Counted from the stretch's first letter, positions 1 to 57,055 are shown. The stretch is 57,055 nucleotides of DNA from Rhodospirillales bacterium (GCA_947445225.1 CANFCX010000003.1:1-57055); one strand, 5' to 3'. Notes: a model not told the origin generated them from the sequence alone. Made by a program: numbers and translations.

Positions 1-427
1 CGGGCTTGAGCGCGTAATAAGTCAGCTCGAAGCGGACCTGATCGTTGCCCTTGCCGGTGGCGCCATGAGCCACCGCGTCGGCCCCGACTTCTTGCGCGAT
101 CTCGATCTGGCGCTTGGCGATCAACGGCCGCGCGATCGAGGTGCCGAGAAGGTACACGCCTTCATACAAGGCATTGGCGCGAAACATAGGGAAGACGAAA
201 TCGCGGACGAATTCCTCGCGCAAATCCTCCACGAAGATTTGCTTCACGCCGAGCAGCTCGGCTTTCTTGCGCGCCGGCTCCAGCTCCTCGCCCTGGCCGA
301 TATCGGCGGTGAAGGTGACCACCTCGCAGCCATAGGTCTGTTGCAGCCAGCGCAGGATGACCGAGGTATCGAGCCCCCCGGAATACGCCAGCACCACTTT
401 CTTGACCGCTTTCTTATCGCCCGCCAT
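1..427 (-). CDS. argG: Argininosuccinate synthase, N-terminal part (runs off window edge)
   Basis: Minus-strand translation from ATG 427 gives [29 protein letters not shown]..., with the AYSGGLDTS motif and later [14 protein letters not shown]. Confidence 0.95.
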
Positions 428-510
428 GTGTCACTTCCCTCAATCCCTTGGCCGAAACGGCGCGGCAGTATAGGCGGGCCGAGGAGCCGCCGCGATGGGT
501 TATTGCCGCG

Positions 511-619
511 CCCCCACCCGCGGCTGCGCCGCGACCTCCCCCGGTGGGGGGAGGTGGGGAAGTCTCACCTCTCCCTCTGGGAGAGGTCGGCGCTTCCGAG
601 CGCCGGGTGAGGGGGGGGG
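511..619. repeat. Palindromic intergenic REP/CIR-like element (two inverted half-units with nested hairpins)
   Basis: CCCCCACCCG-CGGCTGCGCCGCG-ACCTCCCCC GGT GGGGGGAGGT ... ACCTCTCCC TCT GGGAGAGGT-CGGCGC TTCCGA GCGCCG-GGTGAGGGGG; resembles alphaproteobacterial intergenic repeats. Confidence 0.7.
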
Positions 620-639
620 ACAGCGCCCCGGCGCGGTCT

Positions 640-1803
640 TTACCCGGATACGGCCGCTTCGCTCGCCGCGTCGCGCAGCGTGCGCCGGGCGCGTTCGCTG
701 GCGCTTTTGAGCTGGCCGCAGGCGGCCATGATGTCCTCGCCGCGCGGGGTCCGCACCGGGGCCATGTAGCCGGCTTTCAGCACGATCTGGGCGAAGGCCT
801 CGATGCGTTCGGGCGGGGAACGGCCGAAGGGCGCCCCCGGCCACGGATTGAACGGGATGAGATTGACCTTCGCCGGGATGCCGGCGATCAGCCGCACCAG
901 AGCGCGCGCCTCGGCCGGGGAATCGTTCACGCCGTCGAGCATCACGTATTCGAACGTGATGCGGCGCCCGCCGCGTTCCAGCACCGGGTAGTCGCGGCAG
1001 GCGGCGATCAACTCGGCGATTGGGTATTTCCGGTTGATCGGCACGATGCGGTCGCGCAATTCGTCGGTGACCGCGTGCAGCGAAATCGCGAGATTAAGCC
1101 GCAGCTCCGTGCCCGCGCGCCGGATCATCGGCACTACCCCGGCCGTCGATAAGGTGATCCGCCGCCGCGAAAACGCCAGCCCCTCGGGGTCGAGCGCGAT
1201 TTTCATGGCGGCGGCGACGTTATCGTAATTGAACAGCGGCTCACCCATGCCCATCAGCACGATGTTGGTGATGGCGCGCCCCTCTTGTGGGGGGGGATTT
1301 TCGCCGAGCTGCTCGCGCGCGGTCATGATCTGGCCGAGGATTTCGCCGGAGGTCAGGTTCCGCACCAGTTTTTGCGTCCCGGTGTGGCAAAACGCGCAGG
1401 TCAACGTGCAGCCGACCTGGGACGAAACGCACAACGTGCCGCGCTCTTCCTCCGGGATATAAACACATTCGATGTCGCGGCCATCGTTTTGGCGCAGCAG
1501 CCATTTGCGCGTGCCGTCCGCCGATTCCTGGGCGGCGGCGATGGTCGGGCGGCCGACGAAGTAACCTTCCTCCAACCGGCTCCTGATGTCCTTGGAAAGC
1601 GTCGTCATCGTGGCGAACGATGTGGCGCCGCGCTGATACAGCCAATGCCAAAGCTGCTTTAGCCGATAGGGTTCGATTCCCAACGGGGCCAGCTCGGCGG
1701 CGAGTTCGGCCCGGCTCATCCCGAGCAAATCCCTGCGCCCGTCGGGCGCCGTCGCCGGCATCCGCGCCGCCGGTTCCTTGACCACAGCGGTTTCGACTTT
1801 CAT
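640..1803 (-). CDS. rlmN: Dual-specificity 23S rRNA/tRNA methyltransferase RlmN (radical SAM)
   Basis: [19 protein letters not shown] (CxxxCxxC), MGMGEP, ISLHA, FEYVML, AACGQL motifs. Confidence 0.96.
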
Positions 1804-1816
1804 GAGGCCGGGCGGT

Positions 1817-2341
1817 TCATTTGATGCCGCAGGCCTTGTCGATTTCCGCGCGCGCCTTGGTAAAGCCGCTGAGGGAAAACGTGTCGGTCGTGGGTGTGCC
1901 GCGCGCGGAGGTCGCCTTCACCACCATCGTTCGGCCCTTGGCGAGCGCGTCCACGAAAGCCTTGTCGGCGGCGGCGTCGGGGGTCCAGGCGGTATCCTTC
2001 TGCCCGGCTTCGAGCGTGAATTTCTTGTCGCCGATCTCGACCGCAACCGCGCTGTCGGGCTTGAGGTCGTAGCCGGCGATGAAACTCACCTCGTCGCGCG
2101 CCTTGGCGCCGGGGCGGTGGGTGACCATCAGGAAAACCTCGTCGCGGCGGGTGTAGTTGCCCTCCGATTTGGTCGGCTTGACGGCGGCGTAGCAGATTTT
2201 CCCGGCCTTCTCGGTCCCCGCCGCTGCGGTCCAGGTCTCGAACGCGCCGAGCACCTGCGCGTCGGCCGCGAGCGCGGGCAAAGCCGATCCGAGCAGCAGA
2301 CCCAGGCCGAGCGTGGGGGTGGTCTTGGCGATCCTTCGCAT
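1817..2341 (-). CDS. Invasion-associated locus B (IalB)-like periplasmic protein
   Basis: Signal peptide, C-terminal [11 protein letters not shown]...C; typical position upstream of rlmN in Alphaproteobacteria. Confidence 0.75.
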
Positions 2342-2368
2342 GGTCTATCCTCCTGCCACCGCAAGCGG

Positions 2369-2399
2369 TGATCCGGTCCGCGAGCGAAGCCGTATGACA
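2369..2399 (+). promoter_or_regulatory. Putative autoregulatory RpoE(ChrR-type) ECF promoter TGATCC-N16-CGTA
   Basis: TGATCC at 2369-2374 and CGTATGACA at 2391-2399, directly upstream of the ECF sigma gene. Confidence 0.7.
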
Positions 2400-2449
2400 T
2401 TGCAATGATCGGCGTCAATCATAACCAATCCCGTGGGGGAAGACCGACG

Positions 2450-3091
2450 ATGACCGCCGCCTTTGCCTGCGGTGCGGCCAGCGGCCTTGTCGGTCGCGCG
2501 CCCCATCGACAATATAGGCGCATGGAGCGGCGGCCGGGAGAGGTGGGCGAAGAATTGGCCGCGTTGATGGAAGCGGTGGCGCTTCGCCGCGACCGCGCCG
2601 CCTTCGCCGCCCTGTTCGATCGCCTGGCCCCGCGCGTGAAATCCTACCTGATGCGGTTGGGTCTGGACGCCGCCGTGGCCGAGGAATTGACCCAAGAGGT
2701 CATGCTGATTGTGTGGCGGCGGGCGGCGAGCTTCGACCCCCGGCTGGCCGGGGTCAGCACCTGGGTCTTTACCATCGCCCGCAACAAACGCATCGATGCC
2801 CTGCGCCGCGCCGCCCATCCCGAGATCGAACGCGACGACCCGGCGCTGGTGCCCGCGCCGGAAGCAGCACCCGACGAACGCACCGAGGCCGGTCAATGGG
2901 AACGGCGCCTGGCGGCGGCCATCGCGGAATTGCCTCGGGAACAAGCGAGTCTCCTGCGGCAGTCGTTCTTCGACGATCGCTCGCACAGCGAGATCGCCCG
3001 CTCGTCGGGCCTGCCCCTCGGCACGGTCAAATCGCGACTGCGGCTTGCCATGGCCCGCCTGCGCCAGGCTTTCAAGGATGGACCACGATGA
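2450..3091 (+). CDS. ECF RNA polymerase sigma factor (RpoE/ChrR type); start uncertain (2450 or 2522)
   Basis: AEELTQEVML, STWVFTIARNKRID, SHSEIA...PLGTVKSRLRLA; ATGA overlap with the downstream anti-sigma gene. Confidence 0.92.
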   Translation: MTAAFACGAASGLVGRAPHRQYRRMERRPGEVGEELAALMEAVALRRDRAAFAALFDRLAPRVKSYLMRLGLDAAVAEELTQEVMLIVWRRAASFDPRLAGVSTWVFTIARNKRIDALRRAAHPEIERDDPALVPAPEAAPDERTEAGQWERRLAAAIAELPREQASLLRQSFFDDRSHSEIARSSGLPLGTVKSRLRLAMARLRQAFKDGPR

Positions 3092-3753
3092 CCCGGATTT
3101 CCTTGCCCACGCATCACCCCGCCGAAGAACATCTGCTCGACTACGCCGCCGGCGCGATCGATCCCGCCGCGGCCCTGGCCACCGCGACACATCTTACTTT
3201 CTGCCCGGCCTGCCGGGATCGGGTCGCGGAGCTGGAGGCGATCGGCGGAGCCTTGTTCGACGAATTGCCGCCCGCGCCGGTTTCGGCCGGGGCCCGCGCC
3301 GCGCTGTTCGATCATCTGGATGACGGCATCGACCCACAACCGGAGGCGCGGCCACCATTGCCAAATGGCGGTCCCCTGCTGCCGCGTCCCCTGGCCGCTT
3401 TAGTCGGCGGCGGATTGGAGAGTCTGCCCTGGCGGCGGTTGGCGTGGAACGTGGAAGAAGCGGCACTTCCGGTCGCCGCGGCCGCGATGCGGGCACGGCT
3501 GATGCGGATCAAGCCGGGTGCCGCGATCCCGCGACACCGCCATGGCGGCAGCGAAATGGTGGCGGTGCTGGCCGGCGGTTTTGTTGATGCCTTCGGTGAA
3601 CATCGGCGCGGCGATCTGGCCGTGCATGAACAAGATTCGGACCACCAGCCGGTCGCCCAAGCCGGCGAGGATTGCCTGTGCCTGGTCGTCGATGAGGCGC
3701 CTGTCCGCCTGACCGGGTTCTTCGCCCGCTGGCTTAATCCGTTCCTGAGATAA
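3088..3753 (+). CDS. chrR: ChrR family anti-sigma factor (ZAS domain + cupin)
   Basis: HHP...HLTFCPAC zinc motif; cupin HRHGGSE...HQP...CLC. Confidence 0.9.
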   Translation: MTRISLPTHHPAEEHLLDYAAGAIDPAAALATATHLTFCPACRDRVAELEAIGGALFDELPPAPVSAGARAALFDHLDDGIDPQPEARPPLPNGGPLLPRPLAALVGGGLESLPWRRLAWNVEEAALPVAAAAMRARLMRIKPGAAIPRHRHGGSEMVAVLAGGFVDAFGEHRRGDLAVHEQDSDHQPVAQAGEDCLCLVVDEAPVRLTGFFARWLNPFLR

Positions 3754-3762
3754 TTTCGGGGA

Positions 3763-4314
3763 TCACGTCTCCCCGCCGGCCTTGGCCCGCGGTCGCTTGC
3801 GGATCGGCGCCCCATAAACATGGGCGGGCAGGGCTTCGCTGGGTCCGCCGGGCATGACCGGGCGGGCGGGGAAGCGGCCCAGGCTGATCAGCCGGTCATA
3901 CATGACGATGGCGCCGGCCAGCGCCAGGTTGAGCGAAAACCGCGTCGGAATGCGGACGACGTGATCGCAGAGCGCGGTCAGCGCCGGCGACAGGCTGGCG
4001 CGCTCCCCGCCCACGACATAAGCGGCGCAGCGCGGATGGCGAAAGCGCGGCAGTTCGACCGCGTCATCGGTGATTTCGATGCCGACCAGCGTGCAGCCCT
4101 TGGGCAAGGCCAGCGATCCGGCATCGGCGAAGCTGTAATAGGGCAGGCTCGCGGGTGTATCGGCGGTGTCCGACAGGCGGATTTCGTCGCGCGCCACCTG
4201 CGAATCGACGGTGAACACGAAGCTGGCGCCGAAGGCGTGAGCTGACCTGAACAGGCTGCCCAGGTTCATGCCCTTGGTCGTGCCCTCCGCCCCGATCCCG
4301 AAATAACCCTTCAT
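3763..4314 (-). CDS. TrmH/SpoU family RNA methyltransferase
   Basis: NLGSLFRSAHAFGA, GGER, SLNLALAGAIVMYDR SPOUT motifs. Confidence 0.88.
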   Translation of the reverse strand: MKGYFGIGAEGTTKGMNLGSLFRSAHAFGASFVFTVDSQVARDEIRLSDTADTPASLPYYSFADAGSLALPKGCTLVGIEITDDAVELPRFRHPRCAAYVVGGERASLSPALTALCDHVVRIPTRFSLNLALAGAIVMYDRLISLGRFPARPVMPGGPSEALPAHVYGAPIRKRPRAKAGGET

Positions 4315-4358
4315 GGCGCGACCTTGCCCAGGATCGGCGGGCGAGGCAAGGTGCCGCG

Positions 4359-5378
4359 ATGATCCAACCGGCCGAGGCCGACCCAATCCTGGTCGAAGTC
4401 ACCCGCGGCGCCCTGGTCGAAAGCCGGCATCGCGGCGCCGTGGCGGTCTGCGATGCGGACGGCGCGCTGGTCCAATCCTGGGGTGACGTCGAACGCCCGG
4501 TCTACCCGCGTTCGGCGGTCAAGCCGTTGCAGGCGCTGCCCCTGATCGAAACCGGCGCCGCCGACCGCTTCGGCCTCACCGATGCCGAAATCGCGCTGGC
4601 CTGCGCCTCCCATTCCGGCGAACCCGAACATGAAGGTGCCGTGAATGCCTGGTTGCGATCCATCGGGCTGTCGGGTGGCGATCTGGAATGCGGCGAACAT
4701 TGGCCGATGCATGAGGACGCGGCGCGGGCCTTGGTTCGCGAAGGCCGGTCTCCCTCGGCCGTGCACAATAATTGCTCGGGCAAACACAGCGGCTTTCTCA
4801 CCGCCTGCCGCCATCTCGGCGAGCCGACCAAGGGTTATGTCGCGGCCGATCACCCGGCGCAGCGCCGCGTGCGCCAGGCCCTGTCCGACATGTGCGCGAT
4901 CGATCTGTCGGGGGCGCCCGCCGGCATCGATGGCTGCGGCATCCCCACCATCGCCATGCCGCTGTCGGCGCTGGCGCGTGGCATGGCGCGGCTGGCCGCG
5001 GGCACCGGGCTCGGATCCAGCCGGCAGGCCGCCTGCGCCCGCATCCGGCGGGCGATGACCACCCATCCGCTGCTGGTCGCCGGCCATGGCCGATTCTGCA
5101 CCGAAATCATGGCGGCGAATTCGGGCCGGGTTGTGGTCAAGGGCGGGGCGGAGGGCGTCTACCTCGCCGCCCTGCCGGAGCGCCGCCTGGGCATCGCGCT
5201 CAAGATCGCCGACGGCGCCAGCCGCGCCGCCGAAACCGCGATGGCCGCACTTCTGCGCCGCTTCGGCGGCTTCGACGGCGCCGACGCGGACATCGTCGGA
5301 AGCTGGCTGGAGCCGCCGATCCGCAATCGTGCCGGGATCGAGGTCGGCGTCGTGCGGGAAGTGGCCTGGCGCGCATGA
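4359..5378 (+). CDS. L-asparaginase II (rhizobial AnsA-type) family
   Basis: VESRHRG, RSAVKP, CASHSGE, NNCSGKH, DGCG, KGGAEGV motifs. Confidence 0.88.
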   Translation: MIQPAEADPILVEVTRGALVESRHRGAVAVCDADGALVQSWGDVERPVYPRSAVKPLQALPLIETGAADRFGLTDAEIALACASHSGEPEHEGAVNAWLRSIGLSGGDLECGEHWPMHEDAARALVREGRSPSAVHNNCSGKHSGFLTACRHLGEPTKGYVAADHPAQRRVRQALSDMCAIDLSGAPAGIDGCGIPTIAMPLSALARGMARLAAGTGLGSSRQAACARIRRAMTTHPLLVAGHGRFCTEIMAANSGRVVVKGGAEGVYLAALPERRLGIALKIADGASRAAETAMAALLRRFGGFDGADADIVGSWLEPPIRNRAGIEVGVVREVAWRA

Positions 5379-6634
5379 AAGACGCGGTGGCCGAACAATA
5401 CGAAGCCTATCCCTATCCGCCGCGCGATCCGCGCGACGAGAAAAAAAGGCTGATCGCGGGTTCGCCCAGCCATGTCGCCGAAATCAACCACTACGTCTTC
5501 GGCGGCCGGCTCGATTTCACCCGGCCTTTCCGCGCCTTGATCGCCGGCGGCGGCACCGGCGACGGCGCCATCATGCTCGCCCAGCAACTGACCGACGCGG
5601 CGTGCCCGGCCGAGATCGTCTATCTCGACCGCTCCGCCGCCGCGCGCCGCATCGCCGAGGCCCGCGCCCAGGCGCGCGGCCTGGGCAATCTGCGCTTTGT
5701 CACGGGTTCGCTGCTCGATGTCCAATCGCTTGGGCTCGGCGTCTTCGATTACATCGATTGCTGCGGCGTGCTGCATCATCTCGACGAACCGCGCGACGGG
5801 CTGAAAGCGTTGGTCGGGGTGTTGTCCTCGCGCGGCGGCATGGGGCTCATGGTTTATGGCGGGCTCGGCCGCACCGGCGTTTATCCCGTGCAGACGATGC
5901 TGCGGGCGTTGAGCGCGAGCGCCGACACGCTGGCCGACCGCGTCGCCTCGGCGCGGCGGCTGCTGGCGCAACTGCCGCCCACCAACTGGCTGCGCCGCAA
6001 TTCCGGGGTCGCCGACCATGTGACGCAGAGCGACGCCGGCGTCGTCGATCTGCTGCTCCACGCCCGCGACCGCGCTTATGACGTTCCCGAACTGGCCGTG
6101 CTGGTCGAAGAGTCGGGGCTGCGGATCGCCGGCTTTATCGAGCCGGCGCTCTACGATCCCCTCACCTATGTCAACGACCCGGTGTTGAGGCCGCGCCTGG
6201 AATCGCTGAATTTGCTGGAGCGCGCCGCCTTCGCCGAACTTCTGGCCGGAAACCTGAAGACCCATGTTGTCTATGTCGTCGCCGTCGCCAACCCGGTGGC
6301 GCCGCCGCCGCCGGATGCGCCGTCCACCGTGCCGGTGCCGCGCGAGGGTGATTTCGCCGGCTGGGCGCGGGATTTCCAGCCCGGCGGCGCGCTGACCACG
6401 CGTATCGGCGACTTGACGCTGCGGTTTCCCCTGCCGCGCCTGGCCGCCGCCATCGCCGCGCGGATCGATGGGCGGCGGACGTTGCGGGACATTTTCGTGG
6501 ACTTGCCCGAAGCCCAGGCCGGCAGGCTCGATTGGGCCGGGTTCGCCGGGCAATTCGTCCAGCTCCACGCCGTGCTCAACGGTCTCAACAAATTGCTGCT
6601 GGCCGCGGGGCCGGAGGCGCCGGCGGACGGGTAA
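5375..6634 (+). CDS. Class I SAM-dependent methyltransferase
   Basis: QYEAYPYP, LIAGGGTGD, FDYIDCCGVLHHL; ATGA overlap with the asparaginase gene. Confidence 0.85.
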   Translation: MKDAVAEQYEAYPYPPRDPRDEKKRLIAGSPSHVAEINHYVFGGRLDFTRPFRALIAGGGTGDGAIMLAQQLTDAACPAEIVYLDRSAAARRIAEARAQARGLGNLRFVTGSLLDVQSLGLGVFDYIDCCGVLHHLDEPRDGLKALVGVLSSRGGMGLMVYGGLGRTGVYPVQTMLRALSASADTLADRVASARRLLAQLPPTNWLRRNSGVADHVTQSDAGVVDLLLHARDRAYDVPELAVLVEESGLRIAGFIEPALYDPLTYVNDPVLRPRLESLNLLERAAFAELLAGNLKTHVVYVVAVANPVAPPPPDAPSTVPVPREGDFAGWARDFQPGGALTTRIGDLTLRFPLPRLAAAIAARIDGRRTLRDIFVDLPEAQAGRLDWAGFAGQFVQLHAVLNGLNKLLLAAGPEAPADG

Positions 6635-6749
6635 ACACCGGGTTGCGCCCGGTGCCGTCGCCGTCGCCGCCCTCTGGACAGCGCCGTACATCCCGCTATG
6701 GTGGCGCGTTCCGAAAGACGGGACAAAATGGACGGCCGGGAGGGGTGAC

Positions 6750-7676
6750 ATGGCGACGATACGGGTGGCGACGTTCAACGCCGAGAATCTCTATGCGCGT
6801 TACAAATTCGACGGCAAGGGCGGCAAGGGCAAGGACGGCGCCGGTTTCGAGGATTTGAACGAAAAGGAAAGGCGCCTGACCGGCCTGACCATCAAGGCGG
6901 CCGATGCCGACATCATCGCCCTGCAAGAGGTCGAGAGCCTGGCTTCGCTGAAGAAATTCTTCACCGCCTATGTCAAGGACAAGACCTATACCCATTTCGC
7001 CATGGCCGAGATCAACGATTCCAAACAACAGGAAATCGCCGTCGTCAGCCGTTATCCGATAACCCACACGCGGTCGCATCAGCACGAAAAGGACGGCAAG
7101 AACCCGGTCTTCACCCGCGATTGCCTGGAAGTGGACATCGAAATCGGCAAACAGCGCAATGTCACGCTGTTTGTCGTGCATTTCAAATCTCCGACCGACA
7201 AGGCAGACCCCTGTAACGGCCGCAAGAACACCCGCGCCCTGCGTATGCGCGAAGCGGCGAAGGTCAAGCAGATCGTCCAGGCCCGCTTCGGCGAGAAGCC
7301 GGGGAAGACACCCTTCATCGTCCTCGGCGACCTCAACGATTATCCCGAATCCGACGATCAGGGCGCGCCCGGTATCGAGGATTTGATCAAATGGGATGCG
7401 GTCGTCAACGTCGTGGAGCGTATGTCCCACGCCGATCGCTGGACCCATTACGAAGCGGCCAACGCCGCCTGCGAACACCCGGACGCCTTCCGCCAGCTCG
7501 ACTACATCCTGTTGTCGAAGTCGCTGGCCGATGACAGCCCGTGGCCGCCGAAGATGGTCCGCAAGGGCATGACCACGCGAGCCTGGCTGGTGATGGAGGA
7601 ACGCTTCAAGGAGGTCGGCGCCGACCGCGCCAGCGCCTCCAGCCACTCCCCGCTGACGATGGACGTGTCGATTTAG
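6750..7676 (+). CDS. Endonuclease/exonuclease/phosphatase (EEP) family protein
   Basis: TFNAEN, LQEVE, HFKS, GDLND, LDYIL; terminal motif reads SSH instead of SDH; GGAGG SD upstream. Confidence 0.85.
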   Translation: MATIRVATFNAENLYARYKFDGKGGKGKDGAGFEDLNEKERRLTGLTIKAADADIIALQEVESLASLKKFFTAYVKDKTYTHFAMAEINDSKQQEIAVVSRYPITHTRSHQHEKDGKNPVFTRDCLEVDIEIGKQRNVTLFVVHFKSPTDKADPCNGRKNTRALRMREAAKVKQIVQARFGEKPGKTPFIVLGDLNDYPESDDQGAPGIEDLIKWDAVVNVVERMSHADRWTHYEAANAACEHPDAFRQLDYILLSKSLADDSPWPPKMVRKGMTTRAWLVMEERFKEVGADRASASSHSPLTMDVSI

Positions 7677-7678
7677 TC

Positions 7679-7699
7679 GTGGGGGCCGGCGGCCCCCAC
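7679..7699. terminator. GC-rich hairpin between convergent genes
   Basis: GTGGGGGCC GGC GGCCCCCAC perfect 9-bp stem. Confidence 0.5.
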
Positions 7700-7709
7700 A
7701 CCCCGAAAA

Positions 7710-9677
7710 TTAGCTGCGCAATTCCGTCCGGTCTCTGAACAAATCGAGCGCGTCGGGGTTGGCGAGCGCCTCCTTGTTTTTCACCGGGCGGCCGTGGACG
7801 ACCTCGCGCACCGCCAGTTCCACGATCTTTCCGCTCTTGGTGCGGGGAATGTCGGTGACCTGAAGGATCTTGCCGGGCACGTGGCGGGGCGTGGTGTTCT
7901 TTCGGATGTGGTCCTTGATCTTCTTTTCCAGCGCGGCGTCGAGTTTCAAACCCTCGCGCAGCCGCACGAACAACACGACGCGGACATCGGCGTCCCAATC
8001 CTGGCCGATGACGATGCTTTCCACGACTTCGTCGAGCTGCTCGACCTGGCGATAGATTTCCGCCGTGCCGATACGCACGCCGCCGGGGTTGAGCACGGCG
8101 TCGGAGCGGCCATAGATGACCAGCCCGTCATGGGTCGTGATCTCGGTCCAGTCGCCGTGGCACCACACGCCGGGGAACTTCTCGAAATAGGCGGCGCGGT
8201 ATTTCTTGTCGCCGGGATCGTTCCAGAACATCACCGGCATCGACGGGAAGGGCTTGGCGCAGACCAATTCGCCTTTTTCCCCGCGCGTGGATTTGCCGCT
8301 TTCGCCGAACACGTCCACCGCCATGCCCAGCCCGCGGCACTGGATTTCGCCGCGCCACACCGGGGCCAGCGGATTGCCCAGCACGAAACACGAAATGATG
8401 TCGGTGCCGCCCGAGATCGAGGCCAGATGCACGTCCTTCTTGATCTTGTTGTAGACGAAATCGAACCCCTCGGGCACCAGCGGCGAGCCGGTCGAGGTGA
8501 TGACGCGCAGATCGCGCAGCTTGTGGGTTTTCATCGGGTCCAGCCCGGCCTTGGCCGCGGCGTCGATGAATTTGGCCGAGGTGCCGAGCAGGGTCATGGC
8601 CTCGGCGTCGGCGATGTCGAAGACGGTATTGCCGCTGGGATAAAAGGGCGAGCCGTCATACAGGATCAGCGTGGCTTCGCACGCCAGCGCGCCGATCAGC
8701 CAGTTCCACATCATCCAGCCGCAGGTCGTGAAATAAAACACGCGGTCGCCGCGTTTGATGTCGCAATGGAGCAGATGCTCCTTCAAATGCTGGATGAGCG
8801 TGCCGCCGGCGCCGTGGACGATACATTTGGGCACCCCGGTCGTGCCCGACGAATACATGATGTAGATCGGGTGGTTGAAGGGCAGGCGCGCGAACGCGAT
8901 GTCGCCCGCCCGATAGGGCGCGATGAATTCGTCGAAACGCACGGCGTTGGGTACGGTCGCCAGCGACCGCGGGCTGCCGGCATAAGGCAGGATGATGGTC
9001 CGCGTCACGCTCGGCAGTTTCGCCAGCACCGCTTCTAGCTTTTCCAGGCAGTCGAAGGTCTTGCCGCCGTAATAATAACCGTCGGCGCAGAACATCACCT
9101 TGGGCTCGATCTGGCCGAAGCGGTCGAGCACGCCCTGCACGCCGAAATCCGGCGAGCAGGACGACCAGATCGCCCCCAGGCTGGTCGCGGCCAGCATGGC
9201 GATGGCCGCCTCGGGCAGATTGGGCAGATAACCGGCCACGCAGTCGCCGGGCTTGATGCCGGCGGCGGCCAGAGCCTGGGCCAGCCGCGAAACCTGGTCG
9301 TGAAGATCGCGGAAGCCGACGACCCGCCGCACCTTGTCCTCGCCCCGGAAGATCATGGCCGGGGCGTCGTCGCGGCGGCGGAGAAGGTTTTCGGCATAGT
9401 TCAGCTTGGCCTCGGGGAAGAACCGCGCACCCGGCATCTTGCCGGCATCCTTGACCTCCGCCGTGCCGCGGGACTCCGCGACGATGCCGCCGAAATCCCA
9501 CATCGAGGTCCAGAATTGTTCGGGTTTGTCGATCGACCAGCGCCAGAGCTGCGCGTAATCGGCGGCCTTGACCTGCCAATGCCGCTCGACGGCGGCGATG
9601 AAGGTAGTGAGATTGGCTTCCGCGATGCGTTTTGGCGACGGGCGCCACATCGGCATGTCGGATGTCGCTTCGGTCAT
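7710..9677 (-). CDS. Acetoacetate--CoA ligase
   Basis: [58 protein letters not shown]. Confidence 0.93.
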
Positions 9678-9709
9678 GGCGTTTCCTTCCCTTGTGGGCG
9701 GGTTCTTGT

Positions 9710-10000
9710 TCATGGCAACGCGGCGAGGCGGAAAGGCCGGATTTCAACCTCCCGCCAGACATCGCCGACGGTATAGGGATCGGCCTTCAACCACGAATCC
9801 AGGGCGTCGCGCGAGGGAAAATCGAGCAAACAGGCCGAACCGATCATGCCGCCCGATTCGCCGAGGATCGCGCCCCCGGCGATGAAATTGCCCGCCTCCT
9901 TGAGCCGGGCGATGCCGTCAAGATGCGCCATTCGCGCGGCCCTGCGGCGTTCGGCCGCGCCGGCATCGGTGCCATCGTGGGCGATCAGAAGAAATTGCAT
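9710..10000 (-). CDS. YciI family protein
   Basis: R..R..HL, GGAIL, GS, DPY motifs; 96 aa. Confidence 0.85.
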
Positions 10001-10103
10001 CGGCGCCAGTATGGCTAAGGCCGAATCCCCTGCATAGGACGGACATCACACCTTCACCCAACAACCGATTCCCTTTGGGATTGGCCCATGCGAGTCTGCG
10101 GCG

Positions 10104-11036
10104 ATGTTCGATCGCGTGGCGGCGGGTCTCAAGAAACGTTGGCGGGCGTTGCCTGGCTTCACGCGCGGCGCCATCCTCATTCTGTGCGCGGCGGCCATCT
10201 CGTCGATGCAGATGGCCCAGATCAAATCGATGGGCACCCGGCTCGATACGTTTCAGGTCGGGTTTTTCCGCTTCGCCGCCGCGCTGATCGTGATCCTGCC
10301 GTTCGTCGCCAGGGCGGGGCCTTCGGCTTTTCTGACCGGCCATTTTCGGATGCATGCGGCGCGCGGGACGCTGAGCTTCTGCGCCCAGATTTTTACTTTC
10401 TACGCGATCATCCATTTGACGTTGGCCCAAGCTACGGCTCTGTCGTTCACCAAATCGCTGTACATGGTGCCGCTCGCCATCCTGGTGCTGGGCGAAACCG
10501 TGGGCTGGCGCCGCGCCCTGGCCACCGCCACCGGGTTCCTCGGGGTGTTGGTCATGATTCGGCCGGGTTACGCGGAATTCAGCCTGGCCGTGCTGGCCGG
10601 GCTGATCGGGCCGTTTTTCGTGGCCGATTCGGTGGTCGTGGCCCGCAAGCTCGCCCATCGCGAACAGCCGGTGACGATCTTGTTCTATTTCGGCGTCGTC
10701 ACCACGACCGTCTCGCTCGGCCCCGCCCTTTATGTGTGGCAGAACCCGACCTGGTTCGATCTTTTCCAGGCGTTCACGATCGGGGTGTCCGGTCTTTTGC
10801 TGCAACGCTGCCTGATCGGGGCCTATCAGGTGACCGAGGCCTCCGCCGTCGCTCCCTTCGACTACACTAGGCTGTTGTTCGCGGCGGCCGCCGGCTTCAT
10901 GCTGTTCGGCGAAATTCCCGATCCCTGGACCTGGGTTGGGGCCGCGATTATCGCCGGCAGTTCGATCTACATCGCCCGCCGCGAAACCAAACTCGCCCGT
11001 CACCGACCGCCGCCACCGCCGGAAGACGCGACCTGA
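10104..11036 (+). CDS. DMT/EamA family transporter
   Basis: About 10 TM helices, LGETVGWRR, APFDY, LFGEIP. Confidence 0.9.
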   Translation: MFDRVAAGLKKRWRALPGFTRGAILILCAAAISSMQMAQIKSMGTRLDTFQVGFFRFAAALIVILPFVARAGPSAFLTGHFRMHAARGTLSFCAQIFTFYAIIHLTLAQATALSFTKSLYMVPLAILVLGETVGWRRALATATGFLGVLVMIRPGYAEFSLAVLAGLIGPFFVADSVVVARKLAHREQPVTILFYFGVVTTTVSLGPALYVWQNPTWFDLFQAFTIGVSGLLLQRCLIGAYQVTEASAVAPFDYTRLLFAAAAGFMLFGEIPDPWTWVGAAIIAGSSIYIARRETKLARHRPPPPPEDAT

Positions 11037-11116
11037 CCCGCGGTTTAGGGGTGGCGGTCCAAATATTCGACGATCGGCGGCTTGGCCCTGCGGCGTTCAG
11101 GGGCTAGTCTCCGCCG

Positions 11117-11518
11117 ATGCTCACCCGATCCACCCTGCCGCCGACCCTGGCCGAGATCGAAGATTTGGCCCGCGCCGCCCTCAAGACCATCCCGGAGGAG
11201 CTGCGGAGTCACGCCCAGGACTTGGTCATCCGCGTCGAGGATTTTCCCGACGAGGAGACCGAGCGCGACATGGACCTCGAAACGCCGTTCGATATTCTGG
11301 GCCTCTATCAAGGCGTGGCGCTCGCCCGCCAGAGCGTGGCCGACGCGCCGCAGGACCTCAACCGCGTGTTCCTGTATCGGCGCCCGATCCTGGACTATTG
11401 GTGCGAGACCGGGGACGATCTCTACCGCATCGTTCGCCACGTCCTGATCCACGAAATCGGCCATCATTTCGGCTTCTCCGACGAAGACATGGACGCCATC
11501 GAGACCCAGAACGAGTAA
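11117..11518 (+). CDS. Zincin-like metallopeptidase family protein (DUF1025 type)
   Basis: LGLYQG, LYRRPI, HEIGHHFG (HExxH). Confidence 0.88.
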   Translation: MLTRSTLPPTLAEIEDLARAALKTIPEELRSHAQDLVIRVEDFPDEETERDMDLETPFDILGLYQGVALARQSVADAPQDLNRVFLYRRPILDYWCETGDDLYRIVRHVLIHEIGHHFGFSDEDMDAIETQNE

Positions 11519-11520
11519 CT

Positions 11521-12096
11521 CTAGTCCGCGAGATCGGCGACGGCGCCGCGCAGCACCGGCAGCAAGTCGCTCTCGAACCAGGGATTGCGCTTCAGCCAGC
11601 CCTGGTTGCGCCAGCTTGGATGGGGCAGCGGCAGGAAGTCGGGCAGGTATTCATCGAAGGCTTGGACCGTCGCGGTGACGGTCTCCTTGGCGTCCTTGCC
11701 CAGGTAATAGGCCTGGGCATAAGCCCCGATCAGCAGCGTCAGCTTCACGCGTTTCAACAAGGGGCGAAGCCGCGGATGCCACAGCGGCGCACATTCGGGC
11801 CGGGGCGGAAGATCGCCGCCCTTGGCGTCGTTTCCGGGAAAACAGAATCCGGTGGGCAGGACGGCGACGAGATTTTCGTCATAGAATCGGTCGCGGTCGA
11901 TGGCCAGCCAATCGCGCAATCGCTCGCCGCTCGCATCGTTCCACGGCACGCCGGATTCATGCACCCGCGTGCCCGGCGCCTGCCCCACGATCAACAGCCG
12001 CGCCGTGGCGGTCGCGCGCAGCACCGGCCGCGGGCCATGCGGCAGATGCGCCGCGCAAACGCGGCAGGCCCTGGCGGCTTCCAACTCGATGGTCAA
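11521..12096 (-). CDS. Uracil-DNA glycosylase family protein; start approximate
   Basis: CRVC, GQAPG, WNDASGERLRDWL, CFPG...DLPPRPECAP, LPHPSWRN. Confidence 0.88.
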   Translation of the reverse strand: MTIELEAARACRVCAAHLPHGPRPVLRATATARLLIVGQAPGTRVHESGVPWNDASGERLRDWLAIDRDRFYDENLVAVLPTGFCFPGNDAKGGDLPPRPECAPLWHPRLRPLLKRVKLTLLIGAYAQAYYLGKDAKETVTATVQAFDEYLPDFLPLPHPSWRNQGWLKRNPWFESDLLPVLRGAVADLAD

Positions 12097-12339
12097 TTGT
12101 CGTTGAACGGCGCTCGGCGGCTTTGGAATCTCTTCGGCTCCCCCCAGGGCCGTGTGGTACCTTAACCACTGGAGCGGCCGAAGCAACCGGCCGCCGCCAG
12201 CCCAGTATCGGCGAGAGAATTCGCGCGATCCGGCGCCGATGGTTTCGCGCGCGGCGGCGTTTGTTCGATCGCCGCCGCGCCCGTTGCGCCGACCGCCGCG
12301 AGCGAGGACTAAAGTCGAGAACTTCCCTGGAAGCGTCAC

Positions 12340-14229
12340 GTGATCGCGAATCTCGCCTCAAAGGTATTTCGGTTTTTCGAGAGCCTGCTCGAACCCACGG
12401 AAAGGGAGCCGGACGCCACCCCGCCGCAGGAGTTGTGGGCCTTTTACTGGCACTATGCCCGCCAGGTCCGCGGCCTGGTGGTGTTGCTGTTCGCCTCGGG
12501 GTTGATCGTCGCCATCCTCGATACGACCGTCCCGGTGTTCATCGGCGAGGTCGTGGGCCTGATTTCCCGCGGCACGCCTGGAGAACTCTTCGAGGAATCC
12601 TGGCCGCGGCTGGTCGGCATGGCGGCGATCGTGTTGATCGCGCGCCCGATCGCGCTTTTGTTCCAGAACCTGATCACACTCCAGGCCATCAATCCCGGGC
12701 TGACCAACCTGATTCGCTGGCAGAGCCATTGGCACGTCGTGCGCCAGAGCTGGACGTTTTTTCAGAACGATTTCGCCGGCCGCATCGCCAACCGCGTGAT
12801 GCAAACCGGCCCGTCCTTGCGCGAAAGCGTCGTCGCCGCCACCAACGCGGTTTGGTACATCTTGATTTACGGGACCAGCGCCATCGTCTTGATGGCGTCG
12901 AGCGACGTCCGGCTGGCCGCGCCGGCGCTGGCATGGTTCGTCGCTTATGCGGTTCTCCTGCGTTATTTCGTGCCGCGCATGCGCGAGCGGTCGCGCCAGA
13001 TGTCGGAGGTGCGCTCGGCCCTGACCGGACGCGTCGTCGATAGCTACACCAATATCCTGACGGTCAAGCTGTTCGCCCGGCCGGACGACGAAGACCAATT
13101 CGTGCGGGCCTCGGTCGATAAACACACCGCGACCTTCCGCCAGCAAACCCGGCTGATGACTTTCTTCAGCGTCACGTTGTCGACCGTGAACGCGGCCCTG
13201 TTGGTCAGCACGGGTGCGGTCTCGGTCTTGCTGTGGAACAACGGCAGCATCGATGTCAGCGCCGTCGCCATGGCGCTGCCGCTCACCTGGAACATCGCCA
13301 GCATGGCCGGCTGGGTGGCCCAGAACGTCACCTCGATTTTCGAGAACGTGGGCACCGTGCAGGAAGGCATGCGGTCGATCGCCGTGCCGCGCCAGCTTCC
13401 CGACCGGCCGGACGCCGTACCCCTGCGCGTGGAGCGCGGTGAGGTAGTGTTCGAAGACGTGCGTTTCGGCTATGGCACGGTGCGCGGCGTGCTGCACGGC
13501 ATCAACCTGTCCATCGCGCCCGGCGAACGTGTCGGCCTGGTCGGCCGCTCGGGCGCCGGCAAATCGACCCTGGTCAATCTGCTGCTGGGTTTCTACGAAA
13601 CCGAGGCCGGGCGCATCCTGATCGATGGACAGGACATCGCCGGCGTCACCCAGGAAAGCCTGCGCGCCCACATCGCCATGGTCACCCAGGATACCTCGCT
13701 GTTGCACCGTTCGATCAAGGACAACATCCGCTACGGACGGCCGGGAGCGACCGACGAGGAGGTGATCGCCGCGGCCGCCAGCGCCCATGCCTTGGACTTC
13801 ATCGAGAAGCTGGAGGATTGGCTGGGACGCAAGGGGTTCGATGCCCATGTCGGGGAACGCGGCGTCAAACTGTCCGGCGGACAGCGGCAGCGCATCGCCA
13901 TCGCCCGCGTGATCCTGAAGAACGCGCCGATCCTGGTGCTGGACGAGGCAACCTCCGCGCTCGATTCCGAAGTCGAGGCCGCGATCCAGGAACAGCTCGG
14001 CACCCTGATGAAAGGCCGCACCGTCATCGCCATCGCCCATCGGCTGTCCACCATCGCCCGCTTGGATCGGCTGATCGTCATGGACCATGGCCGCATCGTC
14101 GAGGAAGGCACCCACGCCGAGCTGCTGGCCAGCGGCGGCCATTATTCGCGTCTGTGGCTGCGGCAATCGGGCGGGTTCTTCGAACCCGACGAGCCAGAGG
14201 CCGTCACCATCCCGCCCATCGGCGAATGA
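12340..14229 (+). CDS. ABC exporter, fused permease/ATP-binding (MsbA/MdlB-like)
   Basis: TM domain plus GRSGAGKST, LSGGQRQR, LDEATSALD, IAHRLST. Confidence 0.93.
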   Translation: MIANLASKVFRFFESLLEPTEREPDATPPQELWAFYWHYARQVRGLVVLLFASGLIVAILDTTVPVFIGEVVGLISRGTPGELFEESWPRLVGMAAIVLIARPIALLFQNLITLQAINPGLTNLIRWQSHWHVVRQSWTFFQNDFAGRIANRVMQTGPSLRESVVAATNAVWYILIYGTSAIVLMASSDVRLAAPALAWFVAYAVLLRYFVPRMRERSRQMSEVRSALTGRVVDSYTNILTVKLFARPDDEDQFVRASVDKHTATFRQQTRLMTFFSVTLSTVNAALLVSTGAVSVLLWNNGSIDVSAVAMALPLTWNIASMAGWVAQNVTSIFENVGTVQEGMRSIAVPRQLPDRPDAVPLRVERGEVVFEDVRFGYGTVRGVLHGINLSIAPGERVGLVGRSGAGKSTLVNLLLGFYETEAGRILIDGQDIAGVTQESLRAHIAMVTQDTSLLHRSIKDNIRYGRPGATDEEVIAAAASAHALDFIEKLEDWLGRKGFDAHVGERGVKLSGGQRQRIAIARVILKNAPILVLDEATSALDSEVEAAIQEQLGTLMKGRTVIAIAHRLSTIARLDRLIVMDHGRIVEEGTHAELLASGGHYSRLWLRQSGGFFEPDEPEAVTIPPIGE

Positions 14230-14239
14230 TGGAGGAAGG

Positions 14240-14761
14240 ATGAGTAAGCCGGTTTCTTCGCCCGAGCGCGCGCCGCTCCGCGTCCTGTTCGTGTGCACCG
14301 GCAACATCTGTCGGTCGCCGACGGCGGAAGGCGTATTCCGCGCCTTGGCCGAACGCGCCGGACTGGCGCGGGCCGTGGAGGCCGATTCGGCCGGCACCCA
14401 CGATTACCATGTCGGCGAGCCGCCGGATGAACGCAGCCAGATCGCGGCCAGGCGGCGTGGCGTGGAAATCGGCCAGTTGCGGGCGCGCCGAGTCGATGAC
14501 GGCGATTTCGATCGGTTCGACATGATCCTGGCGATGGACCGCGGACATCTTCGGATACTCCGGCGCCGCTGCCCGGCGGACAAGGCCGACCGCGTGCGAT
14601 TGTTTCTCGATTTCGCCCCCGGCCACGGCCAGGACGTGCCCGATCCTTATTTCGGCGAATCCAACGGGTTCGAGACGGTGCTCGATCTGGTCGAAAAGGC
14701 ATCGGCCGGTCTGATCGAGGCGCTGCGACCGTCGATCGCGTCCCGAGGCCCGGGGGCGTGA
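14240..14761 (+). CDS. Low molecular weight protein-tyrosine phosphatase
   Basis: FVCTGNICRSP, DSAGT, DPYF motifs. Confidence 0.93.
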   Translation: MSKPVSSPERAPLRVLFVCTGNICRSPTAEGVFRALAERAGLARAVEADSAGTHDYHVGEPPDERSQIAARRRGVEIGQLRARRVDDGDFDRFDMILAMDRGHLRILRRRCPADKADRVRLFLDFAPGHGQDVPDPYFGESNGFETVLDLVEKASAGLIEALRPSIASRGPGA

Positions 14762-15609
14762 GCGGCACACTCGCCGACCGCATCGAAACCGCGATCGGAC
14801 GCCGGCCGCTGCACAGCGCGCCGCTTTCCGGCGGCTGCGTCAGTACGGTTCACCGCGTGAGCTTCGGCGACGGCAGCCAGGCCGTGGTCAAACAAACCGC
14901 CGCGGGCGGTCTCGCCCTCGAAGGTTTCATGCTCCGCTACCTTCACGACCGCACCAATTTGCCGGTACCCGCCGTCATCCACGCCGAGGACCGGCTGTTG
15001 ATCATGGAATATGTCGATGCCGGCGACGGGCTCGACGAAAGCGTGGAAGCCGAAGCCGCCGAGTTGCTGGCCGATCTTCACAACCTGTCCGCCGACCGCT
15101 TCGGTTTCGGCCGCGACACGTTGATCGCCGGCCTTCACCAGCCCAACCCGGAGGGCGACGATTGGCTCGCCTTCTTTCGCGACCACCGCCTTCTCTACAT
15201 GGCCGGGGAAGCGCAACGAGCCGGCCGCCTGCCGGGGCGGGCGATGCGCCGGGTCGAACACCTGGCGGGAAGGCTGCATACCTGGATCGACGGCCAGGCG
15301 CGGCCCTCGTTGATCCATGGCGATATGTGGGGCGGCAATGTGTTGGCGCGAAAGGGACGCATCGCCGCCTTTATCGATCCCGCGATCTACCACGCCGATG
15401 CGGAAATCGAGCTGGCGTTTTCGACGTTGTTTTCGACCTTCGGCCCCGCTTTTTTCAGCCGCTACGGCGAAATCCGCCCGCTCCGTCCCGGTTTTTTCGA
15501 GGCCCGCCGCGACCTGTACAATCTGTATCCGCTGCTGGTCCATGTCCGCCTGTTCGGCGGCGTCTATGTCGGCCAGGTCGAGCGAATTCTCAGCCGGTTT
15601 GGGAGTTAG
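14758..15609 (+). CDS. Fructosamine/ketosamine-3-kinase family protein
   Basis: SGGC, PSLIHGDMWGGN, FIDPAIY, YNLYPLLVH; GTGA overlap with the phosphatase gene. Confidence 0.92.
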   Translation: MSGTLADRIETAIGRRPLHSAPLSGGCVSTVHRVSFGDGSQAVVKQTAAGGLALEGFMLRYLHDRTNLPVPAVIHAEDRLLIMEYVDAGDGLDESVEAEAAELLADLHNLSADRFGFGRDTLIAGLHQPNPEGDDWLAFFRDHRLLYMAGEAQRAGRLPGRAMRRVEHLAGRLHTWIDGQARPSLIHGDMWGGNVLARKGRIAAFIDPAIYHADAEIELAFSTLFSTFGPAFFSRYGEIRPLRPGFFEARRDLYNLYPLLVHVRLFGGVYVGQVERILSRFGS

Positions 15610-16171
15610 GGGCGCGCGCGATTGCGCCCTGGTCCTCGGCCAGTTCGTAATCCGCCTCCAGGCGATAGACCGCGCCGTTGCGGCCGCGGTGGCTGGAAAA
15701 CAACGCGAACCGCTCCACCGGGAAGGGCGGCGCGCGGAACAATCCGAACCGGCCGAGAAAGGCCGAAACCTTGGGCGCCGGCGCGTCGCGCAGCCGGGCG
15801 AGCGTCACATGCGGGAGGAATTTCCGACCCTCGGGCGCGAAGCCGGCGCGGACCAGCGCCGATTCGATCCGGTCGCGCAGCCCGATCAGGGGCGCGATCT
15901 TGGGCACCCCGGCCCATAAGGCGCGCGGCTGGCCCGAGGTCTCGAAATGGCCCACACCGGCCAGCTCGAGCAAAAAACGCGGCGAGCGCACCGCCAACAG
16001 CGCGCGGTCGATGTCCTCGATCCGGGGTTCTTCCACCTCGCCGATGAAACGCAGCGTCAAATGCATGTTCTCGACCGGCGTCCAGCGTGCGCCCGGCACG
16101 CCAGCATGCAGGAAGCCGAGGATTGTTCGCACGCTCGCGGGCAACTCGATGGCGACGAAGAGCCGGATCAT
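15590..16171 (-). CDS. thpR: RNA 2',3'-cyclic phosphodiesterase (2H family)
   Basis: RLFVAI, HLTLRFIG and PHVTLAR (two HxT motifs). Confidence 0.9.
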   Translation of the reverse strand: MIRLFVAIELPASVRTILGFLHAGVPGARWTPVENMHLTLRFIGEVEEPRIEDIDRALLAVRSPRFLLELAGVGHFETSGQPRALWAGVPKIAPLIGLRDRIESALVRAGFAPEGRKFLPHVTLARLRDAPAPKVSAFLGRFGLFRAPPFPVERFALFSSHRGRNGAVYRLEADYELAEDQGAIARAPNSQTG

Positions 16172-16217
16172 GGTTCAGGTGCCGCGCCGGGGGTCTATCC
16201 GCTCCTAAGAAATAGGC

Positions 16218-16904
16218 TCAGCTCCCGGCCGCGACCAGCTTTCGCACGAGCGGGAGCAGCCGGCCGACGATGATCTCCACACCCTTGGCGTTGGGATGGA
16301 TGCCGTCGGCCTGGTTGAGCGCCGGGTCGGCGGCGACGCCTTCCAGAAAAAACGGATAAAGGGGCACGCCGTGTTTTTCGGCCAAACGCTGGAACATGCC
16401 GTTGAAGTCGCGGCCGTAGTCGCGGCCGAAATTGGGCGGCGCCATCATGCCGGTCAGCAGCACGCGCAGGCCCCTGGCCCGCAATCGCGTGAGAATCGCA
16501 TCGAGATTGGCCTCGGTTTGTTTGGGATCGAGGCCGCGCAGCCCGTCATTGGCCCCGAGTTCGACGATGACGGCATCGGGCCGTTCGGCCAGGGCCCAAT
16601 CCAGTCGCGCCAGCCCGCCGGCCGAGGTGTCGCCGGACACGCCGGCATTGATAACCTGGATTGGCAGTCCCTCGGCGCGGAGCGCGGCTTCGAGCCGGAC
16701 CGGGAAGGCGTTGGCCGGCGGCAGGCCGTATCCGGCGGCCAGGCTGTCGCCCAACACGAGTATCTTGGCGCCGGATTGCGCCATCGCGGCTGTACACATG
16801 ATCGCGAGCGCGACCAGCCCGACGTTGACAATCGACAACAGCGGACGATATCCGGGAAACCTGCCATTGTTGTCCCTGCCCGAAAATCGCGCGAGAAGGC
16901 CCAT
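16218..16904 (-). CDS. tesA: Arylesterase/thioesterase I (TesA-like SGNH hydrolase); start uncertain
   Basis: GDSL, NAGVSGDT, ELGANDGLRG, DGIHPN; divergent from ybbA-like gene. Confidence 0.9.
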   Translation of the reverse strand: MGLLARFSGRDNNGRFPGYRPLLSIVNVGLVALAIMCTAAMAQSGAKILVLGDSLAAGYGLPPANAFPVRLEAALRAEGLPIQVINAGVSGDTSAGGLARLDWALAERPDAVIVELGANDGLRGLDPKQTEANLDAILTRLRARGLRVLLTGMMAPPNFGRDYGRDFNGMFQRLAEKHGVPLYPFFLEGVAADPALNQADGIHPNAKGVEIIVGRLLPLVRKLVAAGS

Positions 16905-17640
16905 GGATTCCCTTTCCGCTTCACCCGAAGCGATCGTCTCTCTGACCGATGTTCATCTAACACTGGCGAGCGCGGCGGGTGAGGTCAATATCCTGCGCGG
17001 GGTCAGCCTATCGGTCGATCGCGGCGAATCCGTGGCCATCGTTGGACCGTCCGGTTCCGGCAAATCGACCATGATGATGGTCATGGCCGGGCTGGAACGG
17101 CCCACATCGGGACGGGTGCGGGTCGCCGGCCTCGATCTCGGCGACCTCAGCGAGGACGGCCTCGCCTTGTTCCGCCGGGACACCGTCGGCATCGTTTTCC
17201 AGGCCTTTCACCTGATCCCGGCGATGAACGCGCTCGAAAACGTGGCCGTGCCGCTTGAATTCACCGGGCGGCGCGATGCGTTCGCGCGAGCCCGAGAAGC
17301 CCTTGCCGCGGTCGGGCTCGACCATCGGATGGACCATTATCCGTCGCAGCTTTCCGGCGGCGAACAACAGCGCGTGGCGCTGGCCCGCGCCGTCGCCACC
17401 GAACCGAAGCTGCTGTTGGCGGACGAGCCGACGGGCAATCTCGACGCCGTTACCGGCCGCGCCGTGGTCGATCTCTTGTTCGAGCTGCGGCAGCGGCTTT
17501 CGGCGACGCTGGTGTTGATTACCCATGACCGCGACCTCGCCTCGCGCTGTGAACGGACCGTGCGCCTCCAGGACGGCCGCGTCGTCGGCCCGGTGGCGGT
17601 GGTCAACAAAGCCGGCGCGGCGGGCGCGGGCCCGCGATGA
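16903..17640 (+). CDS. ABC transporter ATP-binding protein (YbbA-like)
   Basis: GPSGSGKST, LSGGEQQR, ADEPTGNLD. Confidence 0.92.
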   Translation: MDSLSASPEAIVSLTDVHLTLASAAGEVNILRGVSLSVDRGESVAIVGPSGSGKSTMMMVMAGLERPTSGRVRVAGLDLGDLSEDGLALFRRDTVGIVFQAFHLIPAMNALENVAVPLEFTGRRDAFARAREALAAVGLDHRMDHYPSQLSGGEQQRVALARAVATEPKLLLADEPTGNLDAVTGRAVVDLLFELRQRLSATLVLITHDRDLASRCERTVRLQDGRVVGPVAVVNKAGAAGAGPR

Positions 17641-20162
17641 ACGATCTGTCCCTCGCCCTCCGCCTTGCCCGCCGGGAACTGCGCGGTGGCCTGCGCGGTT
17701 TTCGCGTTTTTGTCGCCTGCCTGGCGCTGGGCGTGGCCGCCATCGCCGGCGTCGGTTCCTTGGCGGCTTCCATCCGCGCCGCGCTCGAGGCCGATGGCCG
17801 CGTGCTGCTGGGCGGCGACATCGATCTCACGGTCGTTCACCGGCCGGCGGAGGCCGACCAGATCGCCTACATCGAACGTGCCGGCACGGTCTCTTCGACC
17901 ATCGGCATGCGGGCCATGGCCCAGGCCGGGGACCGCCGCAGCCTCGTCGAATTGAAGGCCGTGGATGGCCAATATCCCCTGTACGGCGAGGTGATGCTGG
18001 AGCCGGCGATGGATTTGCGCGAGGCGCTGGCGACCAAAGCGGGCATCGCCGGCGCGGTCGCCGATCCCAATCTGTTGCTGCGCCTCGGGCTCGGACTCGG
18101 CGCGCGCCTGTCCGTCGGCGATTCGCAATTCGAGGTGCGGGCGACCATCCGCCGGGAGCCCGATCGCGGCACCAACATCTTCATCCTCGGCCCGCGATTG
18201 ATGATCGGCGCCGAAGGTTTGGCCGCGACCGGCCTGATGCAGCCAGGAAGCCTGATCGACTACCGCTACCGCGTGGCGCTTCCCAACGGGGTGTCGCCCG
18301 ACATCGTGGCCGAGGAAATTCGCGCCACTTTTCCCGACGCGCCGTGGCGGATTCGGCGCCTATCACAGGCGGCGGCCGGCATGCAGCGTTTCGTCGACCG
18401 CATGGCGCAATTCCTGACGCTGGTCGGCCTGTCGGCGCTTCTGGTCGGCGGCGTCGGCGTCGCCAACGCCGTGCGCGCCTATCTCGACGGCAAGACCGAA
18501 ACCATTGCCACCTTGAAATGCCTGGGGGCGCAGGGCCGCCTCATACTCCAGGTCTACCTTCTGCAGATTCTGGCGCTGGCGGTCGTCGGCATTCTCATCG
18601 GGCTCATCGTCGGGGCGTTGGCGCCGGTCTTCGTGGCGCCCTTGCTGGGCGACAGCCTGTCGGTCACGGCGCGGCTGGGGTTCCATCCCGGGCCGCTGTT
18701 GATGGCCGCGGCCTATGGGCTGCTGACCGCGTTGGCGTTTTCGTTATGGCCGCTGGGCCGCGCCCGCGAGGTTCCCGCCGCCGCCCTGTTCCGCGATCTG
18801 GTCGCGCCCGCGCGGCGTTGGCCGCGCCCGGTCTATATGTGGACGACCGGCGGGGCGCTGGCTGGCCTAGCGGCGTTGACCGTCCTGGTCGCGGAGATGC
18901 GGAACATCGGCGTGTGGTTCATTCTGGGGGCGATCCTGGTGTTTGGATTGTTCCGCGGCGCCGGCTGGCTGCTGTCGATCGCGGCGCGCCGCGCCGGCGG
19001 CATGGCCACGTCGGGCCGGCCGGGTTTGCGGCTCGCCTTGGCCAATCTGCACCGGCCCGGCACACCGGCGCCCAGCATCGTGTTGTCGCTGGGGCTGGGC
19101 CTGACGGTGCTGGTCGCGGTGGCGGTCGTCCACGGCAATCTCGAGCGCGAAATCAGGCAACAGCTTCCCGCGGTGGCGCCTTCGTTCTTCTTCATCGACA
19201 TCCAGCCCGACCAGACCGCCGCCTTCGACGACGCCGTCCGCGCCGTGCCCGGCGTCGGCAAGATTCGCCGCGTGCCCTCCTTGCGCGGCCGCATCTCCCG
19301 CATCGGCGATGTCTCGGCGGAGGAAGCGCGGGTGCGCGGCGACGCGCAATGGGCCACCCAAAGCGAACGCGGCCTGACCTATTCGGCCACGGTGCCGGAC
19401 AACAGCGAAGTCGTCCAAGGCGCCTGGTGGCCCGCCGCCTATTCCGGGCCGGCCCTGGTTTCGCTGGAAGTCGATGTCGCCGAAGGCATGGGAATCGGCG
19501 TGGGCGACCGGATAACGGTCAACGTACTCGGCCGCGATATGGAGGCCACCGTCGCCAATCTGCGCCGCCTGAACTGGTCCTCGCTCGGCATCAATTTCGT
19601 TCTCGTGTTTTCGCCCGGCATGTTGGAGGCCGCGCCCCACACCCATATCGCGACGGTGGAGGCGACACCGGCGGCGGAGGCGGCGCTGGAGCGCGCGGTC
19701 GCGGAACGTTTCCCCAACATCTCGGCGATCCGGGTCAAGGAGGCGCTCGACGCCGTTGACGGAATGCTCGGCCAGATCAGCGCCGCGGCGAGCGCGGTCG
19801 CGGCCCTGACCCTGGCCGCCGGGGTTCTGGTTCTCGCCGGCGCGGTTTCGGCCTCGCACCGGCGGCGCGTCTACGATGCCGTCATGTTCAAGGTGCTGGG
19901 CGCTCGGCGGCGCATGGTGCTGCGGACCTTCCTGACCGAATTCGCCTTGATCGGTGTGGCCACGGCGGCCCTCGCCGCCCTGATCGGCACCGTCATCGCC
20001 GGAGCGATCATGACCGGCTTCATGCGTATCGATTGGATTTTTCTGCCGGGAACCGCCGCGGCGACGATCGTGGGCGCGACCGTGGCCATCGTCGCGCTGG
20101 GTTTTGTCGGTACCTGGCGGGCCCTGGGCCAAAAGGCCGCGCCGGTGCTCCGCAACGCCTGA
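17637..20162 (+). CDS. ABC transporter permease (YbbP-like, duplicated FtsX domains)
   Basis: LARRELRGG, LLGGD, FFIDIQPDQ, NFVLVF; ATGA overlap with the ATPase gene. Confidence 0.9.
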   Translation: MNDLSLALRLARRELRGGLRGFRVFVACLALGVAAIAGVGSLAASIRAALEADGRVLLGGDIDLTVVHRPAEADQIAYIERAGTVSSTIGMRAMAQAGDRRSLVELKAVDGQYPLYGEVMLEPAMDLREALATKAGIAGAVADPNLLLRLGLGLGARLSVGDSQFEVRATIRREPDRGTNIFILGPRLMIGAEGLAATGLMQPGSLIDYRYRVALPNGVSPDIVAEEIRATFPDAPWRIRRLSQAAAGMQRFVDRMAQFLTLVGLSALLVGGVGVANAVRAYLDGKTETIATLKCLGAQGRLILQVYLLQILALAVVGILIGLIVGALAPVFVAPLLGDSLSVTARLGFHPGPLLMAAAYGLLTALAFSLWPLGRAREVPAAALFRDLVAPARRWPRPVYMWTTGGALAGLAALTVLVAEMRNIGVWFILGAILVFGLFRGAGWLLSIAARRAGGMATSGRPGLRLALANLHRPGTPAPSIVLSLGLGLTVLVAVAVVHGNLEREIRQQLPAVAPSFFFIDIQPDQTAAFDDAVRAVPGVGKIRRVPSLRGRISRIGDVSAEEARVRGDAQWATQSERGLTYSATVPDNSEVVQGAWWPAAYSGPALVSLEVDVAEGMGIGVGDRITVNVLGRDMEATVANLRRLNWSSLGINFVLVFSPGMLEAAPHTHIATVEATPAAEAALERAVAERFPNISAIRVKEALDAVDGMLGQISAAASAVAALTLAAGVLVLAGAVSASHRRRVYDAVMFKVLGARRRMVLRTFLTEFALIGVATAALAALIGTVIAGAIMTGFMRIDWIFLPGTAAATIVGATVAIVALGFVGTWRALGQKAAPVLRNA

Positions 20163-20259
20163 GCCGGGGGGAGCGCCGGCCGGCGGCGGATATTGATTTT
20201 GCGCGGTCGGCTTCATATATATGGCGGCGTAAGCTGCACTTCTCCGCGTGGAGGACTTC

Positions 20260-20976
20260 ATGGCTCTCGGATATGACAATCGCGCGCTAGGCCGTGGCGC
20301 CGAGCAAGCTCTCGTTGATGAGGGCCTGCGCGCCCATATGCTGCGCGTATACAACTACATGGCGTCCGGGCTGGCGCTGACCGGAATCGTTGCTTATCTG
20401 GTCGCCAGTACGCCATCCCTGGCCCAGGCGATCTTCGGCACGCCGCTGCAATGGGTCGTGATGCTGGCGCCGATTGGCTTCGTTCTCTTCCTGTCGGCGC
20501 GCATCCACAGGATGAACTTTTCGACCGCGCAGTTGACCTTCTGGGTCTTTGCAGGGGTCATGGGCCTGTCGATGGCCTCGATCTTCCTCGCCTTCACGGG
20601 GGCAAGCGTCGCGCGCGTCTTCTTCATCACTGGCGGCACTTTCGCGGCGATGAGCCTGTATGGCTACACGACGAAGAGCGACCTGTCGCGGTTCGGCTCG
20701 TTCCTGTTCATGGGCCTGATCGGCGTTATCCTCGCCAGCATCGTCAATATCTTCCTGGCGAGTTCCGCGCTTCAATTCGCGATTTCCGTGATCGGCGTTC
20801 TCGTGTTCGTGGGCCTGACCGCCTATGACACGCAGCGGATCAAGGAGACCTATCTCGAAGCCGACGATCACGAGACGACGGGAAAGAAGGCGCTGATGGG
20901 CGCGCTGACGCTCTATCTCGACTTCATCAATTTGTTCGTGATGCTGATGCAGCTTTTCGGTCAGCGCCGCGACTAA
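20260..20976 (+). CDS. Bax inhibitor-1/YccA family membrane protein
   Basis: GLRAHMLRVYNYM, YGYTTKSDLS, AYDTQRIK, LYLDFINLF. Confidence 0.93.
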   Translation: MALGYDNRALGRGAEQALVDEGLRAHMLRVYNYMASGLALTGIVAYLVASTPSLAQAIFGTPLQWVVMLAPIGFVLFLSARIHRMNFSTAQLTFWVFAGVMGLSMASIFLAFTGASVARVFFITGGTFAAMSLYGYTTKSDLSRFGSFLFMGLIGVILASIVNIFLASSALQFAISVIGVLVFVGLTAYDTQRIKETYLEADDHETTGKKALMGALTLYLDFINLFVMLMQLFGQRRD

Positions 20977-20999
20977 AACCGACACACGCGGTTGAGACG

Positions 21000-21032
21000 A
21001 ACCGGGGCCTTCGCGGCCCCGGTTTCTTTTTT
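21000..21032 (+). terminator. Rho-independent terminator
   Basis: AACCGGGGCC TTCGC GGCCCCGGTT followed by TCTTTTTT. Confidence 0.85.
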
Positions 21033-21111
21033 GGCCCGCCGGCGAGGCTTGCCAATACCATCGGACTCCGAGCCGTGTTAGGTTTGTCCGTCCAGGCGGA
21101 AGCTGGAGAAA

Positions 21112-21945
21112 ATGAGCCAAATGACCGGAACCGCGTTGCGCGCTTGGACCGCAGCACAGCCCGCGACCGCCACGGCGCCCGGCGAAGCGCGGCTTACTTT
21201 GTCCGTTGTCGTGCCGGTACGCGACGAGGCCGAAAACATCGCGCCCCTGATCGCGGAAATCGATCGCGCCCTGGCCGCGCATTCACCCTTCGAAGTGATA
21301 TATGTCGATGATGGCAGCGCCGACGACACACCGCGCCGGCTGGCCGAAGCCAAGGCGCTGTACCCCTGGCTGCGTGTGCTGCGCCATCGCGGGAGCTGCG
21401 GGCAAAGTGCGGCGTTGACCACGGGCATCCGCGCCGCGCGGGCCGAATGGATCGCCACGCTCGACGGCGACGGCCAGAACGATCCGGCCGACATTGGGGT
21501 GCTTTTGCGGGCGCTGGGGGACAGCGCCGCGGCCGACGCGCCCGCCCTGGTCGCCGGCCTTCGCCGCCGCCGCCGCGACGGCATCGGTAAACGCGTGGCC
21601 TCGCGCATCGCCAATTTCATCCGGTCCCGGCTGTTGCGCGACGACACGCCCGATACTGGCTGCGGGTTGAAGCTGTTCCGGCGCTCGGCTTTCCTCGCCT
21701 TGCCGAATTTCGATCACATGCATCGCTTCCTGCCGGCGCTTTTTCGCCGGAGCGGGGGCTGCGTGCGGCTGGTCGAGGTCGGCCATCGCCCGCGGACAAG
21801 CGGAATTTCAAAATACGGGAATCTACAACGCGCGCTGGTCGGCAGCGTCGACCTTTTCGGGGTGATGTGGCTGCAGCGGCGCAGCCGGCTCCCCGTCGTC
21901 GAAGGCGACGGCGACGCGCCTCCTTCTTCCAACACCGGGGAATAG
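21112..21945 (+). CDS. GT2 polyprenyl-phosphate sugar synthase (DPM/ArnC/RgtE-like)
   Basis: VVVPVRDE, VDDGSAD, GQSAAL, LDGDGQNDPAD, DTGCGLK, HRFLPAL. Confidence 0.9.
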   Translation: MSQMTGTALRAWTAAQPATATAPGEARLTLSVVVPVRDEAENIAPLIAEIDRALAAHSPFEVIYVDDGSADDTPRRLAEAKALYPWLRVLRHRGSCGQSAALTTGIRAARAEWIATLDGDGQNDPADIGVLLRALGDSAAADAPALVAGLRRRRRDGIGKRVASRIANFIRSRLLRDDTPDTGCGLKLFRRSAFLALPNFDHMHRFLPALFRRSGGCVRLVEVGHRPRTSGISKYGNLQRALVGSVDLFGVMWLQRRSRLPVVEGDGDAPPSSNTGE

Positions 21946-21949
21946 TTCC

Positions 21950-22249
21950 GTGTCGAACGAGACGATTTGGCTGGTCATCGGTTTCGTTGGCCAGGGGTTG
22001 TTTTCAGCGCGCTTCGTTGTTCAATGGCTGCAAAGCGAGCGGCGGCGGCGCAGCGTCATTCCCGTCGCTTTCTGGTATTTCAGCATGGCTGGCGGCGCCG
22101 TCCTTTTGTCCTATGCGATCTATCGCCTCGATCCGGTTTTCATCGTCGGGCAACTCGCCGGTCTGTTCATCTATGCGCGCAACCTGCACCTGATCGGCCG
22201 CGAACGGCGCGAGGCGGCGGAGTCGGAAGAGGCGGCCCCGCCGGCATGA
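21950..22249 (+). CDS. Small membrane protein with lipid A biosynthesis N-terminal (LAB_N) domain
   Basis: GFVGQGLFSARFVVQWLQSE, PVAFWYFS, DPVFIVGQ, IYARNL. Confidence 0.88.
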   Translation: MSNETIWLVIGFVGQGLFSARFVVQWLQSERRRRSVIPVAFWYFSMAGGAVLLSYAIYRLDPVFIVGQLAGLFIYARNLHLIGRERREAAESEEAAPPA

Positions 22250-23871
22250 GGCGCTGGCCGGTTGCGCTGTTCGGGGCGGCGGTGTTGTGGCTCGCCGTGG
22301 TCGCCTCCGCGCTGCTGTCGCGCGCCCCACTGCCGGTCGACGAGACTCGGTATCTCGCCGCGGCCTGGGAGATGTGGTCGCGCGGGGATTTCCTGGTCCC
22401 GCATCTGAACGGCGTCCCCTATTCACACAAGCCGCCACTGCTGTTTTGGCTCATGCATTTGGGCTGGACGGTATTCGGAGTCGTCGAATGGTGGGCGCGG
22501 GTCGTGGCGCCGCTGTTTTCGCTCGGCGCCTTGATTCTGACGGCGCTCCTGGCCCGGCGGCTGTGGCCTGACGACGCGCCGGCGGCCGGGTTGGCGCCGC
22601 TGGTGCTGGTCGGATTCGGGCTTCTCGGCGTGCTCGCGCCGATGACGATGTTCGATGGCATGAATATGTTTTTCACCGCTCTGGGACTTCTCGGTGTCTT
22701 GCGCGCGGCCGAAGGCCGCCGGCGATCGGGTTGGATGCTATTCGGTTTCGCCATCGGGCTCGGCATTCTGTCGAAGGGGCCGGTTATCCTTGTCGGGCTG
22801 CTGCCGGCGCCGTTGTTGGCGCCGATCTGGGCGGCGCGCGGCCAATGGGGTGGCCCGGGGCGCTGGTATGGCGGGCTCGGCGTGGCCATCCTCGGCGGCG
22901 CCGCCGTGGCGCTTGCCTGGGCGATCCCGGCGGCTTTTTCCGGCGGTCCCGAATTCCGCGACATGCTTCTTTTCGGCCAGACCGCCGGACGGGTGCTCGA
23001 CGCCTTCGCCCATGGCCGTCCCTGGTGGTGGTACCTCGCGTTGCTGGCACCGCTCCTCTACCCGTGGGCCTGGTGGCCCGGCCTGTGGCGGGCGGTGTCG
23101 CAAGCCTGGCCGCTGCGGTTCGACCGCGGATTGCGGTTCTGCGTTTGCGTGGTGGTTCCGGCGTTGCTTGTATTTTCGCTGATCAGCGCCAAACAGCCGC
23201 ATTATCTGCTGCCATTGTTTCCGGTTTTCGCGCTGGCCTTTGCCCGGCTTCTTAGCTGGAACCCGCTGAACGACCGGCCCCTGGCGCGGCTGCCCGTGGC
23301 ATTGCCGACGATTGTTCTTGGCATCGCCGTGCTGCTCGCGCCCCCGGTCGCCGGATGGATCGCCGAATCGCCGCCGTGGTTGGCCGACATCCCCTGGCTC
23401 GGTGGTGTCCTGCTGGCGGCGGCGGGCGGCGGCTTGATCATGGACGGCCCGCGCACCGTGAGCGTTCGCATCGCATCGATCGCGGCGGTCACGACGTTGA
23501 CGGTGTGTGTCGTTAACGTCGCCGGTTTCGCCGCGGCCGGCCCTTATTACGATCTGCGGGGCATCGCCACCGTCCTCGCCGATGGTGAGCGGGAGGGCAG
23601 GCCGATCGCCCATGTCGGCGATTACGAGGGCCAGTTCCATTTCCTGGGCCGATTGCGAAAACCGATCGAGGATGTCCTGGCGCCGGACGCTCAGGCCTGG
23701 GCGCGGGCGCATCCCAACGGCCTGATCGTGGCCTATTTCAGGGGCAATCCCGCGGGGCTGCCGCAACGGCCGCTGTGGCTCCAGCCCTATCGCGGGCGTT
23801 GGGCGGCGGTTTGGAGCGCCGGGGTAGTCGGCGAGGACGGCGCCAAGCTGCTTGAAGATCGTTTCCCCTAG
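22246..23871 (+). CDS. ArnT/PMT-family (GT-C) lipid glycosyltransferase
   Basis: DETRY, PHLNG...KPPLLFW, LSKGPV, SAKQPHYLLP; multiple TM helices. Confidence 0.9.
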   Translation: MRRWPVALFGAAVLWLAVVASALLSRAPLPVDETRYLAAAWEMWSRGDFLVPHLNGVPYSHKPPLLFWLMHLGWTVFGVVEWWARVVAPLFSLGALILTALLARRLWPDDAPAAGLAPLVLVGFGLLGVLAPMTMFDGMNMFFTALGLLGVLRAAEGRRRSGWMLFGFAIGLGILSKGPVILVGLLPAPLLAPIWAARGQWGGPGRWYGGLGVAILGGAAVALAWAIPAAFSGGPEFRDMLLFGQTAGRVLDAFAHGRPWWWYLALLAPLLYPWAWWPGLWRAVSQAWPLRFDRGLRFCVCVVVPALLVFSLISAKQPHYLLPLFPVFALAFARLLSWNPLNDRPLARLPVALPTIVLGIAVLLAPPVAGWIAESPPWLADIPWLGGVLLAAAGGGLIMDGPRTVSVRIASIAAVTTLTVCVVNVAGFAAAGPYYDLRGIATVLADGEREGRPIAHVGDYEGQFHFLGRLRKPIEDVLAPDAQAWARAHPNGLIVAYFRGNPAGLPQRPLWLQPYRGRWAAVWSAGVVGEDGAKLLEDRFP

Positions 23872-24090
23872 GCGGCTCCCTCAGGGGTTGCATCAACCAC
23901 AGCCCGGATACCCCTGAATTATTGGGGATTTATCCAATTTTAAGTATAGGCTAGTATTAATACAACCAGCGATCGGCACGCCGACGCGGCATAGATGACG
24001 CCGCGCCCGGCGCCCGGCACGCAAGAATCGCGTGGAGACTGACTGCGTACGCGGAAGGACTAGGCCGTCGGGCCACCGGGAGGGCGCCAG

Positions 24091-25359
24091 GTGAGTCTCC
24101 TCATCGAGTTTCTTGAATTCATAGAGATCCCGCCGGGTGAACCGGTCGGCAAGCTGCTGTCCCGCGTATTGCTCAAAAGCCGCCAGATCACCAATGCCGA
24201 GGCAGGCACCTTCTTCGTGCTGCATGGCCGCGGCCCTCATCGAAAACTCGAAGCATCCAGCCTGCAAAACGATCGCGTCCGGCTCAAATCCGCGGGTTTT
24301 GTCATTCCGGTCACGACCAGCTCGATCGCCGGTTATGTCGCGACGACCGGGGAAATCGTGATCATCGACGATCTCTATGCGATTCCGGCGGGGCGATCCT
24401 ACAGCTTCAATCCCGCCTTCGATCAGGCCACGGGTTATCAAAGCCGCTCGATGTTGTGTTTCCCGCTCCAAAACTATGCGGGCGAGTTGACCGGGGTCGT
24501 TCAGCTCCTCAATCGCCGATTGCCCGGAAGCGACAAACCCGTTCCCTTCACGCGCGACCAGGTCGATCTGATCGGCCCGATCAATCACATCGTGGGCACG
24601 GCCATCGAACGCGCCCAGATGGTCGACCGCATCCACCGGCAAAATAAACGGCTTCGCGAACGTGCCCGGCTGCTTACCGAACAACGGTCGCGGATCGAAG
24701 CACTTCAGGACGAAACCGAAGACGCTTTCCAGATTTCGATCAGGCTGCTCGCGCGCGCCGCCGAACTTCATGACGAGGACACCGGCAACCACATCCTGCG
24801 GACCAATGAATACAGCTATTACCTCGCCAAGTGTTTGGATATGCCGGACGATTTCTGCGACGAAATCCGCTACAGCGCGCAGCTTCACGACGTCGGCAAG
24901 ATGAGCGTCGATGCCGCGGTTCTGAAAAAACGCGGAGGTCTATCGTCGCTGGAGCGCGACGAAATAAACCGCCACCCCTATTACGGCTACAAGATATTGT
25001 CGGCTTCGGACCGGTTGCGGATGGCCGCGGAGATCGCCTATTGCCATCATGAAAAATGGGACGGCACCGGTTATCCGCGCAAACTGAAGGGCGACGAGAT
25101 TCCGTTATCCGCGCGCATCGTCCAGATCGCCGATATCTATGACGCCCTTCGTTCCGAGCGCCCCTATAAACCCGCCTTCAGCCACGAACGATCGGTAGCG
25201 ATTATCACCAAGGGGGACGACCGCATCGACCCGCGTGCCCATTTCGATCCGCGGCTGATCGATCTGTTCGCCGCCAATCACGAAGGCATGGACCGGTTGT
25301 GGTGCGAGCTCGCCGATCCACCCGGCGCCGTCGTCGCACCCGTCGTCCAGCACGCTTAG
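24091..25359 (+). CDS. GAF + HD-GYP domain phosphodiesterase
   Basis: GAF (SIAGYVA, FDQATGYQSRSMLCFPL), ETG/DTGNH, LHDVGK, HHEKWDGTGYP, ADIYDAL, RPYK. Confidence 0.92.
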   Translation: MSLLIEFLEFIEIPPGEPVGKLLSRVLLKSRQITNAEAGTFFVLHGRGPHRKLEASSLQNDRVRLKSAGFVIPVTTSSIAGYVATTGEIVIIDDLYAIPAGRSYSFNPAFDQATGYQSRSMLCFPLQNYAGELTGVVQLLNRRLPGSDKPVPFTRDQVDLIGPINHIVGTAIERAQMVDRIHRQNKRLRERARLLTEQRSRIEALQDETEDAFQISIRLLARAAELHDEDTGNHILRTNEYSYYLAKCLDMPDDFCDEIRYSAQLHDVGKMSVDAAVLKKRGGLSSLERDEINRHPYYGYKILSASDRLRMAAEIAYCHHEKWDGTGYPRKLKGDEIPLSARIVQIADIYDALRSERPYKPAFSHERSVAIITKGDDRIDPRAHFDPRLIDLFAANHEGMDRLWCELADPPGAVVAPVVQHA

Positions 25360-25360
25360 G

Positions 25361-25834
25361 TTAGACGCTCTTTCCGTCCGCCGCCCGTCGTTCGCCCGCC
25401 CCGTCGCGCCGGCGGCGGAAGACGGCGACAATCTTCCGGCGGGCGATGCGCCAGCCCTGTCCGGTACGCTCGAAACTGTCATGGAATTCACCGACGGCAT
25501 CCAGCCCGTCGAGCGGGTAGGGCGGCGTCTGGCCCTCGATGCCGTCATGGCGGGCCACAAGGAAATAGGTCACGGCGTCGGCTTTATCCGCATCGACGAC
25601 GGCGAAGAGCGTGCCCGTGCACAGATGACGCGTGACCATGTCTGTGGACCGCGTTTCCATCTCGCGGCGGATCGCGGCATGACCGACATGGACCTTGCCG
25701 AATCGTTCAAAACAGCCATCGGTGGTGAATAGGGCCGCGAGGTCGCCATAACGGCGTTGGTCGACGAGATGGCTGAAGGCGATACACAGGCGCTCGCATT
25801 CGGCCTCGATCGCCAATCGCTCCGACGGGTTCAC
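25361..25834 (-). CDS. SnoaL/NTF2-like family protein
   Basis: LFTTDG, GHAAI, TRH, D...GWRIARR pattern. Confidence 0.8.
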   Translation of the reverse strand: MNPSERLAIEAECERLCIAFSHLVDQRRYGDLAALFTTDGCFERFGKVHVGHAAIRREMETRSTDMVTRHLCTGTLFAVVDADKADAVTYFLVARHDGIEGQTPPYPLDGLDAVGEFHDSFERTGQGWRIARRKIVAVFRRRRDGAGERRAADGKSV

Positions 25835-25981
25835 GAGACCTTACGCCCCGCGCTTTCGAAACCGGATGGATGTCACGCGATCCAATGCAGTGCGATACTG
25901 GGAACGATGTGCGCGAAACTATAGCAGCCACTCGTGGGGCGCAAATGCGGTCCTTGGGAACAGGCACCGATCGCTCGTGTG

Positions 25982-26788
25982 ATGCCGCTATTTAGCGACG
26001 TCTCGACCGTGCTGGCCGGGGTGCTGGCCATCGCCGCGGTCGTCGCCATTGGCATTTTCGCCTTCACCCGATTTCGGCGCGCGCGGCGCGATCTTTCGGC
26101 GGCGGCCGGGGACACCCTACCGCCGCGGCCGGAATTCTACGACCCCGACATGCCACCGGCCGCGCCCGGCGCCGCCGCCCAGCGGGCGCTGCGCTCCCTG
26201 TCTTATGTCGTCTTCGACACCGAAACCACCGGTCTGAGGCCGTCGCTGGGCGACGAGATTGTCGCCATCGCTGGCGTCCGGGTCATCGACGGCCGCGTCG
26301 ACGCGAGTGATACCTTCAACCGCCTGGTCAATCCGGGCCGTGGCATCCCGAAGCAATCGACGCGGTTCCATGGAATCACCGACGACATGGTTCGCCACGA
26401 ACCGCCGCTTGCCGTCGTGCTCCCGCAATTCAAGGCATTCATCGGCGATTCCGTTCTGGTCGCGCACAACGCCGCGTTCGACATGAAGTTTCTGAAAATG
26501 AAGGAGGCCGAGCTCGCAATCCGCTTCGACAATCCGGTCTTGGACACGTTGCTGATCTCGGCTTTCCTGTTCGACACATCGCAGGACCACAGCCTGGACG
26601 CCGTGCTTGGCCGGTTCGACATTCCCGCGTTGGGGCGGCACACGGCGCTGGGCGACGCACTCGCCACCGCCGCCGCTTTCATTCGCTTGATCGAAATTCT
26701 CGAAGATCGCGGCATTGGAACGTTCGAGCGGCTTCTCCGCGTCTCGAACATGGCGATGGAGGTGCGGGTTCGGCAGGCCCGCTTTTGA
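25982..26788 (+). CDS. DEDDh 3'-5' exonuclease (epsilon-like) with N-terminal TM anchor
   Basis: VFDTETTG, HGIT, AHNAAFDM, RHTALGDA; hydrophobic N-terminus followed by RFRRARR. Confidence 0.88.
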   Translation: MPLFSDVSTVLAGVLAIAAVVAIGIFAFTRFRRARRDLSAAAGDTLPPRPEFYDPDMPPAAPGAAAQRALRSLSYVVFDTETTGLRPSLGDEIVAIAGVRVIDGRVDASDTFNRLVNPGRGIPKQSTRFHGITDDMVRHEPPLAVVLPQFKAFIGDSVLVAHNAAFDMKFLKMKEAELAIRFDNPVLDTLLISAFLFDTSQDHSLDAVLGRFDIPALGRHTALGDALATAAAFIRLIEILEDRGIGTFERLLRVSNMAMEVRVRQARF

Positions 26789-26798
26789 TCGATCGGCG

Positions 26799-28250
26799 TT
26801 ACCCCCCGAGAATTTCGCCGGTCGCGTCGGCGCGGGCGCGCCGGCGGAAGGAACCGATGGATTTCAGGGCGCGGCGCAGCGCGCTTTTTTCCGGCCGCGA
26901 CATCGATTCGAGCCGAACCAGGTTGCCGACGGGCCGGCCGGCGCGGTAATCGGCCAGTTGCTGCCGCAGCAGCAGGAACCCAATATGCTCGAACGCCGCG
27001 ACCAACTCGTCATGGTCGTTGGCGTCGAGCCGGCCGCGGGCGCGGAGCGCCCCGAGGCGGCCGAGCGTGGAGGTTTGCTCCAATCCGTCGACCAGGGCCA
27101 AGAGACGCACCGATTCGACCAAGGGCACGGTGGCGTGCCGCTTGATGTCGAAGCGTCCGCCGGTTCCGGTGCGGAAGCGGCCCAACCAGTCCAGGCCCAC
27201 GCCATGGCCGGAATCGTCGCGAGCCATCGTGGCGAGGAAATTCGGATGGGACGCCGCGATCTTGGTGATGTCGGCGCGCAACGCGGCGGCAAGAGCGGCC
27301 TCGCCCCAGACCGGTTGGAAATCGAAAAAGATATCGGCATTCAGCACGGCTTCGCCGCCGCGGCGTTTGGCCCACAGCGCCACCTGATGGCGCCATTGGG
27401 ACAAGGTCTTGCGCCACAGCGGATTGGTGGCCATCACATGGCCCTGGCAATACGGGATGCCGATTGCGTCGAGGTCGGCGGTCAGCTTCGTCGCGAATTC
27501 GATGAAATAACCGTCGATCCGGTCATGGGCGTCGTCCGGGTAGTCGGCGATGATGAATCCGTTGTCCTGATCGGGGAACAGGAAACTTTCGCCGCGCCCG
27601 CCCGAGCCCATGACGATAAGGGCCGACGCCACGGGAGGCGGACCCCGGCCGCGTTCCTGCATGGCCTGGGTCGCGGTCTCGGCCAGGTGCCGGTGAATGT
27701 CGCGATTGATGTCGGTCAACAGTGCCTGGATGTCCGGGGCCGGCAGGTTGTCCTCCAACAATTCCTCGGCGATGTCGGCCTGTGCCGCCTTCACCTGCCG
27801 CAAACCGGCGACATCGCCTTCTTGGGTTAGCCGCTCGATCTGGCCCATGGTTCGCGACGCGGCCGCGGCCAGGGTCTCGGTGAGGTCAAGCATGCCGACC
27901 AACCGATGGCCATCGTCGACGACCGGCATGTGGCGCCGGTGCTGCCGGCGCATGCGGGCGATGGCGCGATAGAGATAGTCGTCGGCCTCGGCGACCGCGA
28001 CCGGCCGCGTCATGACCGCCTCCACCGCAATCTCCGGGCCATGCTGGAATGTCACGCGGCGCGCGATGTCCTGCTCGGTAAGAATGCCGACCGGCCGCCG
28101 ATCGGCATCAACGACGACCGCGCTCGATTGGCCGGACCGCGAGAGCAGGGCGACGACATCGGCGAGTTTGGTCCCTGGGCCGCAGGCGACCGGCGGGGCG
28201 CCCATGACATCGCGGACCCGTTTGCTGAAGATTTCGGTCTGCGCGGCCAT
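26799..28250 (-). CDS. CBS pair + DUF294 nucleotidyltransferase + DUF294_C protein
   Basis: CBS (GILTEQDI, RHMPVVD), MGSGGRGE...PDQDNG, CQGHVMATNPLW, IFFDF, FDIKRH. Confidence 0.9.
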   Translation of the reverse strand: MAAQTEIFSKRVRDVMGAPPVACGPGTKLADVVALLSRSGQSSAVVVDADRRPVGILTEQDIARRVTFQHGPEIAVEAVMTRPVAVAEADDYLYRAIARMRRQHRRHMPVVDDGHRLVGMLDLTETLAAAASRTMGQIERLTQEGDVAGLRQVKAAQADIAEELLEDNLPAPDIQALLTDINRDIHRHLAETATQAMQERGRGPPPVASALIVMGSGGRGESFLFPDQDNGFIIADYPDDAHDRIDGYFIEFATKLTADLDAIGIPYCQGHVMATNPLWRKTLSQWRHQVALWAKRRGGEAVLNADIFFDFQPVWGEAALAAALRADITKIAASHPNFLATMARDDSGHGVGLDWLGRFRTGTGGRFDIKRHATVPLVESVRLLALVDGLEQTSTLGRLGALRARGRLDANDHDELVAAFEHIGFLLLRQQLADYRAGRPVGNLVRLESMSRPEKSALRRALKSIGSFRRRARADATGEILGG

Positions 28251-28265
28251 GGGCGGTTCTCTAGC

Positions 28266-28934
28266 CTAGGGGCGAGGCGGATCGGAAAGGATGCCGGCGA
28301 GAGCGGCGACATCTAAACGCCGCGCCAGGCGTTCGCGCAGGGCCACCATCTGGAACGAGATCGAGTTGGCGATAATTTCTGCATCGTTGCCGCTGTAGCG
28401 CCGATGAATGGGCAAGGCTTCGAAAATTCGGCGTCCCGAGGTTTCGGCGATTCGCGCCGCCGGCAATGGCGCCGTGGAACGGATTTGATCGAGGCGCTGA
28501 GTGAGTTCACCGATCGCGGCGGTCCAGTCCGGTGGCTCCGGTGTTAACCTCGGCGTATCCTCTAGCGTGGACCGATAGAGATCGGTCAGGGCTTCGTTCC
28601 GCAAGGAACCATGGGGCCGCAACAACCCCTCCAGGATGACCACGAGATCGGCCAACACCGCGGCGAAGCCGTGGCTGCGGCTGAGCGCCAGGGCATCGAG
28701 GAAACTGCGTTCGGCATAAAGCGCGTGGCTGAAAAGGCCGACCCTGGCGCGGCAATAATCGTCGATTGTTTTTTGGGCGATATAGGCGGCCTGACTGCGC
28801 AAGAAATCAGCAAGCTCGTGCCGGGTGGCGATGGGCGGAGTCCACCACCATTGCGCCAAAACATTGAGAAGACGCGTTAATCGCCCTTCGGTTGGGTTTG
28901 GCTTCGATCTCGGTGCCGGGTTGAAGCTGGTCAT
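28266..28934 (-). CDS. Hypothetical protein, co-oriented with the DUF294 gene
   Basis: Fills the gap and ends 15 bp before the DUF294 start; plausible helical protein (AAYIAQKTIDDYCRARVG). Confidence 0.65.
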   Translation of the reverse strand: MTSFNPAPRSKPNPTEGRLTRLLNVLAQWWWTPPIATRHELADFLRSQAAYIAQKTIDDYCRARVGLFSHALYAERSFLDALALSRSHGFAAVLADLVVILEGLLRPHGSLRNEALTDLYRSTLEDTPRLTPEPPDWTAAIGELTQRLDQIRSTAPLPAARIAETSGRRIFEALPIHRRYSGNDAEIIANSISFQMVALRERLARRLDVAALAGILSDPPRP

Positions 28935-28991
28935 GGCCCATGATATTAAAAGATTCTTAAAAAATGATCCCTCCTTACCGGCGGCGGGAAT

Positions 28992-29047
28992 ATTACGGCC
29001 AACTTTCATCAAAGTGGGCCGTAATGGCGAACCAAGCGCAGGCTTGG
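28992..29047. promoter_or_regulatory. Inverted repeats / structured leader upstream of the DUF4212-SSS operon
   Basis: ATTACGGCCAACTTT CATC AAAGTGGGCCGTAAT (15-bp arms, 1 mismatch), then CCAAGC GCAG GCTTGG. Confidence 0.55.
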
Positions 29048-29086
29048 ATTCCTTCGACCCAAGGGGGGGACGAACAGGAGGCGCCC

Positions 29087-29356
29087 ATGCAGGAATCAAC
29101 GCTCTCACGCGAGAAGATGGACAATTATTGGCGGAAAACGTCCCGCTTGATGTGGACTATCCTAGCCTTGTGGTTTATCGCCAGTTTCGTCGTTCATTTC
29201 TTCGCGGTCCCGCTTAACGGGATCAAGATCCTCGGGTTCCCGCTCGGCTTCTACTTCGCCGCGCAGGGGTCGCTGATCGCGTTTGTCGTTCTGTGTTTCT
29301 GGAACGCCTACGCACAGAACAAGATCGATGAAGAATTCGGCGTTGCCGAGGACTGA
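29087..29356 (+). CDS. DUF4212 small membrane subunit of SSS transporter
   Basis: YWRKT, GFPLGFYFAAQGS, DEEFGV; AGGAGG SD. Confidence 0.9.
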   Translation: MQESTLSREKMDNYWRKTSRLMWTILALWFIASFVVHFFAVPLNGIKILGFPLGFYFAAQGSLIAFVVLCFWNAYAQNKIDEEFGVAED

Positions 29357-29367
29357 GGGGGAAAATC

Positions 29368-31188
29368 ATGGCCTACGACATCAGCACCAAGACCGGATTT
29401 GTCGCCAATCTCGGTAAGATTTATGGCGGTTATGCCGGCGCGTTTCTCGGATTTGTCGTCGTACTCGCTATCCTCGAGCAGATGGGCGTGCCCAACGCCG
29501 TCATCGGCTATTGCTTCGTGTTCCTGACCATTGGCGTCTATGCCTATATCGGTATCCTTTCGCGCACGATGGAGCTGTCGGAATATTACGTGGCCGGCCG
29601 CGTCGTCCCCGCTTTTTACAACGGCATGGCCACCGGCGCCGACTGGATGAGCGCGGCGTCCTTCATTTCCATGGCCGGCGGCCTCTATCTCGCCGGCTTC
29701 GCCAATCTCGGCTACGTCCTGGGGTGGACGGGCGGTTACGTGCTGGTGGCGATCCTGCTGGCGCCCTATCTGCGCAAATTCGGTCAGTTCACCGTGCCCG
29801 ATTTCCTGGGGACACGGTACGAAGGAAACGGCGCCCGTGTCTGCGGGGTGATTGTGCTTTTCGCCGCGTCCTTCACCTACATCGTGGCCCAGTGTTACGG
29901 CATCGGCATCATCACCTCGCGTTTCATCGGCATCAGTTTTGAACTTGCCATCTTTGTCGGGCTCGCCGGCATCCTGGTGTGTTCGATGCTGGGCGGCATG
30001 CGCGCGGTGACCTGGACTCAGGTGGCGCAATACATCGTGTTGATCGTTGCCTATCTGGTCCCGGTTATCTGGCTGTCGACCAAACTGTACGGCATCCCGA
30101 TTCCGGAACTGACCTATGGCATGGCGTTGGAAGAGATCGCTTCGCTCGAACAGAAGCTCGGCATTCTCAAGCCCCACGCCGCGCCCTATGTCGACGCGGC
30201 GGGCAAGTTCAGCTGGGTCGAATTCAACAATTTCTGGGCGCTGGTGTTGTGCCTCATGGTTGGCACCGCATCGCTTCCGCACATCCTGATGCGTTATTTC
30301 ACCACGCCCAATGTGCGTCAGGCGCGTGAATCCGTGGGCTGGAGCATCTTCTTCATCTTCCTGCTTTATTTCACGGCTCCGGCCTATGCCGCCTTCGCCA
30401 AGCTTGAGGTTTATTCCCACGTCATCGGACAACCGATCGCGCAGCTACCGATCTGGGTCCAAAACTGGTCTCAAGTCGGCGGGTTGCTCACGATCCGCGA
30501 CGCCAACAACGACGGCATCCTTCAACTCGCCGAATTCATCATCAACCAGGACATCATCGTTCTGTCGATGCCGGAAATCGCCGGCTTGCCCTATGTGATC
30601 TCGGGCTTGGTGGCGGCGGGTGGTCTCGCGGCGGCGTTATCCACCGCGGACGGACTTCTGCTCGCCATCGCCAACGCGCTTAGCCACGACATCTATTACA
30701 AAATGCTCGATCCGAAGGCGAGCACGACTCGGCGCCTGACCGTCGCCCGCGTTCTGCTGGTCGGCGTGGCCCTGGTGGCCGCGGCGGTGGCGGGAACGCG
30801 TCCCGACGGCATCATCCAGATGGTGGCCTGGGCGTTTTCCCTAGCCGCGGCCGGACTCTTCGCTCCGCTGGTGCTGGGGATCTGGTGGAAGCGAACAACC
30901 GCGGCCGGCGCCGTTGCCGGCATGATCAGCGGCTTTTCGGTGTGTCTCTTCTATCTGGTGATGACGCGGTATTTCCCGGAAACGTTCCAGGCTTGGTTCG
31001 GCACCAATCTGTGGTGGGGAATCCGTAACATCTCCAGCGCGCTGTTCGGCCTGCCGGTGGCCTTCGGCGTGACCTGGGCTGTCAGCATGTTGACGACGCC
31101 ACCGTCCAAAGAGATGCAGGATTTCGTCGATTCGATCCGCACGCCCCGGGGCGACGTGAAGTGGGCGATCGCCGGCGTCCGCGAATAA
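29368..31188 (+). CDS. Sodium:solute symporter, VC_2705/ActP-like subfamily
   Basis: YYVAGR, NGMATGADWMSAASFIS, APYLRKFGQFTVPDF, TWTQVAQY, LPHILMRYFT, AAALSTADGLL. Confidence 0.93.
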   Translation: MAYDISTKTGFVANLGKIYGGYAGAFLGFVVVLAILEQMGVPNAVIGYCFVFLTIGVYAYIGILSRTMELSEYYVAGRVVPAFYNGMATGADWMSAASFISMAGGLYLAGFANLGYVLGWTGGYVLVAILLAPYLRKFGQFTVPDFLGTRYEGNGARVCGVIVLFAASFTYIVAQCYGIGIITSRFIGISFELAIFVGLAGILVCSMLGGMRAVTWTQVAQYIVLIVAYLVPVIWLSTKLYGIPIPELTYGMALEEIASLEQKLGILKPHAAPYVDAAGKFSWVEFNNFWALVLCLMVGTASLPHILMRYFTTPNVRQARESVGWSIFFIFLLYFTAPAYAAFAKLEVYSHVIGQPIAQLPIWVQNWSQVGGLLTIRDANNDGILQLAEFIINQDIIVLSMPEIAGLPYVISGLVAAGGLAAALSTADGLLLAIANALSHDIYYKMLDPKASTTRRLTVARVLLVGVALVAAAVAGTRPDGIIQMVAWAFSLAAAGLFAPLVLGIWWKRTTAAGAVAGMISGFSVCLFYLVMTRYFPETFQAWFGTNLWWGIRNISSALFGLPVAFGVTWAVSMLTTPPSKEMQDFVDSIRTPRGDVKWAIAGVRE

Positions 31189-31206
31189 CAAACTTTCTAT
31201 AGAATG

Positions 31207-31240
31207 GGGCAGGGCACGGTCACGGGCCCTGCCCTTTTTC
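31207..31240 (+). terminator. Rho-independent terminator after SSS gene
   Basis: GGGCAGGGC ... GCCCTGCCC followed by TTTTT. Confidence 0.7.
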
Positions 31241-31259
31241 TTAGCGAGATTTCAAGCCG

Positions 31260-31580
31260 ATGGCGGGACAGGATATTTGGTGGAGTTATTGGTATTTCCA
31301 CCTGCCCAATTACGCGCTTTCGGTGTTGTTCTACACGATGTTCGGGCGGTTCGCCCTCGGCCTCTTGCTTCCCCCGGATAGCCCGAATTACGTCTATCGC
31401 TGGTTCCGCCGGCTGACCGATTGGATCGTCGCGCCGGTTGCCTTTGTCACGCCGCGCGCCCTCCATGGCCCGCTCCTGGCTCCGGTCGCGGCCTTTTGGA
31501 TCATGGTCGCGCGGGTCACGTTATTCGCCGTGTTGTACGCCGCGGAGCTTTTGCCGCGGGCGGCGCCGGGGACTTCCTGA
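31260..31580 (+). CDS. Small membrane protein (YggT-like)
   Basis: Hydrophobic; NYVYRWFRRLTD...TP pattern resembles YggT. Confidence 0.65.
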   Translation: MAGQDIWWSYWYFHLPNYALSVLFYTMFGRFALGLLLPPDSPNYVYRWFRRLTDWIVAPVAFVTPRALHGPLLAPVAAFWIMVARVTLFAVLYAAELLPRAAPGTS

Positions 31581-31586
31581 CGGCCC

Positions 31587-31913
31587 ATGGGCGACCGCCG
31601 CAACCTGCTGATGATCGTGGTCGGATTGTGCGCCGCCAATGGCGTGTTTTCGCCCTATGTCGCCATCGCGCTTCAGATCGCGCCGGTTTTGATGCCCGAG
31701 GTGTTCCCGCGCACCGTGGGCTGGGCTTTGTTCTTCAGTTCGGTCGCGGTGTCGACGGCGACCTTGTTGCTCAGCGGGGTGCCGGCGGCGCTCTACGAAA
31801 GGCTGACGCGGAATGAAGAGGGCACGGCGTCGATGTGGATTTGGATGGCGGGCGCCGCCTTCCTTTCACTTCCGGCCCTGGTCAATCTCGACCGGATCGT
31901 CCGCGCCGATTGA
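31587..31913 (+). CDS. Hypothetical membrane protein
   Basis: 3 hydrophobic segments, GVPAALYER; 6 bp after the previous gene. Confidence 0.65.
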   Translation: MGDRRNLLMIVVGLCAANGVFSPYVAIALQIAPVLMPEVFPRTVGWALFFSSVAVSTATLLLSGVPAALYERLTRNEEGTASMWIWMAGAAFLSLPALVNLDRIVRAD

Positions 31914-31988
31914 CCCCCGATTGCCGCGCCAAACGCGCTTCCCATTCTGGTATCATCCGACGGGCGCGCATTGGATTTTCGTTATCCC

Positions 31989-32360
31989 ATGGATCGCATT
32001 CGCTACTTCGCCGACCAATCGATACGCCGCGCTTGCGGCTTTGGCTTTCTGGCGCTCGCCACCGGCATGGTCGGCCTTTATTGGGACATCGCCAGCGCCC
32101 TGAAACTTGGCGCGACCGGGGCCACGTTCATGGCGGCGCTATTGGTGTGGAAAGCGTTCGAGGCGCCACGGCGCAATTATCGGCGCACCGAAGTCTTTCT
32201 GTTGATGGACAAGAAACACGATTTTCCGGAAGCCCGCGCTCAGCAGATTTTCGGTAACACCCTGCGGGATCGTTACCTTTGGCACGCCACGCTCATCGCC
32301 GGATTGGCGGCTGTCTTGTGGTTGTTTGCATTTGTCGTACAGATCGTCGGAGCGGATTAG
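31989..32360 (+). CDS. Hypothetical membrane protein
   Basis: 3 hydrophobic segments, SIRRACGF, YRRTEV. Confidence 0.65.
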   Translation: MDRIRYFADQSIRRACGFGFLALATGMVGLYWDIASALKLGATGATFMAALLVWKAFEAPRRNYRRTEVFLLMDKKHDFPEARAQQIFGNTLRDRYLWHATLIAGLAAVLWLFAFVVQIVGAD

Positions 32361-32386
32361 GCCGCCGCCACTTGGCCGCGCGACAA

Positions 32387-32686
32387 TCAGAAGACGGCGG
32401 CGAAACTACCGTCCAGCCGTTTCTCGGCGATGCATTGATAAAGGCCGCGCTTCTCGCCCATTTCGTACCGGATCGAGACGCGGAACTGATCGTCGCCGGT
32501 CGAAATCGCGACCAAGGATTTCTCGAATGGCTCGAAATTGGCCGCGGCGAGTTCGGATCCCGGCTTTTTGGCGTTGGCGAGGCAAATATCGTAGGCCGCT
32601 CGATTGAACTTTTCGCTCTGACCGCAGCCGGCGACCAAGAGCGCCGCCGAAAGGATCGCTGCGAGCCGGGCGGTGAACACGGGCAT
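32387..32686 (-). CDS. Hypothetical lipoprotein
   Basis: Lipobox LVAG-C after a hydrophobic signal peptide; two further Cys. Confidence 0.65.
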   Translation of the reverse strand: MPVFTARLAAILSAALLVAGCGQSEKFNRAAYDICLANAKKPGSELAAANFEPFEKSLVAISTGDDQFRVSIRYEMGEKRGLYQCIAEKRLDGSFAAVF

Positions 32687-32865
32687 GGGTATCATCCTCA
32701 AGCCTGAGGCTGCTTAAGCGCGGTCGTGTGAATATCGAGCGTGTCCCACTGGGTCAAGTCCAATGCGGCGCCTTCGCGCGCGCCGATTTCACCGCTTCGG
32801 AAAACTTGCACTTCGGTTGTTGATTTCCTATATATTACATGACTAATTCGTAGAATGGGACAATC

Positions 32866-34092
32866 GTGCTGAACGGCAAACGTGTTCTGTTGATCATTTC
32901 CGGCGGCATCGCGGCTTACAAGAGCCTCGATCTCATCCGCCGGTTGCGCGAGCGCGGCGCCGCGGTTCGCTGTGTCCTCACCGAAGGGGGCGCGCAATTC
33001 GTCACGCCGCTTTCCGTCGCGGCACTCAGCGAAGACAAGGTTTACGGCGACCTGTTTTCGCTGACCGACGAAAGCGAAATGGGCCACATACGTTTGTCGC
33101 GCGAGGCCGACCTTATCGTCGTCGCCCCCGCGAGCGCGGACATCTTGGCGAAAATGGCGACCGGCTTGGCTGGCGACCTCGCCGCCGCCGTATTGCTTGC
33201 CTCCGATAAACCGGTGCTGGTGGCGCCCGCCATGAACACCATGATGTGGCGCCATCCGGCGACTCAGCGCAATGTGCAGACCTTGGCGGGCTGGGGAATC
33301 CAGCGCGTCGGCCCGCGACCCGGCGATTTGGCCTGCGGCGAGACCGGCGATGGCCGCATGGCCGAGCCGTTGGAGATCGTCGAGGCCATCGAGGCGATGT
33401 TCGTTCCGGCGCGACCTCTTTCCGGAAAGCGTGCACTGGTCACCAGCGGCCCCACCTACGAGGCGATCGATCCGGTTCGGTATATCGCCAATCGTTCTTC
33501 CGGCCGTCAGGGCCATGCCATCGCAGCCGCGCTGGCCCGCCACGGCGCCGGGACGATCCTGGTCGCCGGGCCCACCGCGCTGCCCGATCCGCCCGGTGTC
33601 AAAACCGTTCACGTCGAGACCGCGGCCCAGATGCTGGCGGCGTGTGAAGCCGCGCTGCCCGTCGATCTCGCGGTGTGCGCCGCCGCCGTGGCGGATTGGC
33701 GACCGCAGGCGCCGGCCAACCGAAAACTCAAGAAGGACGGAAAAGCGCCGGTCCTGCACTTGGCCGAAAACACCGACATCCTGGCCCGATTGTCCACGCC
33801 CGGCCGAACGCGCCCGGCGCTCGTCGTCGGCTTCGCCGCCGAGACCGCCACGGACATCGATGAGCTTGTCACCCTCGCGTCGGCCAAACGTACGCGCAAG
33901 GGGTGCGATTGGATGCTGGCCAACGATGTCTCGACAGCCGCCGGTACGTTTGGGGGCGAGGCCAACACCGTTCACCTGATCGATGCGGCCGGTGTCGAAC
34001 ATTGGCCGCGTTTGGACAAGGACGCCGTCGGTGAACGCCTGGCCGAGCGCATCGGGAAGTATTTTTCGCCACGGCCGGGGGCCGCCGCGTGA
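32866..34092 (+). CDS. coaBC: Bifunctional PPC decarboxylase/PPC synthetase
   Basis: [45 protein letters not shown]. Confidence 0.96.
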
Positions 34093-34538
34093 GCATCGCC
34101 GTGGCTTTGCGCCGGCTGCCGCACGCCGCCGAACTGCCGCTGCCGGCCCCCGCCACGGCCGGCGCCGCCGGCGCCGACCTGGCCGCCGCGATCACGTCCG
34201 AAATCGTGATTCCGCCGGGCGGACGCGCCTTGATTCCGACCGGTTTTGCGATCGCGGTTCCTTTGGGATTTGAGGCGCAAATCCGGCCGCGATCGGGTTT
34301 GGCGCTGCACCATGGCGTTGCCCTCTTGAACAGCCCCGGCACCATCGACTCCGATTACCGCGGCGAAATCGGCGTCATTCTGATCAATCTTGGCAGCGCC
34401 GATTTTCGCATCAGCCGCGGGATGCGCGTGGCCCAGATCATCCTCGCCCCGGTCGCGGCGGCGGCCTGGCAGGAGGTCGTTGCCCTTCCCGACAGTCCGC
34501 GCGGTGCCGGCGGCTTCGGGTCAACCGGCGTCGGCTGA
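34089..34538 (+). CDS. dut: dUTP diphosphatase
   Basis: [34 protein letters not shown]. Confidence 0.96.
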
Positions 34539-34548
34539 GGCGGCGACG

Positions 34549-35004
34549 ATGTTGAGGTTATCCAAGAAGCTCTTGTTCGCCATCGAGACGGTTTTGGACA
34601 TCGCCTACCACGCGGGGTCGGCGCCGGTCCGCAGCCCGGACATCACCCGCCGCCAGGGCATTCCGGCGCGCTCCCTGGAACCGGTTCTCCAGCATCTTGT
34701 GCGCGCCGGTGTGCTGACCGGCGTGCGCGGTCCGCGCGGGGGTTATCGCCTGGCGCGCGAGCGGCGGCGGATCACGCTGGGCGAAATCGTGCGCCTGGTG
34801 GGCGCGCTGGAAAAGACCAAGGACCCCATCTACGACGCCGCCGGTGCGCCGCTCGGCCACCGCGTCGTCCGCCCCTTGTGGCGGGAGTTGCAAGAGGAGC
34901 TGACGGAGCGGCTCGATGCCGTGACCATCGAGGATCTGTGCAAACGCGCCCGCGATGCCGGCGTCGAAAACGAAGCCGTGGCCGGTTATGACTACAGCAT
35001 CTGA
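34549..35004 (+). CDS. Rrf2 family transcriptional regulator (CymR/IscR-like, lacks Fe-S Cys triad)
   Basis: LEPVLQHL, GVRGPRGGYRLA, ITLGEI; upstream of cysK. Confidence 0.9.
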   Translation: MLRLSKKLLFAIETVLDIAYHAGSAPVRSPDITRRQGIPARSLEPVLQHLVRAGVLTGVRGPRGGYRLARERRRITLGEIVRLVGALEKTKDPIYDAAGAPLGHRVVRPLWRELQEELTERLDAVTIEDLCKRARDAGVENEAVAGYDYSI

Positions 35005-35040
35005 CGGATCGGGAGCGGCGTTCGGAATCGGGAGGGTGCG

Positions 35041-36021
35041 ATGAACCCGCGCGAGGCGCCCGGCTTGGCCGCGCGGGGTGAATTCCGCGGCCGCATCTAC
35101 GAAACCATCGTCGATACCATCGGCGCCACGCCGCTGGTGCGGCTGCGCCGGATCGCCAAGAAAGCGGGCGCCGTCGCCGATGTCGTGGCCAAGCTCGAGT
35201 TTTTCAACCCGCTGGGTTCGGTGAAGGACCGCATCGGCGTTGCCATGATCGAGGCGGCCGAGGCCGCGGGCACGATCAAGGCCGGCACGGTGGTGATCGA
35301 ACCGACCTCCGGCAATACCGGGATCGCGTTGGCGTTCGTCTGCGCCGCCAAGGGGTATCGGTTGATCTTGATCATGCCGGAGAGCATGTCGGTGGAACGC
35401 CGCAAGATGTTGAAACTGCTGGGCGCCGAACTTGAATTGACGCCGGCGGCCGAAGGCATGCGCGGCGCCATCCGGCGGGCGGAGCAGCTTTTGAAGGAAA
35501 TGCCCGATGCCTTCATGCCCCAGCAATTCAACAATCCGGCGAACCCCGAGATTCATCGGCGCACGACGGCGGAGGAAATCTGGCGGGATACCGAAGGCCG
35601 CGTCGACGTCGTGGTCAGCGGCGTCGGCACCGGCGGAACCTTGACCGGCGTCGGCGAGGTGATCAAGCCGCGCCGGCCCGGCCTGCAGATGGTCGCGGTC
35701 GAGCCCGAGGATAGCCCGGTTCTGTCGGGTGGGGCGCCCGGTCCGCATAAGATTCAGGGCATTGGCGCCGGGTTCATTCCCGATATCCTGCGCCGCGACC
35801 TTATCGATGAAGTCATCCGCGTCGGCAACGCCACCGCGTTTGAAACCGCGCGCGAGGTCGCGCGCCTCGAGGGCATACCGGTTGGCATCTCCTCCGGCGC
35901 CGCCATCGCCGCCGGTCTCGAAATCGCCGCGCGCAAGACTATGGCCGGCAAATTGATCGTCGTCGTGGTACCGTCTTTCGCCGAACGTTATCTTTCCACC
36001 CCCCTTTTCGAAGGCCTGTGA
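35041..36021 (+). CDS. cysK: Cysteine synthase A
   Basis: [49 protein letters not shown]. Confidence 0.96.
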
Positions 36022-36022
36022 C

Positions 36023-36829
36023 ATGGAACTCAGCGAGCATCAGATCCACCGCTATGCGCGCCATCTGATCCTCGACGAAGTGGGCGAGGAAGGTCAGGCC
36101 AAGCTGTTGGCGGCGCGTGTGTTGGTGATCGGCGCGGGTGGTTTGGGTTCGCCCGTCTTGCTCTATTTGGCCGCGGCCGGCATCGGCACGCTTGGCTTCG
36201 TCGACAGCGACGTCGTTGAATTGTCGAACCTTCAGCGCCAAATCATCCACACCAATGACAGCATCGGCCGCGCGAAAGTGGATAGCGCGCTGGCCACGCT
36301 GCGCTCGGTCAATCCCGACATCACACTTGTCCCGCACCATTTCCGGCTGACGGTCGACAATGTGCGCGAATTGATCGCCGATTACGATCTGGTCGCCGAT
36401 GGCAGCGACAATTTCAGCACGCGGTATCTGCTGAACGACGCCTGCTACCTGGCGAAAAAGCCCCTGGTGTCGGCCGCCCTCCTGCGCTTCGAGGGCCAGC
36501 TTTCGACCTTCAAGGCACACCACCCCGGCGATGGGTTCCCGTGTTATCGGTGCATCTTTCGCGACCCGCCGCCGCCGGATTTGATTCCGCGCTGCGAGCA
36601 GGCCGGCATCCTGGGATCGGTGGCCGGGGTTCTGGGCACACTTCAGGCGACGGAGATCGTGAAAGAGGTCCTTGGTCTGGGCGACAGCCTCTCCGGCCAG
36701 TTGTTGATCTATGACGCTCTCTCTTCGGAATTCCGCAAGATCAAGGTCAAGCGCGACCCCGGCTGCCCGCTTTGCGGGTCGCAGGCGACGATCAAGGATT
36801 TGTCGCGCCACGAAAAGAAGCCGAATTGA
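36023..36829 (+). CDS. moeB: MoeB/ThiF family adenylyltransferase
   Basis: RYARHL, GAGGLGSP, SNLQRQ, CYRC, active Cys (PRCEQAG), CPLC. Confidence 0.88.
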   Translation: MELSEHQIHRYARHLILDEVGEEGQAKLLAARVLVIGAGGLGSPVLLYLAAAGIGTLGFVDSDVVELSNLQRQIIHTNDSIGRAKVDSALATLRSVNPDITLVPHHFRLTVDNVRELIADYDLVADGSDNFSTRYLLNDACYLAKKPLVSAALLRFEGQLSTFKAHHPGDGFPCYRCIFRDPPPPDLIPRCEQAGILGSVAGVLGTLQATEIVKEVLGLGDSLSGQLLIYDALSSEFRKIKVKRDPGCPLCGSQATIKDLSRHEKKPN

Positions 36830-36875
36830 GACCGCGTCGAGTTTGATCTCGACGGTACGCGACCCCGGACATGAC

Positions 36876-37811
36876 ATGACCACCGACCGACTTCGCATCG
36901 GCACGCGCGGTTCCCCCCTCGCGCTGGCCCAGGCCGATGAAACACGCCGGCGGCTCATCGCCGCGCACCCGGCCTTGGCCGAGGCCGGCGCCATCGACAT
37001 CGTTGTCATCAAGACGACGGGCGACAACGTGGTCGATCGGCCGCTTGCCGATGTCGGCGGCAAGGGTTTGTTCACCAAGGAAATCGACGAGGCGCTGTTG
37101 GCCGGGGTCGTCGATCTCGGCGTGCACTCGACCAAAGACATGCCAACCATCCTTCCCGACGGACTCATCCTCGCCACCGTGCTGCCCCGGCAGGACCCCC
37201 GCGACGTGTTGATCGCTCCGGGCGCGCGTTCCCTGCGCGAGTTGCCGGCGAACGCGTCGCTCGGCACTTCATCGCCGCGGCGCCAGGCGCAGGTCCTTGC
37301 GTTGCGTCCCGATCTTCGCGTGTTGCCCCTGCGCGGCAATGTGCAGACTCGTTTGCGCAAGGTCGGCGAGGGCGCGGTTGGCGCCACGCTGCTGGCTCTG
37401 GCCGGGCTGCGGCGTCTTGGCCTTCCCGACGACACCGGCGCGATCCTCGAAGCCAGCGAAATGCTGCCGGCGGTGGCGCAAGGGGCCATCGGATTGGAAT
37501 GCCGCGAAAGCGATTCCCGCGTGCGGGCCTTGATCCAACCCTTGAACGACGGCCCCAGCTTCATCGCCATAACCGCCGAACGCGCCATGCTGGCGGTGCT
37601 CGACGGCTCCTGCCGCACGCCAATCGGCGGGCTCGCCGAGGTCGACGGAAGCCGGATCGTTCTGCGCGGGCTGCTCGCGCGGCCGGACGGGTCCGGCCTG
37701 TGGCGGGCGGAGCGATCCGGGGCCGCCGCCGACGCCGCCGCGATCGGCCGGGACCTCGGCGCGGCCCTGCGCGCCGCCGCCGGAGCCGATTACGCCGCGC
37801 TCACCGGATGA
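36876..37811 (+). CDS. hemC: Hydroxymethylbilane synthase
   Basis: IGTRGSPLALAQ, GGKGLFTKE, HSTKDMP, GTSSPRR, LRGNV, LDGSCRTP. Confidence 0.96.
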   Translation: MTTDRLRIGTRGSPLALAQADETRRRLIAAHPALAEAGAIDIVVIKTTGDNVVDRPLADVGGKGLFTKEIDEALLAGVVDLGVHSTKDMPTILPDGLILATVLPRQDPRDVLIAPGARSLRELPANASLGTSSPRRQAQVLALRPDLRVLPLRGNVQTRLRKVGEGAVGATLLALAGLRRLGLPDDTGAILEASEMLPAVAQGAIGLECRESDSRVRALIQPLNDGPSFIAITAERAMLAVLDGSCRTPIGGLAEVDGSRIVLRGLLARPDGSGLWRAERSGAAADAAAIGRDLGAALRAAAGADYAALTG

Positions 37812-37817
37812 AGCGGC

Positions 37818-38540
37818 ATGCGTGTCCTCATCACCCGGCCGCGCGAGGATGCCGAGAGCCTGGCGGCGATTCTCGGCGAACGCGGAATCGATGCTCTGGT
37901 CGAACCGCTCCTCGAGATTCGTTTGCTGCCCGATGCCGTGGTTACGCTTGACGGCGTGCAGGCCGTTCTTCTGACCAGCGCCAATGGCGCCCGGGCGTTT
38001 GGCGGGCTCTGCGACCGGCGCGATGTGCCGGTCTTCGCCGTCGGCGCTGCCACGGCGAGGACGGCGCGCGACCTCGGATTTTCCAACGTCCATAGCGCCG
38101 GTGGCGATATCGGCGACCTGGCGCACCTCGCCGCCGCGCGCCTCGATCCGCGGGCCGGGGCTTTGCTTCATGTCGCCGGAACCGAAATCGCGGGCGACCT
38201 TTCGGGCATTTTGGGTGGACGGGGTTTTTCGGTCAGGCGGGCGACGCTCTACGAGGCACGCCCGGTAGCGGCTCTTTCCAGCCGGGTGATGGCGGCGATG
38301 GCGGATGGTTCCCTCGACGCCGCCCTGTTTTTCTCTCCCCGGACGGCGTCCGCCTTTGTTAATTTGGCGCGGGGGGCGGATGTGGCGGAGAAATGCGCGA
38401 CCATCGACGCAATCTGCTTGAGTGCTGCCGTCTCCAAGGCGTTGGAAGGCCTGACCTGGCGGTCGCGGCGCGTGGCGGACCGGCCGGACCAGGCTTCTCT
38501 GCTCGCCTGCCTTCAACATTCGCTGGAGGATCGGGCCTAA
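37818..38540 (+). CDS. hemD: Uroporphyrinogen-III synthase
   Basis: VLITRP, TSANG, AVGAATA, FFSPRTA; directly after hemC. Confidence 0.92.
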   Translation: MRVLITRPREDAESLAAILGERGIDALVEPLLEIRLLPDAVVTLDGVQAVLLTSANGARAFGGLCDRRDVPVFAVGAATARTARDLGFSNVHSAGGDIGDLAHLAAARLDPRAGALLHVAGTEIAGDLSGILGGRGFSVRRATLYEARPVAALSSRVMAAMADGSLDAALFFSPRTASAFVNLARGADVAEKCATIDAICLSAAVSKALEGLTWRSRRVADRPDQASLLACLQHSLEDRA

Positions 38541-38589
38541 TGCCTGGGATTCCCCCTCTGCGCGGAACAAGGCGAGCGCGTTCGGGGCC

Positions 38590-39798
38590 ATGCCGATGAC
38601 CGACGCGCCGCCAACACCCGTGCCGGAGGCGCCGGCGACGGCCGTCTCGGAAAAACCGAACGCGCCGATCGCCAAACCGGCGGCCGACCATTCCGCACGC
38701 GGACTGCGCTGGACGGGTGCCGCGGTTCTCGTCACCGCCACCCTCGGCCTGGCCGCCTATTTCGCGACGATGCCCCCGGCACCGCCGCCTCCCGCACCGC
38801 CGCCTCCCGCACCGCCGCCGACCGCGCCGCCGAATATCGTGTCCGTGCCGCCCGCGATCGATCCTGAGTTGATATCGCGGCTCGCGCGTATCGAGGCGCG
38901 GCTGGCCGAGCCGCCACCCCGCGAACCCGTCGGTGTTTCGGCGGCGGAGACTGCCGCGTTGGCGCAGCGTCTGGCGGCCGTGGAGCTTGCCGCGACCGAA
39001 AGTCGAACGTTTGCCGCCGCCGTCGAATCACTTCGCCGCGACCTTGCCGCCGCGGAGATCAAGCGCGCGACCGAGGCGGGTGGGCTCGCAACACAACTGG
39101 CGGCGATAGACGTCCCGGCGGAACAGGTTTCCGAACCGCGGCTGCGGGCAATCGAAGAGAGGGTCGCCGGTCTGGCGGCTTCGATCGAGGCGATGCGCGG
39201 CGAGGTAGCCGCCGCCGCCAAGGTGCTGGCCGAGCGCGCCCAGGCCGATACCGGCTCCGCCGCGCGTCAGGCCTCAGTCGAGGCGCGGATGGCGGCGACG
39301 CAGATCGCTTTGCGACTCCGCGCGGGTTTGAGCATCGGGGCGCCCTTCGCCGCCGATTTGGCCGCTTCACGCGCGGCTTGGTCCGGTAATCCGACGGTGC
39401 TGCGGCTGCTGGCGTCGTTGGACGCCCACGCCGACAGGGGACTGCCCACCATCGAGGTCCTGCGTGTTCGTTTCCAGCGCGTCGCCGGAGAGGCGATGGC
39501 GGCGGCAATTGTCCCGGCCGACCCGAATTGGGCGAGTGGGTTTCTGCGCCGGCTGGTTTCCGCCATCAGCATCCGGCCGGTCGGCGATGTCGCCGGAAGC
39601 GACGCCGCGGCGGTTGTCGCGCGCACCGAGGTCAGACTCGCCGCCAACGACCTGCCGGGGGCGGTGGCCGTGTTGGCGGAAATCGCCGAGTCGCCGGTCG
39701 CGGCGGCGGTCGGGCCGTGGCTCACGGTCGCACGCGCGCGTCTGGCGGCGGAAATGGCGGTTCAGGCCATGCTGGCCGACGCCAGTCAACTTCCCTAG
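38590..39798 (+). CDS. COG4223 / mitofilin-like (alphaproteobacterial Mic60) inner membrane protein
   Basis: TM helix, Pro-rich linker, coiled coil, C-terminal GAPF...GLPT...ISIRP...ARTE...W...ARARL; lies between hemD and hemY. Confidence 0.8.
   Translation: MPMTDAPPTPVPEAPATAVSEKPNAPIAKPAADHSARGLRWTGAAVLVTATLGLAAYFATMPPAPPPPAPPPPAPPPTAPPNIVSVPPAIDPELISRLARIEARLAEPPPREPVGVSAAETAALAQRLAAVELAATESRTFAAAVESLRRDLAAAEIKRATEAGGLATQLAAIDVPAEQVSEPRLRAIEERVAGLAASIEAMRGEVAAAAKVLAERAQADTGSAARQASVEARMAATQIALRLRAGLSIGAPFAADLAASRAAWSGNPTVLRLLASLDAHADRGLPTIEVLRVRFQRVAGEAMAAAIVPADPNWASGFLRRLVSAISIRPVGDVAGSDAAAVVARTEVRLAANDLPGAVAVLAEIAESPVAAAVGPWLTVARARLAAEMAVQAMLADASQLP
38779..38819 (+). repeat. 15-bp tandem repeat encoding APPPP
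   Basis: GCACCGCCGCCTCCC x2 plus partial third copy. Confidence 0.8.
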
Positions 39799-39809
39799 TC
39801 CGGGAAAAC

Positions 39810-41192
39810 ATGGTCCGCGCGCTCGGTTACTTCATCCTTCTGGCGGCGGTGATGGCCGCCGTCGCCTGGTTCGCCGACCGCCCGGGCGAAGTCACCATCG
39901 TATGGCAGGGTTGGCGCATCGACGCGACGGTCGGCATGGTTGTGCTAGCCGTCGGCATCGTCGCTGTTGTCGCCGCCGCGGTGCATCACCTCTGGTGGCG
40001 AATTCGGCGGCTGCCGCGTGATTGGGCGCGGCGCCGGCACGATCATCGGCGGCGGCGCGGCTATCTGGCCTTGACCCAGGGCATGGTCGCGGTCGCGGCC
40101 GGCGATCCGGACGAGGCGCAGCGGCAGGCGCGGCGCGCCGATGTCCTGCTCTCCGAGCCGCCCCTGACCATGCTGCTATCGGCCCAGGCGGCCCAGCTCA
40201 TGGGCGACGACAACGCCGCCAATCGCTATTTCACCGCGATGCTCGAACGGCCGGAGACGGCTTTCCTCGGCTTGCGCGGCTTGCTCATGGGGGCGATGCG
40301 CCGGGGCGACCGAAAAGCCGCGCTTGACCTTGCCCGCCGCGCCCGATTGTTGAGGCCGCGAACGCCATGGGTGCTGACCACACTCTTTGAGTTGGAGACC
40401 ACGGCCGGCGAGTTGGCGGCGGCGGAGCTGACCCTGGGCGACGCCATCGACAATGGGGCGTTCGCCGCGGCGGCGGGCCGGCGCAAACGTGCGGTCCTTT
40501 TGGCCGAAAAGAGCCGCGTTGACGACGCCGCCGGGCGTGCGGCTGACGCTTTGGCGGCGGCCAAACAGGCGGTCGCGGCCGATCCGACGCTGGTGCCGGC
40601 GGCGGCGCGCTGGTCGCGCCTGCTCGCGGCCTCCGGGCGCACCCGGAAGGCGGCGAAGGTTGCCGAGGCCGCCTATGCGCTCTCGCCGCATCCCGACCTG
40701 GTGCAGGCCTTTCTCGGGGCGCGCGGCGAAACCGATCCGGTGTTGCGCTACCAGCGCGTGGAAGGCCTATCGCGATCGGCGCCCGACCACCCGGAAAGCC
40801 GCTTTGCGCTCGCCGAAGCAGCACTTGCCGCACGTTTGTGGGGGGAGGCGCGCCGGCATCTGGCCGCGCTGAACGGTCATCTCGAGGCGCGGCATTGCCG
40901 GTTGATGGCGCAGGTCGAGGAAGGGGAACACGCCAATCGCCAGGCCGCCGCCCTGTGGCTGGCCCGCGCCGCCGGCGGTGGCGCCGACGGGGCCGCGCCG
41001 GACCCGACTTGGGTATGCGGAAGCTGCGGCGCCGTCGCCGCGTTTTGGACCGCGCTCTGCGGACATTGCGGCAATTTCGACACGCTCGCCTGGCGCGAAC
41101 CGGGTTGGATCGCGCCGAAGGTTAGCGGAGCCCCGCCGCCCCTGCTTGCGGCCGCGAGCACGGCGACACCCGGCTCGGAGCCCGCGGCATGA
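39810..41192 (+). CDS. hemY: HemY-like TPR membrane protein with C-terminal zinc ribbon
   Basis: WFADRPGEV, two TM, LLSAQAAQ, FLGLRGL, PHPDL, WVCGSC...CGHCGNFD. Confidence 0.85.
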   Translation: MVRALGYFILLAAVMAAVAWFADRPGEVTIVWQGWRIDATVGMVVLAVGIVAVVAAAVHHLWWRIRRLPRDWARRRHDHRRRRGYLALTQGMVAVAAGDPDEAQRQARRADVLLSEPPLTMLLSAQAAQLMGDDNAANRYFTAMLERPETAFLGLRGLLMGAMRRGDRKAALDLARRARLLRPRTPWVLTTLFELETTAGELAAAELTLGDAIDNGAFAAAAGRRKRAVLLAEKSRVDDAAGRAADALAAAKQAVAADPTLVPAAARWSRLLAASGRTRKAAKVAEAAYALSPHPDLVQAFLGARGETDPVLRYQRVEGLSRSAPDHPESRFALAEAALAARLWGEARRHLAALNGHLEARHCRLMAQVEEGEHANRQAAALWLARAAGGGADGAAPDPTWVCGSCGAVAAFWTALCGHCGNFDTLAWREPGWIAPKVSGAPPPLLAAASTATPGSEPAA

Positions 41193-42664
41193 GCGGAAAG
41201 CCGGCGGCACCGCCGGCAGAGCGTTCCGCCGCTTTCGAGGGCACGGTTCTCGAGGGCAGGTCGGGCCGCGCGCCCGCCTCCCTGGCCGATGCCAGTCGCA
41301 TCGCCGAGGCGGAAAAACTTTATGCCCAGGGTGTCGCCCTGCATCGCGCTCGCAAATTCGACGACGCGGCGAAGTTCTACGACCGGGCGCTCAAGCTGAA
41401 TCCCGATATGCCCCATGGCTACAACAATCTCGGCGTCCTCCTCCGCACCCAGCGCAAATACGCGGCCGCGATCGCGGTCTATCAGTTGGGGTTAAGGGCC
41501 GATGTGGACAATCCGGGCATTTATTCCAATCTCGGGAACGCCCTCAAGGACGCAGGCCGATTCGACGAGGCGGTCGCGGCGCATCGGCACGCCGTGACGC
41601 TGGCGCCAACCTCGCCCGATACACTGAACAACCTGGCGATCGCCCTGAAGGCAGCGGGGCGGTTTCGGGAAGCGCTCGACGGCTTCGAGCAGGTCATCGC
41701 GCTCAAGCCATCACACCTCGATGCGCAATGGGATCGGGCGCTGCTCCTGCTGCATCACGGCGATTTGGCGCGCGGTTTCCCAGCCTATGAATCGCGGTGG
41801 CGGCTGCGCGACGTCAAGGCGCCGGCTTTCGAGCAGCCGCGGTGGGACGGCACGCCCTTCCCCGGAAAAACGATCCTGCTGTTCGGCGAACAGGGTTTCG
41901 GCGACACCATTCAATTCGTCCGTTATGCGGCGCGCGTGAAGGCATTGGGCGGGACCGTCTTTGTGGAATGTCGTCCCGGCCTCGGCCGGTTGTTCGAGGG
42001 AACCGCGGGCGTGGATCGTGTTTTCGAACGGGGATCTGGGCTGCCCGCCTTTGACCTGCAATGCCCGTTGATGTCGCTGCCCGCGGTCATGGGAACCGAT
42101 GCCGCGACCATTCCGTCGGATGTTCCCTATCTTCAGGTCAGCGCGGCGGCCATCGCCAAGGCCCGTGCCAGACTCGATTCCCCCGGTAAAGCGTTCCGCA
42201 TCGGCATCGTCTGGGCCGGCAGCCCCACCCACAAGAACGATCACAACCGCTCGCTCGAGCTGGAGCCGTTTCTTCGCCTCCTCGAGGTGCCCGGCACGCG
42301 GCTGTTCAGCTTGCAAAAGGGGCCGGCGCGCGGCCAACTCGCCGCCCTGGGTCTGGATTCCGTCGTCACCGATCTCGACGCCGCCATCGGCGATTTCACC
42401 GACACGGCCGCTTTTATCTGCGCGCTCGATCTGGTGGTGACGGTCGACAGCGCCGTCGCCCACCTTGCCGGCGCGCTGGGCCGGCCGGCCTGGGTGATGG
42501 TGCCCTTCGTCCCGGATTGGCGATGGATGGAGGGCATCGCCCATTCGCCGTGGTATCCGAGCCTGCGCCTGTTCCGGCAGCCGGGCCATGGGGATTGGTC
42601 CGCGGTCGTGGGGGACATCGTGGCCGCGCTGAACCAGGCCGTGGCCGCGAACCCCGGGGTTTGA
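41189..42664 (+). CDS. TPR repeat + GT9-like glycosyltransferase
   Basis: TPRs (NNLG), YESRW, EQGFGDTIQFVRY, WAGSP, VDSAVAHLAGALG, PDWRW, SPWYPS. Confidence 0.88.
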   Translation: MSGKPAAPPAERSAAFEGTVLEGRSGRAPASLADASRIAEAEKLYAQGVALHRARKFDDAAKFYDRALKLNPDMPHGYNNLGVLLRTQRKYAAAIAVYQLGLRADVDNPGIYSNLGNALKDAGRFDEAVAAHRHAVTLAPTSPDTLNNLAIALKAAGRFREALDGFEQVIALKPSHLDAQWDRALLLLHHGDLARGFPAYESRWRLRDVKAPAFEQPRWDGTPFPGKTILLFGEQGFGDTIQFVRYAARVKALGGTVFVECRPGLGRLFEGTAGVDRVFERGSGLPAFDLQCPLMSLPAVMGTDAATIPSDVPYLQVSAAAIAKARARLDSPGKAFRIGIVWAGSPTHKNDHNRSLELEPFLRLLEVPGTRLFSLQKGPARGQLAALGLDSVVTDLDAAIGDFTDTAAFICALDLVVTVDSAVAHLAGALGRPAWVMVPFVPDWRWMEGIAHSPWYPSLRLFRQPGHGDWSAVVGDIVAALNQAVAANPGV

Positions 42665-42675
42665 GCGACGCGTTC

Positions 42676-44391
42676 ATGGCGAAGGGCAACCGGATTTCGA
42701 CGCAGGCTCAGGTGGCACGCGGTTCAAACGACGACGCCGACCGTTTCTTCGCGCGCGCCTTGACGAGCCATCGCGGCGGCGATCTTCACAAGGCCGTCGG
42801 CGACTACACGCGCGCCATAGCGGCCCGGCCCGACCATGCCGATGCCCTGAATAATCTGGGCGTGGCCTTGCGGGCGCTTGGCCGCGATGGCGAGGCCGCG
42901 GCCGTGTTGCGGCGGGCGATCGAAGCCCGTCCGCGTCAGGCCGATTTTCACTACAATTTGGGCAACGCCCTGCGTGGCTTGGGGCGCCGCGAGGATGCCG
43001 TGGCCAGTTATCGGAGCGCGCTTTCGTGCGATCCGAAATCGATCCAGGCCCTTACCAATCTTGGTCTTTTGCTGCGCGATCTCGGGCGGCACGAAGAGGC
43101 CGTTGAGGCTCACGCCAACGCCGCCCGGCTCGATCCCACCTCGGCCGAATGCCTCAACAATCTCGGCTCGTCGTTGTTGGACGATGGCAAGCCGGAGGCG
43201 GCGTTGCTGGCGCTGCGCCGCGCCGCCATGCTCAAGCCCGATTATGCCGCCGCGTTGTACAATCAGGGCCTCGCCCAATTCAATTTGGGGCGTCTGGACG
43301 AGGCTGCCGCCTGCCATCGCGCGGCCATCGCATTAAAGCCGGACATGGCCGAGGCCCATGCCAATCTCGGCCAGGCCCTGGTTGGGGTCGGGCGGTTCGA
43401 CGACGCCATGGCCTGCTTCAATCGGGCGAAATCGCTGTCACCCGACAATCTCGACGCCAATCTCGGCCGCGCGCGGGCGTTGCTGCTGATCGGCCGCTTC
43501 AAGGAAGGCTGGGAGGCCTATGAATGGCGCTGGCGCCGCCCCAACAATCCGCCGCGCCAGTTTCCGCAGCCAATCTGGGACGGCGCCCCGCTCGATGGGC
43601 GAACGATCCTGCTGTATCCCGAGCAGGGTTTGGGCGACACAATTCAATTCGTGAGATACGCGCCGAAACTGGCGGAATTGGGCGCGCGCGTCGTCCTCGA
43701 ATGCCAGCCGCCCCTGCTGCGGCTTTTCTCCGGACTTCCCGGGGTGGAATCGATCGTCTCGCAGGGCGGTGCCCTGCCGAATTTCGACGTACACCTTCCG
43801 CTTTTGAGCCTTCCCCGAATCCTCGGCACGGAAATGGCGACAATCCCGGCCACCGCTCCCTATCTGCCAATGCCACCGGCGGGGCCACCCGTGCCGGCCG
43901 CCCCGGCCGGAACACGGTTGCGAATCGGCATCTCCTGGGCCGGCAACCCAAAACATCAGAACGACCGGTTTCGATCCTGCCCGCTGGCGCTTTTTCTCGA
44001 CCTCGCCGCGATACCGGGCGTGGCCCTTTATTCCCTGCAGGTGGGACCGGCGGCGGCGGACATCAAGAAGCTGGGCCTAGACGGCCTGATCCCCGACCTG
44101 GGTGCGGGGTTTGGCGACTTCGCGGAAACCGCCGCCGCCGTGACGCAGCTCGATCTTGTCATCGCCGTGGACACGGCCATCGTCCACCTCGCCGGCGCGT
44201 TGGCTCGGCCAACATGGGTCATCCTGCCGCAGGTGCCCGACTGGCGGTGGCTAGAGCAAGGCGATCGCAATCCGTGGTATCCTACGTTGCGCCTGTGGCG
44301 ACAGGAGCGGCTGGGGGATTGGCCGCCGGTTTTCGCGCGCATGGCGGCGGCACTGGGGGGGCTTGCCGAGGCTCGGCGGCACCCTTCCTGA
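42676..44391 (+). CDS. TPR repeat + GT9-like glycosyltransferase (paralog with more TPRs)
   Basis: About 7 TPRs, YEWRW, EQGLGDTIQFVRY, VDTAIVHLAGAL, PDWRW, PWYPT. Confidence 0.88.
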   Translation: MAKGNRISTQAQVARGSNDDADRFFARALTSHRGGDLHKAVGDYTRAIAARPDHADALNNLGVALRALGRDGEAAAVLRRAIEARPRQADFHYNLGNALRGLGRREDAVASYRSALSCDPKSIQALTNLGLLLRDLGRHEEAVEAHANAARLDPTSAECLNNLGSSLLDDGKPEAALLALRRAAMLKPDYAAALYNQGLAQFNLGRLDEAAACHRAAIALKPDMAEAHANLGQALVGVGRFDDAMACFNRAKSLSPDNLDANLGRARALLLIGRFKEGWEAYEWRWRRPNNPPRQFPQPIWDGAPLDGRTILLYPEQGLGDTIQFVRYAPKLAELGARVVLECQPPLLRLFSGLPGVESIVSQGGALPNFDVHLPLLSLPRILGTEMATIPATAPYLPMPPAGPPVPAAPAGTRLRIGISWAGNPKHQNDRFRSCPLALFLDLAAIPGVALYSLQVGPAAADIKKLGLDGLIPDLGAGFGDFAETAAAVTQLDLVIAVDTAIVHLAGALARPTWVILPQVPDWRWLEQGDRNPWYPTLRLWRQERLGDWPPVFARMAAALGGLAEARRHPS

Positions 44392-44408
44392 AGGGGAGCA
44401 GGCAATAC

Positions 44409-46838
44409 ATGGAAGGCACAACCCCGGTTCCCGTCGAGCGGCGTCTACGCCGCGATCGGCGCCAATCGGATCAACCGCAAACCGGTCCGGATCGGCGTTC
44501 GGGGGATGAGCGGCGCTCGAAATGGCGTTCCCTGGCCTTTATCGCCAAGCGCAGCACGGCTGTCCGGCGCGACAAGAACCGTCGCAGCGTCCCCTTTCGG
44601 CAGCGCATCGTACCGTTCCTTCGCGGGATCGTGTGGTCCCAGCGCACATTCGCGTTCGTTCTGTTGCTGTTATTCGTTTCCCTGCGTCAGTGGGATCCGG
44701 CGCCGGTCCAATTGCTGCGCGAACGGGGCTTCGATTTCATCCAATCGATGCGGCCGAATGTTATGGCGCCCGAACCCAATGTCGTCATTGTCGATATTGA
44801 CGAAAAGAGCCTGGCCAAGATCGGCCAGTGGCCGTGGCCGCGCGTTCTGCTCGCGCAGTTGGTCGAAAATATTATCCTCGACTATGGGGCATTGGTGGTC
44901 GGCTTCGACATCGTGTTCGCCGAGCCGGACCGCGTTTCGCCGCCGAAGCTGGCCGAATTCGTTAGGCCGTACGATCCACAAACCGCCGACGCCTTACTTA
45001 AATTGCCCGACAGCGACGAAGTTTTTGCCGCGGCCTTGAAGCGCACCAGCGTGGTGGCGGGTCAGTCCGGGCATTTTGACGAAAGCCTGGGCAAAGGGAC
45101 GCCGCCGGTGCGAACGACGATTGCCGAGATCGGCGGCGATCCGCGGCCGTACCTCCTCAACTTCGGCGGCATGGTGCGCAATCTGCCCATCATCGAGGAG
45201 GCCGCCGCCGGTCGCGGGATGTTTACGGTCAGCCCGGAGCCCGATGGCGTTGTTCGCCGAGTGCCCGCAATCATGTCGGTGGGAAAGGACTTGTATCCGA
45301 CTCTTTCCATCGAAATGTTGCGCGTGGCGCTGGGGGGAAGCAACATCGCCATCAAATCGGACCTCAACGGCGTGAAAAGTGTTGTTGTCGCGGGTTTTGA
45401 AGTTCCTACGGACACCTCGGCGCGGGTGCGCCCTCATTTTGCCCACTACGATAGGCCCCGTTATATCCCGGCGATCGACATCCTAACCGGCGAGGTCGAT
45501 CCCAAACGCCTCAATCGAAAACTCGTGCTCCTTGGAACTTCGGCGCTGGGGCTCGTCGACAACAAGACCACGCCGGTCGACCAATTCCTGCCGGGTGTGG
45601 AAGTTCACGCCCAACTCATCGAGGGCATGATTGCCGGAACATTGCTCACGCAATGGCAATGGATCGCGGAAGGCAAAATAATACTCGACGCAAAAATGGC
45701 TGAAATCTTGCTGGCGTTTGTTGTCGGCGCGATGATGATTTGGCTGGTGCCGCGATTCGGCGCTAAGCCCATGCTAATCATGTTCTTTGCCATTGCCGGC
45801 ACTCTCATGGGCGGCACGACATATTTGTTCATCGAACAAAGGCAACTCCTGGATTTCATCTTTCCGGCCGGCACGGCGCTCGTTCTGTTCATGCTGCTCG
45901 GTTACCTGAACTACGCCCGCGAGGAGGCCCAAAAGAAACAGGTGCGCGGAGCCTTCAGCCGCTACATGTCGCCGGCCCTGGTCGAAAAATTGGCGCAATT
46001 TCCGGAATCCCTGAAACTCGGCGGCGAAACCCGGGACATGACGATCATGTTCTCCGACATTCGCGGCTTCACCACGATTTCCGAACAATTCGACGCCGAA
46101 GGCCTCACTCGATTCATCAACCGGTTCCTTACGCCCATGACGGACATCATCCTCAAGGGCCGCGGCACCATCGACAAATACATGGGCGACGCCATCATGG
46201 CGTTCTGGAACGCGCCGTTGGACGACGAAGAACATGCGCGTCACGCCTGTCGTTCTGGACTGGCGATGATGGCCGAATGCCGCCTTCTTAATCAGCGTTG
46301 GAAGGCGGAGGCGGAGGCCGAGGGGCGCAAATTCATTCCGGTCAATATCGGCGTCGGGCTCAATTCCGGCAGCGTGTGCGTCGGCAACATGGGTTCGGAT
46401 TTGCGCTTCGACTATTCGGTGCTCGGCGATGACGTCAATCTGGCGTCGCGCCTGGAAGGCCAATCCAAGACCTATGGCGTCGACATCGTCATCGGCAAGA
46501 ACACGCGCGACGGCGTTCCCGATTTTGCCACCATCGAAATCGACATGATCAAGGTGAAGGGCAAGACCCAGCCGGTTCGCATCTTTGCCTTGCTCGGCGA
46601 TGAAACGGTGGCCGCGACGCCATCAATTCAAAGCCTTTGCAAGCTGAACGACGCCTTGATCACGTCTTATAGGGCGCAGGAATGGGATAAGACCCTGGCA
46701 TTGATCGCACAGGCCCGCCCGTTGGGCGAAGGCAAGCTGAACACGCTGTACGAACTTTATGAGGAGCGTGTCGCCTATTACCGGGAAAACCCGCCGGGTG
46801 CGGATTGGGACGGCGTCTACGTCGCAACCTCGAAATAA
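44409..46838 (+). CDS. CHASE2 domain class III adenylate/guanylate cyclase
   Basis: IVDIDEKSL..GQWPWPR, DGVVRR, PGVEVHA; 3 TM; FSDIRGFT, DKYMGDAIM, GDDVNLASRLEG, WDGV. Confidence 0.93.
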   Translation: MEGTTPVPVERRLRRDRRQSDQPQTGPDRRSGDERRSKWRSLAFIAKRSTAVRRDKNRRSVPFRQRIVPFLRGIVWSQRTFAFVLLLLFVSLRQWDPAPVQLLRERGFDFIQSMRPNVMAPEPNVVIVDIDEKSLAKIGQWPWPRVLLAQLVENIILDYGALVVGFDIVFAEPDRVSPPKLAEFVRPYDPQTADALLKLPDSDEVFAAALKRTSVVAGQSGHFDESLGKGTPPVRTTIAEIGGDPRPYLLNFGGMVRNLPIIEEAAAGRGMFTVSPEPDGVVRRVPAIMSVGKDLYPTLSIEMLRVALGGSNIAIKSDLNGVKSVVVAGFEVPTDTSARVRPHFAHYDRPRYIPAIDILTGEVDPKRLNRKLVLLGTSALGLVDNKTTPVDQFLPGVEVHAQLIEGMIAGTLLTQWQWIAEGKIILDAKMAEILLAFVVGAMMIWLVPRFGAKPMLIMFFAIAGTLMGGTTYLFIEQRQLLDFIFPAGTALVLFMLLGYLNYAREEAQKKQVRGAFSRYMSPALVEKLAQFPESLKLGGETRDMTIMFSDIRGFTTISEQFDAEGLTRFINRFLTPMTDIILKGRGTIDKYMGDAIMAFWNAPLDDEEHARHACRSGLAMMAECRLLNQRWKAEAEAEGRKFIPVNIGVGLNSGSVCVGNMGSDLRFDYSVLGDDVNLASRLEGQSKTYGVDIVIGKNTRDGVPDFATIEIDMIKVKGKTQPVRIFALLGDETVAATPSIQSLCKLNDALITSYRAQEWDKTLALIAQARPLGEGKLNTLYELYEERVAYYRENPPGADWDGVYVATSK

Positions 46839-46857
46839 CAGGCCGCGTGCGTCGCCT

Positions 46858-48501
46858 TCAGCGTTGATCCCGGGGAGGCTCGAAGCCCATGAAATTCCAT
46901 GGGCTTCCCGCTCGGTCAAGCTGACCCTCGAACCGCGTGCTTTGCTTTTCCACGTTGCCGGCGAGATCCTCGCGGGTCGCGGGTCGTGACGGTATCGCCG
47001 CCGGTGTCCGCGACGCCGGGCTTGCCGTCGGAATGGCCGCCGGTGCAGTCGCGGCCCTTTGGCTCGCCGGCGCCGGGGTAACGACAGCGGCGACCGGCGC
47101 AACCGGCGCCTCTGGCTTTGCCGCCGCGGCCGGGGGTGCAACCCGCGTGGTGGCGACGACCGCGCCCGGACGAACCGGGGGCTCGATCGCCCCGGTTTGC
47201 GGCGTGACGCCCAGCGTCGTCGGCGTCAGGCGACCCATGGCGTTCAGCGTCCGGTAGACGGCCTTGCGCGCATCGAACGCGGCCCCGACGAAGTTGATGC
47301 GCGCGCTGTAGACCTCGTTTTCGGCATCGAGCACGTTCAACGCGGATTCGCGGCCGGCGTCGCGAAGCTTGACGCGGGCGTCGAAGACCTCCGAAGCGAT
47401 GTTGACGGCGTTTTGCAACAGCCCAACGCGCTCGCGGGTGGTCAGCATTTCATTCCAAGCCATCCGGACTTCTTCAACGATCCGCCGCGAGCCGAGGTTC
47501 AAATTGTCCTTCGACGCCTCGAAGTTCAGCGACGCCTCGGCGACCCCGGCGCGTTTGGCGAAACCGGAGAACAATTCCCAGGTCGCCTTGAGGAGGACGG
47601 AGAAATCGCGTCGCGTCCCGCGCGTGGCGTCGGCATCCTGTTCGATATTGCTCTTACCCACCAAGTCCAGCTTTGGAAAATATTCGGCGAAGGCGACATC
47701 GCGCTTGGTATCGGCCAGATCGACCTGGCGTGCCGTCGATTGCAGGGCGGGATTTCCCGACAGCGCGATGCGTGCGGCGTCTTCGACTGTCTCCGGTATC
47801 TGCTCCACCGGCGCCAGGGGATCGGCCATGGCATCGGGATTGGGCCGGTGGTCGAATATTTGGGTGTAACGCGCCACGGCATCGTTGAATTGGCCTTCGA
47901 ACGCGACACGCCTTTCCTTGGCGAGCTGCAAACGCGAGCGCGCAAGCAATTCGTCCACGGCCAGGCCGCCGCCGCGCTGCACGCGTTCGCTTTCCAAATT
48001 GAGCTGGCGTTGAACCGTGGCCTCATTGTTGCGGGCGAGATTGACGAGCTGCGAGTTGCGGAGGACGTCCAGATAGGCGGACACGGCGTCGAACAACACC
48101 GATTGCCGCGTGCCCTCTAACGCCAAGCCGGCGATATCCGCCGAAACCCGCGCGCCTTCGTAATTGCCGTCGCGTTTGCCCCCGTCGAAGATGCGTTGGG
48201 TCAAGGTCAGGGTGGCTTTGTCGCGCACGATGCCCGATGCCGCGCCCTCGGTGCGGCGGCGCGCGGGGCTGTCGATGCTCTCATACCCGGTATCGCCGTC
48301 CGCGGTCAGGGTCGGCAGGTACTCCCCGAACGATTTCTTGATGCCTTCCTGAGCGGCGGCGGCGCCCTTTTCGGCGGCCTTGATGCGGGGATTGCTCGTC
48401 AGCAGCCCGACCAACTCCGTGCTTAGGGACTGGGCGGTCGCATCGGCGGCCGTAAAAACGACAACAACCGCCGTCAGGACGCAAAGTTTCAGCTTAGGCA
48501 T
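46858..48501 (-). CDS. TolC family outer membrane protein (type I secretion-like) with Pro/Ala-rich C-terminal tail
   Basis: Signal peptide, NPRI, YLPTL, QRIFDGG, AYLDVL, LNVLDAENE. Confidence 0.88.
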   Translation of the reverse strand: MPKLKLCVLTAVVVVFTAADATAQSLSTELVGLLTSNPRIKAAEKGAAAAQEGIKKSFGEYLPTLTADGDTGYESIDSPARRRTEGAASGIVRDKATLTLTQRIFDGGKRDGNYEGARVSADIAGLALEGTRQSVLFDAVSAYLDVLRNSQLVNLARNNEATVQRQLNLESERVQRGGGLAVDELLARSRLQLAKERRVAFEGQFNDAVARYTQIFDHRPNPDAMADPLAPVEQIPETVEDAARIALSGNPALQSTARQVDLADTKRDVAFAEYFPKLDLVGKSNIEQDADATRGTRRDFSVLLKATWELFSGFAKRAGVAEASLNFEASKDNLNLGSRRIVEEVRMAWNEMLTTRERVGLLQNAVNIASEVFDARVKLRDAGRESALNVLDAENEVYSARINFVGAAFDARKAVYRTLNAMGRLTPTTLGVTPQTGAIEPPVRPGAVVATTRVAPPAAAAKPEAPVAPVAAVVTPAPASQRAATAPAAIPTASPASRTPAAIPSRPATREDLAGNVEKQSTRFEGQLDRAGSPWNFMGFEPPRDQR

Positions 48502-48610
48502 CTCAACTCCCCTACCCATCGCATGAGCTCGTATCTCGACACCCGGCTTCGATCCCAAGCGCGTCGGGAGTCGTCCCATTGAGACGAGTATCGCGAAGAT
48601 AGGTTCCTGA

Positions 48611-48668
48611 ATCGAGGCTGTCAAAATATCAGTTTGGCCGGCCAAACTGATATTTTGACAGCCTCGAT
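48611..48668. repeat. Perfect 58-bp palindrome without spacer
   Basis: ATCGAGGCTGTCAAAATATCAGTTTGGCC|GGCCAAACTGATATTTTGACAGCCTCGAT. Confidence 0.95.
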
Positions 48669-48731
48669 AAGCCTGGCCCCTTTCCGTTCGATCCGGGGTG
48701 CTTTATACCAAGGCAGCAAGAGCCCAAAGCC

Positions 48732-49154
48732 ATGAACGACCATCGCCGTTATGCCCGCGCGATCGAGCTGCTCCGAGCAGCGAAATTGCGCCCCACACGC
48801 CAGCGGATGGCGCTCGCCCGCCTGCTTTTTGCCACCGGCCACCGGCATGTCACCGCCGAGACCCTTCATGACGAGGCGCTGGCGGCGCATGTTCGGGTTT
48901 CCCTGGCCACGGTCTACAACGCGCTGCATCGGTTCACGGCCGCGGGGCTGCTGCGCGAGGTGGTCGTCGACGGCCAGCGATCCTGTTTCGATACCAACAC
49001 CACCGATCATCAGCATTTCTTCATCGAGGAAGAGGGGCAGCTTCAAGACATTCCGGCCGCCAGCGTGCAGATCACCGGATTGCCCGCACCGCCGCCGGGA
49101 ACCAGCATCCGGCGCGTCGATGTCATCGTCCGCGTGGCAAAAGTATCGGGCTAG
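48732..49154 (+). CDS. irr: Iron response regulator Irr (Fur family)
   Basis: LRPTRQRMALARLLF, RHVTAE, SLATVYNALH, FDTNTTDHQHF, VDVIVR. Confidence 0.88.
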   Translation: MNDHRRYARAIELLRAAKLRPTRQRMALARLLFATGHRHVTAETLHDEALAAHVRVSLATVYNALHRFTAAGLLREVVVDGQRSCFDTNTTDHQHFFIEEEGQLQDIPAASVQITGLPAPPPGTSIRRVDVIVRVAKVSG

Positions 49155-49184
49155 TTGTTGGCCCAATCGAGTGACAGCCAGTAA

Positions 49185-49233
49185 ATTAGAATCGTTCTAA
49201 AATATTGACAGCGTTGGGCGGCGCTGCCATATG
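49185..49233 (+). promoter_or_regulatory. Iron control element (ICE) adjacent to sigma70-like promoter of the rubrerythrin operon
   Basis: ATTAGAA-TCG-TTCTAAA (49185-49201; one mismatch to TTTAGAA-N3-TTCTAAA), TTGACA 49205-49210, 17-bp spacer, CATATG. Confidence 0.82.
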
Positions 49234-49315
49234 AAACGGTGACGGAATTCGCGGCCTCGGCCGCGGATTTCGGAAAGATTGTCGTCCACCAACACGTCCG
49301 CTGAAAAGGTGCATC

Positions 49316-49735
49316 ATGGCCAATTTGAAGGGCTCCAAGACCGAGCAAAATCTGAAAGACGCCTTCTCCGGCGAATCGCAAGCCAATCGACGGTATCTCT
49401 ATTTCGCGCAAAAGGCCGATGTCGAAGGCTACAACGATGTTTCGGCGGTTTTTCGGTCGACGGCCGAGGGCGAAACCGGACACGCCCACGGCCACCTTGA
49501 ATTTCTCGAGGCCGTTGGGGATCCCGCGACGGGGTTGCCCATTGGCGACACCTCGAAGAACCTGAAAGCGGCGATCGCGGGCGAAACCCATGAGTACACC
49601 GACATGTACCCGGGTATGGCCAAGGTCGCCCGCCAGGAAGGCTTCGGCGAGATCGCCGATTGGTTCGAGACTCTGGCGAAAGCTGAACGGTCTCATGCCG
49701 GCCGGTTCCAAAGGGCTCTCGATACTTTGACCTAA
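49316..49735 (+). CDS. Rubrerythrin (short aerobic type, no rubredoxin domain)
   Basis: [42 protein letters not shown]. Confidence 0.93.
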
Positions 49736-49746
49736 GAGCCTTCTCG

Positions 49747-49777
49747 GCCCTGCCGCAGCCTCGTGCTGCGGCGGGGC
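49747..49777 (+). terminator. Intra-operonic stem-loop after rubrerythrin
   Basis: GCCCTGCCGCAGC CTCGT GCTGCGGCGGGGC; no U-tract. Confidence 0.5.
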
Positions 49778-49835
49778 TACAACCGGAATGCGGCCGATTT
49801 CCGATCGAACGCGGCCCTGGGGATGGAGTACAATC

Positions 49836-51185
49836 TTGCGCGAAGGTAGCCTCGAAGCGCCAACTCGCCATCCGGTCGCGTGGAACGACCCGGCTTTCAC
49901 CGACCCGGCCGCCATCGACGCCGAATTGAGGCGGATTTTCGACATCTGCCACGGCTGCCGCCGCTGTTTCAATCTGTGCGACAGCTTTCCCCGGCTGTTC
50001 GACTTGGTCGACAACGCACCGACCGGGGAACTCGATTCGGTCGACAGCAAGGATTTCAAGGGCGTCGTTGACGCCTGCACGCTGTGCGACATGTGTTTCA
50101 TGACGAAATGCCCCTATGTTCCGCCGCACGCCTTCAACCTCGATTTTCCGCATTTGATGCTGCGGTATCGCGTCGCCGAGGCGAAGGCCGGCATGAACAA
50201 CGTGGTCGAGGGGTTGCTGTCGGAGACCGACCGCAACGGCAAAATGGCGGGGATGGTCGCGCCGCTGGCCAATTGGGCGGGAAAGACCGGTAACCGCCTC
50301 ACCCGGCCGGCGATGGAAAAGGCCCTTGGTGTGCATCGCGACGCACACCTGCCGAAATTTCACGGAAAAAGCTTTTCGCGGCGGGCGCGCACCGAGGCGC
50401 CGCCACGCGCGGCGAACGCCCCGGCGTTGGCGCGCAAGGCCGCGCTTTATGCGACCTGTTTCGTGAACTACAACAACCCCGATATCGGCATGGCGGCGCT
50501 CGGCGTTCTGGCCAAGAACGGCGTCGACGCCAAAGTCGTTTATCCCCGTTGCTGCGGCATGCCACAGCTCGAACGCGGGGAAATCGAGCGGGTCGCCGAA
50601 GCCGCGCGGGCGGTTGCGCGAGATCTGGCGCCGGTTCTCGATGACGGTTACGACATCGTCGCCCTCATGCCGTCCTGCGCGCTGATGATGAAATTCGAAT
50701 GGCCGTTGATCGTGCCCGACGATCCCGCGGTCAAGCGCCTCGCCAAGGCGACTTTCGACATCAGCGAATACGTCGTGGACATCGCCCGCAAGGAGGGCAT
50801 GGCCCCTGGAATGCAGCCGCTTCCCGGTGGCGTGACGCTTCATCTGGCCTGCCATTCGCGCGCCCAAAACATGGGTCCGAAGGCGGCGGAGATGCTCCGT
50901 CTCATCCCGGGCGCCGATGTCGCCGTGATCGAGCGATGCTCCGGTCACGGCGGTTCCTGGGGGGTCATGAAGGAGAATTTCGAGGTGGCGCTGAAGGTTG
51001 GCCGGCCGGTCGTTAAACAGGCGATCGCCAACGCCAAGGCGCATCTGGCGTCGGAATGTCCGTTGGCCGGCGCTCATATCGTCCAGGGAATGCAGCGCAG
51101 CGATGGCGACAAGGCGCCCGCGGCCGCCGTCCATCCCATCCAATTGCTGGCCCGGGCCTACGGCCTGGACGGCGCCGCCTCCTAA
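49836..51185 (+). CDS. Rubrerythrin-associated Fe-S oxidoreductase (GlpC/HdrD-like CCG domains); TTG start
   Basis: REGSLEAP, CHGCRRCFNLC, CTLCDMC..KCPY, CCGMP, CSGHGG, SECP. Confidence 0.9.
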   Translation: MREGSLEAPTRHPVAWNDPAFTDPAAIDAELRRIFDICHGCRRCFNLCDSFPRLFDLVDNAPTGELDSVDSKDFKGVVDACTLCDMCFMTKCPYVPPHAFNLDFPHLMLRYRVAEAKAGMNNVVEGLLSETDRNGKMAGMVAPLANWAGKTGNRLTRPAMEKALGVHRDAHLPKFHGKSFSRRARTEAPPRAANAPALARKAALYATCFVNYNNPDIGMAALGVLAKNGVDAKVVYPRCCGMPQLERGEIERVAEAARAVARDLAPVLDDGYDIVALMPSCALMMKFEWPLIVPDDPAVKRLAKATFDISEYVVDIARKEGMAPGMQPLPGGVTLHLACHSRAQNMGPKAAEMLRLIPGADVAVIERCSGHGGSWGVMKENFEVALKVGRPVVKQAIANAKAHLASECPLAGAHIVQGMQRSDGDKAPAAAVHPIQLLARAYGLDGAAS

Positions 51186-51205
51186 TCGGGGCGAAGGGTT
51201 GCGCC

Positions 51206-51808
51206 ATGAGCCAGAGACGCCAGGTGACCGCGGCCGAAATCCTGCCGCTTGAGGACTACAACCGAAAACGCCCGGCAAAACGGCGGGAGATGGTGGTTCT
51301 CAAGGCGAGGCGGCGCATGGAAGTCGGCCCGTTCGCCATGTTCAATTTCGAGAACTACGACACGATGTGGTACCAAATTCACGAGATGCTGGCGATCGAG
51401 AAGGGCGCCGAGGCGCAGCTCAAAGAGGAGCTGGCCGCCTATAACCCCTTGATTCCGAACGGTCGCGAACTCGTCGCCACGGTCATGTTCGAAATCGAGG
51501 ACCCAGTTCGGCGGGGCCGGGTTCTCGCCCAACTCGGCGGCGTCGAGCATTCGGCCTTTCTAACCGTAGGCGGCGACCGTATCGTGGGACAAAGCGAAGA
51601 CGACTCGGAGCGAACGCGCGCCGATGGCAAGGCCTCGGCGGTGCAATTCGTGCATTTCCCATTTTCGCCGGCTCAGATCGAAGTTTTCCGGAGATCCGGG
51701 GCGCAAATCGTTCTTGGCTTCGATCATCCCAACTATCGCCATATGGCGGTGATGCCCGACGACGTCCGCCGGGAATTGGCCGCGGATTTCGAGGCGCCAC
51801 CTGCTTAA
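51206..51808 (+). CDS. DUF3501 family protein
   Basis: FENYDTMWYQIHEM..IEK, AYNPLIP, ATVMFEI, KASAVQF; context downstream of rubrerythrin/Fe-S gene. Confidence 0.88.
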   Translation: MSQRRQVTAAEILPLEDYNRKRPAKRREMVVLKARRRMEVGPFAMFNFENYDTMWYQIHEMLAIEKGAEAQLKEELAAYNPLIPNGRELVATVMFEIEDPVRRGRVLAQLGGVEHSAFLTVGGDRIVGQSEDDSERTRADGKASAVQFVHFPFSPAQIEVFRRSGAQIVLGFDHPNYRHMAVMPDDVRRELAADFEAPPA

Positions 51809-51927
51809 GTTAGATGGCCGCAGCAACGGTTCGCATCGCCCGGCGATCCGTGTATAGATTGGGGACGCGTTTGGACGGCGCGCGGCGCGCGCGGTCCATC
51901 TCGAGGTTCGGCCAATACACGCGCGGC

Positions 51928-51959
51928 TGATCCGAACAACGGCCGGCCATCGTATGACA
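51928..51959 (+). promoter_or_regulatory. Putative RpoE(ChrR-type) ECF promoter TGATCC-N17-CGTA upstream of MBL hydrolase
   Basis: TGATCC 51928-51933 and CGTATGACA 51951-51959; same boxes as at 2369-2399. Confidence 0.6.
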
Positions 51960-52003
51960 ATAACCAAACAGCGCGTGGAGCAAAGAGTAGCAGGGGGACG
52001 ACG

Positions 52004-52828
52004 ATGAGCTTCAAGCTCAAATTCTGGGGTGTGCGCGGGAGTATTGCTTGTCCGTCGCCGAGGCATATCGCCTTTGGTGGCAACACCAGCTGCATCGAGG
52101 TCACATGCGGTAGCCATCGCATCATCCTCGACGCCGGGACGGGCATCCGCGGTCTCGGTCATTGGCTGCTCAAGAAGAACATCAATCGCGCCACCATTTT
52201 GTTGACGCACACGCATTGGGATCACATCAACGGGTTTCCCTTCTTCTCGCCCGCCTATCACCCCAACCACGAGTTCCGGCTCATGGCCGGCCAACTTTCG
52301 GACAAGGGCGGCATCAAGAACATCCTGGCTGGCCAAATGGCCACGCCGACATTCCCGGTGCCGATCGAGACAATGCGGGCAAAGATCGCGTTCGAGGATT
52401 TTCGCGCCGGCGACACCTTTACAGTCGAGAACGGGGTTACCATCAAGACCGCCCCGCTCAATCATCCCGACGGCGCCACCGGATACCGGATCGAATATCG
52501 GGGCAAGTCGCTGTGTTATGTCACCGACACCGAACATGTGCCCGGCAGGCTCGACCAAAACATCCTGGCCCTGATCGAAGGCGCCGAATACGTGATCTAT
52601 GATTCCACCTACACCGATGCCGAGTTCAAGAACAAGGTCGGTTGGGGCCATTCCACCTGGGAAGAAGGCGTCCGCCTCTGCCAGGCCGCCAATGCGAAAT
52701 CCTTGGTCATCTTCCATCACGATCCCGACCACGAGGATCTGTTCATGGAAGAATTGGAGGCCAAGGCGCGCATCACCTGGTCGCAGACCATCGTCGCCCG
52801 CGAACATATGCGGCTGATGATCGCCTAA
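52004..52828 (+). CDS. MBL-fold metallohydrolase (RNase Z / cyclic-nucleotide PDE-like)
   Basis: FWGVRGS, GGNTSC, DAGTG, THTHWDH, TDTE, GHS, FHHDP. Confidence 0.9.
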   Translation: MSFKLKFWGVRGSIACPSPRHIAFGGNTSCIEVTCGSHRIILDAGTGIRGLGHWLLKKNINRATILLTHTHWDHINGFPFFSPAYHPNHEFRLMAGQLSDKGGIKNILAGQMATPTFPVPIETMRAKIAFEDFRAGDTFTVENGVTIKTAPLNHPDGATGYRIEYRGKSLCYVTDTEHVPGRLDQNILALIEGAEYVIYDSTYTDAEFKNKVGWGHSTWEEGVRLCQAANAKSLVIFHHDPDHEDLFMEELEAKARITWSQTIVAREHMRLMIA

Positions 52829-52841
52829 AGGTCCCGGCCGG

Positions 52842-53348
52842 CTATTTGGCGGTTTCGTCCGGCGTCGGGCCCCAGATATCGGTTCGTTTGAGCCATCCGA
52901 CCAGGCCGGCGACTTCGATTCGGCACCATTGGACCTCGCATGCGCGCATGGTCCCGATGACACCGGGCTCGATGCGGGCGAGGATGACGGAGTCCTCGGC
53001 GGGTTTGCGATACAGTACCCGGACCTCCCCAGTGACGAGCACGTTGCGGGCGGTGGAGAGCATGCTTTGATGCACCCAGCCTTCGGTGCCCTGCCAATCC
53101 CTGATTTTCCGCCAGTTTTCGAATTGGGCGACGACCTCGACCGGCAATTGCCGCCGGCGGTAAACCCAATCAACCGGGTAACGCACGCCCGGCCCTGTGC
53201 GCAGATTTACTTCGTCGGCGCGGAGGCTGGCAAAACGCGGCGGGGCCGGATCGGCGGCCTGAGACAATGCCGGGATCAGAACCGCGGCGACAACAACCGC
53301 CAGAATGGCCAGCCGCCTCCAAACCGGGGAAGCGGCTGGACATTCCAA
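52842..53348 (-). CDS. Periplasmic bacterial SH3 domain protein; start approximate
   Basis: PRFASL, VNLRTGPG, WRKIRD..GTEGWV, WC, GW; divergent from the dehydrogenase gene. Confidence 0.85.
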   Translation of the reverse strand: MECPAASPVWRRLAILAVVVAAVLIPALSQAADPAPPRFASLRADEVNLRTGPGVRYPVDWVYRRRQLPVEVVAQFENWRKIRDWQGTEGWVHQSMLSTARNVLVTGEVRVLYRKPAEDSVILARIEPGVIGTMRACEVQWCRIEVAGLVGWLKRTDIWGPTPDETAK

Positions 53349-53382
53349 GATGCGCTTGCTATGGACCGCGCGGGAGCGTGCC

Positions 53383-54369
53383 ATGACTTCTAGAAAACCC
53401 CTCGTCTTCGTCACCCGGAAATTGCCCGACGTCATCGAGACCCGGATGATGGAGCTATTTCAGACACGGCTCAACCTCGACGATCATCCCATGGGGCAGG
53501 CGGAGCTGATCGAAGCCGCCAAGACCGCGCATGTTCTCGTTCCCACCGTTACCGACCGCATCGATTCGGGTGTGTTGTCCCAGGCCGGCCCCGATCTGCG
53601 CCTGATTGCCTCGTTCGGCACCGGCGTCGACCATATCGACCTTGCCACCGCGCGCAGTCGCGGCATCACCGTCACCAACACGCCGGGCGTGTTGACCGAG
53701 GACACGGCCGATATGACGATGGCCTTGATCCTCGCCGTTCCGCGGCGGTTGACCGAAGGCGAAAGGCTGGTGCGCGCGGGTGGGTGGAGCGGCTGGAGCC
53801 CCACTTTCATGCTCGGCAACCGAATTTGGGGCAAACGGCTGGGGATCATCGGCATGGGCCGGATCGGCACCGCCGTCGCCCGCCGGGCCCGCGGATTCGG
53901 TCTTTCGATCCATTACCACAACCGGCGCCGCGTCGACCCCGCGTTGGAGGCCGAACTCGAGGCCACATATTGGGAGAGTCTCGACCAGATGCTGGCCCAT
54001 ATGGACATCGTTTCGGTCAACTGCCCACACACGCCGGCGACCTATCATTTGCTCTCGGCCCGGCGGCTCAAACTTCTGCGTCCGCATGCCTATGTCGTCA
54101 ACACCGCGCGCGGCGAGGTCATCGACGAAAACGCCTTGGCCCGCATGCTCATCAGCCGGGAAATTCGCGGTGCGGGTCTGGACGTCTATGAAAACGAACC
54201 TTCGATCAACCCCAAGCTGCTCCAGCTCGAAAACGTCGTGCTGCTTCCCCATATGGGCTCCGCCACCATGGAAGGCCGCGTCGACATGGGAGAGAAGGTC
54301 ATTATCAACATCAAGACCTTCGTCGACGGCCATGCCCCGCCTGATCGCGTGATCGAAACGATGTTCTGA
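53383..54369 (+). CDS. D-glycerate dehydrogenase / glyoxylate reductase (D-2-hydroxyacid dehydrogenase)
   Basis: TNTPGVLTEDTAD, GIIGMGRIG, NTARG, GLDVYE, LPHMGS. Confidence 0.92.
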   Translation: MTSRKPLVFVTRKLPDVIETRMMELFQTRLNLDDHPMGQAELIEAAKTAHVLVPTVTDRIDSGVLSQAGPDLRLIASFGTGVDHIDLATARSRGITVTNTPGVLTEDTADMTMALILAVPRRLTEGERLVRAGGWSGWSPTFMLGNRIWGKRLGIIGMGRIGTAVARRARGFGLSIHYHNRRRVDPALEAELEATYWESLDQMLAHMDIVSVNCPHTPATYHLLSARRLKLLRPHAYVVNTARGEVIDENALARMLISREIRGAGLDVYENEPSINPKLLQLENVVLLPHMGSATMEGRVDMGEKVIINIKTFVDGHAPPDRVIETMF

Positions 54370-54378
54370 TCGGGCGCC

Positions 54379-54783
54379 CTACCACGGCATGAAGCAATCG
54401 TAGTTGCGCTGGGCGACGATCCGCCCCTGGCGAAATTCAAAGAACACGGCGAAATGGGCCTTCATCGTCGCTCCGGCCGGCAGGGTGCCCAGAGCCACGC
54501 GCAACGTGGCTTCCCAAAAGGCCTCGATCGCGACCTGGTCGCCATTGGCGACGGCGTTGCGGATGTCAAAACGTTGGTTGGCCACGATCTTCTGCCCGCG
54601 TTCCGCGGCATCGAGAATGGCGGCCAGATCGCGCCGCGCGCCTTGGGCCATGAGCCGGTTTGGAAATTCCTCCTGCACGACTTCGGGATCGTAGAATTTC
54701 GCGAGGTCCTCTCCGGTGGCACCCCGCTCGATAGCGCGAAGACATTCGCGTACGATTGCGATGGGGTCGCTCGACGTTTCCAT
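54379..54783 (-). CDS. SnoaL/NTF2-like family protein
   Basis: QEEFPNRL, GDQVAIE, GRIVAQRNYDCF. Confidence 0.8.
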   Translation of the reverse strand: METSSDPIAIVRECLRAIERGATGEDLAKFYDPEVVQEEFPNRLMAQGARRDLAAILDAAERGQKIVANQRFDIRNAVANGDQVAIEAFWEATLRVALGTLPAGATMKAHFAVFFEFRQGRIVAQRNYDCFMPW

Positions 54784-54892
54784 TCTTGATGCCTCACTTG
54801 TCTGTTCGGGCGGATCGGTTGGATGGCGGCTGGGGTAAGGCTCATACGAAGACCGGCGGGCAATGGGCGCGCGGTCGATCCGGGGCGGCGCG

Positions 54893-55927
54893 ATGATAGT
54901 TCTTGGCATTGAAACCAGTTGCGATGAAACGGCGGCGGCCATCGTAACCGGCGACCGCGCGGTGTTGTCCGATCTCGTGTTGTCGCAACTTGAAATCCAT
55001 CGGCCGTTCGGCGGCGTGGTTCCGGAGATCGCCGCGCGTGCTCATCTCGAACACCTCGATTCCCTGATTGGGCGCGCCGTCACCGCCGCCGGGGTGGGAT
55101 TTCACGACCTCGACGCCATCGCGGCGACGGCCGGCCCGGGGCTGATCGGCGGGCTCATTGTCGGCGTGACCATGGCCAAAGCGATTGCCTGTGTGCATGA
55201 TTTGCCTTTCATCGCGGTCAATCACCTGGAAGGACACGCGTTGAGCGCGAATTTGGCCGAGATCGTCAGCTTTCCCTATTTGCTGTTGCTTGTCTCCGGC
55301 GGCCATTGCCAGTTGCTGATCGTCGAGGATGTCGGCCGCTATCGGCGATTGGGCGGCACGCTCGACGATGCCATTGGCGAGGCATTCGACAAGACGGCGA
55401 AACTCCTGGGACTCAGTTATCCGGGCGGTCCGGCGGTGGAGCGGGCCGCCGCCCGCGGGGATGTCGGGCGGTTTACCTTGCCGCGCCCGATGGTCGGACG
55501 GCCGGGCTGCGATTTTTCCTTTTCCGGCTTGAAGACCGCCGTCGCCCGCGCGGTCGAAACTCTGCCCGCCGGCCCCTTGGCGGATCGAGACGTCGCCGAT
55601 CTTGCCGCCGGCTTTCAGGCCGCCGCGGCGGACGTCGTGGACGATCGCACGGCAAACGCCATCGCGGCTTTCAAGCGGAGTCACCCGTCCGGCGAATCCC
55701 TGGTCGTGGCCGGGGGCGTCGCCGCCAATCAGGTCCTGCGCACGCGCCTGAAGGCATTAGCCGCCCGCAACGACCTCCGCTTCATCGCGCCGCCGCCGCG
55801 CCTTTGCACCGACAATGCCGCCATGATCGCGTGGGTCGGGATTGAACGGCTGCGGCGCGGCCTTGTCGATGGGATGGACTTCGCGGCGCGACCGCGGTGG
55901 CCACTCGAATCGATGGGGGCGCCATGA
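54893..55927 (+). CDS. tsaD: tRNA N6-threonylcarbamoyltransferase
   Basis: [53 protein letters not shown]. Confidence 0.96.
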
Positions 55928-55952
55928 TGGGCTCGTTCCGGCGGTCCCGGCC

Positions 55953-56957
55953 ATGAAACATGTCGGGATCATCGGCGCCGGCGCTTGGGGCACCGCGCTG
56001 GCCCTCGTCGCCAGCCGCGCCGGCCGTTCCACTCTGGTCTGGGCGTTGGAGCCCGAAGTGGCGGCCGACATCAACACCAACCATAGGAACGAGGCGTTGC
56101 TTCCCGGCATCGAACTCGATCCGTCCATCCGCGCGACCGGTGATTTGGCCGCCGCCGCCGCCGCCGACATCGTGTTGTTGACGGTGCCGGCTCAATTCAT
56201 GCGCGGGGTCGTTGCCAAATTGGCGCCAGATCTGCGGGCCGGCGCGCCGGTAGTGATCTGCGCCAAGGGCATCGAAATCGAGACCGGTGCGTTGATGAGC
56301 GAGGTTGTCGCGTCGTCCTTGCCGCGCGCCCCGTACGCGGTTCTCTCCGGGCCGACCTTCGCCGACGAAATCGCGCGCGGTTTGCCGGCCGCGGCGACGC
56401 TGGCCTGTACCGACACGGTTCTTGGCCGGCGGATCGTGGAGGCGATTGGCGGGTCGTTCTTCCGGCCCTATCTGGCCGACGATCCGATCGGGGCGCAGGT
56501 TGGCGGCGCGGTGAAGAACACCATCGCCATCGGCTGCGGGATCGTGACGGGAAGACAGTTAGGGCACAGCGCGCGCGCCGCGCTCATCACGCGCGGCTTG
56601 GCCGAAATGGCCCGTCTGGCGGTCGCGTGCGGCGGCCGCGCGGAGACCATGATGGGGTTGTCCGGGATCGGCGATCTGACGTTGACCTGCAATGCCGAGA
56701 AATCGCGGAACTATGCCCTCGGCGTCGCCCTGGGCGGGGGGGCGCGGCTCGCCGACATACTCGCCGGACGGCGGTCGGTCGTCGAGGGAGTCTATACCGC
56801 AACCGCGGTGACAAGACTGGCGAACCGGCTGGGGGTCGACGTCCCGATCTGCGAGGCGGTGAACGCCATTTTACATGGCGGGGCGGACATCGGTGCGTCG
56901 ATCGAGGCCCTGCTGGCCCGGCCCTTCCGCAGCGAAGGTTTGGGTGTCCTGGCCTGA
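55953..56957 (+). CDS. gpsA: NAD(P)H-dependent glycerol-3-phosphate dehydrogenase
   Basis: GAGAWGTALA, KGIE, LSGPTFA, GGAVKN, GIGDLTLTC, SRN. Confidence 0.95.
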   Translation: MKHVGIIGAGAWGTALALVASRAGRSTLVWALEPEVAADINTNHRNEALLPGIELDPSIRATGDLAAAAAADIVLLTVPAQFMRGVVAKLAPDLRAGAPVVICAKGIEIETGALMSEVVASSLPRAPYAVLSGPTFADEIARGLPAAATLACTDTVLGRRIVEAIGGSFFRPYLADDPIGAQVGGAVKNTIAIGCGIVTGRQLGHSARAALITRGLAEMARLAVACGGRAETMMGLSGIGDLTLTCNAEKSRNYALGVALGGGARLADILAGRRSVVEGVYTATAVTRLANRLGVDVPICEAVNAILHGGADIGASIEALLARPFRSEGLGVLA

Positions 56958-57055
56958 ACGCGGTCCGGTCGAGGGCCGGCCCGGTTACGGCGTCGCTTGG
57001 CGGCACCGCCGGCTTGCTTTAGCCTCCGGCCAAAGGCGGAGGACGCGATGGATTA

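Follow-up and report, generated by a model that had tools for sequence, protein, structure and literature searches.

A DUF4212/VC_2705-type symporter cassette with a DUF294 nucleotidyltransferase and a DEDDh exonuclease: possible tuning of carboxylate uptake by protein nucleotidylylation

A DUF294 nucleotidyltransferase (NTase) and an RNase_T exonuclease are described in Pseudomonas as members of the CrbS/R (MxtR/ErdR) regulon (PMC5715377, PMC9927547, 10.64898/2026.09.07.749794). The same two enzyme families are co-encoded as PP_0354/PP_0353 in P. putida/alloputida KT2440, at Pflu5625 in P. fluorescens SBW25, and as PA3233/PA3232 in P. aeruginosa (PMC5715377, PMC9927547, PMC9765439), and the reports tie the pair to genes for the uptake and assimilation of acetate, pyruvate, and propionate (PMC5715377, PMC9927547, PMC9765439, 10.64898/2026.09.07.749794). 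According to these accounts, the pair is a direct target of CrbR/ErdR, is unlinked to actP in Pseudomonas, and gives a mild phenotype or none when deleted (PMC5715377, PMC9927547, 10.64898/2026.09.07.749794); for PP_0353 and PP_0354, an ErdR-dependent operon, growth defects on pyruvate and propionate are reported (PMC9927547, 10.64898/2026.09.07.749794). Protein nucleotidylation by the DUF294 protein has already been proposed (PMC5715377, 10.64898/2026.09.07.749794). A preprint of September 2026 gives DUF294 proteins no established biochemical function (10.64898/2026.09.07.749794), in agreement with a preliminary description of the DNA analysed here. The two-subunit symporter families DUF4212 and SSS occur together as Sama_1522/1523 in Shewanella and Psest_0346/0347 in P. 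stutzeri, with lactate and D-alanine given as substrates, and Price et al. describe cofitness of the DUF4212 genes with a nearby COG2905/RNase T gene, Sama_1525/Psest_0349 (10.1101/072470).

We analysed a locus with all these families in a 57,055-nucleotide stretch from a Rhodospirillales bacterium (the window; GCA_947445225.1 CANFCX010000003.1:1-57055). The features given in the preliminary description were all recovered at their positions. The nine genes of the region are genuine and keep their synteny in relatives; eight of them are listed here with coordinates.

25982-26788, plus strand: DEDDh exonuclease, short form (RNase_T match, catalytic residues)
26544-27510: 967-bp stretch absent from two genomes of the same genus, G001 and G002 (blastn break points)
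26799-28250, minus strand: CBS-CBS-DUF294-DUF294_C nucleotidyltransferase, NTase (Pfam)
28266-28934, minus strand: orphA, without a Pfam or NCBIfam family
28935-29086: intergenic region between the divergent genes orphA and DUF4212, with promoters presumed from position only
29087-29356, plus strand: DUF4212/TIGR03647 symporter small subunit (Pfam, NCBIfam)
29368-31188, plus strand: VC_2705-family sodium/solute (monocarboxylate-type) symporter (SSS), large subunit (TIGR03648)
31260-31580, plus strand: s1, two-helix small membrane protein, weakly YGGT-like (PF02325 below gathering score)
31587-31913, plus strand: s2, small membrane protein, adjoining s1 in 79/80 loci
31971-32360, plus strand: s3, small membrane protein whose cytoplasmic loop is conserved (alignment)

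The exonuclease and NTase genes are convergent, with their stop codons 10 bp apart. The gene orphA is the first of the NTase transcription unit, with 15 bp from its end to the NTase start, and both are divergent from DUF4212-SSS-s1-s2-s3; no sigma-70-like site was found in the 28935-29086 intergenic region. The cassette consists of two modules, a transport module (orphA and DUF4212-SSS-s1-s2-s3) and a regulatory pair (NTase and DEDDh exonuclease). The pairing of the two enzymes is widespread and already in print for Pseudomonas; new here are the additional genes orphA and s1-s3 and an exonuclease that is short and has a single helix.

The NTase matched PF03445 (DUF294) with 130.6 bits (cut-off 21) and then PF10335 (DUF294_C) with 124.1 bits (cut-off 22.5), and its CBS pair gave 81.3 bits in two stretches. 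A cNMP_binding domain, carried by longer DUF294 homologues according to the preprint (10.64898/2026.09.07.749794), had no Pfam match in the 483-aa protein of the window. The intact polymerase-beta-type motif noticed earlier behind the CBS pair, GSGGRGESFLFPDQD, has the form G-x11-D-x-D, spelled G215-x11-D227-Q-D229, and 107 sequences show no variation at G215, S216, R219, D227, or D229. The AF2 model of the protein (pLDDT 93.1) was superimposed by VIA-align on GlnE (1v4a, Z 26.4), DrrA (6yx5, chain 6yx5_B, Z 25.4), and GlnE (3k7d, chain 3k7d_B, Z 25.1) over 295-323 aligned residues with 13-15% sequence identity, and Foldseek returned the same three entries, 1v4a, 6yx5, and 3k7d. Among the best 50 structural matches, most of which are CBS structures, GlnE and DrrA were the only non-CBS ones, which upholds the relationship of DUF294 to GlnD/GlnE put forward before. 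The motif thus lies as G-x11-[DE]-x-[DE] on a pol-beta fold with a helical substrate-binding domain after it, and the C-terminal domain is of the GlnD/GlnE substrate-binding type (PMC3710099). Judging from the model, the CBS-DUF294 protein is a nucleotidyltransferase of predicted GlnE/DrrA-like fold.

The exonuclease covers positions 1-164 of the 164 in the RNase_T profile (Pfam, E 8.8e-35). It had been described as having all catalytic motifs, and D79, E81, D167, H220, and D225 are indeed kept, each invariant in 18/18 family rows, with the Exo I D-x-E, Exo II D, and Exo III H-x4-D of DEDDh (DnaQ-like) 3'-5' exonucleases. A hydrophobic helix at the N-terminus (residues 10-28) is followed by a linker and the exonuclease domain, an architecture predicting that the protein is tethered to the membrane via this single helix; of 60 such exonucleases, 48 have a hydrophobic helix ahead of the domain. 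GTG at 25934 is an alternative start. The alignment of the window exonuclease with a 670-aa relative, which has a hydrophobic helix at its own N-terminus, is confined to residues 434-670 of the latter (62% identity), and a 710-aa relative (L005) contains PAS domains. The long form comprises two membrane helices, PAS, and the hydrolase domain.

In the transport module, DUF4212 (TIGR03647, 94.8 bits, cut-off 26.05) lies directly upstream of SSS (TIGR03648, VC_2705 family, 745.1 bits, cut-off 320.75) with 11 bp between them, the two-subunit arrangement of the VC_2705 family. The four orphans orphA and s1-s3 have GC3 values of 0.69-0.84 and are syntenic in relatives. Comparison with two same-genus genomes gave dN/dS of 0.09-0.11 for DUF4212, 0.06 for SSS, 0.05 for s1, 0.09 for s2, 0.05-0.06 for s3, and 0.22 for orphA. 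Pfam and NCBIfam searches assigned no family to orphA and, at E<=0.01, none to s1-s3. PF02325 (YGGT) matched s1 with 16.4 bits, below the gathering score of 27, and 11 of 13 s1 members at E<=1 (best 2.5e-4), again below the gathering score; no consistent Pfam family was found for s2 and none for s3. The cytoplasmic loop of s3 has the aligned motif R-x-Y-R-x-T-E ... P-E-x-R-A-Q, and the gene occurs in 15 of 201 class genomes and 43 of the 80 s1-anchored loci.

OrphA is about 205-222 aa long and helical throughout, and a profile search for it collected 821 cluster representatives at E<=0.001. Its AF2 model (pLDDT 89.7) has eight helices and gave no match in fold searches. Not one Ser, Thr, Tyr, or His is invariant across 15 orphA sequences, which makes orphA a poor candidate for a modification target. 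Prediction of a complex of orphA with SSS and DUF4212 gave an ipSAE of 0.56 (best control 0.00), obtained with custom alignments and three chains and so differing from the calibration of the tool, in which 58 of 80 solved complexes and 2 of 110 mismatched pairs scored high enough to pass, with just 7 of those 80 and both passing mismatches at ipSAE <=0.60. At least 78% of the contacts agreed between runs, and partner pLDDT was at least 71. The prediction weakly suggests that orphA may dock on SSS/DUF4212.

The linkage of the genes was surveyed across genomes with s1 as the anchor of 80 loci, 33 of them long. SSS was present in 33/33 and orphA in 32/33 of the long loci, and the NTase-exonuclease pair in 27/33; its absence from five of the 33 counts against a switch on the transporter. 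A phylum sample placed a DEDDh exonuclease <=4 kb from 98 of 107 DUF294 genes, an SSS symporter <=4 kb from 59/107, and a DUF4212 gene <=6.5 kb from 33/107. HMMs for orphA and s1-s3 matched just 1/104 DUF294 loci of the sample, outside the genus of the window, and this sets the cassette apart from the Shewanella and P. stutzeri symporter loci. A DUF294 gene lies <=12 kb from 36 of 63 DUF4212 genes, and the genome counts are 44 with both DUF4212 and DUF294, 18 with DUF4212 only, 31 with DUF294 only, and 158 with neither. The expected recurrence of DUF294 beside DEDDh exonucleases and ActP-like/VC_2705-like symporters was found. The two enzymes are fused in at least four loci: L087 and L123 encode exonuclease-CBS-DUF294-DUF294_C in a single reading frame (Pfam), and L019 and L101 are fusions by shared frame only.

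In G001 and G002, a single deletion of 967 bp has removed the 3' halves of both enzyme genes. H220 and D225 are lost with the C-terminus of the exonuclease, and the NTase is missing from about residue 247 on. The matches of the two enzymes are truncated; the remnants show dN/dS of 0.37-0.42, and that of the NTase contains an in-frame stop. The transporter, s1-s3, and orphA are still under purifying selection despite the lost enzymes. The pair is dispensable in these two sister genomes, and the four orphans, which had been proposed as parts of one control system, belong instead to the transporter module, since loci that lack the pair, or have a deletion in it, still carry them.

On these grounds we tentatively read the cassette as a sodium-coupled carboxylate importer with accessory proteins, accompanied by a nucleotidyltransferase/exonuclease pair that may tune carboxylate uptake or assimilation through reversible protein nucleotidylylation. 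DUF4212 and the VC_2705-type SSS would form the small and large subunits of a sodium-coupled monocarboxylate importer, with the membrane proteins s1-s3, encoded downstream, and the soluble helical orphA, encoded divergently, as probable lineage-specific accessories. The two enzymes would be a signalling pair, for which we infer a protein rather than a nucleic acid as substrate: the NTase would most likely move NMP from NTP to a hydroxyl side chain of a protein, controlled by the CBS pair and its putative ligand, an adenylate in the preliminary description, and the membrane-tethered DEDDh enzyme, as the presumed reverse enzyme, would hydrolyse the protein-NMP phosphodiester again. This writer-eraser idea is plausible. 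Counting against it, we know of no protein nucleotidylylated by a DUF294 enzyme and of no DEDDh enzyme that strips a protein-linked nucleotide; the mild or absent phenotypes of the Pseudomonas deletion mutants also speak against it, as does the loss of both enzymes from G001 and G002, where the transporter genes remain under strong purifying selection. Within the cassette, the likeliest target would be a portion of the transporter complex that faces the cytoplasm (SSS, DUF4212, or orphA). The narrower proposal, a nucleotidylylation switch on the secondary transporter complex itself with orphA as a cytoplasmic adaptor docking on the symporter, seems to us unlikely. If it holds, a transporter would for the first time be gated through AMPylation or UMPylation of its own subunits, and a DEDDh 'exonuclease' would for the first time act as a protein de-nucleotidylase.

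The pair may alternatively nucleotidylylate acetyl-CoA synthetase or a CrbS/R-type acetate-sensing component, the adjacency of the symporter reflecting a shared regulon only. Acs adjoins the pair in 21 loci, DUF485 in 12 (an ActP/DUF485 context), and BCCT in 11, so that Acs or some other member of the regulon could be the target; no SSS lies inside 4 kb of 40 of the 107 pairs, which counts against the symporter. The exonuclease gene is followed by that of a 911-948-aa histidine kinase in L005 and L099, the corresponding stretch of L006, L008, L012, L013, and L015, in the family of the window, gave a weak SSS-like tblastn match, and the Pseudomonas pair is a direct CrbR/ErdR target away from actP (PMC5715377, PMC9927547, 10.64898/2026.09.07.749794). 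However, a search of the genome of the window (97.5% complete) with the 948-aa L005 kinase revealed no kinase of the CrbS type: only generic kinase cores matched (query residues 677-946, 28-40% identity), and the N-terminal 676 residues had no match. The cassette lacks acs, yet the pair is intact beside the symporter, as it is in most long loci of this type. We consider this alternative improbable. Since the pair is also linked to these other genes, the symporter, named with its small subunit as a possible target in the preliminary description, is one candidate among several, and the reading of the locus as nucleotidylation-based transport control is partly supported.

The exonuclease could also act on RNA. 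The NTase would then extend an RNA (a small RNA, or the mRNA of the symporter or of acs) with untemplated 3' nucleotides, and trimming of these by the exonuclease would change transcript stability and with it the expression of uptake genes. Poly(A)- and CCA-adding enzymes belong to the Pol-beta-fold NTases. The exonuclease is a genuine 3'-5' enzyme of the DnaQ/RNase T type with all five catalytic residues intact, and in sequence it matches the proofreading domains of PolC and epsilon best. Degradation of mRNA is one possibility considered by Henriquez et al. (PMC9927547). Against this, the best 50 structural matches of the NTase, filled mostly by CBS structures, include no RNA-tailing NTase, its C-terminal domain is of the GlnD/GlnE substrate-binding type (PMC3710099), and membrane tethering, seen in 48/60 exonucleases, is odd for mRNA decay. 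RNA-level control is hence doubtful in our view.

A small nucleotide signal may be considered as well. GGDEF/EAL and DacA/GdpP are synthase/hydrolase signal pairs to which the NTase and exonuclease can be likened, the long exonuclease form would resemble GdpP in layout, and Orn and similar DEDDh enzymes degrade dinucleotides. Sensor domains on both enzymes (CBS in the NTase, Cache-PAS in the NTases of L057 and L068, PAS in the L005 exonuclease) and their fusion in one protein, typical of second-messenger enzymes, would suit an NTase whose product is an oligonucleotide, linear or cyclic, or a conjugate of a nucleotide with a metabolite. The sensor-linked, membrane-anchored exonuclease would degrade this product, and a putative receptor would respond to it by tuning uptake. 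Such a signal is quite unlikely, given that the NTase fold and motif match protein AMPylases and not cGAS/DncV-type enzymes, that DUF294_C is of the GlnE type, binding a protein substrate (PMC3710099), and that a candidate receptor is not evident.

Protein nucleotidylylation, the reading we prefer, invites comparison with known systems. In contrast to the Pseudomonas pair, the window NTase has no cNMP-binding domain, its exonuclease is predicted to be membrane-tethered, the two genes are convergent rather than in one operon, the symporter is of the DUF4212/VC_2705 and not the ActP/YjcH type, and four extra conserved genes (orphA and s1-s3) are present. GlnE, the glutamine synthetase adenylyltransferase, and Legionella DrrA/SidM are protein AMPylases; the reverse reaction is carried out by a second NTase-like domain in GlnE and by SidD for DrrA, and by a DEDDh enzyme in neither. 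The predicted fold of the window NTase (an NTase domain with a helical substrate-binding domain) and its G-x11-D-x-D are common to both, although sequence identity is just 13-15% and the sensor is a CBS pair. The uridylylation-controlled plugging of a transporter by GlnD-GlnK-AmtB serves as a working analogy only: an NTase, its reversal, and a soluble protein encoded beside a transporter that it might gate would recur here, whereas orphA is an unrelated helical protein without a conserved hydroxyl residue, and both it and the transporter are retained where the NTase is absent.

The region 25982-32701 is filled, according to the window annotation, by nine genes:

25982-26788, + strand: DEDDh exonuclease, matched end to end by the RNase_T profile
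26799-28250, - strand: nucleotidyltransferase (NTase; CBS-CBS-DUF294-DUF294_C)
28266-28934, - strand: orphA, a helical orphan protein, 15 bp upstream of the NTase start
29087-29356, + strand: DUF4212 (TIGR03647), the symporter small subunit, divergent from orphA
29368-31188, + strand: symporter large subunit of the VC_2705 family (SSS; TIGR03648, 745 bits against a cut-off of 320.75)
31260-32360, + strand: three genes for small membrane proteins (s1, s2, and s3)
32387-32701, - strand: small lipoprotein-like gene (LptM signal peptide weakly matched at 20 bits, short of the cut-off)

The cassette was thus confirmed as the preliminary description had observed it, and synteny, dN/dS, and GC content by codon position, which is coding-like in all cassette genes, indicate that the orphans are real. 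Among 20 DUF294 loci taken from relatives for the synteny comparison, 11 carry the complete set of eight genes with their relative order conserved, and a further four end at contig edges and are collinear up to there. Comparison with two same-genus genomes gave dN/dS values of 0.05 (s1), 0.09 (s2), 0.05-0.06 (s3), 0.06 (SSS), 0.09-0.11 (DUF4212), and 0.22 (orphA). The lipoprotein-like gene (32387-32701, - strand) also adjoins s3 in four other loci (L009, L011, L013, and L018). The window's own genome (2.6 Mb in 157 contigs, 97.5% complete) possesses a single gene each for DUF294 and DUF4212.

The cassette is flanked by unrelated genes (GAF-HD_5, SnoaL-like, and CoaBC). The neighbors of the exonuclease are the GAF-HD_5 gene (HD-GYP-like; 24091-25359, + strand) and the SnoaL-like gene (25361-25834, - strand), and six further loci sampled from the phylum (L040, L067, L089, L102, L103, and L118) also have GAF-HD-like matches no more than 10 kb from DUF294. 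The exonuclease and NTase genes are convergent, with stop codons 10 bp apart. In the region of this gap, the stop codon of the exonuclease is overlapped by a GC-rich hairpin with a T-run behind it (26764-26782, + strand), which may represent a shared terminator of the two genes. A promoter scan of 25700-32800 detected one sigma-70-like site where 1.7 were expected; the divergent region between orphA and DUF4212 contained none. This region is approximately 150 bp long in the window compared to 250-350 bp in the relatives, and its alignment was not informative.

The distribution of the DUF294 family was surveyed in 251 genomes of the phylum. At a threshold of E<=1e-15, 108 matches were found in 75 genomes (about 30%). 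The neighborhoods of 107 DUF294 genes outside the window (104 loci) were then counted; as the genomes share ancestry, the counts are descriptive rather than a test. A DEDDh exonuclease was located within 4 kb of 98 of the 107 genes, SSS within 4 kb of 59, and DUF4212 within 6.5 kb of 33, and seven genes had none of these three neighbors. The recurrence of DUF294 beside exonucleases and symporters, stated in the preliminary description, was borne out by these numbers. Counted in the reverse direction, 36 of 63 DUF4212 genes have a DUF294 gene within 12 kb. Other recurrent neighbors were acetyl-CoA synthetase (21 loci), DUF485/YjcH (12 loci), and BCCT transporters (11 loci: L043, L062, and nine more, usually with the exonuclease). 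The occurrence of BCCT transporters in 11 DUF294 loci shows that the NTase-exonuclease pair is not tied to SSS transporters alone. Two loci, L057 (8186-10750) and L068 (9249-11807), encode DUF294 NTases of approximately 855 residues that contain sCache_2 and PAS domains, and neither gene has an exonuclease within 4 kb. These two represent a receptor-type variant of the family. The HMMs of orphA and s1-s3 matched only one of the 104 loci (L123, s1 and s2 only), indicating that this extension is restricted in lineage.

The range of the extension was examined from the transporter side, using s1 as the anchor in named public genomes. Eighty loci were obtained, which by their record titles belong to Alphaproteobacteria (Rhodospirillales, Stella, Dongiaceae, Reyranellaceae, Acetobacteraceae, Hyphomicrobiales, and others) and Burkholderiales/Betaproteobacteria. 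Although many of the 80 loci are broken at contig ends, s2 was present in 79, SSS in 76, orphA in 68, DUF4212 in 63, NTase in 47, s3 in 43, and exonuclease in 41. In the subset of 33 loci spanning 17 kb or more, SSS was present in all and orphA in 32; both exonuclease and NTase were found in 27, NTase alone in one, and neither in five.

The gene orders also differed between lineages. In the inspected loci titled Beta- or Gammaproteobacteria or Burkholderiales, orphA is on the opposite strand, located either in the interval from SSS to s1 or immediately past s2. Six of these (L150, L164, L169, L175, L160, and L182) have orphA between SSS and s1, divergent from s1-s2, and s3 was not detected in any of the six. 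The three alphaproteobacterial loci inspected have orphA divergent from DUF4212, and several further families of the class to which the window belongs have orphA-exonuclease-NTase facing DUF4212-SSS-s1-(s2)-s3. Taken together, the gene orders and locus counts show that orphA and s1-s3 accompany the transporter, and that the NTase-exonuclease pair is a frequent but separable attachment. The initial proposal of a single system including the four orphans therefore has to be divided: the orphans go with the transporter in one of two modules, while the frequent attachment of the enzyme pair (27 of 33 loci) stands.

The separability of the pair was also evident in two same-genus genomes, G001 and G002. 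A single 967-bp deletion common to both (L127 and L128) removed the region corresponding to 26544-27510 of the window, and with it the C-terminus of the exonuclease including H220 and D225, as well as the NTase from approximately residue 247 on. In the blastn pieces, the break points share an overlap of approximately 18 bases that may reflect microhomology. The enzyme remnants showed dN/dS values of 0.37-0.42, with an in-frame stop in the NTase remnant, whereas the transporter genes retained 94-98% protein identity under strong purifying selection. The pair is thus dispensable for upkeep of the transporter in this lineage, and the two genomes represent a clean natural double knock-out of the NTase and the exonuclease.

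The exonuclease in the window has a single hydrophobic helix at its N-terminus and possesses D79, E81, D167, H220, and D225. Exonucleases of the window type (family HMM score of 150 bits or more) are usually about 700 or about 465 residues long with one or two such helices; a simple hydropathy rule detected at least one in 48 of 60. In L005 (10874-16021) and L099 (11159-16230), the exonuclease forms the C-terminal domain of a longer protein (about 710 residues) with membrane helices, and its gene is followed by that of a histidine kinase (911-948 residues). Of these two exonuclease proteins, PAS was matched in the L005 copy only. In L008, L012, and L013, from the window's family, the stretch corresponding to the kinase is weakly SSS-like, reminiscent of CrbS. 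The window exonuclease aligns only to residues 434-670 of one such long form, and no match to the N-terminal part of the kinase was found in the window's own genome; this 2.6-Mb genome thus carries a stripped-down version. The two enzymes also occur as fusions: a single reading frame in L087 (718 residues) and L123 (712 residues) contains the exonuclease, the CBS pair, DUF294, and DUF294_C by Pfam, and fusion in L019 and L101 is indicated by the shared frame only.

The motif G215-x11-D227-Q-D229 of the NTase is invariant across 107 homologs. Outside the CBS pair, its predicted structure (pLDDT 93.1) was aligned by VIA-align to the N-terminal domain of GlnE (1v4a; Z 26.4, 323 residues), DrrA (6yx5_B; Z 25.4, 295 residues), and the adenylylation domain of GlnE (3k7d_B; Z 25.1, 318 residues), and Foldseek gave the same three entries at E values of 7e-8 to 1e-6. 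Beyond these, the structural matches listed were CBS proteins throughout, which may have displaced weaker NTase-type structures. Likewise, the best 60 of 173 matches between a profile of the 107 NTases and PDB sequences were CBS-domain proteins throughout. Since the enzymes behind all three fold matches act on protein side chains, either attaching AMP or taking it off, the predicted fold favors a protein substrate for the NTase, although the fold is not a proof.

OrphA belongs to a hitherto unnamed helical family, with 821 cluster representatives, nearly all of 200-240 residues, at E<=0.001 in a profile search of 1.84 billion entries. No Pfam or NCBIfam family matched it. The AlphaFold model is confident (pLDDT 89.7, pTM 0.84) and consists of eight helices, and Foldseek found no match in the PDB at E<=0.001 (best E 0.4, TM at most 0.28). 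The best hits of a wide VIA-align search, LptG (Z 6.7) and a Cbp3 homolog (6rwt; Z 6.3), were in the noise range for helical models, and the ESM Atlas gave solely Pseudomonadota 'hypothetical protein' clusters, with no fold above TM 0.5 outside its own family. A homolog search at E<=1e-5 found no longer or fused forms, which is weak evidence. A metagenomic protein of 419 residues (P0108) joins orphA to an RNase_T exonuclease domain without a membrane helix; its cluster is a singleton, its only source is one contig of 2,097 bp, and the fusion, which may have arisen through misassembly or loss of a stop codon, was not relied on. As for the small proteins, s1 showed a weak likeness to YGGT with a score under the Pfam cut-off, and no Pfam family at E<=1 was common to more than four of 12 members for s2 or more than two of 14 for s3.

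A role of orphA as a nucleotidylylated transducer was rejected, because 15 sequences contained no invariant hydroxyl or His residue. In a three-chain prediction with SSS and DUF4212, orphA scored an ipSAE of 0.56 against 0.00 for the best control, with at least 78% contact agreement between runs and a pLDDT of at least 71; the mark was passed by 58 of 80 solved complexes and two of 110 mismatched pairs in a calibration that differed from this run (own alignments, three chains), and scores of up to 0.60 included just seven of the 80 solved complexes plus both of those mismatches. The prediction gives weak support to docking of orphA on SSS/DUF4212, and fits the gene-order evidence without proving it.

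Reversible nucleotidylation, in which the NTase would modify a protein, possibly the transporter complex, and the exonuclease would reverse the modification, is a reasonable hypothesis supported by the fold, the fusions, and the linkage. If true, this switch would be a new coupling of nutrient uptake to energy state. The DUF294 problem is narrowed in four respects: the predicted fold points to protein modification of the GlnE/DrrA type, the exonuclease is a partner that is sometimes fused and usually membrane-bound, the sister genomes provide the natural double knock-out, and the orphA family and s1-s3 are placed on the transporter side.

The outline of this reading is already in print. DUF294_C is grouped with the C-terminal domains of GlnD and GlnE (PMC3710099), and DUF4212 is described as the required small subunit of lactate/D-alanine symporters, cofit with a neighboring 'COG2905 (RNase T domain)' gene on which, the authors speculate, symporter expression depends (Price et al., preprint 10.1101/072470). 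Henriquez et al. 2022 (PMC9927547) report an ErdR-dependent operon of pp_0354 and pp_0353, growth on acetate without defect, and a contribution of pp_0353 on pyruvate. Propionate is stated to induce PA3232-PA3235 in PMC9765439. A further preprint (10.64898/2026.09.07.749794) places Pseudomonas DUF294 genes among those most dependent on an acetate-sensing two-component system, with both mutants poorer on propionate and the function left open. No paper naming orphA or s1-s3 was found in searches that had no direct way of addressing unnamed proteins. Compared to the cited literature, the new elements are the set of transporter-side orphans (orphA and s1-s3) together with its range, membrane anchoring as the usual state of the window-type exonuclease (one relative has confirmed PAS domains), the fusions of exonuclease and NTase, and the natural deletion in two sister genomes.
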